Shown: in pieces, positions 1-64,000 of the stretch
Numbering within the stretch: the first letter of the stretch is position 1
How the letters are laid out: every line of letters starts with the position of its first letter
Program-made: the position numbers and the translations under genes
The notes under the pieces: model-generated
What the model was told of the DNA's origin: nothing
The model's input: only the letters and a program-made list of their open reading frames with translations
The model's database searches: none
Origin: Candidatus Poribacteria bacterium
GTDB taxonomy: Bacteria > Poribacteria > WGA-4E > PCPOR2b
DNA: 64,000 nucleotides
Direction of reading: 5' to 3'
Assembly: GCA_965215015.1 (NCBI GenBank)
Contig: OZ244042.1
Coordinates: forward strand, 4,768,001-4,832,000

Positions 1-1051
1 TGTAGTCGCGTTTCTGTTCCTAACAATGAGCGGCAACCACGTTGATGTCAATGTCCATCCAGCCAAGATTGAGGTGCGCTTCCAGAATGAGCGCACCCTT
101 TATAGTGGAGTGGTACGCCTGCTGCATAGCGGCATTTATAAAAACAAATACATCCCCAAAATGGAATCGCAAGATAGAAAAACAAAGTCGGGACAAGATT
201 CCACCCCTGAAGGCATAGACACCCCCACAAACCTCCCGCCTCAACAACCGCGGATCGAGGTGGAGACCTCAGTTACACGTTCCTCCATCTTCCCTGTGGC
301 ACGTCGTGAACTTACACAACCGGACTCAACCCTTGATGCTACTACGCTACCACAACCTGAAGAACCACAACCTGAAGAACCTGATCCACAGCAGGAAACG
401 CTTCAAGTCGAATCGGTGCAGCTGCCACAACACCCAATCCCCGAAGGGACGGAACTCCAACTTTTCGACTTTGAAGGTGTCCATCTAAAAACCAATCTGT
501 TTAATACCTACATCGTTGCGGAAGGCGCAGATCGGGTGTTCTTGATTGATCAGCACGTGGCAGCCGAACGTGTGCTTTATGAGCGGTTTGTTGAGCAGCT
601 AAAGACAGGCGGCATTCCTGTGCAGGGGTTGTTGCTACCTATCACCATCGAAGCAACGTCCCAACAGCTAACAACACTCGATGCCCACAGCGAACTATTT
701 GAAAAACTCGGTTTCGATGTGGAGCGATTCGGTGGGAGGACCATCCTTGTCCGATCTATCCCCGCAACGCTCCCCACACGGTTCGTCAACGTGACGGTCA
801 CAGACCTGCTAGATGGAATCGGAAGTGCCGTAGCTCCGACCGCAGAGCATCTCGAAGTTCAAGACAAGGCACTCATCACGCTCGCCTGCAAGTCCGCTGT
901 GAAAGCCGGGGATGTGCTGACAATGGAGGAGATGGTTAACCTGATTCGAGACCTCTCTCGTGCAAAGTTGCCGTTCAACTGCCCACATGCCCGCCCGATC
1001 ATTGTGGAGATGCAGCGAAGTGAGTTAGAGAGTCGGTTTAAGCGGCGATGA
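1..1051 (+). CDS. mutL: DNA mismatch repair protein MutL, C-terminal part (5' end outside window)
   Basis: VDVNVHPAKIEVRF motif; C-terminal endonuclease motifs DQHVAAERVLYE, ACK and CPHARP. Confidence 0.95.
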   Translation, partial: VVAFLFLTMSGNHVDVNVHPAKIEVRFQNERTLYSGVVRLLHSGIYKNKYIPKMESQDRKTKSGQDSTPEGIDTPTNLPPQQPRIEVETSVTRSSIFPVARRELTQPDSTLDATTLPQPEEPQPEEPDPQQETLQVESVQLPQHPIPEGTELQLFDFEGVHLKTNLFNTYIVAEGADRVFLIDQHVAAERVLYERFVEQLKTGGIPVQGLLLPITIEATSQQLTTLDAHSELFEKLGFDVERFGGRTILVRSIPATLPTRFVNVTVTDLLDGIGSAVAPTAEHLEVQDKALITLACKSAVKAGDVLTMEEMVNLIRDLSRAKLPFNCPHARPIIVEMQRSELESRFKRR

Positions 1052-1169
1052 TTGGAGAGGGTGCAGATGGTCCTATGTGATATTTTGGACATGAATTGTC
1101 GTGAGGAGAATTGAAAAATGATTATAAACACCTTCAAAGATTTACTTACGTTAGTGGAGGCAAAATTCG

Positions 1170-2168
1170 ATGTCAAGGCACTATAGGGTTGGCATCATCG
1201 GATGCGGAAGAATAGCGGCGGCACACGCCCATGCGTATGCAGCAATCGAGTCTACCGAGCTCGTCGTAGCCGCAGAACCAGATCCGGAACGCCGGCTAAA
1301 ATTTGACGAGACTTACGGTGTCACGGGCTTTTACGAAAATTATCGTGAGATGCTTGCAGATGAGGAATTGGATATTATCAGCATCTGCACATGGCCCCCA
1401 CTTCATTCCGAAATGACGGTTGCTGCCGCTGAAAGTGGTGTAAAGGCAATACTTTGCGAAAAACCGATGGCACTTAATCTAGGGGAAGCGGATAAGATGT
1501 TGGAAGCCTGCGAAGAGACTGGAACAAAGCTGGTCATCGGACATCAACACCGCTTTGACCCACAAACGGTGAACGTATTAGAACTCATCAAGGGCAATGC
1601 TATCGGTGAATTGCAATCAATCTTCGGTTACTGCAACAGCAAAGACTTGCTCACCAACGGCACCCATGTCGTTGACCTCATCCGTTATTTTGTCGGCGAT
1701 TCTTCAGTCAGGTGGGTTATGGGACAAATCGATCGTCCGTCAGATAAGGTTGACTTTGGCCATCGCGTTGAACATAACGCTATTGGGCATTGGCACTTTG
1801 AAAACGGCACCCATGCAATGCTCGCGCAGGGCGAACTTGCCCCAAGTGGTTATGCCTTCCAGCTTTGCGGCACCGCCGGAATCATCAGCGTCAATGCGCC
1901 CCAAGGTCGTCCCCTACAGGTCATCACTAAAAATGGCGAACTGGACGTTCTCCTTGAAGAGGTCAACCCCAAACACGCGGAGGTGGAAGAACTAATTGCT
2001 TGGTTGGAAGGAGGGGCACCCCACCGATCGCGTGGAGAAAGCGGTAGAGGAACGATGGAAGTCCTCATGGCAATCATCGAGTCGTCGCGCTTACACCGCG
2101 CCATCTACCTACCCCTCGAAACGGCAGAGTCGCCGCTCGAACTGATGATCGAGGCGGAGCAAATCTGA
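1170..2168 (+). CDS. Gfo/Idh/MocA family oxidoreductase
   Basis: GIIGCGRIA Rossmann motif, CEKP motif, GTH..D. Confidence 0.9.
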   Translation: MSRHYRVGIIGCGRIAAAHAHAYAAIESTELVVAAEPDPERRLKFDETYGVTGFYENYREMLADEELDIISICTWPPLHSEMTVAAAESGVKAILCEKPMALNLGEADKMLEACEETGTKLVIGHQHRFDPQTVNVLELIKGNAIGELQSIFGYCNSKDLLTNGTHVVDLIRYFVGDSSVRWVMGQIDRPSDKVDFGHRVEHNAIGHWHFENGTHAMLAQGELAPSGYAFQLCGTAGIISVNAPQGRPLQVITKNGELDVLLEEVNPKHAEVEELIAWLEGGAPHRSRGESGRGTMEVLMAIIESSRLHRAIYLPLETAESPLELMIEAEQI

Positions 2169-2212
2169 AACGCATAATGCAAAACAACACACAGTGTAAT
2201 TGGAGTAAGTCC

Positions 2213-2977
2213 ATGCTCACACCTGAACAGATTCAATTTTACAAAGACAACGGCTACCTACTTGCCGAACAGGTCTTCACACCCGAAGAGGTCGAGGAAT
2301 GTGTCCGTGAAACCGACGCAATGTTTGACCGTGTCCAGCAGGGTGGACGTCAACTCGAAGCTACCTGGGGCGGCAAGTGGCGGGAAACCCAAATTCCCGA
2401 AGAAGAACTTGGGCAAACATCGGTACTCAGCATCCATAATATGCAATACCATTCCGCAGTTTTCACCAGAATGCTAGTCAATCCGAAGTTAGCTGGAATT
2501 GTCGCCGATTTGATTGGTCCCAATGTGCAGCTGCACCACACAAAACTACACGTCAAGCCGCCCGAAAAAGGCTCCCCTTTTCCGATGCACCAAGACTATC
2601 ACTACTTCCCCTACGAAAAGGACTCGATGATCGCTGCGGTAATCTATCTCGAGGAGGCAATGGTGGAAAGCGGCTGTTTGTGCGTGATACCCGGCGTTCA
2701 TAAACAGGGCCCCCTGCCGCATGAACCTGACGGGCTTTACCTCTCGCCACAGAAATATCCCATTGAAGACGCGACACCGTGCGAAGGGAACGCAGGCGAT
2801 GTGCTTCTCTTTAGTTACTTAACCCCACACGGCTCATATCTCAATCGGACAGATCACCCAAGACGCATTGCTCTATTCCAATTCTGTTCCGCCACCGATC
2901 GACGGCTCAAGGATGTCCACATCTCCCCCGGACACGGACTGATGGTACATGGCGTCAACCCGACCCCGGAGGCATAG
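2213..2977 (+). CDS. Phytanoyl-CoA dioxygenase (PhyH) family Fe(II)/2-OG oxygenase
   Basis: LTPEQIQFYKDNGYL start, HQD and distal H (TPHGS) iron triad; GGAG RBS before ATG 2213. Confidence 0.88.
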   Translation: MLTPEQIQFYKDNGYLLAEQVFTPEEVEECVRETDAMFDRVQQGGRQLEATWGGKWRETQIPEEELGQTSVLSIHNMQYHSAVFTRMLVNPKLAGIVADLIGPNVQLHHTKLHVKPPEKGSPFPMHQDYHYFPYEKDSMIAAVIYLEEAMVESGCLCVIPGVHKQGPLPHEPDGLYLSPQKYPIEDATPCEGNAGDVLLFSYLTPHGSYLNRTDHPRRIALFQFCSATDRRLKDVHISPGHGLMVHGVNPTPEA

Positions 2978-3116
2978 GAAAGCAGAATTTAAGAAACAGA
3001 CCCAAGTTTTCAAAGCCTGAATCAGACACTTCTATACAGTATCAAATCAGAAATAAAACCCATCCTCATTCAGAAACAAACAAAAAAAAGAGGGGACCGA
3101 CAAAGGAGAGCAATCA

Positions 3117-4289
3117 ATGGTTAGGACAGCTGATGTAGTCATCATTGGGGGAGGGGCCATCGGGACAAGCCTTCTGTATCATCTGACCGCTAAAGGGATA
3201 CGAAACGTGGTACTCCTAGAGAAGGGATTGCTCTGTGCCGGCTCCACAGGCGATTCAGCGGCAATTGTGCGCCAGCACTACTCCAACGAAGTCAGTATCC
3301 GTCTCGTTAAGAAGAGCGTCGAAATCTTCCAGCACTTTCCCGAAATGTTTGATGGGGCGCGGGTCTTTCACAACGTCGGTTGGTATTTCTTGGTCCCGCC
3401 GGAGGCTGCCAATCTTTTTCATGACAACATGACACAGCTGAAGCGGTTGGGGGTGCGGACTTGGGAGGTTTCATTGGAAGACGCCGCAGAGGCACTACCG
3501 GGCTTAAACATGGACGGCATCGGCTGTGTGGCTTTCGAGCCAGACTCCGGCTATGCAGATCCCCACGGTATGGCAAGTGCCTTCGCCGCCAAAGCCAAAA
3601 GCAATGGTGCACAAGTCTACCTCCAGACGCCCGCCCGCGACATCAAGCTGAGCAATGGCAGCGTTTCCGTTGTAGTCACGGATCAGGGTGAGATTAGCAC
3701 GCCTGTTGTTGTCAATGCCGCCGGACCCTGGGCGAAATCGGTGGGAAATTGGATAGGATTAGACCTGCCTCTGGAAATCACGCGAGAATCAGAAGTCGTC
3801 GCCCGAATACCCGCGGATATGCCCCCCATGCGACACGCGGTTTCCAACATGGTAGACCGCACCTACTGGCGTCCTGAACGGCGCGGAATGCTCCTCGTCG
3901 GCGTTGGTCACCCCAAGGACAACGAACTGACGGATCCCAATCAATATTCACGCGATGTTTCTCGCGATTTCGTCGAAGACGTTGCCCACCGTCTGAGCCA
4001 CCGGATGCCAGTAATGGAACGGGCGATGTTCGTCAAGGGGTGGAGCGGTCTGTACACCGTTACCCCCGACTGGAACATGATCTTGGACAAAAGCCCCGAT
4101 ATTGAAGGCCTCTACCTTGCTGTAGGCGGGAGCGGGCACTCCTTTAAGATCTCGCCAGCCATTGGGCTATGTATGGCGGAACTCATTGCAGACGGTGCCG
4201 CCAGTACGGTGGATATCACGTCGTTGCGGGGCGCGCGTTTCACAGAGCGAACACATTTGTCCTCCACCTACGGCGGCAACCGCGCTTAG
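3117..4289 (+). CDS. FAD-dependent oxidoreductase, DAO/sarcosine oxidase beta-like
   Basis: DVVIIGGGAIG, VNAAGPW, GGSGHSFKISPAIG motifs. Confidence 0.88.
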   Translation: MVRTADVVIIGGGAIGTSLLYHLTAKGIRNVVLLEKGLLCAGSTGDSAAIVRQHYSNEVSIRLVKKSVEIFQHFPEMFDGARVFHNVGWYFLVPPEAANLFHDNMTQLKRLGVRTWEVSLEDAAEALPGLNMDGIGCVAFEPDSGYADPHGMASAFAAKAKSNGAQVYLQTPARDIKLSNGSVSVVVTDQGEISTPVVVNAAGPWAKSVGNWIGLDLPLEITRESEVVARIPADMPPMRHAVSNMVDRTYWRPERRGMLLVGVGHPKDNELTDPNQYSRDVSRDFVEDVAHRLSHRMPVMERAMFVKGWSGLYTVTPDWNMILDKSPDIEGLYLAVGGSGHSFKISPAIGLCMAELIADGAASTVDITSLRGARFTERTHLSSTYGGNRA

Positions 4290-4348
4290 CCTTGCGCTCC
4301 AGTTTTGAACCCCAAAAGGTCACACTCAAGAGACTTCATTAACCTAAC

Positions 4349-5950
4349 ATGCACATAAAACGCTATCAAAGCTGGATTCTCGCCGGTATATCTGGCATCC
4401 TACTCATCCTTAGCTTTCCAAGTTTCAACCTCTTTCCGCTTGGATGGATCAGTCTAATTCCGCTGCTGATTGCCCTGCAATCAACATCAAGTTGGAAGGC
4501 CGCCTTTCTGCACGGTTACGTCACTGGGGCAATCTTCTTCCTGGGACTAATCTACTGGATCATCCTACTCTATCCCTTCGCAAACATATTCTTGACCACA
4601 TTCGCCTGTCTGCTGCTGGCAGGCTATCTCGCAGTGTACGTCGGTATTTTTTCTGCGTTGTTATATGGATTCCCGTGGAAATCCGGTCTACCTTTTATCT
4701 TCATCGTGCCTACAATATGGATAGGGTTAGAATGGGTGCGAAGCTGGTTTTTGACAGGCTTTCCGTGGGGCAGCATGGGATATACACAATGGAATAACCT
4801 ACCAGCGATCCAAATCGCATCAATCACAGGTGTACACGGTGTGAGTTTCATCGTTTGCCTCCTCAACGCAACAATCGCAAATATCCTCCGACCCTATCTC
4901 ACATCAAAAGACCAATTAAACGACCAAACAACATCGGTTGAAATGAGTGAGAAAAAATCTGTTTCACGTTTCACGTTTCACGTTTCAGATCTCATACCTA
5001 TTGTAATCGTCATTGCCTGCCTCGCCTACGGCGCATACGTGCTGTCCAAACCCGCTGACACCACCTCAGATGTCAAGATTGCCCTTGCCCCCGGCAACGT
5101 GCCGCAGATTGAAAAGTGGGATCGTGCGTATTGGCCCCAAATCTTCGAGAGATACATGAATCTAGTGAAAGCAGCAGACGCCGAAGAACCCGACCTTATC
5201 ATTCTACCTGAGACCGCGATGCGTGGTGAAATCTTCGCCTTGGCAGAGAACGTCTACCTCCTAAAATTGCGGCAGATACTAAACGAGCAGCAAATACACT
5301 TGCTCACAGGCACCTTCCATACACTCGAATCGAAAGTATATAATAGTGTGTTTCTGCTATCCCCGCCCGGGAAAAAAATTGGCAGCTATTCCAAGATCCA
5401 CCTGGTCCCCTTTGGGGAATATGTCCCGATAACCCGCCACCTCCCCAACTTTATCCAACTGCCCTCCGGATTTGAGCCGGGCAAGTCGATCGATCTCTTC
5501 CCGATTCCCCATACAGAAAATAGCCAAATGGGAATCGTCATCTGCTTTGAATCCGTGTTTCCGGATCTCTTCCGCAAATTTGTCAAAAAAGGAGCGTCCG
5601 TGATGGGGATTCTCACCAACGATGCTTGGTTTGACGGAACAGCAGCCCCGGAACAGCATTTGGCCATGGCACCCCTCCGCGCTGTCGAAAACCGTGTAGC
5701 CGTTTTCCGTTGCGCCAACGGAGGTATATCGTGTATAATTGATGCGCTTGGTAGGACAATCACGACACCGATTCAGGCAAGTGATACACAGAACTTCCTG
5801 ATTGGGAGGGTTCCATTGAAAAATCACGGGGGAACCATTTACACACGCTATGGTGACTGGCTTCCAATCCTATGTTTCCTTGTGAGTCTCCTCCTAATTC
5901 TCTATTATCATCGAACCTGGTTTGTTTCCAAGCTCAGGCGAGACGCGTAA
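4349..5950 (+). CDS. lnt: Apolipoprotein N-acyltransferase
   Basis: Multi-TM N-terminus, GFPW, PETA, KIHLVPFGEY, ICFE nitrilase triad, TNDAWF, RAVEN. Confidence 0.95.
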   Translation: MHIKRYQSWILAGISGILLILSFPSFNLFPLGWISLIPLLIALQSTSSWKAAFLHGYVTGAIFFLGLIYWIILLYPFANIFLTTFACLLLAGYLAVYVGIFSALLYGFPWKSGLPFIFIVPTIWIGLEWVRSWFLTGFPWGSMGYTQWNNLPAIQIASITGVHGVSFIVCLLNATIANILRPYLTSKDQLNDQTTSVEMSEKKSVSRFTFHVSDLIPIVIVIACLAYGAYVLSKPADTTSDVKIALAPGNVPQIEKWDRAYWPQIFERYMNLVKAADAEEPDLIILPETAMRGEIFALAENVYLLKLRQILNEQQIHLLTGTFHTLESKVYNSVFLLSPPGKKIGSYSKIHLVPFGEYVPITRHLPNFIQLPSGFEPGKSIDLFPIPHTENSQMGIVICFESVFPDLFRKFVKKGASVMGILTNDAWFDGTAAPEQHLAMAPLRAVENRVAVFRCANGGISCIIDALGRTITTPIQASDTQNFLIGRVPLKNHGGTIYTRYGDWLPILCFLVSLLLILYYHRTWFVSKLRRDA

Positions 5951-6051
5951 TTACCAGCAGATAGGCACTGAAGGCAGAGCACCCAAAATCAGGGGGGTCA
6001 AAATGGAATGCCAGATAATATCTCTATTCAAGACCGGAAAGGAAATAGACA

Positions 6052-7159
6052 ATGCTCGCAGATTTAAAATCTGAAGTTGAAGGAACGACGGATCGACTCC
6101 TTGAACTTAGGGGGCATCTTTGACTTAATAAATAAAGAAAAAGAACTCGAAACCCTTCAAGAAGAAACAACAAAGGTAGATTTCTGGAACGATCCCCAAA
6201 ACGCCCAAAAAATCACGCAGCGGGTCTCGAACCTGCGAAACGATGTAGAGCAATATCGCAAACTCCACGCCCAACTTGAAGACCTTCAACTACTGCTTGG
6301 ACTCGCCATCGAGGAAGATGATCAGACCGTAAGCGAAGAGATTGAAGCAGACTTGAAAGGGATCGCAGCGGCGGTTGAGGAGATTGAATTTAAGCTCATG
6401 CTCAGCGGCGAACACGATCTGAACAATGCAATCCTGAGCATTCACCCCGGTGCCGGGGGCACCGAATCTCAGGACTGGGCAGCCATGCTGATGCGGATGC
6501 ATCTCCGCTGGTGTGAAGCACATAACTACAAAACTGAAACCATCGAATTCTTGCCCGGCGAAGAAGCAGGCATCAAGAGCGCGACAATTTTAGTCACAGG
6601 CGAGTATGCCTACGGCTATCTTCGTGCAGAAGCGGGCATCCATCGGCTCGTTCGTCTCTCCCCCTTCGATTTTAATAATCGCCGTCACACCTCTTTTGCA
6701 GCTGTCGCTGTCTCCCCTGAAATTAGTGACACCATTGATGTTGAGATGGATCCGGCGGATTTGCGTGTCGAAACCTACAGAGCAGGCGGTGCCGGTGGGC
6801 AGCATGTCAATCGCACCGATTCAGCGGTCCGAATGACCCATCTACCCACCGGAATTGTCGCGCAGTGCCAAAATGAAAGGTCGCAACACAAGAACAGGGA
6901 CATGGCGATGAAGGTTTTGCGGTCCCGGGTCTATGAGTATTATCAAGCACAACGGGATGAGGAGATCTCAAAGCTGCAAGGCGATAGACTCGGTATTGAT
7001 TTCGGAAGCCAGATCCGCTCCTATGTGTTTCACCCTTATCGTCTCGTGAAGGATTTGCGAACGGGAGTTGAAACTGGAAACATTGACGCCGTTATGGATG
7101 GGGAACTAGATCAGTTTATCGAAAGCTACCTAAAAGAGGCAAAGTCCGAAAAGAGATGA
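6052..7159 (+). CDS. prfB: Peptide chain release factor 2 (programmed +1 frameshift at 6118-6124)
   Basis: ATG 6052 reads MLADLKSEVEGTTDRLLELRGHL then CTT TGA C with AGGGGG just upstream; +1 frame continues DLINKE... with SPF and GGQ motifs. Confidence 0.96.
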
Positions 7160-7191
7160 GGGAAACACACTGCACAAAAGCTAGTTTTTTA

Positions 7192-7220
7192 TTGCCGAAA
7201 GCCCCTATACATGCTATACT
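7192..7220 (+). promoter_or_regulatory. Putative sigma70 promoter for lysS
   Basis: TTGCCG-17 bp-TATACT with TG extension, 35 bp upstream of lysS. Confidence 0.55.
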
Positions 7221-7255
7221 AGCACTATGGCAAATTCTGTAAAAGGAACGTACAA

Positions 7256-8734
7256 TTGGAAGATTCAAGGGCATTGATGGATCAACGCCGGGAAAAGTTG
7301 GAAGAAATTCGTCAGCTCGGTGTGGACCCATACGCTTACAAATATTCACCGACCCATACGACTCAGGAAATCCGCGAACAATTTGTGGAGGTTGGAGATC
7401 ACCCAGACGAGGCGAAATCGGTTCGCGTTGCCGGGCGGCTTATGACCAAGCGCGACCACGGCAAAAGTGGATTTGCCCACCTGCAAGATGCGAGTGGGCG
7501 CCTCCAGATCTATGTTCGTCAAAATGCCGTTGGAGAAGAAGCCTATCAAATCTATAGAAAGCTTGATGTTGGAGACGTTATCGGCGTTGACGGTCCTGTT
7601 TTCCGTACCCGAACCGGCGAAATTACGGTGTTAGTGAACGAGGTTGAGCTCCTCGCAAAATCCCTTCGCCCCCCTCCAGAAAAATGGCACGGCTTGCAAA
7701 ATAAGGAGACACGGTATCGCCAACGGTACGCAGATTTGATGATGAACCCCGAAGTCATGCAGGTTTTCATCAACCGCACCCGGATGATCCAAGCCGTCCG
7801 CGAATACCTCAATCAAGACGGTTTTATTGAAGTAGAAACACCAATTCTTCAACCAATTTACGGGGGAGCAACAGCGCGCCCCTTCACCACGCATCACAAC
7901 GCTTTGGATATGCCGCTCTACCTCCGCATCGCAAATGAATTGTATCTCAAACGGCTCATCGTTGGCGGGTTTGATCGGGTCTATGAGTTTTCGAGGGATT
8001 TTCGGAATGAAGGGATAGATCACGACCATAGTCCCGAATTTACGATGATTGAGCTTTATCAAGCATACGCGGACTATGAAGATATGATGTGTTTGACCGA
8101 AAATCTACTTGCACACACTGCCCAAACGGTCCTCGGTACAACACAGATCACCTATAAAGGTGATTCCATCTCACTTAAGCCGCCCTGGCGTAGATTGACG
8201 ATGATTGAATCGATAAAGGAAGAAGCTGGTATTGATGTTAATAAATTGACCGCCGAAGAACTACGCAATGCAGTATTAGACACTGGGGTTGATTTAGAAC
8301 GCGCAGCATCCAGAGGCAAACTTATCGCTGAACTCTTCGAGGCACATGTCGAACCAAATCTCGTTCAACCGACATTTATTTACGATTATCCTATCGAGAT
8401 TTCACCGTTTGCAAAAAAGAAACGGGGGAGCGACCGCTTCGTTGAACGGTTCGAGTTCTTTATCGCTCGCATGGAGATGGGCAACGCCTTCAGTGAGTTA
8501 AACGATCCGATAGATCAGCGCGAACGATTTATTGAGGGTGCGAAGAAACAGGAAGACGGCGACGAAGATGCCTTAATGATAGATGAGGACTATCTGCGGG
8601 CGTTAGAGTACGGTATGCCGCCGACGGGTGGACTTGGTTTCGGGATTGATCGGCTCGCCATGTTACTCACAGACCAAACCTCAATCCGCGATGTCATCTT
8701 ATTTCCGCAGATGCGTCCGGAACGAGCAGACTGA
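7256..8734 (+). CDS. lysS: Lysine--tRNA ligase (class II)
   Basis: OB anticodon domain, PEKWHGL, RYRQRY, FRNEG, YGMPPTGGLGFGIDRL. Confidence 0.97.
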   Translation: MEDSRALMDQRREKLEEIRQLGVDPYAYKYSPTHTTQEIREQFVEVGDHPDEAKSVRVAGRLMTKRDHGKSGFAHLQDASGRLQIYVRQNAVGEEAYQIYRKLDVGDVIGVDGPVFRTRTGEITVLVNEVELLAKSLRPPPEKWHGLQNKETRYRQRYADLMMNPEVMQVFINRTRMIQAVREYLNQDGFIEVETPILQPIYGGATARPFTTHHNALDMPLYLRIANELYLKRLIVGGFDRVYEFSRDFRNEGIDHDHSPEFTMIELYQAYADYEDMMCLTENLLAHTAQTVLGTTQITYKGDSISLKPPWRRLTMIESIKEEAGIDVNKLTAEELRNAVLDTGVDLERAASRGKLIAELFEAHVEPNLVQPTFIYDYPIEISPFAKKKRGSDRFVERFEFFIARMEMGNAFSELNDPIDQRERFIEGAKKQEDGDEDALMIDEDYLRALEYGMPPTGGLGFGIDRLAMLLTDQTSIRDVILFPQMRPERAD

Positions 8735-8854
8735 CACGTAACAGGTAAAATCTTCTGATAGAAATGGCGTGGTTGCTTCGGACTTCCCACCTCAGATACC
8801 AAGAGAGATAGAAGATATGGACCAAAAACCTAAAAAAATAGAGGTTCCGTCTCC

Positions 8855-10321
8855 TTGAAATATGAATGGTTTATTGCAGCCCGTTATCTGAAATCACGGC
8901 GCAAACAGGCATTTATCTCAATCATCAGTATTATTTCCGTGAGTGGGGTTGCCCTTGGCATCGCTGCCGTTATTATCGTCGTCTCCGCGTTAGAGGGTTT
9001 TAGTCATGAGATGAAAGAGAAGTTCCTCGCCAATGAAGCCCATGTCATCGTTAGATCGATATATAACTATTTTTCAAATTATCAGGAAAGGATTGAGCAG
9101 ATCGAAGCAATTGAAGGGGTCGTTGCCGCCTCTCCCGTGATTCTCAATCAACTTGCCATTCAACCCCAGGGCAGCGAGGAAATTGACGCGGGCATTTACG
9201 TCAAAGGGATTGATTTGCAAGCAGAAGATCGCGTCACAGGATTTTCAAATTTTGTGGCTGATTTTGACACATTCAATCAATCGCAGTTCATTGATGAAGC
9301 GCGAAACCGTTTGGCTGGCAAGGAGACAATCACCGGCGGTATTGTTTTAGGTTATCATATCGCAAGACGGATCGGCGTCGTGCCAGGCGACGTTCTTCGC
9401 CTTATCTCCAAGATGGTGCCAAATCCCGCTAATCCTGGGTCTTTTATGCCGTTAATGCGTAATTTTGTTGTTGTTGGGCTTTACCAGTCAGGGATTTACA
9501 TACACGACCAAGCACTCGGTTTTATCGATTTACAAACTGCCCAGAAGCTCTACCAAAAACCGGGTCAGATCAACCTCATTGAGGTGCGCCTCGTTCATGC
9601 AGATATGGCACCGCGGGTCAGTAATCAAATCAAACAAGTGATTCGTTTTAATCCAGGTCTGGGCGCGATACCGATAACAACAACTTGGATGGAATCGCGG
9701 GCGGAGTTTTTTGAAGCCATCCAGCTTGAGAAAATCGTCACAATGATTGTCGTCGCGCTAATCATTCTTGTGGCGGTGTTCAATATCGCAAGCACACTCA
9801 TCATGATGGTTATGGAAAAAACGCAGGACATCGGCATTCTCAGAGCAATGGGAGCGTCGAAGCAAGGAATCAGAAAAATCTTTATTCTCCAAGGTGGGAT
9901 TATCGGTATCTTGGGGGCTATTTTGGGGACCGTGCTCGGTGTGTATGTCTGTTGGCGATTTGAGTTCCAAGTCGGCAGTTTTCCACGTTGGTACGGTCTT
10001 CTGATTCTGTTGATTCCCGTTGCCCTACAAGTGTCCCGGCGCATATTGTCCCTGCCTATTAACGCAACGGTGCTGCTTCTACTCTGGTGTGGCACCGTCG
10101 GTCTGTCCCTCTATTTTATCGCGCAACCGATTTACCTCGATAACATCCTCGGAAAAAATTTGAGCGGCGTCTATCAGCTGAACCGATTGCCGGTCAAAAT
10201 TAGTTGGGGCTTTGTTGTCCTTATGAACCTCCTGTCAATGGCGACCTGCTGGCTTGCGGCACTGTATCCGGCAAGGAAGGCTTCCTATCTAAACCCAGTC
10301 GAGGCACTTCGACATGAATAA
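8855..10321 (+). CDS. lolE: Lipoprotein-releasing ABC transporter permease LolC/E family
   Basis: IAARYLKSRRK..FISII, EKTQDIGILRAMGA, LYPARKAS.LNPVEALRHE; upstream of lolD. Confidence 0.88.
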   Translation: MKYEWFIAARYLKSRRKQAFISIISIISVSGVALGIAAVIIVVSALEGFSHEMKEKFLANEAHVIVRSIYNYFSNYQERIEQIEAIEGVVAASPVILNQLAIQPQGSEEIDAGIYVKGIDLQAEDRVTGFSNFVADFDTFNQSQFIDEARNRLAGKETITGGIVLGYHIARRIGVVPGDVLRLISKMVPNPANPGSFMPLMRNFVVVGLYQSGIYIHDQALGFIDLQTAQKLYQKPGQINLIEVRLVHADMAPRVSNQIKQVIRFNPGLGAIPITTTWMESRAEFFEAIQLEKIVTMIVVALIILVAVFNIASTLIMMVMEKTQDIGILRAMGASKQGIRKIFILQGGIIGILGAILGTVLGVYVCWRFEFQVGSFPRWYGLLILLIPVALQVSRRILSLPINATVLLLLWCGTVGLSLYFIAQPIYLDNILGKNLSGVYQLNRLPVKISWGFVVLMNLLSMATCWLAALYPARKASYLNPVEALRHE

Positions 10322-10994
10322 CCTTATCCGTGCTGTTGACCTATGTAAGTCTTACTACGATGGCTTAACAGAGCTTCCCGTACTTAAAGGAATCGATTTG
10401 GGGGTCAGAAAGGCGGAGATTGTAGCAATTGTCGGGGCTTCCGGTGTCGGGAAAAGTACGTTGCTTCACCTGCTTGGCGGGTTGGATCGACCGACGGAGG
10501 GAACAATCTTCTATGAAGGAGAGGACATCTTCGCGTTGAGCGATCAGGCATTAGATCAATTTCGCAACGAAGAGATTGGCTTTGTTTTTCAGTTTCATTA
10601 CCTCCTACCAGAGTTTACTGCGCTTGAAAACGTTGCAATGCCGGGGTTGATTGCTCGACAAAAATCGGATGTCGCGCAGAATCGAGCCAAAGAGTTGCTA
10701 GCCTATGTCGGTTTAGGGGAGCGATTGGAGCATCGCCCGTCTGAGCTTTCTGGTGGCGAACGGCAACGTGTTGCCATAGCGCGTGCGCTAGTCAATCAGC
10801 CAAAGGTTGTGCTGGCGGATGAGCCGACAGGTAATCTTGACCAAAAAACGAGTGAAGCGGTGCACGATCTACTTTGGACACTCAATGACCAATTCAGCCA
10901 GACGTTTATCATCGTGACACATAACCAGACGCTCGCCCAACGTGCTGACCGGTTGATTCAGCTCGTGGATGGTCAGGCGTTTGAGCAAGTATAA
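10314..10994 (+). CDS. lolD: Lipoprotein-releasing ABC transporter ATPase
   Basis: GASGVGKST, GFVFQFHYLL, LSGGERQR, ADEPTGNLD. Confidence 0.92.
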   Translation: MNNLIRAVDLCKSYYDGLTELPVLKGIDLGVRKAEIVAIVGASGVGKSTLLHLLGGLDRPTEGTIFYEGEDIFALSDQALDQFRNEEIGFVFQFHYLLPEFTALENVAMPGLIARQKSDVAQNRAKELLAYVGLGERLEHRPSELSGGERQRVAIARALVNQPKVVLADEPTGNLDQKTSEAVHDLLWTLNDQFSQTFIIVTHNQTLAQRADRLIQLVDGQAFEQV

Positions 10995-11062
10995 CTGTTA
11001 AGCTGCTAAATATGTGATGTGCAATACACGATTCGGCGATTCGCAGATTCGAGGAAAACGCT

Positions 11063-11948
11063 ATGTTGATTTATATTGATGGGGAATTTCTTCCGAAGGA
11101 AGAAGCAAAGATTTCTGTTTTTGATCACGGTCTACTCTACGGAGACGGGGTCTTTGAGGGCATCCGATCTTACAAGGGACGGGTCTTCAGGCTCGACGAG
11201 CACCTACAACGTCTCTACGATTCGGCAAAAGCCATTATGCTCGAAATCCCTATCTCCATTGAGAATATGGAAGAAGCGGTATTGAAGACACTCCGCCGGA
11301 ATCAGCTTCATGATGCCTATATTCGTTTGGTGGTGACTCGCGGTGTCGGCGACCTCGGCTTAGATCCGGATAAGTGCCCCGTACCGACCATTGTTATCAT
11401 CACAGATAAGATTACACTCTATCCTCCGAATTTCTACGAAGAGGGCTTGGAAATCGTCACAGTTTCCGTGCGCCGGAACTACGCGGAAGCGATTAGTCCT
11501 CGCATCAAATCGTTAAACTATCTCAACAATATCTTGGCAAAGATAGAAGGCAAACAGGCGGGCGTCGAAGAGGTGCTCATGCTGAATGCGGAAGGATATG
11601 TTGTCGAATGCAGCGGAGACAATATCTTTTTTGTTAAAGATAATGTGATTGTTACCCCCCCCCCCCCATCTCGGCATTTTGGAAGGAGTTACCCGCAATA
11701 CAGTTATCGACTTGGCACGCGAATTGGACATCACCGTCGAAGAAAAGGTGTTTACACGACACGACCTGTATACCGCCGAAGAATGCTTCCTTACGGGAAC
11801 TGCTGCAGAAGTCATTCCTGTTGTTAAAATAGACCAGCGCATCGTTGGGAATGGACATCCCGGCATCGTTACCCAAAAATTGATCGAAGAGTTTCACCAT
11901 ATTACGAATGTATTGGGAACCCCCATTTACCCTGTAAACGTCAGATAA
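11063..11948 (+). pseudogene. ilvE: Branched-chain amino acid aminotransferase, frameshifted in a C13 homopolymer (11655-11667); may be a sequencing error
   Basis: [19 protein letters not shown] in first frame; [18 protein letters not shown] in second frame; removing one C restores a single ORF. Confidence 0.85.
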
Positions 11949-11981
11949 TTCGTACCACTAACACAATAGAGGAGATAAAAA

Positions 11982-14336
11982 ATGAAAGTGATATGCTGGC
12001 GGATCAGTTTATTAGCCGGATTGATATTCCTCACTCTATCCACAATTCCTGCTGCCGCCGATGAAGAACCGAAGGCGACAACTACTGACGAGACTTTAAC
12101 TGTAAAAGAGATTGAGTTCCAAGGAATAATGGAGGACTCAGAAGGTTTGATTAGTAGTATCATACAAACCCAAGTCGGCAAAGAGATTTCCCCTTACCTG
12201 TTATCGAAGGATATCAAAAACCTTTATAAAGATACTGGTTTTTTCGAGGAGATTGCCGTTGATGTCGACCCCGCTGAAGGGAGCGGATTAAAGGTTACAT
12301 ATCGAATGATCCCAAACCCGAAGATTGAAGGGAATATCAACATTATCGGCAATGAAGAATTGAAGTACAAAAAAATAAGAGCGGCAATTACTCTCAAACC
12401 GGGAGAACTTTACAACGACCGGCGACTCTGGGAAAGCAAGCAGAATATCCTGAAAACCTATAAAGAGGCGGGGTATTATTTGGCACAGGTGCAAACGGTT
12501 ACAGATATCGACCCAGACACGAACACAATAGCCGTTACATTTGAGATTACCGAAGGGCAACGGATTAAAGTCCAAGAAATCAATTTCATCGGTAATGATA
12601 ATATCACACCAAAATCATTGAGCAAGCAGATTAAAACGCGCACAGGAAAGCATTTCGATGAGAATTTCTTTGAGGAAGATTTGACCACTTTAATTCGATA
12701 CTACCAAGACGCGGGATTCAATCAAGCACGAATTTCTAAACATGAAAAACGATTTTCTGATGATAAAACAGAACTGATGCTCGACATCACTATTGATGAG
12801 GGGCCTCAGTTTATTATTGGAAAGTATACGGTCGAACTCATGCAATCCGAAAAACCCGCGTTTTCCGAAGAAAAGGTGCGTGATATGTTGAGCCCCGCTG
12901 AAGGAGAAATTTTTAATCGCGGAGAGTTTGAGGAGACACTCAGGGAGATTGAGGGGGCATACCAAAACAAAGGATACCTGCTGTCACGAGTGGATGCGGA
13001 TCCCAATTTTGATGAAGTCAACGGTATTGTCGATTTGACGCTAAACATCACCGAAGGCGATGTCATCATCATCGGCACCGTGCATATCAACGGTTTAGAA
13101 AAAACAAAGGACAATGTTATCCGCCGCGAGCTGGACCAATTAGATATTAAGCCCGGGGAATTTTACGACGTGCAAGCCCTGCGAAAAGCACGGCAGCGAA
13201 TCTTTCGGATGGGATCTTTCGTTCGGAACGTTGAGTTCGTTCCGAGTCAGTCCGAAGGTGCTATCCGAGATTTGATTGTCACTCTCACCGAAACACCACG
13301 TACCGGTCTGCTCAGTCTTGGAGGGGGCTACGGCACAGAAGGGGGCATCTTCGGTGTGGCGCAGATTGGTGAAAATAATCTCTGGGGACGCGCCTATCGG
13401 GTGCATCTGAAAGGTGAGTTGGGCAGGCGAGAGCACCATACGGGCGAGCTTCGCTTCAGCACCCCTTGGATTTTGGGCACACCGACGCGCCTCAGCACTA
13501 GCCTATACAACACCCAGCGTTCGTATCGATACCCTTCTAGCTACTCTCAACTTAGCAATTATGCAGATTACGATAGATATAGCTACAAACGTGTTGGTGG
13601 TTCTTTAACGTTTGGACGCCCCCTATCCAAAGATATGGATTTATCAATTCGCCTAAAAAATGAATCTGTTGATGCAGATCGCATTGCTGTGGACGGCGAG
13701 GAAAGAAATATCCGAGACCGTCTCACCCGCAGTATCACTTTCAACCTGTCCAGGGACACACGCGACTATCAGAGAAGCCTTCATGAACCTGTCTCCGGCT
13801 CGCTCAACACGCTTTCTTATGAATATGCCGGTGGATTCTTCGGTGCGGATAACAAGTTTCAGAGGTATACTGCGGATTCAAGTTGGTTCTTCACCGGTTG
13901 GTTTAACCATGTCCTAGCGAGCCATATACGAGGTTCATACCTGAATAGCAAAAGCTCCGATTGGGAATATCTTTTCTATGAGCGTTACCGGCTTGGAGGC
14001 ATCGACACGGTCCGCGGTTATGAGGATTATGAGATTTTTCCCATCAACGCAAACGGCACTATTAATTATAATGGGGGTAACAAGGTCCTCTATGCAAATT
14101 TGGAATATCGGATTCCATTTGCAAACCAGTTGACCGGCGTTGTCTTTTTTGATGTAGGACAGGTGTGGGATGAAAGCGTCACCAACATCTTCAGAGATTT
14201 TAATTTTAAGAAAGGCGCGGGCGTCGGTATCCGCTTTGATCTGATGGGCATGTTGGTACGTTTTGAAACCGGCTACGGGTTTGATCGAATTGAACCCGAA
14301 TGGAAATTTCACATCACAGTTGGTCCCGGCTTTTAG
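11982..14336 (+). CDS. bamA: Outer membrane protein assembly factor BamA
   Basis: Signal peptide, POTRA repeats (GLEKTKDNVIRRE), LGGIDTVRGY motif, terminal F. Confidence 0.93.
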   Translation: MKVICWRISLLAGLIFLTLSTIPAAADEEPKATTTDETLTVKEIEFQGIMEDSEGLISSIIQTQVGKEISPYLLSKDIKNLYKDTGFFEEIAVDVDPAEGSGLKVTYRMIPNPKIEGNINIIGNEELKYKKIRAAITLKPGELYNDRRLWESKQNILKTYKEAGYYLAQVQTVTDIDPDTNTIAVTFEITEGQRIKVQEINFIGNDNITPKSLSKQIKTRTGKHFDENFFEEDLTTLIRYYQDAGFNQARISKHEKRFSDDKTELMLDITIDEGPQFIIGKYTVELMQSEKPAFSEEKVRDMLSPAEGEIFNRGEFEETLREIEGAYQNKGYLLSRVDADPNFDEVNGIVDLTLNITEGDVIIIGTVHINGLEKTKDNVIRRELDQLDIKPGEFYDVQALRKARQRIFRMGSFVRNVEFVPSQSEGAIRDLIVTLTETPRTGLLSLGGGYGTEGGIFGVAQIGENNLWGRAYRVHLKGELGRREHHTGELRFSTPWILGTPTRLSTSLYNTQRSYRYPSSYSQLSNYADYDRYSYKRVGGSLTFGRPLSKDMDLSIRLKNESVDADRIAVDGEERNIRDRLTRSITFNLSRDTRDYQRSLHEPVSGSLNTLSYEYAGGFFGADNKFQRYTADSSWFFTGWFNHVLASHIRGSYLNSKSSDWEYLFYERYRLGGIDTVRGYEDYEIFPINANGTINYNGGNKVLYANLEYRIPFANQLTGVVFFDVGQVWDESVTNIFRDFNFKKGAGVGIRFDLMGMLVRFETGYGFDRIEPEWKFHITVGPGF

Positions 14337-14414
14337 CGGAAATGAAGTATTAAGGGCCCCTAAAATAGCAACGATCCCACGAACAAATTCGGGGATCCAC
14401 AACACGGAGGTTTT

Positions 14415-15026
14415 ATGAATCGAGTTTTGAAGTTATGCCTAGGATTCAGTGTAATCCTATTCGGATCCTTTAATCTGGGTTTCGGTGCCGCGGCAGAAAA
14501 CGGTCTCAAGTTAGGCGTTGTTGACACACAAAGGGTATATGAAAATTTTACAAAAGCCCAAGAAGCCAATGATATTCTGAAAACTGCCGAAGAGCGCTTG
14601 AGAAATCAACTCAACGATATTCGGCAAGAAATCGACACAATGCAGGAACGTCTGATGAAGCAGAAGCTGTTTCTTGATGCCTCTGAAACTGAGACCTTAC
14701 AAGTCGATATTGGTCGCAAAAGGCAAGAATTTCAGCGCGAACTGGAAATTGGCGAAGAATCGTTCCTAGCGAAACGTGAGGAATTGCTTGCACCGATAAC
14801 ACAGGAGATAGAGACCCTGCTTCAACAAATCGGTGAGAGCGAAGGATACAGTCTTATCCTTGAGAAACGTCTAGGGATATTTTATGTTGATTCAAAGTAC
14901 GATTTGACAGAGAGGGTCATCACGCTACTGAACGCGGCATACGAAAAAGAAAAATCAAAGGACGCTCAACAATCGGCGACTCCCCCTGAAACAGAGACAG
15001 GAAAGGAAGGGGAAAGGAATAATTGA
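14415..15026 (+). CDS. skp: OmpH/Skp periplasmic chaperone
   Basis: KLGVVD..., coiled coil, GYSLILE...DLT; between bamA and lpxD. Confidence 0.85.
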   Translation: MNRVLKLCLGFSVILFGSFNLGFGAAAENGLKLGVVDTQRVYENFTKAQEANDILKTAEERLRNQLNDIRQEIDTMQERLMKQKLFLDASETETLQVDIGRKRQEFQRELEIGEESFLAKREELLAPITQEIETLLQQIGESEGYSLILEKRLGIFYVDSKYDLTERVITLLNAAYEKEKSKDAQQSATPPETETGKEGERNN

Positions 15027-15096
15027 CGGTTGCCCCCTGGCCCCCATGATGAAGATAACCTGCTGATACCACGGGGCGGTCTACCCCCAAGCTATT

Positions 15097-16161
15097 ATGG
15101 TAAAAACACTCAAAGAGATTAACGAATTAATCGATGGGGAGTTGTTAGGCGACGGCGAAATCGAGATTATCGGCGTTTCCGGGATTAAAGAGGCGAGAAA
15201 GCAGGAACTCACGTTTGTTGCTAACTCGAAGTACCTGCGTGAAATAGAACGCACACAGGCTTCTGCGATTATCGTTGGTCAGGACCTCCCCTATAACGGC
15301 ATACCGCTTATTCGCGTCGCTAATCCGTACTTTGCCTTTGTAAAAGTCTTAGAGATGTTTGCATGGCGCAAACGGAAAACAGCGTACGGCATTCATGAAA
15401 CCGCAATTATTGGCGAGCATGTTCAGATCGGCGAGATGGTATCCATTCAAGCTTATACCTATATCGGCGATAATGTCCAAATCGGCGATGGGGCAATTAT
15501 CAGTCCCTTTGTGTACATCGGCGATGATACGAAAATTGGTAATGAAACCCTCATTTACCCCAACGTGACAATCCGTGAGGATGTCGAGATTGGCAATCGA
15601 GTCATCCTTCACAGCGGAGTCGTCATCGGCAGTGATGGCTTCGGTTTCGCTTCCGTCAGCGACCGTCACCACAAAATACCGCAAATCGGTACGGTTATCA
15701 TCGAAGATGATGTCGAAATCGGTGCAAATACAACGGTTGATCGTGCCACGATGACCAACGGCGCAACAATCATCAAACGAGGCACAAAACTCGATAACCT
15801 GATACAGATTGCCCATAATGTGGTGATTGGCGAAGATTGCTGTATTGCCGCCCAAACCGGTATCGCTGGAAGTGCTGAATTGAAAGATCGCGTGACGATG
15901 GCTGGGCACTCTGGAGCTGTGGGGCATATCACCATTGGGGAAGATAGCACCGTTTTTGCTAAATCAGCGGTGACCAAGAATCTCCCCGCGGGGAGTTACG
16001 TATCCGGTTTTCCCGCAGAAAACCACGCACAGCAATTGCGTATCCAAGCCTCTCTACGCCGAATGCCAGAAATGTTGCAAGCGTTCTCGCGGCTCCAAAA
16101 ACGGGTCGCTCAACTGGAAGCGCAACTTGACGCAAGCGGCAAAGAATCGTCCGATTCGTAG
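15097..16161 (+). CDS. lpxD: UDP-3-O-acyl-glucosamine N-acyltransferase
   Basis: Hexapeptide repeats, [23 protein letters not shown]. Confidence 0.95.
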
Positions 16162-16271
16162 CGTTGCACCCTTACATATCTAATCCACAAGATTAAACAA
16201 AAACAAACTTAAAACGGGTGTCTCCTCCCACGTCTAAGGACCTGGGCATCCACACCCAAAGGAGTTTTTTG

Positions 16272-17249
16272 ATGATAAAATGTGCACTCATCAGTGGCAG
16301 GGGTATGGGCTTGATGCACGGCGGAAACTTCCACGACCATCCCGATGCCGAAGTTGTCGCTGTCTGCGATATGGACCCTGAACTACTCACCGCAGCCAAA
16401 GAAAAGTTTGGTGTCCCCGGATATTCAAGTATTGAAGAACTGCTCACTAACTGTGATGTCGACCTGATGCTCCTGATCGTCAATGAAACCCGGCGTATCC
16501 CGCCGTTGCGCCAGCTTCTCGCAGCAGGTCAGAATGTGTTCACCGAAAAACCCCTCTGCGGTCTAGAAGGTCAGTTTCGTGTCAGAGAGGATGATCTCCC
16601 TATCGCAGCAGCGGCAATCTCCGAATGGCGAGATTCGGGGCTAAAATTCGGTATCGACTTCAATTACCGTTTCATGACCCACTTCCGAAAACTGCACGAT
16701 GATACCGTCGAAGGGCGATTAGGGGAGATACGGATGGTGCGTGCCCGGGCACATTTCAACTGCTGGTCGCATGTTATTGATCAAATCCTCTGGAATATGG
16801 GACGCCCCGAATGGGTCAGCGTCATGGGCGATCCAAGTCAAGAGGGTGGCTGGCAGCGCATGATTCAGATGGAGTGGGCAAACGGTGCGATTGGTTCACT
16901 GGCTGGAAGCAACCTATGGGGGTACGACGACCATCCACTGCGCGTCATGATTGTCGGCGACGAACGCTACGCCGAGGCCCGCGGTTTAGAGGGGTGGTAT
17001 CGGCGGCGCGAAGCCAATACTTCTGAAGATGAAGAACTTTGGGAATCCGAGGAGGGAGATAGTTATCAAACATCCTTCTCGCGTATGGCTGACGGCGTGG
17101 TCAAAGCTATGCACGCAAACGAATCGTTCCCGGCAGATGGAGAAGCTGCATGGAATGAACTGATATTCGAGGGCGCAGTCCATCGGTCAGCATTGAACAA
17201 CGGCGAGCGGGTGTGGTTGGCTGACGTGGAAAAAGCGGCAATGGGTTAA
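16272..17249 (+). CDS. Gfo/Idh/MocA family oxidoreductase
   Basis: VVAVCD, FTEKP, FNYRF, SHVID; AAGGAG RBS before ATG 16272. Confidence 0.82.
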   Translation: MIKCALISGRGMGLMHGGNFHDHPDAEVVAVCDMDPELLTAAKEKFGVPGYSSIEELLTNCDVDLMLLIVNETRRIPPLRQLLAAGQNVFTEKPLCGLEGQFRVREDDLPIAAAAISEWRDSGLKFGIDFNYRFMTHFRKLHDDTVEGRLGEIRMVRARAHFNCWSHVIDQILWNMGRPEWVSVMGDPSQEGGWQRMIQMEWANGAIGSLAGSNLWGYDDHPLRVMIVGDERYAEARGLEGWYRRREANTSEDEELWESEEGDSYQTSFSRMADGVVKAMHANESFPADGEAAWNELIFEGAVHRSALNNGERVWLADVEKAAMG

Positions 17250-17451
17250 ATAATAACGCAAGGCCCTAGTAGTAGGCATACTCGGTCCCGAAGAATCAGG
17301 ATTCAAAGCAATATGCCGCAACCCTTGTGCAAATCTACCCGTAGGTGGGATCTTGCCCGATCCCAACGATCCAAATCGTGGCGCAGGTTTCCTAACCTGT
17401 AATAGTCCCGATTTGATCAGGAGAACCGACCTGTGATTACTTCTCCTTGCT

Positions 17452-18567
17452 TTATCCCCCGTCCAACTGCTTGATGAGCGGATGACGGCGGTCCTCCAAC
17501 GGCAGGTAGGCTCTCGCCTTGGTAAAATGGGACTCATAGACAGCACTGACGCACTCCAAAGAGGTCAGTGCTTTGGAACCACCGAGCTCCGGCTGCCGGT
17601 GTTCGCGGATCGCGTTTACCATGTCCTGTACACTCCAAATCGAATGCCTACCCGACCACGGGCGACCGTCAATGACAAAGACTTCTTGGGGAAGTAGAAT
17701 ACGCTCCCATTGGGGAGTATGCGCAGCAAATGAAACGTCAAAGGGGCAATGCCACATCTCATCTACCCCAGTTTGAGGATTCGGCTTAATCATCAGTTGT
17801 CCCTGACTCCCTAAAATGTGGGGCCCCATCATCCAACCTTGTAACGGGTCCCGGCGATAGAGTTCAACTAAACCACTCGCACCCCGCTTCCCACCGAGAT
17901 GAATCGTCATTATATCGCCTGCCACCATTCCGTTGTCGCGCCGATCTGTTTTGCAGAGCTTGCTACTGTGCATGATGTCCTCAACACCGACGGCGTGTCC
18001 CCTATAGGTAGCCTGTGCGTGAACCCACTCAATACCGTCCATGAAGAAATCCATCTCGTCAAAGTAATGGACACCCATCTCCATCAGCTCAAATCCGGCT
18101 TCACGCCCCTTGCCCACCTCACGAATGGAACGAAATTCGCCAATCCGCCCCGATTCAATCCACTCCTTCGCATGACGGAATAGCGGCGTGAATCGATATT
18201 GATGACTAACCGCCAGCCGCACCTCTGCTTGTTTACAAGCCGCAACCATCTGATCGGCACTTTCGAGATCGGTGGAAAGCGGTTTTTCACTTAGGACATT
18301 TATACCAGCCGTCGCAGCAGCAATCGCAATCGGCGCGTGCAACGGCGCATGGGTGCAAACACTGACAACATCCAGCGTTTCCTTCTCAAACATTTCGAGG
18401 AAGTCGGTGTAGCGGTTGGACACCCCATACTCGTCCGCCCTTGCATTGAGTGCCGCGGGCTGAATATCGCACAGGGCGACAAGCTCCACCCCTTTCAGAT
18501 TTGCGTATGCGGTTGCATGACTCCGGCTGATTCCACCGCAGCCAACAATTCCAGCGCGTAACGTCAT
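17452..18567 (-). CDS. Gfo/Idh/MocA family oxidoreductase
   Basis: GIVGCGGIS, SEKP, HQYRF, GVHYFD; start chosen at MTLRAG after GGAAGG. Confidence 0.88.
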   Translation of the reverse strand: MTLRAGIVGCGGISRSHATAYANLKGVELVALCDIQPAALNARADEYGVSNRYTDFLEMFEKETLDVVSVCTHAPLHAPIAIAAATAGINVLSEKPLSTDLESADQMVAACKQAEVRLAVSHQYRFTPLFRHAKEWIESGRIGEFRSIREVGKGREAGFELMEMGVHYFDEMDFFMDGIEWVHAQATYRGHAVGVEDIMHSSKLCKTDRRDNGMVAGDIMTIHLGGKRGASGLVELYRRDPLQGWMMGPHILGSQGQLMIKPNPQTGVDEMWHCPFDVSFAAHTPQWERILLPQEVFVIDGRPWSGRHSIWSVQDMVNAIREHRQPELGGSKALTSLECVSAVYESHFTKARAYLPLEDRRHPLIKQLDGG

Positions 18568-18616
18568 GGATATACCTTCCTTTTCATTTTCGATGGATGT
18601 AATTGAAAAATTCTGT

Positions 18617-18949
18617 CTACGGTTGCGCTGATTCCGGCCCTTCAACGGTTATATTTGTCACAACATTGCGCGGTGGGGTTGCGCTGCGACTCGGAAAATC
18701 TTTAATGGTTTCATTGATGAGAGTTTTAATCATTGCCTTGGTACTTTCAAAAGGAATGCACTCCAAAACGATAAGCGATTGTTCAGGACTGAGCGGCTGC
18801 TCGTAACGCAATCCGTATTGAATCCCCATCTGTTTCAGTTCAGGCTCGACGCGCATCGAAATAAGCTTCTGTTCCTGGAGAGTAACCAACGCACTATCAA
18901 CGAAAAAATGGGTGTGAATCCACGCCTCCCTTTCATCAATAATCTTCAT
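18617..18949 (-). CDS. Hypothetical protein (110 aa)
   Basis: Co-oriented ORF between two genes, protein-like composition, no recognisable motif. Confidence 0.55.
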   Translation of the reverse strand: MKIIDEREAWIHTHFFVDSALVTLQEQKLISMRVEPELKQMGIQYGLRYEQPLSPEQSLIVLECIPFESTKAMIKTLINETIKDFPSRSATPPRNVVTNITVEGPESAQP

Positions 18950-19034
18950 AGATTTTTTCCTTTCTTAATACTACCCCACAGATTGGATCGGAGCGAATCC
19001 AATTCTCAGCCACAAACTATCATCAGGAAATATC

Positions 19035-20444
19035 TCAATCCCCGAAAACCTCATAAAGTACCTCGGAGGCTGCATCAACTACCATCTCCAGTGCCTCCGG
19101 TTCCAGCTTTGCCCAAAATCGCGTCTCGACCTCATGTCCACCGCGGGGGAAAGCATCGCGGATAGGAAGGTAACCGACATAGTGACTTGTGCAATGCGCG
19201 ATATACGTTGGATAGGTCGGGGAAGCCATCTTAATCTGCAACTGTCCTTCGACAAACGGCTCGCCCGGCAGCCCGATAAACCCCGTTTTTCCGACACGAA
19301 ACACCTGAATCTCGTAATCCAGTTCCGGTGCCCGCTCCTTTCGGAGATGGACACTCAGGATGGAAGCCGCTTTTATCCACTCAGGATCAATCTGCTTCGG
19401 ATTATCCTCCAGCCATTTTGGCTCTGGCTGCCGCTCCAAAATCTCCCGTGACTGTCTGAGCAACTCAGGTTCAACGTCCCGAATGGGTAACTTCACGTGG
19501 CGCAGCTTCCAATCTATGGACAAATCTTCTTCGTAGGGTAACGTTTCAATCACCGCCTGAGTTGTTTCAGCGAGAAGTTTTCCCATATGTCGGTGGTCGG
19601 GGACGTAGTCTGGATCGAACGGATTCCACGGATTGATGTTACCGCAGCAGCCGTTGAGGACGAGGGGCACACAACTGCTGCCGAAAGTTTCGCGCATCGC
19701 GTCCGACCATGCCCCAGGCCAGTCCGCGGAGACAATTGGTCTCGGAAAGATATTCACCGGATGGCAGGTGTGATGCAGCAGCATAGCAAGCATCTCCACC
19801 GAATCCGTTTGAAGGCACATCACCCCGACCTCCGGATCGGTAGGTCCCTCCATATAACGAATATAAGCGGGTCCCAAGGGTTCCTGCCATTTTGGGCCCG
19901 GCATACGCACCTTGTCGTCATTCAGGATTGCCCTTCGGTTAAAGGCAACCCGCCCTTCGACCCCGCTGCCGACCCGAAGCTGAACCGGCTGCAAAGAATC
20001 ATTTGCCTGTTTAATAACCTCAACGATACGTTCAAATGCAAAATCAAAGTACCGTGGATCACCACCACGCAGCCATTCCATCTCCGGCGGTGTCCCTTGA
20101 AAGCTCTCATCAAACATAAAATGTCCCAGAGATGGTGCTGAATGCGTCTGGGTCACATGTACCATGACAGCTTCCGGGTCAAGTCCACACTCCTCTGCAA
20201 CCGCCTGGCGGATTTTTACTGTCCAATCCTCGGTAATGATGGTGAGGTCCAAACTCACAAAGCAGATTTTCTTCTCACCGTTTTCCAATACCAGTGCCCT
20301 AGCGTAAAGCGGGTCGTAAATGTACTGAGCAGACCGAAATTGTCCAACGGCTCCGGCAAGATGAATATCGGTTTGTGGGGTTATGTCGATTTGGGCTGCA
20401 CCAGCGTGAAGGCGGTTGGATGTGGTTGGGCTTTGGTGTGCCAT
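19035..20444 (-). CDS. Neutral/alkaline ceramidase-like hydrolase
   Basis: AGAAQIDITP, DPLYARALVL, THSAP, SADWPG, GCCGNINP, LPGEPF, GYLP. Confidence 0.8.
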   Translation of the reverse strand: MAHQSPTTSNRLHAGAAQIDITPQTDIHLAGAVGQFRSAQYIYDPLYARALVLENGEKKICFVSLDLTIITEDWTVKIRQAVAEECGLDPEAVMVHVTQTHSAPSLGHFMFDESFQGTPPEMEWLRGGDPRYFDFAFERIVEVIKQANDSLQPVQLRVGSGVEGRVAFNRRAILNDDKVRMPGPKWQEPLGPAYIRYMEGPTDPEVGVMCLQTDSVEMLAMLLHHTCHPVNIFPRPIVSADWPGAWSDAMRETFGSSCVPLVLNGCCGNINPWNPFDPDYVPDHRHMGKLLAETTQAVIETLPYEEDLSIDWKLRHVKLPIRDVEPELLRQSREILERQPEPKWLEDNPKQIDPEWIKAASILSVHLRKERAPELDYEIQVFRVGKTGFIGLPGEPFVEGQLQIKMASPTYPTYIAHCTSHYVGYLPIRDAFPRGGHEVETRFWAKLEPEALEMVVDAASEVLYEVFGD

Positions 20445-20567
20445 CGCAGATACGCTCCTCCCTCAAGTTTGCATCGTTAATAATGAACAACTCCGATTAT
20501 ATCATCTCGGCTAAAACAAGAGAAGCAAAATTATCACACCGTCCTGATGCACTTTGAAACGATTTTG

Positions 20568-20630
20568 AACTTCTGTCGGCCAATTTTCCAAAATCGACAA
20601 ACTGTGTCGAGATATGAATCCCGACCTACA
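20568..20630. repeat. Dispersed composite palindromic repeat (other copies at 24878-24998 and inverted at 63270-63340)
   Basis: cttctgtcgg..attttccaaaatcga and gtcgagatatgaatc(c/t)cgacctac blocks recur at three intergenic loci. Confidence 0.75.
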
Positions 20631-20862
20631 CGCTTAGACCAACACCCGTAGGTCGGGGCAGGGCAGCATGTGTGTATCATCGCGTTGACCTACGATAAGT
20701 CAAGAAAACCGCTTAGCTCAAAAATCTTGACGGATTGTATGGTGAATTAGGGTTAGGTCGGTCGTCTATGAATTACGGAAAGTATGAGCAGGTCGGTTTC
20801 ACTCTACCCCTGAAAAAAGGGCAGAGTAAAGTCAGGGAAAATTCCTCACCAATTTGCTATGC

Positions 20863-22890
20863 TTACTTCGCCTGCGCCCGCTTGCGGAGCTCATTCAGGT
20901 GCTCGATGACAGCCATCGGGGCTGCTTCTTGAAACCCGAGCTCATGCGCCTCAAGCATCATTTCCGATTGGATGGGGCTGCCTTCAAGCAAGCGTATTGC
21001 GTTGTCGTAAGCATTCAGCGCGTTCTTGGAATCACCGCGCTTGTGGCTGATGTCTCCCAAATAGGTGTAGGCAGCTGCAAGCCGTGGCGAGTCCGGCCGG
21101 CTTGCAATAAACTCCTGGAAGGTGGCAAAAGCATCGTCATAGCGTTGGTCTTCATAGTGGACACAACCAATCCGGAATTGCGCCTGATCCGCGAAGCTCT
21201 CTTTATACCCCTGTGCAAGGTATTGCACCTGTTTCGGGTAAGCTATGGTGGTCTGATAGGCTTTCACAGCCGCATCATATTGGTCGAGGGTACGATACAT
21301 CTCACCAAGTTGGAAATGTGCCATCATCGTCTGCGAAGAGGATGGGTAATCCGCGATAAGAGTCTGATAGGATTCAATTGCCTTTTCTGTATCATTGAGG
21401 TGTTCGGCATAGACAACACCGATTCGATACATAGCTTCAGCCGCCCACGGGGACTGGGGATGTGCCTCAATCAGTTGCCGGTACGCAGCAATTGCCTGCT
21501 CATCATCCTTCAACTCTCGCTCATAAATTTTGCCTACCCGGAATAGCGCGTAAGGAGCCAATGCCCCACTTTTTGACTGCAACTGCTGGATGGTGGCGTG
21601 CAACTCAATAAAGCGGAGTTGGGACCGGGCCCGCTTTGTGTACTCACTGTCGGGCACCTCAATGATAAACTGTCGTGTCAGTGGGAGTGCGTCAATATAG
21701 TTATTTGCAGCTATCAGTTCTTCTATCCGCTTCCACTCAACGCTTGGAAAATCTAACGCCAGTTGCTCAATCTTTGCTTCTAATTCCGTTTTGACGCGAG
21801 CTGGATCCTGGTCATATTTTCCGATTGCGCCCAAGTAGATTGGCTCCAAGTCAGGCAGGTAGGCATACAAAAATGTTTGAAACGCATCAATTGCCCGCCG
21901 ATAGTCCCGCAATTGTTCATAACAGACACCTGACCAATAGAAGACAGCGTGCATCTTCCAAAAATCCGGATGCTGTTGCGGGAGTTGCTCATAAGTCTGA
22001 ACAGCAGTAGCATATAGACCCTGCTTCTGGCGGGTGCGCCCTATTTGAAAAAGTGCTTCTGCTGCGAAAGGGCTCACCAGACGATAGTCGTCCACAACTT
22101 TCTGATATGCTTCAATTGCCAGGAACGGCTGATTCAATACCTTATCTCGTAGATTCCCGATACGCCACTCCGCTTCAGCAGCGAGTTTGGTATCCTTACG
22201 TTCCTGTAAAATCTCTTCATATACCGCAATTGCTTTTTCCGGTTGGTTCAGTTGATAGGGGCTGCGATACAGCTCTGCAATATGGAATTTCGCTTCAGTC
22301 GCAATGGGCGTTCCTTGGTAGGCTTGGATGACGCGCTGTTGGTCTCGCAAATCATCAAGGGCGGTTTGAATGCTATCAATCTTTCGCAAGCCGGTTTTAT
22401 AAGCAAGGTGAGTTGATGGGAATTGATCAGCAAGGAGCTGATAGGTCTGAATCGCTTCATCGTATTTTCCCATGCGACAATACACATCGCCCTTCTTGAT
22501 ATAACCGAGGAATAGATCTTCTGCCGTTGCCCCTTTGCTGCCCAATTGGATTATCTTGTCATAAATGCTTAACGCTTGCGGATATTGATGGGTATAGGCA
22601 TAATAAATATCACCCAATTTTTCGTAGATTCCGCTGAGTTGCTCAACACTCTTGATTGAAACCGCAAGTTCCTCAAGGAGCTGTGCTGCCTCATGATATT
22701 TGCCCCTTTCCAGCAGCGTGGCGATATTCTGAGCTCGCGTTTCTACGCTAGTAAACAAGGTCAGGCAAAAAGCAGCGGCCCAAAAGAACCATTTCAAGCG
22801 TGAAGCATAAAACGTAAGACGTAAAATAGGGTGTATTCTACCTATTGCATCACACGTCCTTGATAGTTTTCTGTCCCTCCATCTTTCCAT
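20863..22890 (-). CDS. Secreted tetratricopeptide-repeat protein (BamD/YbgF-like repeats); true start possibly near 22797
   Basis: Repeated AI..YQ.LI..YP.S..A.EA.F.IG units; signal-like LKWFFWAAAFCLTLF segment. Confidence 0.85.
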   Translation of the reverse strand: MERWRDRKLSRTCDAIGRIHPILRLTFYASRLKWFFWAAAFCLTLFTSVETRAQNIATLLERGKYHEAAQLLEELAVSIKSVEQLSGIYEKLGDIYYAYTHQYPQALSIYDKIIQLGSKGATAEDLFLGYIKKGDVYCRMGKYDEAIQTYQLLADQFPSTHLAYKTGLRKIDSIQTALDDLRDQQRVIQAYQGTPIATEAKFHIAELYRSPYQLNQPEKAIAVYEEILQERKDTKLAAEAEWRIGNLRDKVLNQPFLAIEAYQKVVDDYRLVSPFAAEALFQIGRTRQKQGLYATAVQTYEQLPQQHPDFWKMHAVFYWSGVCYEQLRDYRRAIDAFQTFLYAYLPDLEPIYLGAIGKYDQDPARVKTELEAKIEQLALDFPSVEWKRIEELIAANNYIDALPLTRQFIIEVPDSEYTKRARSQLRFIELHATIQQLQSKSGALAPYALFRVGKIYERELKDDEQAIAAYRQLIEAHPQSPWAAEAMYRIGVVYAEHLNDTEKAIESYQTLIADYPSSSQTMMAHFQLGEMYRTLDQYDAAVKAYQTTIAYPKQVQYLAQGYKESFADQAQFRIGCVHYEDQRYDDAFATFQEFIASRPDSPRLAAAYTYLGDISHKRGDSKNALNAYDNAIRLLEGSPIQSEMMLEAHELGFQEAAPMAVIEHLNELRKRAQAK

Positions 22891-22908
22891 CCTTCCATTC
22901 CTCTTGTT

Positions 22909-23466
22909 TTAGGGAGCCTGCTCTGCCAATACCAGTAGTTGGAGCGTTGCCAACCGGTCATTACCCTTCAAATGTTTCATTTCGAGTGCTTCAGTGCGGT
23001 TATTCCAAATCTCCGCTTGTTGATACAGCTGAATCCTTTCGTGAGGCGGTTGTATCGGAACATCTAGCGGTCTATCTTGGCTGATAAAAACCGTGGCGAC
23101 CGAAATACTAATTACGAGCGCAAGGGTCGCTAGTGCGCTGCGAAAGATCCAAGCAGGCCTGCGTTTTACGAGAAACACTTGAAAGGCAGCAAAGAATTTC
23201 GAGAAGAAATGCGCTCGTTGGGGAGGTGGAGATTCTGTCGCTAAACGTTTGTAGACATTCCTCTCAATGTTATCAAGAATGACGGAGGGAATTGGCCTCC
23301 CTTTCGCTTCTGCGGTCAGGCGCAAAGTTTTTTGCAAGGATTGAATGTCGCGGGCACAGGTCGAGCAACCGCGTAGATGTGCCTCAATGGAGGCAACCTG
23401 CTCCTCATCGAGGAGACCACAAACATATTCGGTGTAGAATTTTTCTAACTGTTTGCACTCTATCAT
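22909..23466 (-). CDS. Zinc-finger (zf-HC2) transmembrane anti-sigma factor
   Basis: HLRGCSTC (HxxxCxxC) plus one TM helix; directly downstream of an ECF sigma. Confidence 0.85.
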   Translation of the reverse strand: MIECKQLEKFYTEYVCGLLDEEQVASIEAHLRGCSTCARDIQSLQKTLRLTAEAKGRPIPSVILDNIERNVYKRLATESPPPQRAHFFSKFFAAFQVFLVKRRPAWIFRSALATLALVISISVATVFISQDRPLDVPIQPPHERIQLYQQAEIWNNRTEALEMKHLKGNDRLATLQLLVLAEQAP

Positions 23467-23483
23467 TCAGCAAACTCCTTCGG

Positions 23484-24071
23484 TCAAATGTCATTTCCCT
23501 CCCAGAGGGGTAGTAACAAAGTCTGTAGTTTTCTCACCGCACGGTGCAGGTGAATTTTGACTGTTCCCTCTGCCATTCCAAGCACTTCCGTAATCTCCTT
23601 AATCTGTAACCCCTGGTAACGGTTCAACATAAAAACGGCTTTCTGTTTTGGCGAGAGTTGATCTATTGCATCACGGATAACCCGATGGCGGTCTTTTTCC
23701 TCAACCTCCCATTCAGGATTACTCCACAAATCAACGGCTGTTGGCTCGTCAATGGAAAATTCTTCATCATCGAGTGAGTAGGTCTGACGACGCGATTTTG
23801 CGCGGTGGAAATCAACTGACAGATTATGGGCAATTTTATAAAGCCAAGTTGAAAAGCGGGCTTGCGGTTTCCAAGTATCAAGCGCACGATATGCCTTAAA
23901 AAAAACTTCGATCGTCAACTCCTCAGCATCCTCGTAATTTTTCACAGACCTAAGCAAGTAGGCATAGATTCGCTCCTTGTATCGCTTCATCAGATCATCG
24001 AATGCATCCAAGCGACCCGCTTGAAACTGTGCAACTAGCATTTCATCTTCAACGATTTTATCCATAAGCAA
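23484..24071 (-). CDS. ECF RNA polymerase sigma factor
   Basis: DAEELTIEVF, FSTWLYKIAHN, GTVKIHLHRA region 4.2. Confidence 0.92.
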   Translation of the reverse strand: MLMDKIVEDEMLVAQFQAGRLDAFDDLMKRYKERIYAYLLRSVKNYEDAEELTIEVFFKAYRALDTWKPQARFSTWLYKIAHNLSVDFHRAKSRRQTYSLDDEEFSIDEPTAVDLWSNPEWEVEEKDRHRVIRDAIDQLSPKQKAVFMLNRYQGLQIKEITEVLGMAEGTVKIHLHRAVRKLQTLLLPLWEGNDI

Positions 24072-24173
24072 TGCCCCGCGATTGATAGGGTGAGCAAATC
24101 TTTTTGTCTAAACGATGTATGCACCGGAACGGTTTACAACACGGTATTATCATTTCTACGATTTCTTAAAAAG

Positions 24174-24818
24174 CTACACACCCAGACTCGCCTTAGCGCG
24201 TTGCATTTCACTGCATAAGTGACGAGTTGCCTCCACTGGATCCGCCGGTGCACAAACCGCTGAAATGACAGCGATTCCGTGTGCACCGGCACGAATGACC
24301 TCGTATGCTGTTTCAAGCGTAATACCACCGATTGCAATGACGGGACACGGCGCAATTTCGGACATCCGTTGCAGCGCATCCAGACCCTTTGGCATTTCCG
24401 CATCTGGTTTCGAGGAGGTCTGATAGATAGGGCCGAACCCGATGTAATCAGCCCCTGCAGAAATTGCTTCTAGAATCTTCTCCTCCGTCCGCGCCGAAGC
24501 CCCAATTATCATTGTTGGTGGAAGAATTTGCCGTCCAACCGCAATTGGCAAATCATCCTGTCCAAAATGGGCACCCGTTGCGCCGACAGCGAGGGCAATG
24601 TCGGCCCGATCGTTGACAATCAAAGAGACCCCATGCTCCGCACAAACAGCTTGCACCGCCTGTGCAGATTCAACCAATTCGCGTCCACTCCCATCTTTCT
24701 GACGAAACTGGATGGTGTCAGCACCACCCTCAATCGCCATTTCTGCCAATTCCGGGTGCGTAAACCGCGATTGGATAGTTGTATCGGTGATGACATGAAG
24801 TCCGCCAATCTTTTTCAT
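24174..24818 (-). CDS. thiE: Thiamine phosphate synthase
   Basis: QFRQK, IVNDR, HFGQDD, GPIYQTSSK, AIGGI. Confidence 0.93.
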   Translation of the reverse strand: MKKIGGLHVITDTTIQSRFTHPELAEMAIEGGADTIQFRQKDGSGRELVESAQAVQAVCAEHGVSLIVNDRADIALAVGATGAHFGQDDLPIAVGRQILPPTMIIGASARTEEKILEAISAGADYIGFGPIYQTSSKPDAEMPKGLDALQRMSEIAPCPVIAIGGITLETAYEVIRAGAHGIAVISAVCAPADPVEATRHLCSEMQRAKASLGV

Positions 24819-25054
24819 ATTCTCACATCTCTCATAAAATTCGCATAACCCTAGTTGTCACCTAAAGACAATTTCGGACTTCTGTCGGTTGATTTTCCAA
24901 AATCGAAGATACCTAGAACATTATGCAATAGTCTAGGCTCAATCCACCCGGAACATTGCGCGAGCGGGGTTTTTGTCGAGATATGAATCTCGACCTACTA
25001 TTGACAGCGTTTCAAATGGCGAGGTTTCCTCGTGGACGCGAGATCCTCAAATTG

Positions 25055-25339
25055 CTATTCACCCTCAATAAGCTCGCCTGCCTTCTTTTTGAAAGCAATC
25101 GCGCTTCGTGACACCTCGACCTTCACATTTTCTGCAATTGTCAGAACGACAATATCTTTGTCCACACCCACAATTTTCCCATGTAATCCACCCGTTGTGA
25201 CAACTTCGTCCGCTTTCGTCAGGTTACTCAGCATGACTTGATGTTTTTTTCGCTTCAACTGTTCAGGACGTAAAATCAAAAAGTAGAAGATAGGAATTAT
25301 CAGAAGAATGGGAAAGAAAAAACTGAAAAGAGACTCCAT
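25055..25339 (-). CDS. yajC: Preprotein translocase subunit YajC
   Basis: FYFLILRPE, EVVTTGGLHG; follows queA. Confidence 0.92.
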   Translation of the reverse strand: MESLFSFFFPILLIIPIFYFLILRPEQLKRKKHQVMLSNLTKADEVVTTGGLHGKIVGVDKDIVVLTIAENVKVEVSRSAIAFKKKAGELIEGE

Positions 25340-25356
25340 AATTTATGTCCTCCAGG

Positions 25357-26385
25357 TTAAAGAATGAGCATTGCATCGCCGTAGCTATAAAAGCGATATT
25401 TTTGTGCAATTGCTTCTTGGTAAGCTTCAAAAATAAACTCACGCCCGGCAAATGCACTCACGAGCATGAGTAAGGTTGATTTCGGTAAATGAAAATTAGT
25501 GACTAAAGCATCAATGATTTCAAATTGATAACCGGGATATATAAAGATGTCTGTATATCCCTGATAAGGTTGAACGTTACCCTCCGCAGCAACTGTTTCA
25601 AGGGCACGCACAGAAGTGGTTCCGACCGCAACGATTTTCCGTCCTTCCCCCTTTGCGGCGTTAATCTGACTAGCACTTGTTTGGGAGAGCTCAAAGTACT
25701 CGGCGTGCATCTTGTGTATCTCAATATCTTCCACCTTGACGGGTTGGAACGTGCCGATCCCAACATGCAGCATAAGTGTTACATGGTGAATTCCATCTCG
25801 CTTGAGCTTATCCATCAACTCCAACGTAAAATGTAATCCTGCCGTCGGTGCAGCGATTGCCCCCGCTTCCTTCGCATAGACACATTGATACCCTTCTCTA
25901 TCCGTGCGGTTCGACTCACGTTTGATATAGGGTGGCAAGGGAACTCTGCCCACTTCCGCGAGGATTTTCTGAAAATCACCATCATATTTGAATCGGACAG
26001 TATAAAGACCGAGCGGCGATTTGGCAAGCACTTTTCCTGTTAGGGCTCCCTCCCCAAAGACAAAGCGTGTGCCATGCCTGACACGTCTGCCCGGCTTTAC
26101 CAGTGCCTCCCACGTATTCGCACCCTTCTGACGCGTTAAGAGCAATTCAACCTTTCCACCGGTCGGCAGTTTCCGTCCTATGAGTCGTGCTGGAATGACC
26201 TTCGTGTTGTTGATGACGAGCAGGGAACGGGGGGGGAGAAATTCGCCGATTTGGGAGAATTGCGTGTGGTGAATTTTGCGCGCCCCCCGATCCACAACCA
26301 TCAAGCGGGATGCATCCCTTTGCGGGCAGGGCTGTTGTGCAATCAGTGCTTCGGGCAGGTCATAATCATAATCGGTGAGTTTCAT
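25357..26385 (-). CDS. queA: tRNA preQ1 S-adenosylmethionine ribosyltransferase-isomerase
   Basis: DYDLPEALIAQ, PLPPYI, AAPTAGLHF, TNFHLPKST, FYSYGDAM. Confidence 0.97.
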   Translation of the reverse strand: MKLTDYDYDLPEALIAQQPCPQRDASRLMVVDRGARKIHHTQFSQIGEFLPPRSLLVINNTKVIPARLIGRKLPTGGKVELLLTRQKGANTWEALVKPGRRVRHGTRFVFGEGALTGKVLAKSPLGLYTVRFKYDGDFQKILAEVGRVPLPPYIKRESNRTDREGYQCVYAKEAGAIAAPTAGLHFTLELMDKLKRDGIHHVTLMLHVGIGTFQPVKVEDIEIHKMHAEYFELSQTSASQINAAKGEGRKIVAVGTTSVRALETVAAEGNVQPYQGYTDIFIYPGYQFEIIDALVTNFHLPKSTLLMLVSAFAGREFIFEAYQEAIAQKYRFYSYGDAMLIL

Positions 26386-26606
26386 GCTTGTTACACTTAC
26401 GGCAGGATTAGATTTACAGTTCTCTTACAAATCCAATGAAAGACAATATATTTATTTAACCCAAGTTGGAGCGTCAGCGAAATCCCGATTTATTTGGGAC
26501 ATCAGAAACCAACGCAAGAGTCGGGAATTGGAATTCCCTCCTACACTACAGAAAAAACGGGCGGTAGGGGCGCACCTTCCAAATCGTGACCTTGACCTGG
26601 GTTCGT

Positions 26607-27632
26607 TTAGAAGAGCGTCGATTGATACTCAGGCAGCGGGTAGCCGAGGTGCTCATAAGCCGCATCTGTTGCCACCCGTCCCATGGGTGTCAAGGTCATA
26701 AACCCGAGCTTAATTAAGTAGGGTTCGTAGACTTCTTCAATGGTACGCTCATCTTCACTGACAGCGACCGCCATCGCTTTCAGGCCAGCGCGCCCCCGGA
26801 ACTTCTCAATCATCGTTCGCAGATAGAATCTATCATTGTCGTCCAAGCCGAGTTCGTCAATTTTGAAAAATTCCAGTGCTTCTTGAGCGATTTCATAGGT
26901 GATAACTCCGTCAGATTTGACGGTTGCGTAATCCCTGACTTTCCTCAACATATTCTCCGCAATACGCATGGTGCCTCTTGAACGGCGAGCCAATTCGTAT
27001 TCCGCATCTTCCTTAATTATAACGGGTGGCTGCATCAGCTGGCTGAGCCGGTTGATAGCAATCTGAATCTCCGCCGGTGTATAATAATCGAGATGGATGC
27101 GGTTGCCAAATCGATCTCGAAACGGTCCGCCTAATAAGCCCTCACGAGTTGTTGCTCCTACGAGGGTAAAATGGGCAAGCGGCACAGTAATAATATCTGC
27201 CGCAGGTCCCTGACCGATGGGCAAGTCTATTTTATAATCCTCCATTGCCGGATACATCGATTCCTGAACATAGCTCTTCATACGATGGATTTCATCAATA
27301 AAAAAGATTGCCCCTTCTTCGAGGGTAGTTAACATCGTCGCTAAGTCCAGGCGTTCCATCATGGGACCAACTGCTGACTTAAAGCTGCTGCCCATTTCAT
27401 TGGCAACAATCCGAGCCAATGTTGTCTTGCCTAGTCCGGGCGGGCCCACGAAGAGGATATGTGCTAGTGCTTGTCCCCTACTTTTTGCGGCTTCAATATG
27501 AATACGCAGCTGCTCCTTAATCTGCTCCTGCCCGATGAATTCATCAAGAGTCTGGGGCCTGAGGTTGTACTGGCTGTCCTCTAGCCCTTCGTTATCCGAG
27601 TTGTTGAGAAGTGTTTGCATCTCTTTATTCAT
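26607..27632 (-). CDS. ruvB: Holliday junction helicase RuvB
   Basis: LRPQTLDEFIGQ, GPPGLGKTT, DEIHR, GATTR, RDRFG. Confidence 0.97.
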   Translation of the reverse strand: MNKEMQTLLNNSDNEGLEDSQYNLRPQTLDEFIGQEQIKEQLRIHIEAAKSRGQALAHILFVGPPGLGKTTLARIVANEMGSSFKSAVGPMMERLDLATMLTTLEEGAIFFIDEIHRMKSYVQESMYPAMEDYKIDLPIGQGPAADIITVPLAHFTLVGATTREGLLGGPFRDRFGNRIHLDYYTPAEIQIAINRLSQLMQPPVIIKEDAEYELARRSRGTMRIAENMLRKVRDYATVKSDGVITYEIAQEALEFFKIDELGLDDNDRFYLRTMIEKFRGRAGLKAMAVAVSEDERTIEEVYEPYLIKLGFMTLTPMGRVATDAAYEHLGYPLPEYQSTLF

Positions 27633-27641
27633 TGGTCAGAC

Positions 27642-28235
27642 TCACTGATTTAGTCGAGCAAGAGCTAATCTAACCAACTCTTCCCGTTTTGCTGTAGGTC
27701 CTAAGATCTTCTGTGCATCCGCGATTGCCAGTTCCGCTGCGGCCTCCGAAGCCCCCAGGCCCACCAACACCTTCACACCCGCCTCCGTGTGCTCTTGGCT
27801 ACCAGCTTCATCAACCTTGGCATCAAAGTGAATCTTACGAACAGTGTTCTTGAGTTTCATAATCATGAGTTGTGCGAGTTCCTTATTGAGGCGCGGTACT
27901 CGCATCAAAGTGGCGTGATTGCCATCGAGGATTGCACGCTGGAATTCAGCGGGAGAGATTTTCGACACAACATTTAATGCTAAGGAGGGGCCCACCCCTT
28001 TGACCACGAGGGCAGTTTCAAAAACGGTGAGTTCGTCCTGGGACGTAAATCCATATAGCTTAACTTCGTTCTCTCGACAATGATAATGCGTGTAAAATGT
28101 GATTTCAGATCCGATTTCCGGCAACTGAGTCTTTGTGTTTTCTGAAATGTCAACGCTGTATCCGATGCCGTTAACATCAACAACGACCCGTTTCGGTCCA
28201 TTGATCGCTAAGATGCCCTTTACGAACGCAATCAT
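27642..28235 (-). CDS. ruvA: Holliday junction branch migration protein RuvA
   Basis: VDVNGIGY, LYGF, VKGVGP HhH; between ruvC and ruvB. Confidence 0.93.
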   Translation of the reverse strand: MIAFVKGILAINGPKRVVVDVNGIGYSVDISENTKTQLPEIGSEITFYTHYHCRENEVKLYGFTSQDELTVFETALVVKGVGPSLALNVVSKISPAEFQRAILDGNHATLMRVPRLNKELAQLMIMKLKNTVRKIHFDAKVDEAGSQEHTEAGVKVLVGLGASEAAAELAIADAQKILGPTAKREELVRLALARLNQ

Positions 28236-28735
28236 GATTGAAGGTGCCTTTTACGCAGTTGAAGTATCTTATGGGAACGTGCATGACAAATTGCTATGGC
28301 AAGCGCATCTGCCGCGTGATCCGGACGCGGAATCTCTTTGAGCTTGAGCAAAATCTTGACCATCTCCTGGACTTGGTGTTTACTCGCTTTACCATATCCA
28401 ACAACCGCTTGCTTGACCTGAGCGGCCGGATAACTATAGACCTGCCGATTTGTACTTGCAGCAACTAGTTTCGTAACACCTCTTGCCTCTCCTACAGCAA
28501 ATGCACTGGTCACATTCTTACTAAAGATAACATCCTCAAGTACAAATAACTCCGGTTGATATTCAGTCGCCAACTGAACTAGTTCGTCATAGATAATTTT
28601 CAAACGTTGTGCAGATTCATCCGTTGACGCTGTCCGAATGCAGCCGAAACCAAGGGGGGTGAACGTTGATGACTCGGCTTTAATGAGGCCATAGCCGGTA
28701 TTTGCAATTCCGGGGTCTATTCCGAGAATAATCAT
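28232..28735 (-). CDS. ruvC: Crossover junction endodeoxyribonuclease RuvC
   Basis: ILGIDPG, VGYGKASK.QV, DHAADALAIA. Confidence 0.96.
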   Translation of the reverse strand: MIILGIDPGIANTGYGLIKAESSTFTPLGFGCIRTASTDESAQRLKIIYDELVQLATEYQPELFVLEDVIFSKNVTSAFAVGEARGVTKLVAASTNRQVYSYPAAQVKQAVVGYGKASKHQVQEMVKILLKLKEIPRPDHAADALAIAICHARSHKILQLRKRHLQS

Positions 28736-28748
28736 GGTTAAGGGAACA

Positions 28749-29495
28749 TCAGGCTGCGGCTTCTAAAATATCATCGGAGATATCGAAGTTTGCATAAACT
28801 TTCTGGACATCGTCGCTATCTTCCAAAGCCTCCATCAACCGTAGCATCCGCTCCGCTTCCTTACCTTCTGATTTCACTGTATTTTGGGGAAGCATCGTCA
28901 GTTCAGCTTCAAGAATCGTCGCACCGGACGCCTCGACCGCTTCTCTAACTGGCTCAAAATTTTCGGGAGAGGTGATAATCTCAAGGTGCTCAGACTGAAC
29001 TGTCAAATCCTCCGCCCCCGAATCGAGTGCAATCATAAAAAGCTCATCTTCGTCAATACTACCCTTTTCGATAATCATCCAACCCCGTTTATCAAACAAC
29101 CATGAAACGCAGCCGCGTTCCCCCATATTTCCGCCATGTTTGGTTAAAATATGTCTGACATCCGCAATCGCTCGGTTCCTGTTATCGGTCAAGACATCGA
29201 TCATGATTGCGACCCCACCGGGGCCGTATCCTTCGTATACAATTTCTTCATAATCCACACCGTCAAGTTCGCCAGTCCCGCGTAGAATTGCCTTTTCGAT
29301 TGTATCATTCGGTACATTCTTTGATTTTGCCGCTAACACTGCGGATCTCAAACGCGGATTCACTTGGGTATCGGCACCACCGATTCGCGCTGCGACCGTG
29401 ATTTCCTTAATCAATTTCGAGAAGAGCTTACCACGCTTCGCATCAACAGCAGCCTTACGGTGTTTAATTGACGACCATTTTGAATGACCTGACAT
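28749..29495 (-). CDS. yebC: YebC/PmpR family protein
   Basis: [21 protein letters not shown]. Confidence 0.96.
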
Positions 29496-29526
29496 CTGTT
29501 CCTCTCCTATTCGTAGAATCTAGTGT

Positions 29527-29555
29527 ATTTTAGCATACAGGTAAAACAGATGCAA
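29527..29555 (-). promoter_or_regulatory. Putative sigma70 promoter of the yebC-ruvCAB operon
   Basis: Minus strand TTGCAT-17 bp-TAAAAT with TG extension. Confidence 0.55.
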
Positions 29556-29810
29556 GAAAATTGTCTTGCGATTGTAGTTACTGGTTTTTAATAAAACGCA
29601 AGTGAGTCAGGGGGCTAAGACGGAAAGAAAATGAGAGAATTAGAAAACGAGTTCCCCTTCATAAGAGAAAGTTCCGGTTTCGTTTCTTCGTTCTTCTCCC
29701 GATGGAACCATGAATCCACGAGGCCATACGCATTCCCTTGGGAGGGCAACCGAATCGGGACTAGCACCCCCTTCGCCTCCTCCTGCTTGCGGGGGTAACT
29801 CATTGCGTAT

Positions 29811-29845
29811 AAAAAAAAGCCCCAATCAAAAGATTGAGGCTTTAT
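29811..29845 (-). terminator. Rho-independent terminator of the rRNA operon
   Basis: Minus strand GCCTCAATC-TTTT-GATTGGGGC followed by a T run, just after 5S. Confidence 0.8.
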
Positions 29846-29851
29846 TTAGCT

Positions 29852-29969
29852 TCCCGGCAACGACCTACTTTCCCACGAAGTTACCCTCGAAGTATCATCA
29901 GCGCTGAAGGGCTTAACTACCGTGTTCGGAATGGGTACGGGTGTTTCCCCTCCGCTCTTGCCACCGGAA
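29852..29969 (-). rRNA. rrf: 5S ribosomal RNA
   Basis: Conserved CCCATTCCGAACAC and AGTAGGTCGTTGCC on minus strand, about 118 nt. Confidence 0.95.
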
Positions 29970-30040
29970 AATATGGGAATCTATGATTCCAAAATATTTG
30001 ACAATTGTATAGATTTAAATATTAAGCTATAGAGTAAAGT

Positions 30041-33069
<3,029 letters not shown>

Positions 33070-33131
33070 ATTCTTTAGAAGCCGAATTCAAATCTATACA
33101 ATTGTCAAAGATCAGAAGCTGTTACGCTTAG

Positions 33132-33205
33132 TGGAGATGAGCGGAGTCGAACCGCTGGCCTTCTGCGTGCAAAGCAGATGCTCTCCCAAACTGAGCTACA
33201 CCCCC
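33132..33205 (-). tRNA. tRNA-Ala(TGC), CCA not fully encoded
   Basis: GGGGGTGTAGCTCAG...TTTGCAC...GGTTCGACTCC...CTCCA cloverleaf in the ITS. Confidence 0.95.
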
Positions 33206-33214
33206 ACAATGAAA

Positions 33215-33291
33215 TGGTGGGCTTATCTGGAATCGAACCAGAGACCTCGCGCTTATCAGGCGCGCGCTCTAACCGCCTGAGCTATAAGCCC
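33215..33291 (-). tRNA. tRNA-Ile(GAT)
   Basis: GGGCTTATAGCTCAGG...CTGATAA...GGTTCGATTCC...CCCACCA. Confidence 0.96.
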
Positions 33292-33412
33292 CTAGAACAT
33301 GTGAAAAGTTTATTTCGGTCATATTCTGTTAAACTGAAAAAACACCCTAGAAAGCCAAATAGTTGTCTGATATACGCAATTCAACGAGCTCGGGCATTGG
33401 AGATGCCCTTGA

Positions 33413-34975
<1,563 letters not shown>

Positions 34976-35103
34976 TAAGTCTTAAAGAGAAACTAGCCTA
35001 ATAAAATTAGGGTAGGAATCTCTAAGTCGACAGGAGGGCTTTATACAAATACAAGCCCTAAAATACTATACAAAACAGTAGCGCATATCAGAAACTATTT
35101 AGC

Positions 35104-35116
35104 TTTCAAAGAGCAT
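35104..35116 (-). promoter_or_regulatory. boxA antitermination element of the rRNA leader (second copy about 33103-33114)
   Basis: Minus strand TGCTCTTTGAAA, preceded by a small hairpin; GATCTTTGACAA upstream of 23S. Confidence 0.65.
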
Positions 35117-35147
35117 CTTTTAACCCTCCTCAGTGGAGGTGATCGGA

Positions 35148-35176
35148 ATTATAACATACCCGATCCGTCGTGTCAA
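35148..35176 (-). promoter_or_regulatory. rRNA operon promoter
   Basis: Perfect TTGACA-17 bp-TATAAT with extended -10 TG on the minus strand. Confidence 0.9.
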
Positions 35177-35208
35177 GGAAAAACACAAGATTTTTCCCTT
35201 AATTAATA

Positions 35209-35493
35209 TTAATCTTTTTTACGGTTGGATAAACCACCACTCACCGCTGGCACGAAATGGATGTTCGCCGCCTCGGCGACAGGTTGATGCATCCCTTCAC
35301 GAGTCATAACGCCATCAATGTATACTGAAATACTGGGCCGAATCCGATCCCCATCGCAGAGGCGATCTTTGAAACCGGGGTAGGCTGCTTCGAGATTATT
35401 GACAACCTCTCGCAGTGTTTTCCCTTCCACAACCACTTGGTCTACACCGTCGGTTAGTTTCTGCATGAGTGAGGGAATTGCAATCGTTGGCAT
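35209..35493 (-). CDS. MoaD/ThiS family sulfur-carrier-like protein
   Basis: Beta-grasp pattern, G.TLREVV..L...YPG, IHFVPAVSGG followed by a short extension. Confidence 0.8.
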   Translation of the reverse strand: MPTIAIPSLMQKLTDGVDQVVVEGKTLREVVNNLEAAYPGFKDRLCDGDRIRPSISVYIDGVMTREGMHQPVAEAANIHFVPAVSGGLSNRKKD

Positions 35494-35633
35494 GGTATAA
35501 AACACCTTCCGTGAATTAAAGCAAATCGGGGATACAAGGCAAAAGAAAACCCTATATCCCCGATTGTAGTTTTAGACCCGCCCAATTTGCTCAACCGAGC
35601 GGATCCAAAAATCTAAAATTTGCGACCACGTCC

Positions 35634-37889
35634 TTAAATCTTACCCATTGCCTTGAGGACACGCCCCGGCGACATCGGCAATTCTTTCATCCGAACGCCG
35701 ACAGCGCGATAGACCGCATTTGCAATGGCAGCAGGGGGCGCAATGATTGGCGTTTCGCCGACGCCCCTAACACCATAGGGATGTCCAGGGTTAGGAACTT
35801 CAACAATCACAGCATCAATCATCGGCAGGTCAAGACAGGTCGGTATACGGTAATCGAGGAAACTGGCGTTGGTCATCTCGCCCTTTTCATTGTAGATGTA
35901 TTCCTCGTTTAACGCCCAACCGATGCCTTGGACAGCTCCCCCCTGTATCTGTCCCTCGACATAGCTGGGGTGAATAGCTTTGCCCGCATCTTGGGTCGCC
36001 GTATAACGCAAGATTTGAATCTTGCCTGTATCCGGATCCACCTCGACATCAACAACGTGTAAGCCGATTGAAGGGCCCGGTTGGTTTGGATCCGCAGTGC
36101 CCCGTCCAACGACGGGACCGCCGGTCTCATCCAATCTCGCTGCTAAACCTTTGAAGTCAATCTCCTGCTCTTTGCCATTGACGGTGCTAAATACGCCCTC
36201 GGCAAATTGTACTTCTCCTGCATCGATTTCCCACAGCTTCGCAACGCGTTCAATCATCTGTTGCTTGACATCCTGCGCGGCTTCGTAAGCAGCGTATCCA
36301 GTTGCAAACGCGGTACGGCTTCCACCTGTTACATCGGTGTAACCAACCGAGTCGGTATCAGCCACGGTAGGCGTCACTGACTCTGCAGGAATGCCCAGAA
36401 CTTCCGCTGCTTGCATCGCAATCGCTGCGCGTGTGCCACCGATATCGGTTGACCCTTCGACAAGACTAATCGTCCCATCGGAAGTTACGTTAATCGCAAC
36501 ACTCGACTTCATACCGAAGTTGGGCCAATAGCCGGAAGCAACACCACGTCCTCTATTTTCACCTTCAAGCGGTGCCGAATAGTGTGGATGATCCTTTGCA
36601 GCTTCAACCGTTTCGACGAAACCGACACGCGGAGTCGGGGGGCCATCAACGCGGATATCCCCCTCTTTCGCGCTATTGAGGACACGGAATTCGAGTGGAT
36701 CCATCCCAATCTTCTCACAAATTTCGTCAATGACAGTTTCCGCCGCGAATGCGGCATTTGTCGCCCCAGGCGCACGATATGCAGCAGTCTTCGGCTTGTT
36801 AACGACCACATCATATCCATCAACCTGTGCATTTTCAACCTTGTAAGGCGAGAAAACGCAGAACGCCGCAGCCCCAACAGGTGAACCGGGGTATGCCCCA
36901 GCTTCAAACGCGAGATAGGCTTCCGCAGCGGTGATGCGTCCATCCTTCGTTGCCCCCATCTTCACACGCACATAGGAACCCGGTGTCGGCCCCGTGCCTT
37001 CAAACACCTCCGCCCGGCTCATCAGGACCTTGACAGGTTTGCCCGCTTTCATGGACAGCATAGCGGCAATCGGCTTGATGTAAACCTGAATCTTTCCACC
37101 AAACCCCCCACCAATCTCCAGCGGCACAACCTTAATCTTTGAGACGGGTATATCGAGAATCTCAGATACCTGCCCTCGGACAGCGAATGCACCCTGCGTA
37201 CTGCACCAAATCGTTAGTTGACCATCGGGGTTATACAATGCGGTCGCATTGTGAGGCTCGATATAGCCCTGATGCACAGTCTCTGTCGTATAGTCATGCT
37301 CAACGACAACATCGGCTTCGTCAAAACCTTTATCGAGATCTCCCTGTTTGTGCTGGAAGTGACTCGCAATGTTGCTCGGCTTATCGGACTTTTCCCCCAT
37401 CTCATCGGTTCTCATCTCCTCATGCAGAAGGGGTGCATCTTCCTTCATCGCATCGAGTACTTTGATCACCGGCGGCAGCACCTCATACTCAACATCAATG
37501 AGTTCAAGTGCCTCTTCAGCGGTATGGGGATCAATCGCCGCAACCGCTGCGACCTGATGCCCTTTGTAGAGCACCTTCGCGCCAGCCAGAACATTATCTT
37601 GGAGATCTTTTACGTTGGCCGCTCCCTCTCCAAGATCGGCAATCTTATCTTCGACAGCCGGAAAATCTTTCGCTGTTACAACCGCCCTCACGCCGGGATG
37701 CGCTTCCGCTCGACTGGTATCAATCGACTTAATTCGTGCGTGCGCGTGTGGGCTCCGCAGGACTCTGCCGTGTAACAGTCCGACAGTTTGGAAATCTGCG
37801 CCGTAAAGGGCGCGACCAGTAACCTTATCAAGGCCATCGTGACGAATGGGACGAGTCCCGACGACTTTGTATTCTTTCTTTTCTGCCAT
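35634..37889 (-). CDS. Xanthine dehydrogenase family molybdopterin-binding subunit
   Basis: KVTGRALY, LRSPHAHA, GGGFGGK, AYRAPG, EGQIQGG..QGIG, GVGE. Confidence 0.93.
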   Translation of the reverse strand: MAEKKEYKVVGTRPIRHDGLDKVTGRALYGADFQTVGLLHGRVLRSPHAHARIKSIDTSRAEAHPGVRAVVTAKDFPAVEDKIADLGEGAANVKDLQDNVLAGAKVLYKGHQVAAVAAIDPHTAEEALELIDVEYEVLPPVIKVLDAMKEDAPLLHEEMRTDEMGEKSDKPSNIASHFQHKQGDLDKGFDEADVVVEHDYTTETVHQGYIEPHNATALYNPDGQLTIWCSTQGAFAVRGQVSEILDIPVSKIKVVPLEIGGGFGGKIQVYIKPIAAMLSMKAGKPVKVLMSRAEVFEGTGPTPGSYVRVKMGATKDGRITAAEAYLAFEAGAYPGSPVGAAAFCVFSPYKVENAQVDGYDVVVNKPKTAAYRAPGATNAAFAAETVIDEICEKIGMDPLEFRVLNSAKEGDIRVDGPPTPRVGFVETVEAAKDHPHYSAPLEGENRGRGVASGYWPNFGMKSSVAINVTSDGTISLVEGSTDIGGTRAAIAMQAAEVLGIPAESVTPTVADTDSVGYTDVTGGSRTAFATGYAAYEAAQDVKQQMIERVAKLWEIDAGEVQFAEGVFSTVNGKEQEIDFKGLAARLDETGGPVVGRGTADPNQPGPSIGLHVVDVEVDPDTGKIQILRYTATQDAGKAIHPSYVEGQIQGGAVQGIGWALNEEYIYNEKGEMTNASFLDYRIPTCLDLPMIDAVIVEVPNPGHPYGVRGVGETPIIAPPAAIANAVYRAVGVRMKELPMSPGRVLKAMGKI

Positions 37890-38377
37890 TATGCACTTAC
37901 CTCCGAAGACGTAGTTTGCGCTGCATCTTGGACAGCACGTACAATTTTATCGTATCCAGTACAACGACACAGATTGCCCGCTAACCAATAGCGGATCTCG
38001 TGCTCTGTTGGGTTCGGGTTCTGATCCAATAACGCCTTTGCCGCCATGATAAAGCCGGGCGTGCAAATGCCACACTGGAGGGCAGCATTTTCTAAAAACG
38101 CATCTTGAATGGGATGAAGCTGATCCGGCTCGGCGAGCCCCTCAATCGTTTCAAGCGATTTCCCTTCAAGTTCAGCACCAAGCACCAAACACGAATTGAC
38201 CAAACTCCCATCAAGAATCACGCTGCAGGCACCGCAGTTTCCATTATTACAACCTTCTTTGGCACCCGTCAAATGAAGTACATCTCGCAAGACCTCAAGC
38301 AAGCTCTGGCGAGGTTCGCATAAATATTCAACGGCTTCACCGTTAATTGTTGTTTGAACGTGGACTTTTCTAGGCAT
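37889..38377 (-). CDS. Xanthine dehydrogenase family 2x[2Fe-2S] subunit
   Basis: GCNNGNCGAC, QCGICTPG, NLCRCTGY. Confidence 0.95.
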   Translation of the reverse strand: MPRKVHVQTTINGEAVEYLCEPRQSLLEVLRDVLHLTGAKEGCNNGNCGACSVILDGSLVNSCLVLGAELEGKSLETIEGLAEPDQLHPIQDAFLENAALQCGICTPGFIMAAKALLDQNPNPTEHEIRYWLAGNLCRCTGYDKIVRAVQDAAQTTSSEVSA

Positions 38378-38383
38378 CTATTT

Positions 38384-39262
38384 TTATGCCTCCTTCACTC
38401 GTTGAATTGCACCGTTTAAGGCACGACGTGTTAACACACCGACGAGGTGTGTTCTTTGTTCAGCCGTTCCACGCATATCGCTGATTGGACGTGCAATCGC
38501 CTGCGCTGCTTCAGCAGCAGCGTTGATCGCTTCATCAGAAATTTCCTTGCCAGCGAGGGACGCGCCCGCTTCCTCAGCCAGCAGCGGTGTCGGTGCAACG
38601 GCAGCAAGTCCGATTCGCGCGGAGACAATAGATGTCTGTGTATCGTCGAGAATCACCGACGCACCGGCACCCACAACAGCAATATCCATTTCATTGCGTG
38701 GGATAAAACGGAGGTAAAACGAACTCGAATTTTTTGGGGGCGAGGGAAGCTTAAATGATACAAGCAGCTCTCCCCTTTCCAAGACAGTACGTCCCGGTGC
38801 TGTGCAGAACTGCTCTACAGGCACTTCGCGTATTGATCCATTGGTACCTGCAATTACACAAATAGCTCCCAACACTATCAACGGTGGTATCATATCCGCT
38901 GCGGGCGAGGCATTGCACAGATTGCCACCAACACTTGCCCTGCCTTGAATCGCGGTTCCACCAATAATCTTAGCAGCATCAATCAGGCCAGGATATGCGG
39001 CAGAGATTGCATCGTCCGCGTAAATTTTATGACAGGGAACAGCCGCACCGAGGTCTAAACCGGTGTCAGGGGAGTATGAAAGCACGTTAGTTTCGGAGAG
39101 GTCTTTGATGTCCACCATCCGTTCTAACTGCTGCCGGTTCTCCCGAACCGTAACGATGAGATCTGTTCCGCCGGCCAAGGGTTTTGCTTGATCACCTTTT
39201 TCGGCGAGCAAGGAGGTAGCTTCAGCTACGGTTTTTGCGGGAACATATTCAAATGCTCGCAA
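38384..39262 (-). CDS. Xanthine dehydrogenase family FAD-binding subunit
   Basis: LAGGTDL, ASVGGNLCNASPAAD, PISDMRG. Confidence 0.93.
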   Translation of the reverse strand: MRAFEYVPAKTVAEATSLLAEKGDQAKPLAGGTDLIVTVRENRQQLERMVDIKDLSETNVLSYSPDTGLDLGAAVPCHKIYADDAISAAYPGLIDAAKIIGGTAIQGRASVGGNLCNASPAADMIPPLIVLGAICVIAGTNGSIREVPVEQFCTAPGRTVLERGELLVSFKLPSPPKNSSSFYLRFIPRNEMDIAVVGAGASVILDDTQTSIVSARIGLAAVAPTPLLAEEAGASLAGKEISDEAINAAAEAAQAIARPISDMRGTAEQRTHLVGVLTRRALNGAIQRVKEA

Positions 39263-39553
39263 AGCATTAATCTCCTTTCAAAGTGAGAAGTTACTACACT
39301 AAATACCCGACACGGGCATCGAAAAATTTGGTAAATAATTATTATATCTCTTATCTTAATCAAAAGTCTCTGAAATGTCAACAGAAAAAATCCATCAATT
39401 TCCGGATAAGAATTTTTCAAAATAGAAACAGGCAACCTGTTATGTTGTATCGTTCCGAGTCGGGAACAACGATCGTTGTTCCGTACGAACGCATGGATTC
39501 ACGGTTTGGTTCGGGGAAGATCGCAATGTATGTAGCAATGCTGAATCAATGAA

Positions 39554-40120
39554 CTAATGAACCAACATAGCGGTCCCCACAATTGCCGCAATCACGCAAG
39601 CGATTGCAGTTAATGTGCGCCTCTCGGCCTTGAATGCACGAAAGAGGGAAAAACTGTGTGCAGAGGGGTTGGCATAGCCGCGAAGTCGGGGGATAAATCT
39701 GGGAACAGCTACATAGTAGGTCCGATACGTCGTCCCGCAAAATTCTCGTAGGTACGCCTCTTCAGAAGCGATAATCGGCAGGTACTGTGCAAAATATCCG
39801 ACCAGCAGCACAATAATCATCCAGTAAACGTTGGCAATCACGCAGACTCCGAGACTGAGTAGCAGATTCCCCAAATAGAGCGGATTGCGGACATGGGCGT
39901 AGGGACCCGTCGTCACAAGATCGCTGGCGGCTCCCAAGGTCCGGGAGCGGGTCGCTCCACCAGCATAACCGACCGCCCACAAACGTAAGCACTCACCGAG
40001 AATCATGGGAACCGCACCAATCAACGCGGAAGTAAAGGTGGGCTGGGCAAAATAGATTAAGATGAGTATAAACGGGATGGCTGTGAGGCTGCGCAGCCGA
40101 AAAAGCAGACGACCAATCAT
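39554..40120 (-). CDS. Isoprenylcysteine carboxyl methyltransferase / PEMT family membrane methyltransferase
   Basis: LVTTGPYAHVRNPLYLG, EEAYL...Y..Y...VPRFIP. Confidence 0.85.
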   Translation of the reverse strand: MIGRLLFRLRSLTAIPFILILIYFAQPTFTSALIGAVPMILGECLRLWAVGYAGGATRSRTLGAASDLVTTGPYAHVRNPLYLGNLLLSLGVCVIANVYWMIIVLLVGYFAQYLPIIASEEAYLREFCGTTYRTYYVAVPRFIPRLRGYANPSAHSFSLFRAFKAERRTLTAIACVIAAIVGTAMLVH

Positions 40121-40189
40121 GGGTGTGCTATGTGAAACGCAATAAATCTGGCTCTCCTGAGCGACGCCTGAACGTCTTATGCCTTGGGC

Positions 40190-41251
40190 TCACTTGGGCA
40201 TCTTCCAAATGAGAACACTTCCAACAATGGCGTAAAGCACATTCGCGCCCCAACAAGCGACAATCGGTGGTAGTTTCCCATTTTCACCGAGACCTTCGAG
40301 GGTTGCCAGTGAAATCCCCCAATACATAAAGACGAGGAAGAAGGCAACGAGCAATCCGGCAAAAAATCCAGCTCTACCAAAGCGAATCGAGATTGGCGCC
40401 CCAATCAGAATGACTACGAACGCCGCAAAGGGGTACGCCATTTTATGTTGGATCTTGACCTCTTCACGCCGTGTCGCTTGTCCCGCAGTGCGTTTATATT
40501 TGATCTGCTGTTGCAACTCTCCAATCGTCATCGCATGGAGATTCTTATTGCCCCCTGCAAACCGCTCCGGCTCCTCCGCTCGCTCGATCTGCTTGGTTAT
40601 AAACGGTTCAAAAGCAATTTCGGACGCGCCATTAAAACGGCGGACATATCCCTGTGACAGATGCCACCGCTTCGGCGACCACGTGGCTGAATTTGCAAAA
40701 ATCTTCTGAGTGAGCTCGTCATCCTGATTCAGCTCATAAATCGTCATCCGATCGATAGTTCCATTTTCCAAATCAAGATTTTGGATGTAGAACAATCGAT
40801 TGTCTTGCCCCTTGAAAACGACATTTCGACTTCGACGCAACCGAACTTTCTTCTCCAACTGATTGGCGCGATGGTAGGCTGGTGAAGCAACCAGATTATA
40901 GAAAACCGCAAAGCCTATGCAAACCAAGAATATGGAGGCAAGAATCGGGATGAGAAGGCGATAAATGCTAACACCGGCAGTCTGCATAGCAGAAAGTTCG
41001 TTGTTTTGGACGGCTCGCCCAAAAACAAAGAATACGGCAAGAAAACTCGCCAACGGAACAACCTCTATAATCCGTCGGGGGGCTCGGAAGAGTACAATCT
41101 GAACGGCTGTGAGATAAGAAACATCCTCATCAAAACGCTTAATATCCTTATCGAGTAACCGAACAATAACTACTAATGCGATAAAAAAGGCAAGTGCTAG
41201 CGCAAATGTTCTAAGGTATTCAATTAAGACATATCGCTCAAGGATTCTCAT
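40190..41251 (-). CDS. lptG: LPS export permease LptG (YjgP/Q family)
   Basis: MRILERY, NELSAMQTAGVS, LPPIVACWGAN. Confidence 0.88.
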   Translation of the reverse strand: MRILERYVLIEYLRTFALALAFFIALVVIVRLLDKDIKRFDEDVSYLTAVQIVLFRAPRRIIEVVPLASFLAVFFVFGRAVQNNELSAMQTAGVSIYRLLIPILASIFLVCIGFAVFYNLVASPAYHRANQLEKKVRLRRSRNVVFKGQDNRLFYIQNLDLENGTIDRMTIYELNQDDELTQKIFANSATWSPKRWHLSQGYVRRFNGASEIAFEPFITKQIERAEEPERFAGGNKNLHAMTIGELQQQIKYKRTAGQATRREEVKIQHKMAYPFAAFVVILIGAPISIRFGRAGFFAGLLVAFFLVFMYWGISLATLEGLGENGKLPPIVACWGANVLYAIVGSVLIWKMPK

Positions 41252-41324
41252 ACTAAATCCGACTTAAAATGTTGACTCGTAATTAAAAGAAAGTTCAAAA
41301 TACGAAGATAAGTGCCCCTTCTTA

Positions 41325-41356
41325 CCCCCCTTAATCCCCCCGCAAGCAGGGGGAGA
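41325..41356. repeat. REP-like hairpin, ccccctgcttgcggggg family (also about 29775, 50345-51005, 57340, 63560)
   Basis: cccccttaatcccccgcaagcaggggga is the reverse complement of the motif at the other sites. Confidence 0.7.
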
Positions 41357-41367
41357 GGCAAGACTCT

Positions 41368-41843
41368 ATGGCTCCTGTTACACTCATTCTTTACATGAGC
41401 GAATCTGAATCGGGATTCACCAGATTTTAGGATTAACAGGATTGACTCTACCCATTGCCATTCACTATCCCGAAAATCATTCCATCTTGAGAATCCTGAT
41501 TCTGACAATTAACTCCGTGCTACTTGCTGTTTACAGCACGAAGAATGGCTGCTGTTACACTCATTCTTTACATGAGCAAATCTGAATCGGGATTCACCGG
41601 ATTTTAGGATTAACAGGATTGACCTTATCCGCTGCCATTCACTATCCTGAAAATCCTTCCATCTTGAAAATCCTGATTCTGACTTGCTGTTTACAGCACG
41701 AAGAATGGCTGCTGTTGCACTCATTCTTTACATGAGAAAATCTGAATCGGGATTCACCAGATTTCAGGATTAACAGGATTGACTTTACCCGCTGCCATTC
41801 ACCATCCTGAAAATCCTTCCATCTTGAGAATCCTGATTCTGAC
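41368..41843. repeat. Three tandem copies of an approximately 140-160 bp unit containing a palindromic element
   Basis: atggctgctgttacactcattctttacatgag..tctgaatcgggatt...aatcctgattctgac repeated three times with a few substitutions. Confidence 0.92.
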
Positions 41844-41923
41844 AAGTTACGCCTCAGCGTTCAGGGCCTCCAACTCCTCGTTAAGTTCCCCAACATCAAT
41901 CCGATTCCCCAATCTCTTGGGTT

Positions 41924-43099
41924 TTAAGGCGGCGGTTTCTGTTCTTGACTTTGTTGCGCTTCCAGTTTGCCTTCCAAGATAACTCGCATCGCAAACCCCA
42001 AACCCAATAATCCGATAACGAGGTTAGGCAACCAAATTGCGAAGCCGGGTGGAAGAACACCACTTCGTCCCGTATCCTGTCCAACTTGTAGCAGCAGGTA
42101 GTATGCAAGTACGAGCCCAAGTCCGATACCAAAGCCCACCATCTTACCGCTCCGTTTCACAATCAGCCCAAGTGGCACCCCAATTAGACCGAAGACAAAA
42201 CAGGCGAAGGGAATCGAGAACTTCTTATAGTATTCAACCTGTGCATATCGTAACCTATCCATCTGGGGTTTCGATGGATTTTGGAACCAACGGTCTTGAA
42301 GATTGCTGATATGAGTTTTCAGTTTGGCAAGTGGCATGTTTCGGGTACTCTTAGATTCAAACTGTGTCCGTTCCAACGTCTCCGTAAAGTCAAGGGCGAT
42401 CTGATCCTCGGCAAAACCGGTCACTCTAAACCCGTCGGTACTGCCGGATACAGGTTCATAAGTAAATCCATCATAAAGCGTCAACCAGGCCTGCCCCTCC
42501 CTAAATTCGATTGTAGCCTCCTTCGCATTCACAAAGCGTGGCTGTCCCGGCCATATTGAATCCCACACCTTCACATCTTGTAACCGCCCCGTATCCGGGT
42601 CGGTTGATTCGTATAGCCACAGTTTTCCCTCGCGCTCTAACTCTTTCATGACTATCCCCTCTTCAAGAACAAAAGCGGAGTGTCTCCTGCTAATGTCATG
42701 CTTCAACGAAACATAAGCCAAGTTACCGCGGGGGAGCGCGTAATCCATAAAAAAGAAGTCGAAAACGCTGAGTAAGGTAGAGATAGCCAGTAACGGCAAC
42801 AGGATCTGATGGAAGCCAATGCCGTGGGCTTTCATAGCAGTTACTTCATTATCCGTCGAGAACCTCCCAAGTGAAAGCAGAATCCCCACAAGTGTTGCCA
42901 TCGGAATCGTTACAACAAGGGTCGCCGGCAGTACATAAATCAGCAACTGAACCAAATAGTGGGGACTTACCCCCTTGCTCACGAAGAGCTTGGTCAACCT
43001 GAAGATCTCATCAAGCAATAGGATAGAAGTAAAGCAGATAAGTGCTAAAAGGAAAGGAGGGAAAAATTCTTTGAGGGTGTATCTCGTTAATATTTTCAA
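41924..43099 (-). CDS. lptF: LPS export permease LptF (YjgP/Q family)
   Basis: MKILTRY, GRFSTDNEVTAMKAHG, KKFSIPFAC, WLPN. Confidence 0.88.
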   Translation of the reverse strand: MKILTRYTLKEFFPPFLLALICFTSILLLDEIFRLTKLFVSKGVSPHYLVQLLIYVLPATLVVTIPMATLVGILLSLGRFSTDNEVTAMKAHGIGFHQILLPLLAISTLLSVFDFFFMDYALPRGNLAYVSLKHDISRRHSAFVLEEGIVMKELEREGKLWLYESTDPDTGRLQDVKVWDSIWPGQPRFVNAKEATIEFREGQAWLTLYDGFTYEPVSGSTDGFRVTGFAEDQIALDFTETLERTQFESKSTRNMPLAKLKTHISNLQDRWFQNPSKPQMDRLRYAQVEYYKKFSIPFACFVFGLIGVPLGLIVKRSGKMVGFGIGLGLVLAYYLLLQVGQDTGRSGVLPPGFAIWLPNLVIGLLGLGFAMRVILEGKLEAQQSQEQKPPP

Positions 43100-43282
43100 G
43101 CCCGTTTAACTCCGGTCATAGATTTAGTCTGTTTATTCAAGCAGAGAAAATTCATCCTTAATTTTACCCTATGTTACAGGATCTTAGCAAGATATTAGTT
43201 GTTGTTTGGTAAGATGAATCTTCAAATCGACAAAAAAAGTGACAAACTCCGCCTCAAATCAGACGCACTTTGTAAATTTTTA

Positions 43283-43311
43283 TTGACAAGCTTGTTGAAA
43301 TGCCTTATAGT
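43283..43311 (+). promoter_or_regulatory. Putative sigma70 promoter
   Basis: TTGACA-17 bp-TATAGT upstream of the 43430 ORF. Confidence 0.65.
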
Positions 43312-43429
43312 ATCGTACAATATATCCTATAGAAGAGGCAATTTTCATACAATATCTTGTACAGGTCAAAATTGAAAAATATACTACTATTATATCTATT
43401 ATACCATCCTTCCCATTCGAGGCATTTTA

Positions 43430-44452
43430 ATGACAAAAGTCGTCTATTTAATTATAGCCTTATATCTCAGTCTTGGAACACCCCCATTCCACTCCGTTAC
43501 CGCCCAACTTGAACACAGTGAGACAGATCCCTCCACGCAGGCTGAAAAATCCACCCCAACGCAACCCGAAATATCTTCCCCACCCCGGAGAGCAACTCTG
43601 TCAACCGATCCAGAAGATATCTCCCGAATTGTGCAAATTGGTGGTAGAGTCAATCTGGCAACCACAGAAATCGTTAATGACATTATTCTAGTCGCCGGAG
43701 ATGCAAAGATTCAAGGGCGTGTAAAGGGTTATATCTTTGTATTTGGAGGAAATGTTGAAATTAGCCCAGACGCACAAGTAACGGGCAAAGTTACAGTGGT
43801 TCTGGGCGAAATTATCGATAAAGAAGATTTACGGAACAAGACAAAGCATGGGACCGATGCCTACGAAGAAATTAACGGTTTGAAATTGGCAACCGCAGCC
43901 ACGTCATTAATGATGGAAGGAATGCCAAAGGAGATATGGGGAGATCGGCAATACGCATGGTTTGGTTGGGAGCTGATGACCTTCATCACACTAACGCTCG
44001 TCCATTTGCTACTCGTACTGATATTTCCACAACAGATCAACAATATGGCATCTACTATCGCCCATCGCCCAATTGGAAGCACGTTCCTCGGATTGATTGT
44101 TCTGGTAATCGTGCCTTATTTGTCAATCCTGCTCATCCTCTCGATTGCGGGTATCCCGTTCGCACTGCTATTGTGTGCTCTCTTGTTGCCAATAGCAATT
44201 TATGGGAAAACTGCAATCTTTCTCTCAATTGGAAACACAATCTTTCCACACCAATCAAACATCGTTGCGGTCATTGTTGGATACTGGATTTATCGAATGG
44301 CAACGGTAATTCCCTACCTCAGTATTCCAACCTTTATTATTGCAAGTACCATCGGAATTGGCATTAGTCTCCGAACCGTGTTTGGTCAGAAACCGACTCA
44401 ACTTGCCAAGAGCCAGCACCGGGAATATTCTCCCCCAAGGATTCATCGATAA
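43430..44452 (+). CDS. Membrane protein with a polymer-forming (beta-helix, bactofilin-like) periplasmic domain
   Basis: Signal peptide, V.GD...GG.V.I...A.V.G repeats, C-terminal multi-TM domain. Confidence 0.65.
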   Translation: MTKVVYLIIALYLSLGTPPFHSVTAQLEHSETDPSTQAEKSTPTQPEISSPPRRATLSTDPEDISRIVQIGGRVNLATTEIVNDIILVAGDAKIQGRVKGYIFVFGGNVEISPDAQVTGKVTVVLGEIIDKEDLRNKTKHGTDAYEEINGLKLATAATSLMMEGMPKEIWGDRQYAWFGWELMTFITLTLVHLLLVLIFPQQINNMASTIAHRPIGSTFLGLIVLVIVPYLSILLILSIAGIPFALLLCALLLPIAIYGKTAIFLSIGNTIFPHQSNIVAVIVGYWIYRMATVIPYLSIPTFIIASTIGIGISLRTVFGQKPTQLAKSQHREYSPPRIHR

Positions 44453-44646
44453 TACTACTTTGAATCCTGACCTCATCGAGATCCTATATGCCGTAACCCC
44501 TGTGCACACTGCGGCACAGTGCAGCGTAATCGCTGCAATGGTACTAACGAACCAATGAACTACCTCCGTAGATTGGGCATCTTGCCTGATTCATAGCCCC
44601 TATTGCTCTGATCCCATCGGGAAGGGCAATACTTCAAATTTCACGT

Positions 44647-44734
44647 CCCGGTATCGTTGCCTTTCCTTCCGAAAGACTTACGAGACCGTGGATCCACGAT
44701 TCCGTAAGCGTCGGTACGACGCAACGGCATCGGG
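44647..44734. ncRNA. Candidate structured RNA/DNA element (four-way junction)
   Basis: 14-bp closing stem enclosing three adjacent hairpins with 0-1 nt junction linkers. Confidence 0.4.
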
Positions 44735-44771
44735 CCATCACGTTTCAATGTTCTGTTCAACAGTTTGAGGT

Positions 44772-45758
44772 GTGCTCTTGCGATTGGAACATCCTGGATT
44801 TCTCCTGTTACTCCTGCTTTTGCCATTCCTCCTCTGGTATTTGCGTCAGAAAAACAGCGGTCATATCCGCTTTTCAGACCTCAGTATCAGCCGTCAGATT
44901 ACGCCCAGCTTTTGGGTTCGGTCCCTTCCGGCCCTGAATTTTGCGCGATTTCTTGTCGTCGTTCTCATGATTTTTGCCCTCGCCCGGCCACAGTCATCCC
45001 AAAGCCGCGAGCAGATTGCCTCTGAAGGTATTGATATTCTGCTAATCCTTGACATTTCAGGAAGCATGCGAGCGGAAGATTTCAAGCCCCATAACCGTTT
45101 GCACGCAGCAAAAGCGGTTATCCACGACTTTTTAGGAGAGCGGAAGAACGACCGCATCGGATTAGTTGTTTTCGCCGGTGAAAGTTACACACAATGTCCC
45201 CTCACGCTCGATTACCGGGTCTTGGGGAATCTGCTCCTTAATGTCGAGATTGGTATGCTTGAAGATGGCACCGCCATCGGGGATGCCCTTGCCAATGCTA
45301 CCAATAGACTCCGCCATTCAACAACCAAGAGTAAAATTGCAATCTTGCTCACCGACGGGGAGAACAACGCCGGAACTATTGATCCGTTGACCGCTGCCCA
45401 AGCCGCCAAAGCCCTCAACATCAAGGTGTATACCATCGGCATGGGGCAAGAAGGCGGTGCACTTATTCCCTATCGTGATCCCGTTTTTGGATTGCAGTAT
45501 AGCCAGACTCGGACCTATGTTGATGAAGAAATGCTCAAACAGATCGCAGAAATTACAGACGGACGTTACTTCCGGGCGACCGATAATCAAAAACTCGCTG
45601 AGATTTATAAAGAAATTAACCAGCTTGAAACAACAAAGATTGAGACCCTGGAATACATCCGTTATAAGGAGCTCGCCGCGTACCCTTTAATCCCTGCTAC
45701 GCTCCTGCTAATCTTGGAAATTATCCTGTCAAACACACGCCTGCGAAAAATCCCCTGA
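44772..45758 (+). CDS. batA: BatA-like von Willebrand factor A domain protein
   Basis: N-terminal P..LLLL TM, ALARP, DISGSM MIDAS, GTAIGD, LLTDGENNAG. Confidence 0.85.
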   Translation: MLLRLEHPGFLLLLLLLPFLLWYLRQKNSGHIRFSDLSISRQITPSFWVRSLPALNFARFLVVVLMIFALARPQSSQSREQIASEGIDILLILDISGSMRAEDFKPHNRLHAAKAVIHDFLGERKNDRIGLVVFAGESYTQCPLTLDYRVLGNLLLNVEIGMLEDGTAIGDALANATNRLRHSTTKSKIAILLTDGENNAGTIDPLTAAQAAKALNIKVYTIGMGQEGGALIPYRDPVFGLQYSQTRTYVDEEMLKQIAEITDGRYFRATDNQKLAEIYKEINQLETTKIETLEYIRYKELAAYPLIPATLLLILEIILSNTRLRKIP

Positions 45759-45776
45759 ACGCGAAAGGACGATTCA

Positions 45777-46769
45777 ATGGAAATTTATCGATGGGAAGGG
45801 AAAGGCTTTCGACAACTAGCCCCGTTGCGCTTTGAAGAAGAGCGCGACCTCGAAGACCTACTCGAGCAGGATCCCAATCTTCTCCTAGGAAACGAGCGCA
45901 TTTGTATAATCAGCCGACAAGTTCCCATCGGAAAATCCCAAAAAATCGATCTCCTCGCACTCGACCGTCAAGGAAATTGTATCGTCATCGAACTCAAGCG
46001 GGGAAAAGCCTCCCGTGCGGCGGTTGCACAAATTCTCGAATACGCCGCAGCCGTTGCCAAATTCTCCTTTGCCGATCTGGAGCGTTTTGCAGGACGCTGG
46101 TTTCAGGGACAAGGACGCGAGTTTACCTCTCTGCTCGCACTGCACAGCGCGTTCTTCAGCTACGAATTGGGTGCCATGAGGATGTCTGCCTTCAATCGTA
46201 AGCAGCGGATGGTTCTTGTTTCTGAAGGGGTTGATGTGCGTGTCCTCGATATCGCCGAATACCTCCGGCGCGGTGGCATCGACCTGACCTACATTTCCTA
46301 CTTCTCCTACCAAGCACCTGACGAAATCCTGATTGCTACAAAGACAATACTCGGCACCGCTGCCATTGAGGAATCCCGCGCCACCTATCAATACACCCCC
46401 CGGCAGCTCTTAACCCGCGAGCGTTTTCTCGCCACACTTACCAAGAATCAAGAACTCCATCAGGTTGCCCAACAATTCTTTAATTACGTGGAATCGTGCG
46501 GTGCAATTCTTCGGCCGAGAATCGCCCAGATTCGCATGACAATTGGCGGAAGGTGGTGGATGGGGTCATATCCATCGAAACGAGCAACCCATTTTCGGAT
46601 CGATGCCCACGGGGATTTCACGCCGAGGCACATCGCCGAGTGTCGATCGAACCTCCCTGACGTAACACCCAAAAAATACGGAGTTTCGTTCAACATCAAA
46701 TCCCAGGCCCATCTGGAATACGCCATCGAAATTTTTGAACGCACACGAAACACAATCTTAGAGGAGTAA
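45777..46769 (+). CDS. NucS/DUF91-like PD-(D/E)xK endonuclease domain protein
   Basis: ERDLEDLL..P, RQV, IDLLALD, VIELKRG, QILEY. Confidence 0.78.
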   Translation: MEIYRWEGKGFRQLAPLRFEEERDLEDLLEQDPNLLLGNERICIISRQVPIGKSQKIDLLALDRQGNCIVIELKRGKASRAAVAQILEYAAAVAKFSFADLERFAGRWFQGQGREFTSLLALHSAFFSYELGAMRMSAFNRKQRMVLVSEGVDVRVLDIAEYLRRGGIDLTYISYFSYQAPDEILIATKTILGTAAIEESRATYQYTPRQLLTRERFLATLTKNQELHQVAQQFFNYVESCGAILRPRIAQIRMTIGGRWWMGSYPSKRATHFRIDAHGDFTPRHIAECRSNLPDVTPKKYGVSFNIKSQAHLEYAIEIFERTRNTILEE

Positions 46770-46854
46770 ATGCAGGATGGCAGGATAGCCCTTACATCTC
46801 ACGCATTATGTTACGTTTCATTCTTCACACCTTATCCACTCTCAGGAGAAAACC

Positions 46855-47928
46855 ATGTCAGATAAGCTCAAAGTTGGTGTTATCGGCACCGGAATCATCG
46901 GCAAAAGCCATCTGCGCGGCTATCAGTCCATGCTTAATGATGTCGATATTGTTGCAGTGGCAGACATAGATGAATCCGAAGCCCAACGGGTCGCGCAGGA
47001 GCATGATATTCCGCACGTTTTTTCCGATTATCGCGACCTGCTGAAAATTGACGAAATTGATAGTGTCGATGTCTGTCTACCCAATTTCCTGCACGCCCCG
47101 ATTACAATCGCAGCACTCGAAGCAGGGAAGCATGTTTACTGCGAGAAGCCGATGGCAAAAACAGGTCCAGAAGCAATCGCAATGTATGAGACCGCACAGA
47201 GAACAGGGAAAAAGTTGTCGGTGCAAATGGCAACGGTCTTCACCAGAGAGACACGGGCCGCCAAACGCCTCATCAAAGCAGATGCGCTCGGCAACGTCTA
47301 CTATGTCAAGACAAGCCACTATCGCCGTCGCGGACGCCCCTATGTTGATGGCTACGCGACACCCCACTTCGTTCAACGGGAGAAAGCGGGGGGTGGTACA
47401 TTGTTGGACACAGGCATCTATAACATGGCACGAATGGTTTACCTACTCGCTAATCCCGAAATCGAAACTGTAAGCGCGTCCACCTTTCAAGAGCTTGACA
47501 TGGACGAAGGGCGCCGACAAGCAAGTGGCTACGATGTCGAGGAACTCGGCACCGGCTTTGTCCGTTTCAAAGGCGGGGTCACAATGTTTGTGGAAGAAGC
47601 ATGGGCAGCCAACATGGGCGGCGGCGAAGGCGACCGCATCATGGGCTCAAAAGGCGGAATCAAACTAAACCCGTTTACCTTCTACACTGACCTCTACGGC
47701 ATGGATGCAGACGTAATCTTCGATATCGATGCCTATGAAAGACGCCTGCGCTCCCTCGGATACATGGGGGAGGGCTATGAGAGTTCACAGCAGCATGTTG
47801 TCTGGGGCTTGTTGGGGCGCGTTAAAATGATTGATACCGGTGCAATTGGCTTGACCGTCGCTCGCATCACAGAGGCGATGTATCAGTCCGCTGAACGGCG
47901 GAAAGAGATTGATTTGCTGCAGCAATAA
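46855..47928 (+). CDS. Gfo/Idh/MocA family oxidoreductase
   Basis: GVIGTGIIG, PNFLH, YCEKP, GGGTLLDTG. Confidence 0.92.
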   Translation: MSDKLKVGVIGTGIIGKSHLRGYQSMLNDVDIVAVADIDESEAQRVAQEHDIPHVFSDYRDLLKIDEIDSVDVCLPNFLHAPITIAALEAGKHVYCEKPMAKTGPEAIAMYETAQRTGKKLSVQMATVFTRETRAAKRLIKADALGNVYYVKTSHYRRRGRPYVDGYATPHFVQREKAGGGTLLDTGIYNMARMVYLLANPEIETVSASTFQELDMDEGRRQASGYDVEELGTGFVRFKGGVTMFVEEAWAANMGGGEGDRIMGSKGGIKLNPFTFYTDLYGMDADVIFDIDAYERRLRSLGYMGEGYESSQQHVVWGLLGRVKMIDTGAIGLTVARITEAMYQSAERRKEIDLLQQ

Positions 47929-47956
47929 TTTTTTAATCTTATAGAAAGGTCACACA

Positions 47957-48796
47957 TTGACAAAATTTGAATATACCTATCAGCGAAACTATCGTGGTCC
48001 GTTAAAGGCAATAATCCTAGACTGGGCAGGAACAACCATGGACTATGGCTGCTATGCGCCCGCCGTTGTGTTCGTTGAAGTTTACCAGCGCAAAAACGTT
48101 CCAATCACCATCGAAGAAGCGCGTGTTCCGATGGGAGCACATAAAAAAGTACATATTCGGGAGATCTCGCAGCTCGAATCCGTGGCACAGCGATGGCTGG
48201 AGACTCATGGGCGCAACCCCAACGAAACCGACGTCGAAGCCATGTTCCAAGAGTTTATTCCCCTTCAACTCGCTTGCCTCGCAGACTACGCAGATCTCAT
48301 CCCCGGCACCCTAGAAGCTATCACAGCATTCCGCAGCCGAGGACTCAAAATCGGCTCCACCACCGGATACCTCCGAGAAATGATGGAGCTCCTCCTCAAA
48401 GAGGCAGGAAATCGTGGCTACACACCGGACGCAACGGTCTGCGCCAGCGATGTACCGGCAGGGCGTCCAGAACCGTGGATGTGCCTGCAAAACGCTATGA
48501 ATCTGGGTATCTATCCGATGGAAGCGATTGTCAAAGTGGGCGATACCCTCCCAGACATCGAAGAAGGACTCAACGCCGGCATGTGGACCATCGGCCTCGC
48601 CAAAACCGGCAATGAAATTGGACTCAATGCACAGGAGATCGCGGACCTACCCCAAGATATACTAGAGGCCAAGCTGGCACAGGCGTATACGCGGATGTAT
48701 CAGACCGGCGCACACTATGTGGTAGATGGAATCTGGGATGTGCCACCAATTCTAGATCTGATTGAAGAGCGGTTACAGCACGGCGAACGTCCATAG
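47957..48796 (+). CDS. phnX: Phosphonoacetaldehyde hydrolase (HAD family)
   Basis: DWAGTTMDYG, PMGAHKK.HI, GSTTGY, GRPEPWM, KVGDT..DIEEGLNAGMW. Confidence 0.93.
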   Translation: MTKFEYTYQRNYRGPLKAIILDWAGTTMDYGCYAPAVVFVEVYQRKNVPITIEEARVPMGAHKKVHIREISQLESVAQRWLETHGRNPNETDVEAMFQEFIPLQLACLADYADLIPGTLEAITAFRSRGLKIGSTTGYLREMMELLLKEAGNRGYTPDATVCASDVPAGRPEPWMCLQNAMNLGIYPMEAIVKVGDTLPDIEEGLNAGMWTIGLAKTGNEIGLNAQEIADLPQDILEAKLAQAYTRMYQTGAHYVVDGIWDVPPILDLIEERLQHGERP

Positions 48797-48920
48797 TGAA
48801 TATCAATTGCAATTCCTACGGAATTTTGAAAGCGATCAATTTCTATGTTGCAATTTTATTTTCGTGATATTATTATTCTTGAATCAAAGGGTCAAGACGG
48901 ATTTTGTACAGGAAAATAAG

Positions 48921-49049
48921 ATGCAATCTTTTGGTCAAAAGATTCAAGCTTTGAGAAAAACCAGAGAAAAATTGCTTTGACAGGCCGCGGCAGATATAGA
49001 GATGGATCAAGCTATCCTAAGCAAACTCGAAAATGGAATGTCCCTTTAA
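48921..49049 (+). pseudogene. Truncated XRE-family HTH regulator with an internal TGA
   Basis: MQSFGQKIQALRKTREKLL*QAAADIEMDQAILSKLENG matches the XRE pattern; TGA 48978-48980 falls where Arg (CGA) is expected. Confidence 0.7.
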
Positions 49050-49066
49050 ACAAGGAGAGTAAATCC

Positions 49067-50110
49067 ATGACCAACGCAACCTACCGGGCAGGCATTATTG
49101 GGCTCGGTTTTATCGGCGGGGCAGACCAAGTCTCAGGAGACGCCCTCGGTCAGCATGTCAGTGGCCTCGACGGTACACACTTCGCCTCCCTGTCCAATCA
49201 CCCCCGCGTCAATCTAATCGCCGGCAGCAGTCGCGATACGGGACGGAGAGAACGCTTTGTGCAGCGCGCAGGGGCAACAACCTACGCCGACTGGGAGGAG
49301 ATGCTAGCGCAAGAGGCACTCGACATTGTAAGCGTAGCAACCTATGCGCCGGTGCACGCGGAAATCTCTGTGGCGTGTGCTAAGCAGGGGATCCGCGCTA
49401 TCTATTGCGAAAAGCCGATAGCAACACGACTTCGAGATGCGGAACAAATGGTTGAGGCATGTGCCGAAACGGGTGCACTTTTGGTCATCAACCACCAACG
49501 ACGGTTCAATCTCAACCACCGACGGCTGCGAGAGCATATCGCTGCGGATGGTTTAGGAGAATTAACTTCCGCGTCGTTGCAGTGGGGATCTGGCAGACTG
49601 GGAAATGTTGGCACCCACATGATTGACGCGCTCCTTATGCTCACTGGTCGAAAGATTGAGGCGGTCTCCGCCACGCTCGACCTCGCCGGCAAACCCGATT
49701 GTCGTGGTCCGAAATTTCGTGACCCCGGTGGGTGGGGTGTCATAAGATTAGAGGGCGGAACCATGGTCACGGTAGACGCAGGGGACTACGCTCAAGTTCC
49801 GGGACAAATCATCCTGAACGGCACGGAGGGTCGCGCCATCTCCGATGGCAGTAGCATAACCCTCGAATACTGGGGCGGGCGTCAGGAACATTGGCACAGT
49901 GCCAACGATGGAGTGACAGGGATGGACCAAGCCGTTTCCGAAATCATAACGTGGCTTGATGATGGAACCGAATTTCCGTACCCCGCCTCCGAGGCAGTCG
50001 ATACACTGGAAACCATCGTCGGTTTTCACGCTTCACATGCTCGGAATGCGGCGTGGATAGAGCTCCCGCTATCGGGTTCAGACCGGGAGCGCGAAGTCCT
50101 CAGTGGATAA
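49067..50110 (+). CDS. Gfo/Idh/MocA family oxidoreductase
   Basis: GIIGLGFIG, YCEKP, NHQRRF, GTHMID; AGGAG RBS before ATG 49067. Confidence 0.9.
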   Translation: MTNATYRAGIIGLGFIGGADQVSGDALGQHVSGLDGTHFASLSNHPRVNLIAGSSRDTGRRERFVQRAGATTYADWEEMLAQEALDIVSVATYAPVHAEISVACAKQGIRAIYCEKPIATRLRDAEQMVEACAETGALLVINHQRRFNLNHRRLREHIAADGLGELTSASLQWGSGRLGNVGTHMIDALLMLTGRKIEAVSATLDLAGKPDCRGPKFRDPGGWGVIRLEGGTMVTVDAGDYAQVPGQIILNGTEGRAISDGSSITLEYWGGRQEHWHSANDGVTGMDQAVSEIITWLDDGTEFPYPASEAVDTLETIVGFHASHARNAAWIELPLSGSDREREVLSG

Positions 50111-50344
50111 CGACGTGAGGGAGAGGCCCAAGTCTGTAACAAAGTGAAGAGAAGAATATGAAGTGCAAAGCAGCAAAACTCCTAAAGATCTTATGTTTCT
50201 TCAAATGCAGGCTTCTTAGCACCGATACTTGATCAAGAGCTTGTGCCTGGCCAAAAATATAGACAGTGCCCAGATCACAGGCTACCTTCCCTCCGCTAAA
50301 TACTCGGTAGGCTGTCCGTCAATTCCTGGCTCACTGAGTCTATT

Positions 50345-51006
50345 CCCCCTGCTTGCGGGGGGCTTTAATTAGGTTAGTAGTAGCGCGATTCATTGCGCGT
50401 CTTGTGTCCTCCCCCTGCTTGCGGGGGAATTTAATTAGGTTGGTAGTAGCGCGATTCATTGCGCGTCTTGTGTCCTCCCCTGCTTGCGGGGGCTTAATTA
50501 GTTTGGTAGTAGCGCGATTCATTGCGCGTCTTATGTCCTCCCCTGCTTGTGCGGAGGCTTAATTAGGTTAGTAGTAGCGCGATTCATTACGCGTCTTGTG
50601 TCCTCCCCTTGCTTGCGAGGGACTTAATTAGTTTGGTAGTAGCGCGATTCATTACGCGTCTTGTGTCCTCCCCTGCTTGCGGGTTGCATCCCTGCTTACG
50701 TTCTTTCCCCGCCGCTTGTGCCCTCCCCCTGCTTGCGGGGGAATTTAATTAGTTTGGTAGTAGCGCGATTCATTGCGCGTCTTGTGTCCTCCCCTGCTTG
50801 TGCGGAGGGACTTAATTAGTTTGGTAGTAGCGCGATTCATTGCGCGTCTTGTGTCCTCCCCTGCTTGTGCGGAGGCTTAATTAGGTTAGTAGTAGCGCGA
50901 TTCATTACGCGTCTTGTGTCCTCCCCTGCTTGCGGGTTGCATCCCTGCTTACGTTCTTTCCCCGCCGCTTGTGCCCTCCCCCTGCTTGCGGGGGACCGAG
51001 GGGGGT
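50345..51006. repeat. Tandem composite REP array (about 65-bp unit A x5, unit B, A x3, B)
   Basis: Unit A = cccctgcttgcgggg + ttaattag(g/t)tt(a/g)gtagtagcgcgattcatt(g/a)cgcgtcttgtgtcct; unit B = cccctgcttgcgggttgcatccctgcttacgttctttccccgccgcttgtgccct. Confidence 0.93.
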
Positions 51007-51100
51007 CTTGGGTTCTTAGGGGGAAGAAACCGTGTGGGTATCGGGATTCGAGGGGGGCACCCGCCCATAAAAGAGTCTCGGAGCGTAGACGGTCCAATTT

Positions 51101-51754
51101 TCAGAATGTGTCAATCCCCTCAAACTCAGGAGGATCGGGCGGCTCCACCTTCGCATTACGACCAAATCTAAAGGTCACCACGACCGAGGTACCGTTCAGA
51201 TCTGAGTTATCGATTCCTGCGATGCCAACGCCACGGATATAGCGGTAACTCCCTCCAAAATAGATCTGGAGATAAGTTTTCATATTCCATACTATATTGA
51301 GTTGCGGCTGAATAATAAAAAAAGTATCGTCGGGACCACCCAATCTACCATATTCATCATAGGATCCATCAAACCGCTGATATCGATCTGTCAACCCACC
51401 AAACCCGATCAAAGTCTGGGCAGAGAGATGGACATCTCGACTGGGAGCGATAATATATTCCAGCTCCAGTCCACTGTAGGCAAACTCAAATTCACGTTCA
51501 GGATCAGACGATTTTATGTCTCTGAGCAAGCCGTAAAATCCGCCCCCAATTGCATACCTATGTTTATAAATCCAGCCCCCTCGACCACCAACTATCAAGC
51601 CGAATACATTGTTAATCCTTGTAACCTTTAATACCGGTCCCCCAAAACCACCGCTTTTGCTAGGCTTCTCAGCCTTCGTTTCTTCCAAATCCTCTTCTGC
51701 CCAAAGAGAGGCTGCCAACATAAGTAAAAACAACAAAAGCGTCAATTTTTTCAC
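51101..51754 (-). CDS. Putative outer membrane beta-barrel protein
   Basis: Signal peptide MKKLTLLLFLL, GGFGGP, alternating aromatic beta-strands, FRFG end of barrel. Confidence 0.65.
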   Translation of the reverse strand: MKKLTLLLFLLMLAASLWAEEDLEETKAEKPSKSGGFGGPVLKVTRINNVFGLIVGGRGGWIYKHRYAIGGGFYGLLRDIKSSDPEREFEFAYSGLELEYIIAPSRDVHLSAQTLIGFGGLTDRYQRFDGSYDEYGRLGGPDDTFFIIQPQLNIVWNMKTYLQIYFGGSYRYIRGVGIAGIDNSDLNGTSVVVTFRFGRNAKVEPPDPPEFEGIDTF

Positions 51755-51782
51755 CAAATTCTCCCTTAAATTTGAAAGGTTA

Positions 51783-52228
51783 TTATACACTTTCCGCGTT
51801 CACCGAATCTTCAAGCTGTGTCATCAATTTCTGTGACAGCCGGGCTAGGATAGCGAGGCGAAAGTTCGCATCCCCATCCACGCCAAACTGCTCGAAAACC
51901 TGTTCGATTCCGCGCTCGATGTTGTTGACTTGCCCCTCATTGGATCAAGGTGTCCTGCTGCCTCGCGGAGCCGTGCTTCAATGTCGATATCGCTTCCCTC
52001 CCATAGGGCATAGGCATCGTTGTAACGACGGTAAATAACAATAGAGCGTCCCTCTAACATCATCAATGCAGACTCAAACGATTGGACAGACTCATCAGCT
52101 TCATTCCGGAATGTCTCCGCGGCAGCATCAAGTGCGTAACGGAGTAAAGCCTTTGAGTTTTTCAGATTCACGCTTGCTTCCCCGACAATACCGAGCAGAC
52201 CGACGGTTTTGATCAGTTTCACTGTCAT
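51783..52228 (-). pseudogene. Relic of a large SspC-like ATPase (internal fragment fused out of frame to a C-terminal end)
   Basis: LIKTVGLL...IYRRYNDAYALWEGSDIDIE resembles, from recall, the large ATPases of DUF4007/PAPS-reductase clusters; after about 51940 another frame gives a helical tail EGQVNNIERG...LAILARLSQKLM..ESV*. Confidence 0.55.
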
Positions 52229-52343
52229 GGTTATTCGGGACTGAGGTGGGGCTTAGGGTTCTTAGCAGGGGAAGGGGGTACAGCATACGCCGTATGCTTA
52301 ATACCTTAAAGACTCTCACGGAATACCTTTGCGATTCTGCCGA

Positions 52344-53231
52344 TTACAATTCACGGTAATCCCCTTGAAATACCTCTCTGATGTGCCAGTTTATAAAATT
52401 TTCGTGCGGATAATAGGACTGCCTTTGAGGGAAGTTGATCCTTTCACCGTGAAAATTCATAAGCCACTCTTCAAAACCCACTGAACCATTGGCCTCATCT
52501 GATACCATTATTTCTAGTTGCTCGGACAGCGTAAACGCCCCACGGTCAAATAGCTTATGGTGTAACGAACATAGAGCCAATCCATTTACTTCTGTATCGG
52601 GACCATCTGCCTGACGCCATTTGATATGAGATGCTTCTAGCGCAATAGGCAAGGTGCCCAATCTCACATCAAAGCCACAGACAGCGCATTTATATTCGTA
52701 GGCTTTCAGGATATTCGCCCGGAAGTTGGAGTTGGGCCTTCGCCACCTGGAGATCTGAGGAGGAAACCCAATCCCAACAGCCTGTAAAATGTCCTCATGA
52801 AGCGAAGGAGGAAAATGACCATCTAGTAAGCTATGGATTATTTCAAAAGACAATTTGGAATCGTTTTGAAGTTGATAAGCAATATCTTCGAGAAAACCTC
52901 CAGAAGTGTTGTAACGGACCAGATCGCTTCTTAGAGCGTCTCCACTGGCTGTTTGTCGAATTCTGTCGGCATCAGATATCTCCCAAATTCCGTCATTTTG
53001 GAGCCGCCAAAACGGATAATGTGTTCTATCATTGGCTTGTCTGGGACCAAACTCCCTCAGTAAATTTCCAAGGTTGTCATCTATTTCAGAATATGGCAGG
53101 AAGCGGTTCCCATCTCGTAGTAACTTTCCAATGGCATACAGAACCAGCAGAGGCTTGTGAGGTGCTCTCCTGTCAGCATTTTTCCACACTTTTAATTGTT
53201 CAAATTTATGAGCAATTGCTTCTCTGTTCAT
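52344..53231 (-). CDS. SBD-HNH endonuclease (phosphorothioated-DNA-binding restriction type)
   Basis: N-terminal RAPHKPLLVL and YPFWRLQNDG sulfur-binding-domain motifs; C-terminal CAVCG..LEASHI..NGLALCSLHHKLFD HNH. Confidence 0.85.
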   Translation of the reverse strand: MNREAIAHKFEQLKVWKNADRRAPHKPLLVLYAIGKLLRDGNRFLPYSEIDDNLGNLLREFGPRQANDRTHYPFWRLQNDGIWEISDADRIRQTASGDALRSDLVRYNTSGGFLEDIAYQLQNDSKLSFEIIHSLLDGHFPPSLHEDILQAVGIGFPPQISRWRRPNSNFRANILKAYEYKCAVCGFDVRLGTLPIALEASHIKWRQADGPDTEVNGLALCSLHHKLFDRGAFTLSEQLEIMVSDEANGSVGFEEWLMNFHGERINFPQRQSYYPHENFINWHIREVFQGDYREL

Positions 53232-53258
53232 TTTTCATGGCCTGCTATTTGAGAGAAT

Positions 53259-53369
53259 CTATGATAGGCAAGGCAGGATTTTCGGCACTTTGTCCCGCAT
53301 GTAAATCGCGAGTGCTGAGCTATCTTTGCCACCGGAAAGGCCGAGGATATGACGCATTTTTTGTTCCAT
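53259..53369 (-). pseudogene. Truncated second copy of the PAPS-reductase (SspD-like) gene
   Basis: Reads MEQKMRHILGLSGGKDSSALAIYMRDKVPKILPCLS*; first 29 codons nearly identical in protein to the 56966 ORF; about 75-bp leader also conserved. Confidence 0.88.
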
Positions 53370-53444
53370 GGTATCCCCTAACTCTCTGTTTAAGATATGC
53401 CCCCCTGCTGTTGGCGGATTCAATTAATTGTATGAGGGGGGTGC

Positions 53445-53815
53445 TTGACGTACTCCCACACCTAAAGGGTTGGGATTCTTCACTGTCCCTTTAGGATTAG
53501 TTTAGATATATGATTGATGAATCTAAACTTGCGGATAGACTTGTCGTAGATAACATAGTAGCAACGCTGGAGCGCAATGCAATGATTCCATACCTCCGCG
53601 TGTCCCTCTATCGTCTTGTGTAACTCACGGTTGCCGTGATGGCTATACATTTTGAAATTGTAGGACTTCATAGGATTTCGCTCTCTGGAACGGACTGTTA
53701 GGGCGATCCCTAACAACGGCTAACAATCAGACAGTTTCAACCATTGTTTGACTGAATACCGTTTGCCAATCTGTATCCCTGTCTTAAAAGACGGGGGTTA
53801 GATCGGAAGATTCTG
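53445..53815 (-). mobile_element. tnpB: Non-autonomous, internally deleted IS200/IS605-family element with a tnpB 5' fragment
   Basis: Left end follows TTTAT and has hairpin CCCCGTCTTTTAAGACAGGG; ORF MKSYNFKMY...EVWNHCIALQRCYY is TnpB N-terminus-like; right end GAATCCCAACCCTTTAGGTGTGGGAGTACGTCAA; no target duplication. Confidence 0.8.
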
Positions 53816-53843
53816 ATAAAATTTCCGTTTTCTTTTTTCCCAT

Positions 53844-54332
53844 CTACCGATGAAATTCCAAAATCCAAGATTCCAATAGGCCAGAAATCCTATCTGCTTC
53901 TTCTTGAACATCCTGAAGTTTACTGTATGAATTAGGGCGTGTTTGTGAAACAATGCGAATCTTTAGATTATGTTCATATAACCAATTACTTAATCGTAAT
54001 TGTACTAAATTTTCTACTGCCTTGCGGTATTCTTGGCTATCAATCTGAAATATCTCTTTCGGTGTGAATTTTATTGCTGCAAAATCAACCTTTTCTAGTG
54101 GTACTTCCTCATAGTAATCAATATTGGAAAGACGTTGAAGATAAGTATTATTATTTCCATCAGATAAATGTTGGGCGAGTCTACCGAGTGCCCCTGTACG
54201 TCCTCTTGTCTGTCCAACGTAGAGAGTTGCCAGATTGTCAACTACCCCATAAATCGTATACAAAAAACCGTTTTTTTTCGCTATTGTTACATCAAAAACT
54301 GTTGCCTGTCCAATTTCTACAGAATGTTTCAT
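53844..54332 (-). CDS. GIY-YIG-like putative nuclease
   Basis: LYTIY...LYVGQT...GRLAQHL...E pattern; GGAGG RBS; overlaps the upstream ATPase gene end. Confidence 0.6.
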   Translation of the reverse strand: MKHSVEIGQATVFDVTIAKKNGFLYTIYGVVDNLATLYVGQTRGRTGALGRLAQHLSDGNNNTYLQRLSNIDYYEEVPLEKVDFAAIKFTPKEIFQIDSQEYRKAVENLVQLRLSNWLYEHNLKIRIVSQTRPNSYSKLQDVQEEADRISGLLESWILEFHR

Positions 54333-56088
54333 ACCTCCGCAAAAAATCAGTTAGATTAAGTCTTCGGATTACATCTGAAAGAGTTCCGCCAACTCTCTCC
54401 CGGTATTCCGTCATAATCTCTTCAATTTCATCATCATCTTGTTCTGATTTATAAACGAGATCATATTCACCTCTAGTGATCGAATAGAAGAGGAGGTCCA
54501 TTACCTTCAGCAGATTACTATTGTCGTGGGCAGTGTCTAAAATATCCCGACAAAATCTGTGGGATTTATTGACTCTTACAATCAGTCCTTCCCTAGGATC
54601 ATGGGCTCTTTCCCATAGTTGATTATTGTCTAGTGTATCCACATATAGAACACGCTGCCCTGTTTTTTTGATATGTTGTTCATCTTCAGGCTTTATCGGT
54701 TTCGTGCTAACAGCTTTATTCCGGCGTTTCTCTAACTCCTTTCTTTCCTCTGCAGGAGCAACACTCTCATCAAACCTATCTTCATCGGCTTGGAGCTGCG
54801 AGATCCGATTTAACTGCTGATTAGCGGTATCATGAGGGCCTTGCGTGAGTGACTCGACCGTAAGGCGGTGCGCGGTGCGCCAAGCAATCCGACTCTTTTT
54901 TATCGCCTCCTGAACCTCTGGTTTAAGCTGGTCTTGAGCAATTTCCGAAAGATTTACACGATTCTTCGTAACATTTATATTTAAAATATCATCAGCGTCA
55001 CTATCGATTAACAGCCGGCCACGAAAAGCACATAAATCCTGATCTTGTGGCACGAAAGCTAACCCATCTGCCCACGAAATCAATCTCCAGTTACGATAAA
55101 TGTAGAAACCATAATTTCCTGATCCAATCAGATAACGGTCCCGGCAATCCTTCCGGCTCATTAAGCCTTTACGTTCTACGCTCGGCGGATGCGGAAGTTG
55201 CGTTATTTCAACTCGTGCCCATATACTTGCGGTAGAATCAAGTTGAATTGCCTGTAATTTTGTAATCCATTTTGGGTGAAGCCCATCCCAATTGTGCTCG
55301 TTCAAATCACCATTATCAACGTCAATTTCATCTATAAACAAAGGATCTATCGGTGGGACATCATAATCATCAATTTTCAGCGAGAGGCGTTTGGCTCCTT
55401 CAACTATGCCTTTCAAATAGTAGTAGTAAATTACACCGGCTTTAGCCTTTAATCCGTGTATAATTTCAGAGGTAGGCGGTAGGGATTCATGAAATAGCTT
55501 GGTGATACGAATTAAAGTACCAGATTTCCCTTGAGTACAAGCGTCCAATTCATTGAGATCTTCGTCTGTGGGCTTGGTTAAATCGTAAACATATTTTCCC
55601 TTCTCAACAATTAAATCTTGATCTAACACGACTTTGCGAACATCATTTGAACCATTGTCAGAACGTGATACTATTTCTAACTGCTTTCCTAGTGATGAGG
55701 CAGCTGATTTCAAGCCTATACCGAACTTTGAAAGCGTTTTCGCATGATATCGTTGTGCTGAAGAACCTAAGGTAAGGGCATTATCTAACCCCTGCTCATC
55801 CATACCGCAGCCGTTATCTACAATAACCAGTGACTTTAAAATCGCTCGCGGCCTTCCACGTTGTCGTTTTGTTCGTTCTTCACTCTCTGTCTTCGCTTTG
55901 ATTACAACGGAGGTAGCGCTTGCTGACACTGAATTATCCACGAGATCTAAAATAGCAGATATCGGATCGTATCCTATGCGCCCCAACGCTTGAAATACAC
56001 GTCCTGCATCCCATGCCCCTTCTTTTATACGCATCTTCTCCCCCGGTTTTTGTAAGGTGGTAGCTATCGCCTCTATTTTCCAAGGCAC
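54292..56088 (-). CDS. GHKL/MORC-like ATPase (HATPase_c_3); start may be 56034
   Basis: ILDLVDNSVSA, DNGCGM, SKFGIGLKSA, GTLIRI boxes; S5-like GFYIYRNWRLI..FRGRL. Confidence 0.85.
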   Translation of the reverse strand: MPWKIEAIATTLQKPGEKMRIKEGAWDAGRVFQALGRIGYDPISAILDLVDNSVSASATSVVIKAKTESEERTKRQRGRPRAILKSLVIVDNGCGMDEQGLDNALTLGSSAQRYHAKTLSKFGIGLKSAASSLGKQLEIVSRSDNGSNDVRKVVLDQDLIVEKGKYVYDLTKPTDEDLNELDACTQGKSGTLIRITKLFHESLPPTSEIIHGLKAKAGVIYYYYLKGIVEGAKRLSLKIDDYDVPPIDPLFIDEIDVDNGDLNEHNWDGLHPKWITKLQAIQLDSTASIWARVEITQLPHPPSVERKGLMSRKDCRDRYLIGSGNYGFYIYRNWRLISWADGLAFVPQDQDLCAFRGRLLIDSDADDILNINVTKNRVNLSEIAQDQLKPEVQEAIKKSRIAWRTAHRLTVESLTQGPHDTANQQLNRISQLQADEDRFDESVAPAEERKELEKRRNKAVSTKPIKPEDEQHIKKTGQRVLYVDTLDNNQLWERAHDPREGLIVRVNKSHRFCRDILDTAHDNSNLLKVMDLLFYSITRGEYDLVYKSEQDDDEIEEIMTEYRERVGGTLSDVIRRLNLTDFLRRYETFCRNWTGNSF

Positions 56089-56147
56089 CTATTGCTACAT
56101 TACATAGAGATTTCCTAGTTTCCTTATGAATAAGATTTTTCCTAGTC

Positions 56148-56966
56148 TCACAAATCACAAATCAAGCATGGCTTCTCATCGTCCTCATCATCAAGGACAT
56201 CGCCGAAGATTTCAATTAACGGGCGATTCGGTTGGGACTTTTTTTCCTGTACCATTGCCTTCGCATGGTTTTCCTTAATCTGCCGTTCCCGCTCAGGGGC
56301 CGCCAGCTCTTCTAAACTCTCACCTTGGCTCCAAGTATACCTCTCGCCTGTTTTCGAGTTAAATTTCTCATAACCCTTGGCGAGTTCAAATAGCTCAGGG
56401 TGATTCTTCTTTAATCCAATCCACTCCGCCTTGCGTTGGTAGAAACAGAAGTAGCACCCGGAGCGCGTTCGCCATTTATAATACTCGGGTAAACCGAGGC
56501 CACTCTCCTCCAAAATCCGATAGACATCCCTCTCAGTGATCCCGGCCTCTTTGAACGGATATTTGGGTTCGATATTTCGTGCCTCAACGTTCTTCAGGGG
56601 CTTATAGCCAACGCGGTCCTCGTCGGCACGGATCGCGATGTAATTATAAGCCTTATCCTCACCGACAAATTCCTCGAAGGGTCTAATCTTCAACTGTGGT
56701 GTACACCAACGCACCTGCGATGAGGGCAGTAATCCACCATTTATAGCAAGCCAATGGTCAAAATCACGCTCGGTGTTTAACCGTTCAATTTTTTTGCCCA
56801 AAAAGGCTTCTAATCGATCGAGAAATTCATACGTCTCCGGCAATTCCTTTCCCGTATCGCAGAAGGCGTATTCCATCTCCGGCACGGTGTCCCGCATGTA
56901 GATAGCGAGTGCCGAACTATCTTTGCCCCCGGAAAGGCCGAGGATATGGCGCATTTTTTGTCCCAT
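56148..56966 (-). CDS. PAPS-reductase-family protein, SspD-like (DNA phosphorothioation type)
   Basis: PP-loop SGGKDS, DTGKELPETY, RWCT, RSGCYFCFYQ, C-terminal CLIC; 272 aa, shorter than DndC; defence context, no cys genes. Confidence 0.78.
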   Translation of the reverse strand: MGQKMRHILGLSGGKDSSALAIYMRDTVPEMEYAFCDTGKELPETYEFLDRLEAFLGKKIERLNTERDFDHWLAINGGLLPSSQVRWCTPQLKIRPFEEFVGEDKAYNYIAIRADEDRVGYKPLKNVEARNIEPKYPFKEAGITERDVYRILEESGLGLPEYYKWRTRSGCYFCFYQRKAEWIGLKKNHPELFELAKGYEKFNSKTGERYTWSQGESLEELAAPERERQIKENHAKAMVQEKKSQPNRPLIEIFGDVLDDEDDEKPCLICDL

Positions 56967-57122
56967 GGTATCCCTCTATTTTCTATTTAAGATATGTTCC
57001 CCCCCTGTTGGCGGAGTCGATTAATTGTATGAGGGAGGTGCATAAATATAGTTGACGTCATCGCTAAAAATTCTATACACTTACCGCCCCTCTGGGGCGG
57101 GGGCAGCTATCAACTCTTTTCT

Positions 57123-57240
57123 TTGACGGCCTCCCAGTCCTAAAGGCTTAGGATTCTTCGCTGCCCCTTTAGGAGTGGAATCGCTCTATCCACTAAAGTG
57201 GGCCATCGAAAGATGGGCTGACAACTTCTCCTGAGGTAGT
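57123..57240 (-). mobile_element. Orphan IS200/IS605 right end / omegaRNA-like scaffold
   Basis: Minus strand ...TCCTAAAGGGGCAGCGAAGAATCCTAAGCCTTTAGGACTGGGAGGCCGTCAA, homologous to 53445-53497, preceded by additional hairpins; no tnpB ORF. Confidence 0.6.
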
Positions 57241-57579
57241 AGGGTGATTGATCACCCGTTATGACGCGCAATTCATTGCGCGTCGCCTACGGGGGTGCTT
57301 TCCCCACCGCTTGCGATTCCTCCCCCACCCGCAACAAATTCCCCTCCGCTTGCGGGGAGTTAGGGGGTAGGGGTTCTTATAAGCAATCCGATTAATGGGA
57401 GGAAATCCAAGGTCATGATCGTTATAGATTTTACCACAAAATTGTAGATTTTACCACACAATTGTTTCATTGGGTAGATAATATTCGCACACAATCAACA
57501 AAGCATCGTCAAGCCAACCTCTACTGCTGCTGTTAGGTGACCATCCCCTCCATCGCTAGCGCAGATTAACGTGGATTAC

Positions 57580-57706
57580 CCAATCCTGTAAATCCTGATT
57601 CAGACAATAAGGAGACACCTACCTCACACACAGCCCGTCATTGAGATGTAAACATGAATTACCCAATCCTGTGAATCCTTAAATCCTGTAAATCCTGATT
57701 CAGACA
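57580..57706. repeat. Two copies of the aatcctgtaaatcctgattcagac repeat (same family as the 41368-41843 element ends)
   Basis: attacccaatcctgt...aatcctgattcagaca occurs twice. Confidence 0.75.
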
Positions 57707-57816
57707 GTTGTGACATTGATCAAATTTCTTGCCTTGACTAAGGCGACCATGTTACTATCAGACGACGCCAATTGACTAGATGCTGCAAAATGAAATACTA
57801 TATCAGGAGGTAAACA

Positions 57817-58614
57817 GTGCCAAGGTACGAACTCGACGGACAGGTGGCAATTGTAACAGGTGCCGGACGCGGGATTGGCAGAGCGACCGCCCTACGGTTA
57901 GCTCGTGAAGGAGCCAGCGTCACCGTTGCAGATATCAATGAAGCAAATGCGAAAGGGGTTGCCGAAGAAATCGGGTCAACCGCCGCGACCGCCCACCCCC
58001 TCACAATGGACGTAACAAACAAAGCCGATACCGAGCGAATGGTGTCCGAGACAGTCGCACGGTTTGGCAAGTTGGATATTCTGGTCAACAACGCGGGAAT
58101 CGCAATCATCGCATCGCTTATGGACACCGACGAGGCTGCGTGGGACGCCCTGATGAACGTGAACGCAAAAGGCGTGTTACTCTGTTCACAGGCGGCGGCA
58201 CACCAAATGATCGATCAGGGTAACGGTGGCAGAATCATCAATAATGCCTCCGGCGCAGGCAAAATCGCCCCCGGCAAAAGTACACCGCTGGGTGCCTACG
58301 CTGCCAGCAAGCACGCCGTTGTCGCGCTCACCAAACAATTCGGCCTGGAGTTGTCCCCGCACGGGATTCTGGTCAATTGTGTGTGCCCCGGCATTGTGGA
58401 TACATCGATGTGGGATCTAATTGATCGTGAGGTCGCACAGTTGGAAGGTGAACCGGTCGGTTCGGTGAAAGCGCGAGCAGCAGCCGGCATCCCAGTTGGT
58501 CGCATCCAGCAGCCGGAAGATGTCGCTAACCTGATCGCCTATCTAGTGTCATCAGACGCAAGCTACATCACCGCACAAGCCCTCAACGTGTCCGGAGGCA
58601 TGTTGCCGTATTAA
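57817..58614 (+). CDS. SDR family oxidoreductase
   Basis: TGAGRGIG, NNAG, YAASK, VNCVCPG. Confidence 0.93.
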   Translation: MPRYELDGQVAIVTGAGRGIGRATALRLAREGASVTVADINEANAKGVAEEIGSTAATAHPLTMDVTNKADTERMVSETVARFGKLDILVNNAGIAIIASLMDTDEAAWDALMNVNAKGVLLCSQAAAHQMIDQGNGGRIINNASGAGKIAPGKSTPLGAYAASKHAVVALTKQFGLELSPHGILVNCVCPGIVDTSMWDLIDREVAQLEGEPVGSVKARAAAGIPVGRIQQPEDVANLIAYLVSSDASYITAQALNVSGGMLPY

Positions 58615-58941
58615 TTTTCCCAAAACCCTGTATCAGGACGATAGAAAATTCCTTGCCCTTAACCCGAAAATCGGTTATCCTTTTGGAGGGTTCCACTATT
58701 CGCCAATCCGCCCATTTTCAGAGGAGAGAACATGACGGAACATACATTGAATCTCACTGCGACACAATCGCGGGTTGTAGGTCAAAGCCCCTCGGAACGA
58801 AGTTAGGTTGAACGGCAACCATGAGACCCAATACCAACGAACCAATGAACTGATGCACCAACATAGTTTAATAACAAAACATTCCACTGTCAGGGAGATT
58901 TCCTAAATCTCCTGACATAATCATCTGGAGAATATCAAACA

Positions 58942-60318
58942 ATGATGGCAAATGCCCCAAAAGAGCTATCTACCCAGGATTATCGCAAAATGGATCAGGC
59001 ACACGCGTGGCATCCGCTCTTTCAACATCAGCTTCTAGATCAGTCGGATCTCCTCGTCTTTGAAAAAGCCAGCGGAACAACAATTATCGACGCAGATGGA
59101 AACGAATATTTAGACGCCTACTCTGCACTGTGGAATGTCAACGTCGGCTATGGGCGACAGGAGATTGCCGATGCCGTTTATGAGCAAATCCAGAAGTTAC
59201 CATACTACCCACACGCACAGATTAACATTCCCGCAACGCTTCTAGCTGAAAAATTAACAACACTCCTGCCGGGTAGCCTGAATCACGTCTACTTCTGCAA
59301 CAGCGGATCGGAAGCCAATGAGACCGCGATAAAAATGGCGAGGCAATACGGGCGGCAGAAATATCCAGGCGAGAATCGCTACAAGATTATCAGCCGCTAT
59401 CGCGGGTATCACGGGTTCACTTACGGCGCGATGTCCGCAACGGGGCAAACCCGTCGTCGGAAAGCGTTTGAACCACTTGTCCCCGGTTTTCACCATGTCC
59501 ATCCCCCTTACACCTATCGATACGCGCACGGCTGCAGCGAATCCGATTTCGGCATTGCCTGTGCCAACGAAATCGAGAAGGTGGTTCAGTGGGAAGGGGC
59601 AGAGACAGTTATAGCGGTGATTGCCGAGCCGATCATTGGCGGCGGCGGAGTGCTTGTGCCGCCGGACACCTATCTTCCAAGAGTCAGAGAGATTTGTGAT
59701 CAGTACGGGCTTCTACTCATCATCGACGAAGTGATCACCGGCTTCGGCAGAACGGGTAGGCTATTCGGCTGCGAGCATTGGGATGTGGCACCAGATATCA
59801 TCACCCTCGCCAAAGGGCTCACAAGCGGCTACATTCCGCTAGGCGCATGTGTGGCAAGCGATACCGTCTTTGAAGAATTTCTCGGTGAGCCGGAGGAAAG
59901 CCGAGAGTTCGCACAGGTCTGTACCTACGGTGGGCACCCCGTTGCATGTGCAGCAGGACTGGCAAACCTGGAGATCCTTACGGCGGAACGACTAGCAGAA
60001 AATGCCGAGCGTGTCGGGGGCTACCTCCTCAAAAATTTGAAGACGCTAGAGAGCCTCCCCATCGTCGGAGATGTCAGAGGGAAGGGGCTGATGATCGGTG
60101 TTGAATTGGTCAAGGATAGCGATGGCACACAACTCGATACCGCCACAACAAAGGCAATCTGTGCAGAAATTCTGAAGAGAGGCATCATCGTCGGACGGAT
60201 TGGGCAGACGGTGGACGAGCCTGAAAATATCATCTTCCTCGCCCCACCCCTTATCCTGACGATTGCTGAAGCGGACCGGATTTTCGAGACGCTCCAAGAT
60301 GTGCTTACGAACCTTTAG
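58942..60318 (+). CDS. Class III PLP-dependent aminotransferase
   Basis: NSGSEANE, YHG, AEPI, DEVITGFGRTG, AKGLTSGY. Confidence 0.93.
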   Translation: MMANAPKELSTQDYRKMDQAHAWHPLFQHQLLDQSDLLVFEKASGTTIIDADGNEYLDAYSALWNVNVGYGRQEIADAVYEQIQKLPYYPHAQINIPATLLAEKLTTLLPGSLNHVYFCNSGSEANETAIKMARQYGRQKYPGENRYKIISRYRGYHGFTYGAMSATGQTRRRKAFEPLVPGFHHVHPPYTYRYAHGCSESDFGIACANEIEKVVQWEGAETVIAVIAEPIIGGGGVLVPPDTYLPRVREICDQYGLLLIIDEVITGFGRTGRLFGCEHWDVAPDIITLAKGLTSGYIPLGACVASDTVFEEFLGEPEESREFAQVCTYGGHPVACAAGLANLEILTAERLAENAERVGGYLLKNLKTLESLPIVGDVRGKGLMIGVELVKDSDGTQLDTATTKAICAEILKRGIIVGRIGQTVDEPENIIFLAPPLILTIAEADRIFETLQDVLTNL

Positions 60319-60547
60319 ATTGGGGGTTCCATAGGCGACGAGGCTTGCTTGTAATAGTGCAATTCATTGCACGTCCAGGACCATAGACACCGAAAGCAAG
60401 TAAGACCCCTTCGTGCGAGCCGGTGAGGATATTGAGTTCAAGAGTACATTAGTATATTAGTTCATTAATGAACCAAGCTACGGTCCTTGACCGGAGAGCG
60501 TATCGACAGTTGCGAACCAGCACCATTGGTTAATAGTGAGATATAAA

Positions 60548-61246
60548 ATGGCACACATTACCAAGCGAGAGCTCGACAACCTCTGTGAAACCTTACGTGC
60601 CGCAGATGCTGATATTCGGGACATCGTTATGTTCGGATCCTTCGTCTATGCTCCCTCTCTGGCACGCGATATTGATCTGGTTGTTACAACAACCAAGCGG
60701 AAGGATTATGGCATTTATCTTGATGCGGTGGCAGACTTCCCTATAAATGTGGATGTGATAGCACGACAGCCGGGGGAAGCACTCGGCGACAGTATTGCTT
60801 GGGGCATAAAAGCTGTCGGACAAGTGCTCGCAGGTGATGGACAAACGATAGAGGAGGTGATGGAGGTGCCTGCACCTACTTTTGAACGGGCACGGAAGAT
60901 TTTCTACTTCGCCGATCAAAATTTTTCAAATGCTCAAAATGCACAAGATCCGGATATCAAAGATGAAGCCTATAAGGACGCTTTTAACAAGCTATTTGAT
61001 GTTGCTCGCAATGCTGCTATGGCGTATCTCAACAGCGAACAAAGGAGATGGGGGCAGTTGCGCCGTGCACTGCCTGAACCCTTCTCGGAGCGATTTCGGG
61101 AAATTATTGACACCCTGCACATCAGCTTTTCCTATCGTGGCGAGTACCCCATTGATGATGTTGATGAAGAATTTCAGCGTTACCGAGATCTGGTAGAGCG
61201 GTTTGTGGACGATCTGGAGCAAGCTGCTTCAGGAAATCCCCGTTGA
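60548..61246 (+). CDS. Minimal nucleotidyltransferase fused to a HEPN-like domain
   Basis: MFGS...DIDLVV N-terminus; helical C-terminus with FREIIDTLH (Rx6H) and a terminal amphipathic helix. Confidence 0.65.
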   Translation: MAHITKRELDNLCETLRAADADIRDIVMFGSFVYAPSLARDIDLVVTTTKRKDYGIYLDAVADFPINVDVIARQPGEALGDSIAWGIKAVGQVLAGDGQTIEEVMEVPAPTFERARKIFYFADQNFSNAQNAQDPDIKDEAYKDAFNKLFDVARNAAMAYLNSEQRRWGQLRRALPEPFSERFREIIDTLHISFSYRGEYPIDDVDEEFQRYRDLVERFVDDLEQAASGNPR

Positions 61247-61262
61247 TAAAAGAAAGAAAACC

Positions 61263-62381
61263 ATGAAAGACCTACTCCAAATCAACAATCGAAAACCTAC
61301 GCGGCAAGTCAATGTCGGAAACATATCGATCGGCAACGGCAACCCAATCTCGATCCAAACGATGACCACCACGCTGACCCACGATATTGACGCCACACTG
61401 CGCCAAACCGAAAGGTGCGTGGAAGCCGGTGCACAGATTGTGCGCGTTGCCGTCCCGGAAGAGAGAGATGCCAAAGCACTACCCGAACTGGTCAAACGCG
61501 CGCCTGTGCCAATTGTCGCAGACATCCATTTTAATTATCGGTATGCACTGGCAGCGGTTGACGCCGGCATTGCGAAAGTGCGAATCAACCCCGGCAACAT
61601 CGGGGTTGAGGAACGGATTGCACAAGTCCTCTCCGCTGCCAAAGCTGCACACATTCCAATCCGTATCGGTGTCAACGAAGGATCGCTCGAAAAAGATTTA
61701 TTGGATAAATACCCTTCACCCACAGCCGCAGCCCTTGTTGAAAGTGCGATGCGGCACGTCAACATCTGTGAAAATCACGACTTTACCGACATCATCATCT
61801 CCGTCAAATCCAGCGAACCGCTGCGGATGATTGAGGCGAATCGGCTCCTCTCCGCCAAAGTCCGCTACCCGCTCCATCTCGGCGTAACGGAAGCAGGAAC
61901 GCCCCGCCGGGCGCACGTCAAATCCACGATTGGCATTGGCACCCTGTTAATGGAAGGCATCGGGGATACCATCCGCATCTCAATCACTGGTGATCCAGCA
62001 GAGGAGGTCTTGACAGCGAAGGAGTTGCTCCGCACACTCGGCTTGGCGGATAACCTCCTTGATGTTGTCTCCTGTCCGTTCTGTGGACGCGGCGATGCAG
62101 AGGCAGATTACGAAGGTATCGTCGCCATCGCCGAAGAACTGCTAGAAAAACACAATATCAAAATTCCTGTCGCTGTCATGGGGTGTGAGGTGAACGGTCC
62201 GGGCGAAACCCGAAACGCAGAGGTCGGAATTCACTTGGGTGGCAAGGAGCTCGCCGTGTTAAAGATTCATGGCGAGAAGGTCAGGACGTTCCGCGGGAAA
62301 GCTGAAGTCAACCCACAGTTTTTAGCGAGCGCACTGTTAGAGGCAGCACAACAGGTGCAAAATGAAGCGGGGAAAGAATAA
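61263..62381 (+). CDS. ispG: HMBPP synthase (MEP pathway)
   Basis: IQTMT, VADIHF, RINPGNIG, YPLHLGVTEAG, GIGDTIR, SCPFCGR, VMGCEVNGPGE. Confidence 0.96.
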   Translation: MKDLLQINNRKPTRQVNVGNISIGNGNPISIQTMTTTLTHDIDATLRQTERCVEAGAQIVRVAVPEERDAKALPELVKRAPVPIVADIHFNYRYALAAVDAGIAKVRINPGNIGVEERIAQVLSAAKAAHIPIRIGVNEGSLEKDLLDKYPSPTAAALVESAMRHVNICENHDFTDIIISVKSSEPLRMIEANRLLSAKVRYPLHLGVTEAGTPRRAHVKSTIGIGTLLMEGIGDTIRISITGDPAEEVLTAKELLRTLGLADNLLDVVSCPFCGRGDAEADYEGIVAIAEELLEKHNIKIPVAVMGCEVNGPGETRNAEVGIHLGGKELAVLKIHGEKVRTFRGKAEVNPQFLASALLEAAQQVQNEAGKE

Positions 62382-63158
62382 ATGGCTGAGACAGGTGGCA
62401 AAATCGTCGTCCGTCAAACGGAGGCGATAGCCACAATCCAACTGAACCGCCCCGAAAAACTTAATGCCGTTGACCGTGAAATGCTGGATATGCTTGACGC
62501 AGAGGCAAACCGTTTACATCAAGATGAATCAGTCCGTGTCGTTGTGCTTGAGGGAAGTGGAGAACGGGCCTTCTGCGTCGGAGCGGACCTCAACCATATC
62601 GCAACCTTTGATCCCCCTGACATCCGCAAATGGGTCAACGATGGGAATCGTGTCCTCAGTCGGCTTGCCAGTCTGTCCGTCCCAGTAATTGCAGCAATTA
62701 ACGGCTACGCGGTCGGCGGCGGGCTCGAATTTGCGCTGGCATGTGACCTGCGGATTGCGTCAGAGGATTCAAGTTTCGGCTTGCCGGAGATTACACACGG
62801 TTGGTTCCCGGGATGGGGCGGCACCCATCGCCTGCTGCACGTCATCGGCGAAGCAAAAGCAAAAGAGATGGTATTTCTCGGTGAACGGATTGACGCCCAG
62901 ACCGCACACGACTTGGGATTGGTGAATCGCGTTATTCTTAGGGAAAACTTAATGGATGAAGTCCAGCGGATCGCCGAGTCGCTCGCTCAGAAAAGCCCGG
63001 TTGCGGTAAGAGCCGCTAAAGCTGCGTTGACGCGAAATCCGATGCCGGAGAATGGGTTTGAAATCTCCTACGAAGCATTGGCGTTATCGACCTGTTTCAC
63101 AACGCCGGAGGTTCAACAAGGATTAGAGGCGTTTTTGAGTCGCAAGCGCGAGGTGTGA
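62382..63158 (+). CDS. Enoyl-CoA hydratase/isomerase family protein
   Basis: LNRPEKLNA, AFCVGADL, GGGLEFALACD, PE. Confidence 0.93.
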   Translation: MAETGGKIVVRQTEAIATIQLNRPEKLNAVDREMLDMLDAEANRLHQDESVRVVVLEGSGERAFCVGADLNHIATFDPPDIRKWVNDGNRVLSRLASLSVPVIAAINGYAVGGGLEFALACDLRIASEDSSFGLPEITHGWFPGWGGTHRLLHVIGEAKAKEMVFLGERIDAQTAHDLGLVNRVILRENLMDEVQRIAESLAQKSPVAVRAAKAALTRNPMPENGFEISYEALALSTCFTTPEVQQGLEAFLSRKREV

Positions 63159-63864
63159 AGAAATCGTGCAACAGAAACTAATTACCGGATTCACTCCTCC
63201 TTATCCACGAATCCACGTAAATCTACACAAAATTATTTAGGACTTATACCGTTGAACCCTTGACGCCTTGTCGGTCCAGATTCATATCTCGACCCCGAAA
63301 CGTCTCTCGTGTCAATTTTGGAAAATCAACCGACAGAAGGCCTTATGTGGGTGCATTTCGCAGTTGAGGCACCCCCGATTTCAGCGAGGACAGCTTCTGC
63401 GCCCCCATCACAAATTCGGTGAACATGCCTCGCAACGCCCGATTCATCGGGCGGCGACAATGAAACCGATAGTAGTAGGCACGCTCCGCGTGCCATCATT
63501 TCTTCTCCCCGCTAAACCCTGTCCGGTAATGCGTCAGCTCCATGCTCATTAAGCCTATTCCCCCCCGCTTGCGGGGGGGCTAGGGGGGGTAATTTAGAAT
63601 GCTGGAAATGATGTTCAGGCACGAGGACGATTTGCGATTCGCCATTCAGCCAACGGGCGGCGGCTTGAACAACCCGGCATGGGATTTCGCGCTAATCATT
63701 AGGAACTGTGAGGTGTTAAAGCCGTACCATTTTAATGGGCGCGTCGTCTTCAAACCCTTCATCAACCCTGAAGATGCGTGGAGCGAGTATCAGGGATGGG
63801 TCAAGACGAACCCATAGCCTGTGTCCGAGAATCGTCCCATCCCACTTGAAAGGAATTTTGATAG

Positions 63865-64000
63865 ATGTCCGGCAACCGTTCAAATGTTCTTCATACCCAA
63901 TGGAGGGAACTCATCGAAAGCGTCAATGCCATCGCCGACGACAAAGGAAATCCCTTCTTCCGAAAAGCTGTATTGCAGCTGGAATTGTTCTGGGATGAGC
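63865..64000 (+). CDS. Hypothetical protein, start only (runs off window)
   Basis: AAGGA RBS, ATG 63865, open frame MSGNRSNVLHTQWRELIESVNAIADDKGNPFFRKAVLQLELFWDE. Confidence 0.45.
   Translation, partial: MSGNRSNVLHTQWRELIESVNAIADDKGNPFFRKAVLQLELFWDE

What the first reader, a model, noticed from the sequence alone, without database searches (positions are those of the whole stretch)
53844..56966. Three-gene module of SspD-like PAPS reductase, MORC/GHKL ATPase and GIY-YIG-like nuclease: candidate undescribed defence system
Seen: three co-oriented, tightly packed genes (the last two overlap by 41 bp), the ATPase/nuclease part visibly AT-richer than the core genes. The first has SGGKDS and Cys clusters, the second all GHKL boxes, the third a GIY-YIG-like pattern. 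Known: Ssp phosphorothioation uses SspA desulfurase, SspB (DUF4007), SspC ATPase and SspD with SspE or SspFGH effectors; prokaryotic MORCs partner restriction-type nucleases. Inference: no sspA, sspB or intact sspC is in the window, so the module is either a new effector pair wired to PT modification or a stand-alone modifier-ATPase-nuclease system.
Basis: partly seen in the sequence, partly recalled or inferred. Interest (0 to 1): 0.8.

Follow-up and report, generated by a model that had tools for sequence, protein, structure and literature searches.

The report
ATPase-nuclease pair tied to DNA phosphorothioation
A MORC-like ATPase gene and a small GIY-YIG nuclease gene form a conserved two-gene cassette that sits beside the genes that write sulfur marks into DNA, so it is probably an undescribed restriction partner of that marking system, although in this genome the marking genes have partly decayed.

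Summary
The conserved unit is not the triad but the ATPase-nuclease pair. In 22 further loci that hold both genes, the nuclease gene starts within about 60 bp of the ATPase stop; 14 of the 23 loci, window included, share an ATGA overlap.

The pair always lies among phosphorothioate (PT) writer genes. All 17 of 176 genomes of the window's phylum that carry it have it in an ssp locus, usually sspB-sspC-sspD-GHKL-GIY. In distant metagenome relatives it lies beside sspCD, or beside dndACDE/pbeAC or dndB. The slot downstream of sspD holds SspE, PbeAC, an SBD-HNH enzyme or other cassettes in sister genomes.

In this genome sspB is absent and sspC is a relic. A second sspD is cut to about 30 codons, and a PT-binding SBD-HNH nuclease sits next door. 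The SspD sequences do not cluster by cassette.

I found no PADLOC model and no paper describing the pair. The best reading is a new PT-coupled restriction effector, here surviving in a decayed island. Function is inferred from context only.

The parts
56148..56966 (-). sspD: PAPS-reductase/PP-loop sulfur-transfer enzyme of the Ssp phosphorothioation writer (272 aa), intact
   Evidence: PADLOC SspD E 1.6e-115, full length. 86-94% identical to the SspD of genus-mates, with pairwise dN/dS 0.02-0.08.
54292..56034 (-). MORC/MutL-type GHKL ATPase with S5 transducer and a conserved helical C-terminal domain. 580 aa from the ATG at 56034; the ORF is open up to the GTG at 56088. A +1 T changes its last codons.
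   Evidence: Pfam HATPase_c_3 E 1.1e-23. Motifs conserved in 21 relatives. AF2 model pLDDT 79.8. Best Foldseek matches are MORC2 (9cdj_A, E 1.2e-14), SMCHD1, MORC3/4 and Hsp90. The frameshift is shown.
53844..54332 (-). Small GIY-YIG-family nuclease (162 aa), obligate partner of the ATPase gene
   Evidence: 66 of 88 family members hit Pfam GIY-YIG. Y25, Y38, R51, H55 and E107 are conserved. The top row of 48,161 chains compared by fold is the I-TevI catalytic domain, Z 4.7 (weak). The gene always follows the ATPase gene.
53715..53830 (.). About 100-bp dispersed repeat just downstream of the nuclease gene
   Evidence: 25 matches in the window's own genome. Depth piles up with many loose ends in contigs.
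53277..53369 (-). Relic of a second sspD copy: ribosome-binding region plus about the first 30 codons
   Evidence: SspD model positions 1-26, E 2.8e-8. tblastn gives 87% identity to the window's own SspD over 31 aa. The DNA alignment breaks at about codon 30.
52344..53231 (-). SBD-HNH 'phosphorothioated DNA-binding restriction endonuclease' (295 aa), intact
   Evidence: NCBIfam NF045808 at 348 bits against a cut-off of 180. Its N-terminal half matches the sulfur-binding domain of ScoMcrA (5zmm, E 8e-14) and its C-terminal half matches the HNH of TagI.
51810..52228 (-). Relic of sspC: residues about 425-512 joined to about 1116-1160 of a roughly 1160-aa protein
   Evidence: PADLOC SspC E 3e-18 on model positions 413-493 of 1054. 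tblastn with a full-length relative confirms it. It is the only SspC match in the genome.

Best explanation
The finding is one end of a decayed Ssp phosphorothioation island. The new element in it is a two-gene cassette, a MORC/MutL-type GHKL ATPase followed by a small GIY-YIG nuclease. The cassette occupies the effector slot downstream of sspD.

I propose, by inference, that the two proteins form one machine. The ATPase dimer would clamp and scan DNA and read the PT state of the DNA. The nuclease, which has no DNA-binding domain of its own, would make the cut in foreign DNA. This would make the pair a restriction partner of PT writers, both Ssp and Dnd, like SspE, SspFGH, DndFGH or PbeABCD.

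Several genomes have lost sspB and sspC yet keep the pair intact. That favours an SspE-like mode, licensed by self PT marks and harmless without them, over an SspFGH-like mode that attacks any unmarked DNA.

In this genome Ssp-type PT writing is most likely off: there is no sspB, sspC is a relic, and there are no dnd genes. The pair is therefore probably idle here or working in a reduced way. The neighbouring SBD-HNH enzyme can still act on PT-DNA.
For: What the genes are is shown. SspD is established. The ATPase is a GHKL+S5 fold closest to MORC2, SMCHD1, MORC3 and MORC4. The small protein belongs to the GIY-YIG family and keeps its catalytic Tyr, Tyr, Arg, His and Glu.

The obligate pairing is shown.
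- In 9 of 9 metagenome loci with room upstream, a GHKL homologue (42-61% identical) directly precedes the nuclease gene.
- In 23 of 23 pair-bearing loci the nuclease gene begins within about 60 bp of the ATPase stop. In 14 of them the two genes share ATGA.
- None of 68 loci with more distant GHKL proteins (L009-L076) holds the nuclease family.

The PT linkage is shown.
- 17 of 176 genomes of the phylum carry the ATPase, and all 17 have it in an ssp locus.
- sspD lies under 400 bp upstream in 13 of them. It lies 4.9 and 14.4 kb upstream in 2. In one, sspC lies directly upstream. In one, sspD lies directly downstream.
- L006 and L007 read sspB-sspC-sspD-GHKL(-GIY).
- Distant relatives read sspC-sspD-GHKL-GIY (L081), pbeA-pbeC-x-GHKL-GIY next to dndA-E-D-C (L079, and L078 downstream), and dndB next to GHKL-GIY (L086).

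The effector slot is shown. I sampled 20 GHKL-negative genomes of my own choosing, mostly few-contig assemblies. Directly downstream of sspD they hold SspE (1), PbeA-PbeC (2), SBD-HNH (5), an NsnA-like/REase fusion plus an approximately 820-838-aa protein (3) and other cassettes (9). Short 3' pieces of sspD sit in front of displaced GHKL and SBD-HNH cassettes.

There is a precedent. The nearest plasmid-borne ATPases (23% identity, 92% coverage) sit in dcm-vsr-GHKL-HNH-helicase operons. This is the R-M context described for prokaryotic MORCs and paraMORCs (PMC2292703, passages).

There is room in the field. 83.9% of 2,678 sspBCD modules have no known restriction partner (PMC8092258, passages).

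Selection is shown. Pairwise dN/dS is 0.13-0.20 for the ATPase and 0.09-0.24 for the nuclease among six genus-mates.
Against: - No functional datum exists. All of the reading rests on gene context.
- No PT-reading domain was found. A profile comparison of the ATPase with the SBD-HNH gave 0.5% probability, and the C-terminal domain has no named family.
- The fold evidence for GIY-YIG is weak: model pLDDT 67.5, Z 4.7 and no Foldseek match.
- The residue four positions before the invariant Asn is Asp in 18, Glu in 2 and Asn in 1 of 21 sequences. That this is the GHKL catalytic-base position is recalled, not tested. It may mean slow ATP hydrolysis.
- Four of six genus-mates (G000, G046, G053, G056) keep sspD-GHKL-GIY intact with no sspB and no intact sspC. 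A strictly PT-dependent effector would be useless there.
- The cassette itself is broken in two genomes that still have sspC. The ATPase is split in G106, and only the last 23 codons of the nuclease gene remain in G035.
- Defence genes cluster in islands anyway, and the 17 genomes are kin, not independent samples.
- Outside this phylum only four loci had readable context (three arrangements, since L078 and L079 repeat each other).
Confidence: 0.6

Rival explanations
1. Stand-alone compact system. SspD, the ATPase and the nuclease (perhaps with the SBD-HNH) work without SspB and SspC, as a three-gene writer-ATPase-nuclease PT system in the manner of TdpABC. SspD with a housekeeping cysteine desulfurase would write PT, and the ATPase would take over DNA targeting.
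For: - sspD stays intact, directly upstream of the pair, in four genus-mates that lack sspB and an intact sspC.
- The sspC remnants differ between genomes: residues 425-512 plus 1116-1160 in G000, 565-1160 in G046, and nothing in G053 and G056. This suggests repeated loss of sspBC while sspD was retained.
- SspD dN/dS is 0.04-0.07 between the sspBC-less genomes, as low as for the flanking housekeeping genes.
- When the locus is split (G061), sspD stays with the pair while sspBC lie 735 kb away.
- A one-enzyme PT writer exists in Tdp (PMC12914056, passages).
- Cysteine desulfurases are present in the genome.
Against: - SspD next to the pair is not a distinct lineage. The label needs 13 changes for 16 rows on the SspD tree, no better than shuffled labels.
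- SspD is 86-89% identical to the window's in GHKL-negative genus-mates, against 87-94% in GHKL-positive ones.
- At least 10 of 17 pair-bearing genomes keep a full sspC close by.
- sspBCD is treated as the minimal writer, and the SspC ATPase as essential (PMC12914056, passages).
- In other lineages the pair sits with dnd genes and no sspD.
- Low dN/dS over dS of 0.5-1.0 mostly reflects time before a recent loss.
Confidence: 0.1
2. Hitch-hiker. The ATPase-nuclease pair is an independent defence or selfish cassette, a MORC-type nuclease machine that acts regardless of PT. It merely accumulates in the same defence-island hot spot as the PT genes.
For: - The slot downstream of sspD is a cassette hot spot holding unrelated genes, including a pAgo next to the SBD-HNH in L114.
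- The pair persists where the writers have decayed.
- No PT-reading domain was found.
- Related GHKL ATPases work with quite different modification systems, such as dcm.
Against: - The pair is in an ssp locus in 17 of 17 genomes of the phylum.
- It is also linked to the unrelated Dnd writers in distant relatives with 33-41% (nuclease) and 42-61% (ATPase) identity.
- In 13 of 17 it is co-oriented and under 400 bp from the sspD stop.
- It was not found in viral contigs or in 401 sampled Planctomycetota genomes. It is therefore not a widely roaming cassette.
Confidence: 0.15
3. Accessory to modification or repair rather than restriction. A MutL-like ATPase with a nicking nuclease would help load, proof-read or repair PT sites, for example at oxidised PT or at nicks left by the writer.
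For: - The closest housekeeping analogue, MutL, couples a GHKL+S5 ATPase to a nick. The MutL-like lysine motif is conserved.
- The Ssp pathway involves a nickase (SspB is called a nickase in PMC12914056, passages).
- The cassette is co-transcribed with the writer genes in layout.
Against: - Only 17 of 123 SspD-positive genomes of the phylum have the pair, so it is dispensable for writing.
- It alternates in the same slot with known restriction effectors: SspE and PbeAC.
- Prokaryotic MORC-type ATPases with nuclease partners are read as restriction components (PMC2292703, passages).
Confidence: 0.1

Closest known systems
SspABCD-SspE (PT-sensing Ssp defence)
   Same: Same writer family. SspD is full length here, and sspB-sspC-sspD precede the pair in relatives. 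The pair sits in the slot where SspE sits in a sister genome (L112). Tolerance of writer loss fits SspE's lack of toxicity without PT (PMC13251355, passages).
   Different: SspE is one DUF262 GTPase-HNH protein. Here there are two proteins, a GHKL ATPase and a GIY-YIG nuclease, with no PADLOC SspE hit. Here the writer is incomplete.
SspFGH / DndFGH / PbeABCD (multi-protein PT-coupled restriction modules)
   Same: These are separate ATPase and nuclease or translocase subunits encoded beside PT writers. The pair co-occurs with PbeA-PbeC in L004, L079 and L099.
   Different: SspF carries a Walker A motif and SspH is FtsK-like (PMC8092258, passages). PbeA is an HKD nuclease-helicase and PbeC an ABC ATPase (PMC10853773, passages). 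None of these is GHKL or GIY-YIG. SspFGH is toxic without PT, whereas this pair survives writer loss.
Prokaryotic MORC/paraMORC ATPases of restriction-modification operons (Iyer, Abhiman & Aravind 2008)
   Same: GHKL+S5 ATPase with a conserved C-terminal extension, encoded next to a nuclease and a DNA-modification gene. The nearest plasmid relatives lie in dcm-vsr-GHKL-HNH-helicase operons.
   Different: There the mark is cytosine methylation, the nuclease is HNH or REase-fold, and an SF2 helicase is usual. Here the mark is PT, the nuclease is GIY-YIG, and there is no helicase in the cassette. The 2008 text contains none of the words PAPS, dnd, phosphorothioat* or GIY-YIG.
URI (GIY-YIG) nucleases noted in Dnd neighbourhoods (Krishnan et al., NAR 2024, PMC10853773)
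   Same: GIY-YIG-superfamily nucleases encoded at the edges of PT writer clusters (passages).
   Different: The main text holds none of the words GHKL, MORC, HATPase, MutL or Hsp90. An ATPase partner and an Ssp linkage are not described there. I did not open its supplementary dataset, which may list such neighbourhoods.
TdpABC (compact PT system; An et al., Nat Chem Biol 2025)
   Same: A three-gene layout of one writer enzyme plus two restriction proteins. TdpC alone makes PT (PMC12914056, passages).
   Different: The paper is not held, so no sequence or domain comparison was possible. From recall only, TdpA is a hexameric translocase, not a GHKL dimer.
MzaB of the MZA system; MutL
   Same: GHKL ATPase domain. 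MzaB is the best PADLOC and NCBIfam hit.
   Different: 62 bits against a cut-off of 850 for MzaB, and 16 bits against 180 for MutL. The other Mza genes are not present here.

Membership tests
Ssp phosphorothioation system (writer sspBCD, with sspA/iscS) | SspD (PAPS-reductase-like PP-loop enzyme) | tested here: met
   PADLOC SspD E 1.6e-115, full length.
Ssp phosphorothioation system (writer sspBCD, with sspA/iscS) | SspB (DUF4007) | tested here: not met
   No match in the whole 98%-complete single-contig genome. The same model finds SspB in G050 and G061.
Ssp phosphorothioation system (writer sspBCD, with sspA/iscS) | Intact SspC ATPase | tested here: not met
   Only model positions 412-492 of 1054 match, at window 51845-52228.
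Ssp phosphorothioation system (writer sspBCD, with sspA/iscS) | Known effector (SspE or SspFGH) in the locus | tested here: not met
   No SspE, SspF, SspG or SspH hit for any ORF scanned at 51101-56966. Whether PADLOC 2.0.0 holds SspFGH models was not checked.
Ssp phosphorothioation system (writer sspBCD, with sspA/iscS) | PT (CpsC) present in the DNA | not testable with these tools
   Needs LC-MS or PT-seq.
MORC/paraMORC-type GHKL ATPases | GHKL ATP-binding motifs | tested here: met
   N34, D73-G75-G77, G105-G107 and G172-T173 are invariant in 21 sequences. HATPase_c_3 at 84 bits against a cut-off of 25.
MORC/paraMORC-type GHKL ATPases | S5-fold transducer domain following the GHKL domain | tested here: met
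   Foldseek aligns about 455 columns to the MORC2, MORC3, MORC4 and SMCHD1 ATPase modules, E 1e-14 to 1e-13. K357 is invariant in a 'DVTKxR' motif.
MORC/paraMORC-type GHKL ATPases | Membership of one named family (MORC proper or paraMORC1-5) | not tested
   No models of those families were on hand.
GIY-YIG (URI) nuclease superfamily | Sequence match to the family model | tested here: inconclusive
   P0003 alone gets 14.6 bits against a cut-off of 22.6. Of 88 family members, 66 match at E<=0.1, best 7.6e-6. A family profile against PDB sequences gave nothing.
GIY-YIG (URI) nuclease superfamily | Catalytic Tyr (GIY), Tyr (YIG), Arg and Glu | tested here: met
   Y25, Y38, G40, R51 and H55 are at least 90% conserved and E107 is invariant across 88 sequences down to 18% identity. 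Assigning these residues to the catalytic roles is by recalled motif order.
GIY-YIG (URI) nuclease superfamily | Beta-beta-alpha-beta-alpha fold | tested here: inconclusive
   Model pLDDT 67.5. I-TevI catalytic domain ranks 1 of 48,161 chains but at Z 4.7 (rmsd 3.6, 89 aligned). UvrC ranks 11 at Z 3.5. Foldseek found nothing at E<=0.001.
MZA system (MzaB) | Score above the curated cut-off | tested here: not met
   62.2 bits against a cut-off of 850.
PT-dependent SBD-HNH restriction endonuclease (the neighbour at 52344-53231) | Sulfur-binding domain plus HNH, above the curated cut-off | tested here: met
   NF045808 at 348 bits against a cut-off of 180. SBD of ScoMcrA E 8e-14.
TdpABC | Homology of the three proteins to TdpC, TdpA and TdpB | not testable with these tools
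   The paper and its sequences are not held.

The most novel reading that the evidence does not exclude
sspD-GHKL-GIY is a self-sufficient, Tdp-like compact phosphorothioation system. After sspB and sspC are lost, SspD together with a housekeeping cysteine desulfurase still writes PT. The MORC-like clamp replaces SspB and SspC in bringing SspD to DNA, and the same clamp directs the GIY-YIG nuclease against unmarked DNA. Repeated loss of sspBC with strict retention of sspD next to the pair would then be streamlining, not decay.
Probability: 0.1. Interest if true: 0.85.

Novelty: new variant of a known kind. Interest (0 to 1): 0.6.

Why it matters
Most sspBCD clusters have no known restriction partner: 83.9% of 2,678 in PMC8092258. 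How PT marks are read remains poorly understood. This pair is a concrete, small and clonable candidate, about 2.2 kb, for a further class of PT-coupled effector. It appears beside both the single-strand (Ssp) and the double-strand (Dnd) writers, which share no target motif. If it reads PT, it does so without the known sulfur-binding domain.

It would also extend the old prediction that bacterial MORC-type ATPases are restriction subunits that respond to epigenetic marks, from base methylation to a backbone mark.

In this phylum of sponge symbionts, 123 of 176 genomes carry SspD, and the slot after sspD holds many different cassettes. That makes it a natural library for finding further PT readers.

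Tried and rejected
It was never queued because the queue was full, so there is no result either way.
- Foldseek of the nuclease model against PDB gave nothing at E<=0.001. The family profile against PDB sequences gave nothing.
- Looking for a sulfur-binding domain in the ATPase by profile-profile comparison with the SBD-HNH gave 0.5% probability.
A 9-row subset, A4, worked.
- The viral contigs scan found no relative.
- A search of 401 sampled Planctomycetota genomes, prompted by a Gemmataceae family member, found 0 matches.
- No RNA holder was listed among the sequencing runs, so expression is untested.
- Promoter and terminator scans were uninformative: 18 promoter-like sites found against 11.7 expected, and 7 terminator-like sites against 6.1.
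- My guess that the 78-aa ORF at 53480-53716 is a transposase fragment got no Pfam support.
- Earlier-findings look-ups by place and by sequence returned nothing.
- I considered BREX type 4 (BrxP). SspD hits BrxP only at E 6e-10 over the PAPS domain, and the only BrxC-like hit is the SspC relic, so I rejected it.
- I considered that the 41-bp overlap is an assembly error. It is not supported as such, because a contig from another study shows the same letters.

Full report
WHAT IS THERE

The window holds three co-oriented minus-strand ORFs at 56148-56966, 54292-56088 and 53844-54332. The stretch 53500-56000 has GC 0.38-0.44, against about 0.45-0.57 around it.

ORF1 is a full-length SspD (PADLOC PDLC02782, E 1.6e-115).

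ORF2 carries Pfam HATPase_c_3 (E 1.1e-23). Its only defence-library hit is MzaB, at 62 bits against a cut-off of 850. In an alignment of 21 relatives all four GHKL boxes are invariant, and so is a lysine in a MutL-like 'DVTKxR' motif. An AlphaFold model (pLDDT 79.8) matches the ATPase modules of MORC2 (9cdj_A, E 1.2e-14), SMCHD1, MORC4, MORC3 and then Hsp90. Relatives begin at the ATG at 56034, which gives 580 aa here.

ORF3 alone barely touches Pfam GIY-YIG (E 0.04). A profile search of 1.84 billion proteins found 134 family representatives of about 150-170 aa. Across 88 of them, Y25, Y38, G40, T42, G47, R51, H55 and R103 are at least 90% conserved and E107 is invariant. Of the 88, 66 hit GIY-YIG and 18 hit GIY_YIG_2. 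The model is mediocre (pLDDT 67.5). Foldseek finds nothing. An all-against-all fold comparison puts the I-TevI catalytic domain first of 48,161 chains, but only at Z 4.7. I accept 'GIY-YIG family' on sequence grounds and call the fold evidence weak.

The 41-bp overlap is real but local. One extra T in a T-run replaces the last three codons with a 15-residue tail. The five genus-mates compared there, and 14 of 23 pair-bearing loci in all, share ATGA between the ATPase stop and the nuclease start. A contig from another study shows the same letters as the window.

THE NEIGHBOURS CHANGE THE PICTURE

Downstream of the nuclease gene, in order, lie:
- a roughly 100-bp repeat with 25 copies in the genome;
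- a 78-aa ORF of no family;
- the ribosome-binding region and about the first 30 codons of a second sspD;
- an intact 295-aa 'phosphorothioated DNA-binding restriction endonuclease' (NF045808, 348 bits against a cut-off of 180), whose N-terminal half matches the sulfur-binding domain of ScoMcrA (E 8e-14);
- a 127-aa ORF that is a fused remnant of sspC.

The whole genome is one contig, 98% complete. It has no SspB, no other SspC and no DndC. It does have cysteine desulfurases. So the Ssp writer is broken here. Papers in the field treat sspBCD as the minimal writer and the SspC ATPase as essential (PMC12914056, passages).

THE CONSERVED UNIT IS THE PAIR

The closest relatives are Candidatus Poribacteria genomes, at 69-83% identity for the ATPase. 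In L004, L005, L007 and L008 the nuclease gene follows the ATPase gene. None of 68 loci with more distant GHKL proteins holds the nuclease family.

A metagenome scan with the nuclease family gave 12 loci, one of them a spurious 44-residue match. Of the other 11, nine have sequence upstream, and all nine have an ATPase homologue (42-61% identical) directly before the nuclease gene. The remaining two start too close to the match to tell.

THE PAIR LIVES WITH PT WRITERS

L006 and L007 read sspB-sspC-sspD-GHKL(-GIY). In 176 genomes of the phylum, SspD is in 123, SspC in 115 (fragments included) and the ATPase in 17. All 17 have the ATPase in an ssp locus:
- sspD lies less than 400 bp upstream in 13;
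- sspD lies 4.9 kb (G072) and 14.4 kb (G075) upstream in two, separated by insertions;
- sspC lies directly upstream, with sspD missing, in G099;
- G035 is a rearranged copy with only the last 23 codons of the nuclease gene left.

The distant metagenome relatives are more telling because their writers differ. L081 reads sspC-sspD-GHKL-GIY. L079 reads pbeA-pbeC-x-GHKL-GIY, back to back with dndA-dndE-dndD-dndC, and L078 repeats its downstream half. L086 has dndB divergent from GHKL-GIY. The other loci end inside the ATPase gene.

THE SLOT AFTER sspD IS AN EFFECTOR SLOT

I picked 20 GHKL-negative genomes, mostly few-contig assemblies, so not a random sample. The genes directly downstream of sspD were:
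- SspE in 1 (L112);
- PbeA-PbeC in 2 (L117; L118 by tblastn only);
- the SBD-HNH enzyme in 5 (twice in tandem in L103);
- an NsnA-like/REase fusion plus an approximately 820-838-aa protein in 3;
- other cassettes in 9, several with DndB-like proteins and weak GHKL hits.

Short 3' pieces of sspD stand in front of displaced cassettes: before GHKL and before the SBD-HNH in L008, between the two SBD-HNH copies in L103, and before the SBD-HNH in L091. This fits cassette exchange by recombination at the sspD 3' end. That is my inference.

IS SspD PART OF THE NEW THING?

On a tree of 36 SspD sequences, the label 'next to GHKL' needs 13 changes for 16 rows. The shuffled mean is 12.0, and 414 of 500 shuffles do as well. 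SspD follows the genus, not the cassette. The triad is therefore not a co-evolving unit.

In the window's genus the locus order is sspD-X-sspB-sspC. Of six genus-mates with the pair, four (G000, G046, G053, G056) lack sspB and an intact sspC, with different remnants in each. All four keep sspD-GHKL-GIY-SBD-HNH intact. Pairwise dN/dS is 0.02-0.08 for SspD, 0.13-0.20 for the ATPase, 0.09-0.24 for the nuclease and 0.10-0.21 for the SBD-HNH. The two flanking housekeeping genes give 0.05-0.11 and 0.01-0.05. With dS of 0.3-1.0, these values mostly reflect time before the losses, so they do not settle the matter.

The remnants fit an ancestral composite island of roughly sspD-GHKL-GIY-(pbeAC)-sspD2-SBD-HNH-sspB-sspC that was whittled down differently in each line. 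This too is inference.

HOW IT MOST LIKELY WORKS

The parts and their linkage are shown. The rest is inferred.
- The ATPase is a dimerising DNA clamp, by analogy with MORC2 on DNA and MutL.
- It recruits the domain-poor nuclease. The coupled ATGA junction suggests they are made together.
- The complex uses the PT state to spare self DNA and nick or cut foreign DNA.

The nearest plasmid ATPases sit in dcm-vsr-GHKL-HNH-helicase operons. That is the R-M setting Iyer et al. described for MORCs and paraMORCs (PMC2292703, passages).

Survival of the pair without writers argues against an 'attack everything unmarked' mode such as that of SspFGH, which is toxic without PT (PMC8092258, passages). It argues for licensing by PT, as in SspE (PMC13251355, passages).

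Three points weigh against over-reading this. No PT-reading domain was found. The residue four positions before the invariant Asn is Asp in 18 of 21 sequences, Glu in 2 and Asn in 1, and its role as catalytic base is recalled, not tested. The pair is itself broken in G106 and G035.

IS IT KNOWN?

PADLOC 2.0.0 has no model for either protein. Full-text searches returned nothing for SspD + phosphorothioate + GHKL, for sspBCD + MORC, or for phosphorothioat* + HATPase + PAPS reductase. GHKL + GIY-YIG + anti-phage returned one 2012 review, seen as a listing only.

The 2024 reappraisal of Dnd systems mentions URI/GIY-YIG nucleases at the edges of Dnd neighbourhoods. Its main text has none of the words GHKL, MORC, HATPase, MutL or Hsp90 (PMC10853773, passages). 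I did not open its supplement or that of PMC12914056. The TdpABC paper is not held.

Earlier notes of this scan, which are AI notes and not independent evidence, describe the same cassette beside PT writers in another genome (e1-3152038) and related GHKL cassettes in Ssp loci (e1-1153972, e1-2113067).

VERDICT

The finding is a new variant of a known kind: a PT-coupled restriction module with a MORC-type ATPase and a GIY-YIG nuclease. In this genome it survives in a decayed Ssp island next to an SBD-HNH enzyme. Function is untested.

Noticed in passing
window 52344-53231 (-); L103, L108, L109, L111, L114: An SBD-HNH 'PT-DNA-binding restriction endonuclease' lies directly (25-50 bp) downstream of sspD, co-oriented, in 5 of 20 sampled genomes that also keep sspC. 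It is in tandem duplicate in L103. An enzyme usually read as a type IV nuclease against PT-DNA seems here to be a regular partner of a PT writer.
   Followed up: partly
window 53715-53830: A roughly 100-bp repeat has 25 matches (71-100% identity) scattered over the window's own genome. Contigs of several runs pile up and break here. It may be a small mobile or recombination-prone element at the cassette border.
   Followed up: partly
phylum survey (G000-G179): Ssp genes are unusually common in this phylum. SspD is in 123 and SspC in 115 of 176 genomes. Some genomes have two ssp loci a few kb apart (for example G096 and G104).
   Followed up: partly
L101 3971-6427, L110 4193-6706, L116 872-2806, L101 1613-3958, L107 4807-6975: Other cassettes in the slot after sspD encode large proteins with weak GHKL hits (23.9, 21.8 and 29.4 bits) and DndB-like proteins. 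They have no PADLOC system name. GHKL ATPases may be a recurrent theme of Ssp-linked effectors.
   Followed up: partly
L101-L107, L004 (the window's genus): In this genus the ssp locus is permuted to sspD-[variable cassette of 4-8 kb]-sspB-sspC, whereas other genera have sspB-sspC-sspD-[cassette].
   Followed up: partly
G061 (L005): The ssp locus is split. sspD-GHKL-GIY sit at one place, and sspB-sspC lie 735 kb away with no sspD beside them.
   Followed up: partly
window 54333-54345: One extra T in a T-run shifts the last codons of the ATPase gene. This adds a 15-residue tail and produces the 41-bp overlap. The same letters are seen in a contig from another study.
   Followed up: yes
L114 1811-3826: A prokaryotic Argonaute (PADLOC pAgo, E 7e-203) follows the SBD-HNH gene downstream of sspD in one genome.
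   Followed up: no
window 53480-53716 (-): A 78-aa ORF between the repeat and the sspD relic has no Pfam or PADLOC family.
   Followed up: partly
window 33131-33291 (-): tRNA-Ala(TGC) and tRNA-Ile(GAT) lie side by side, the usual spacer pair of an rRNA operon.
   Followed up: no
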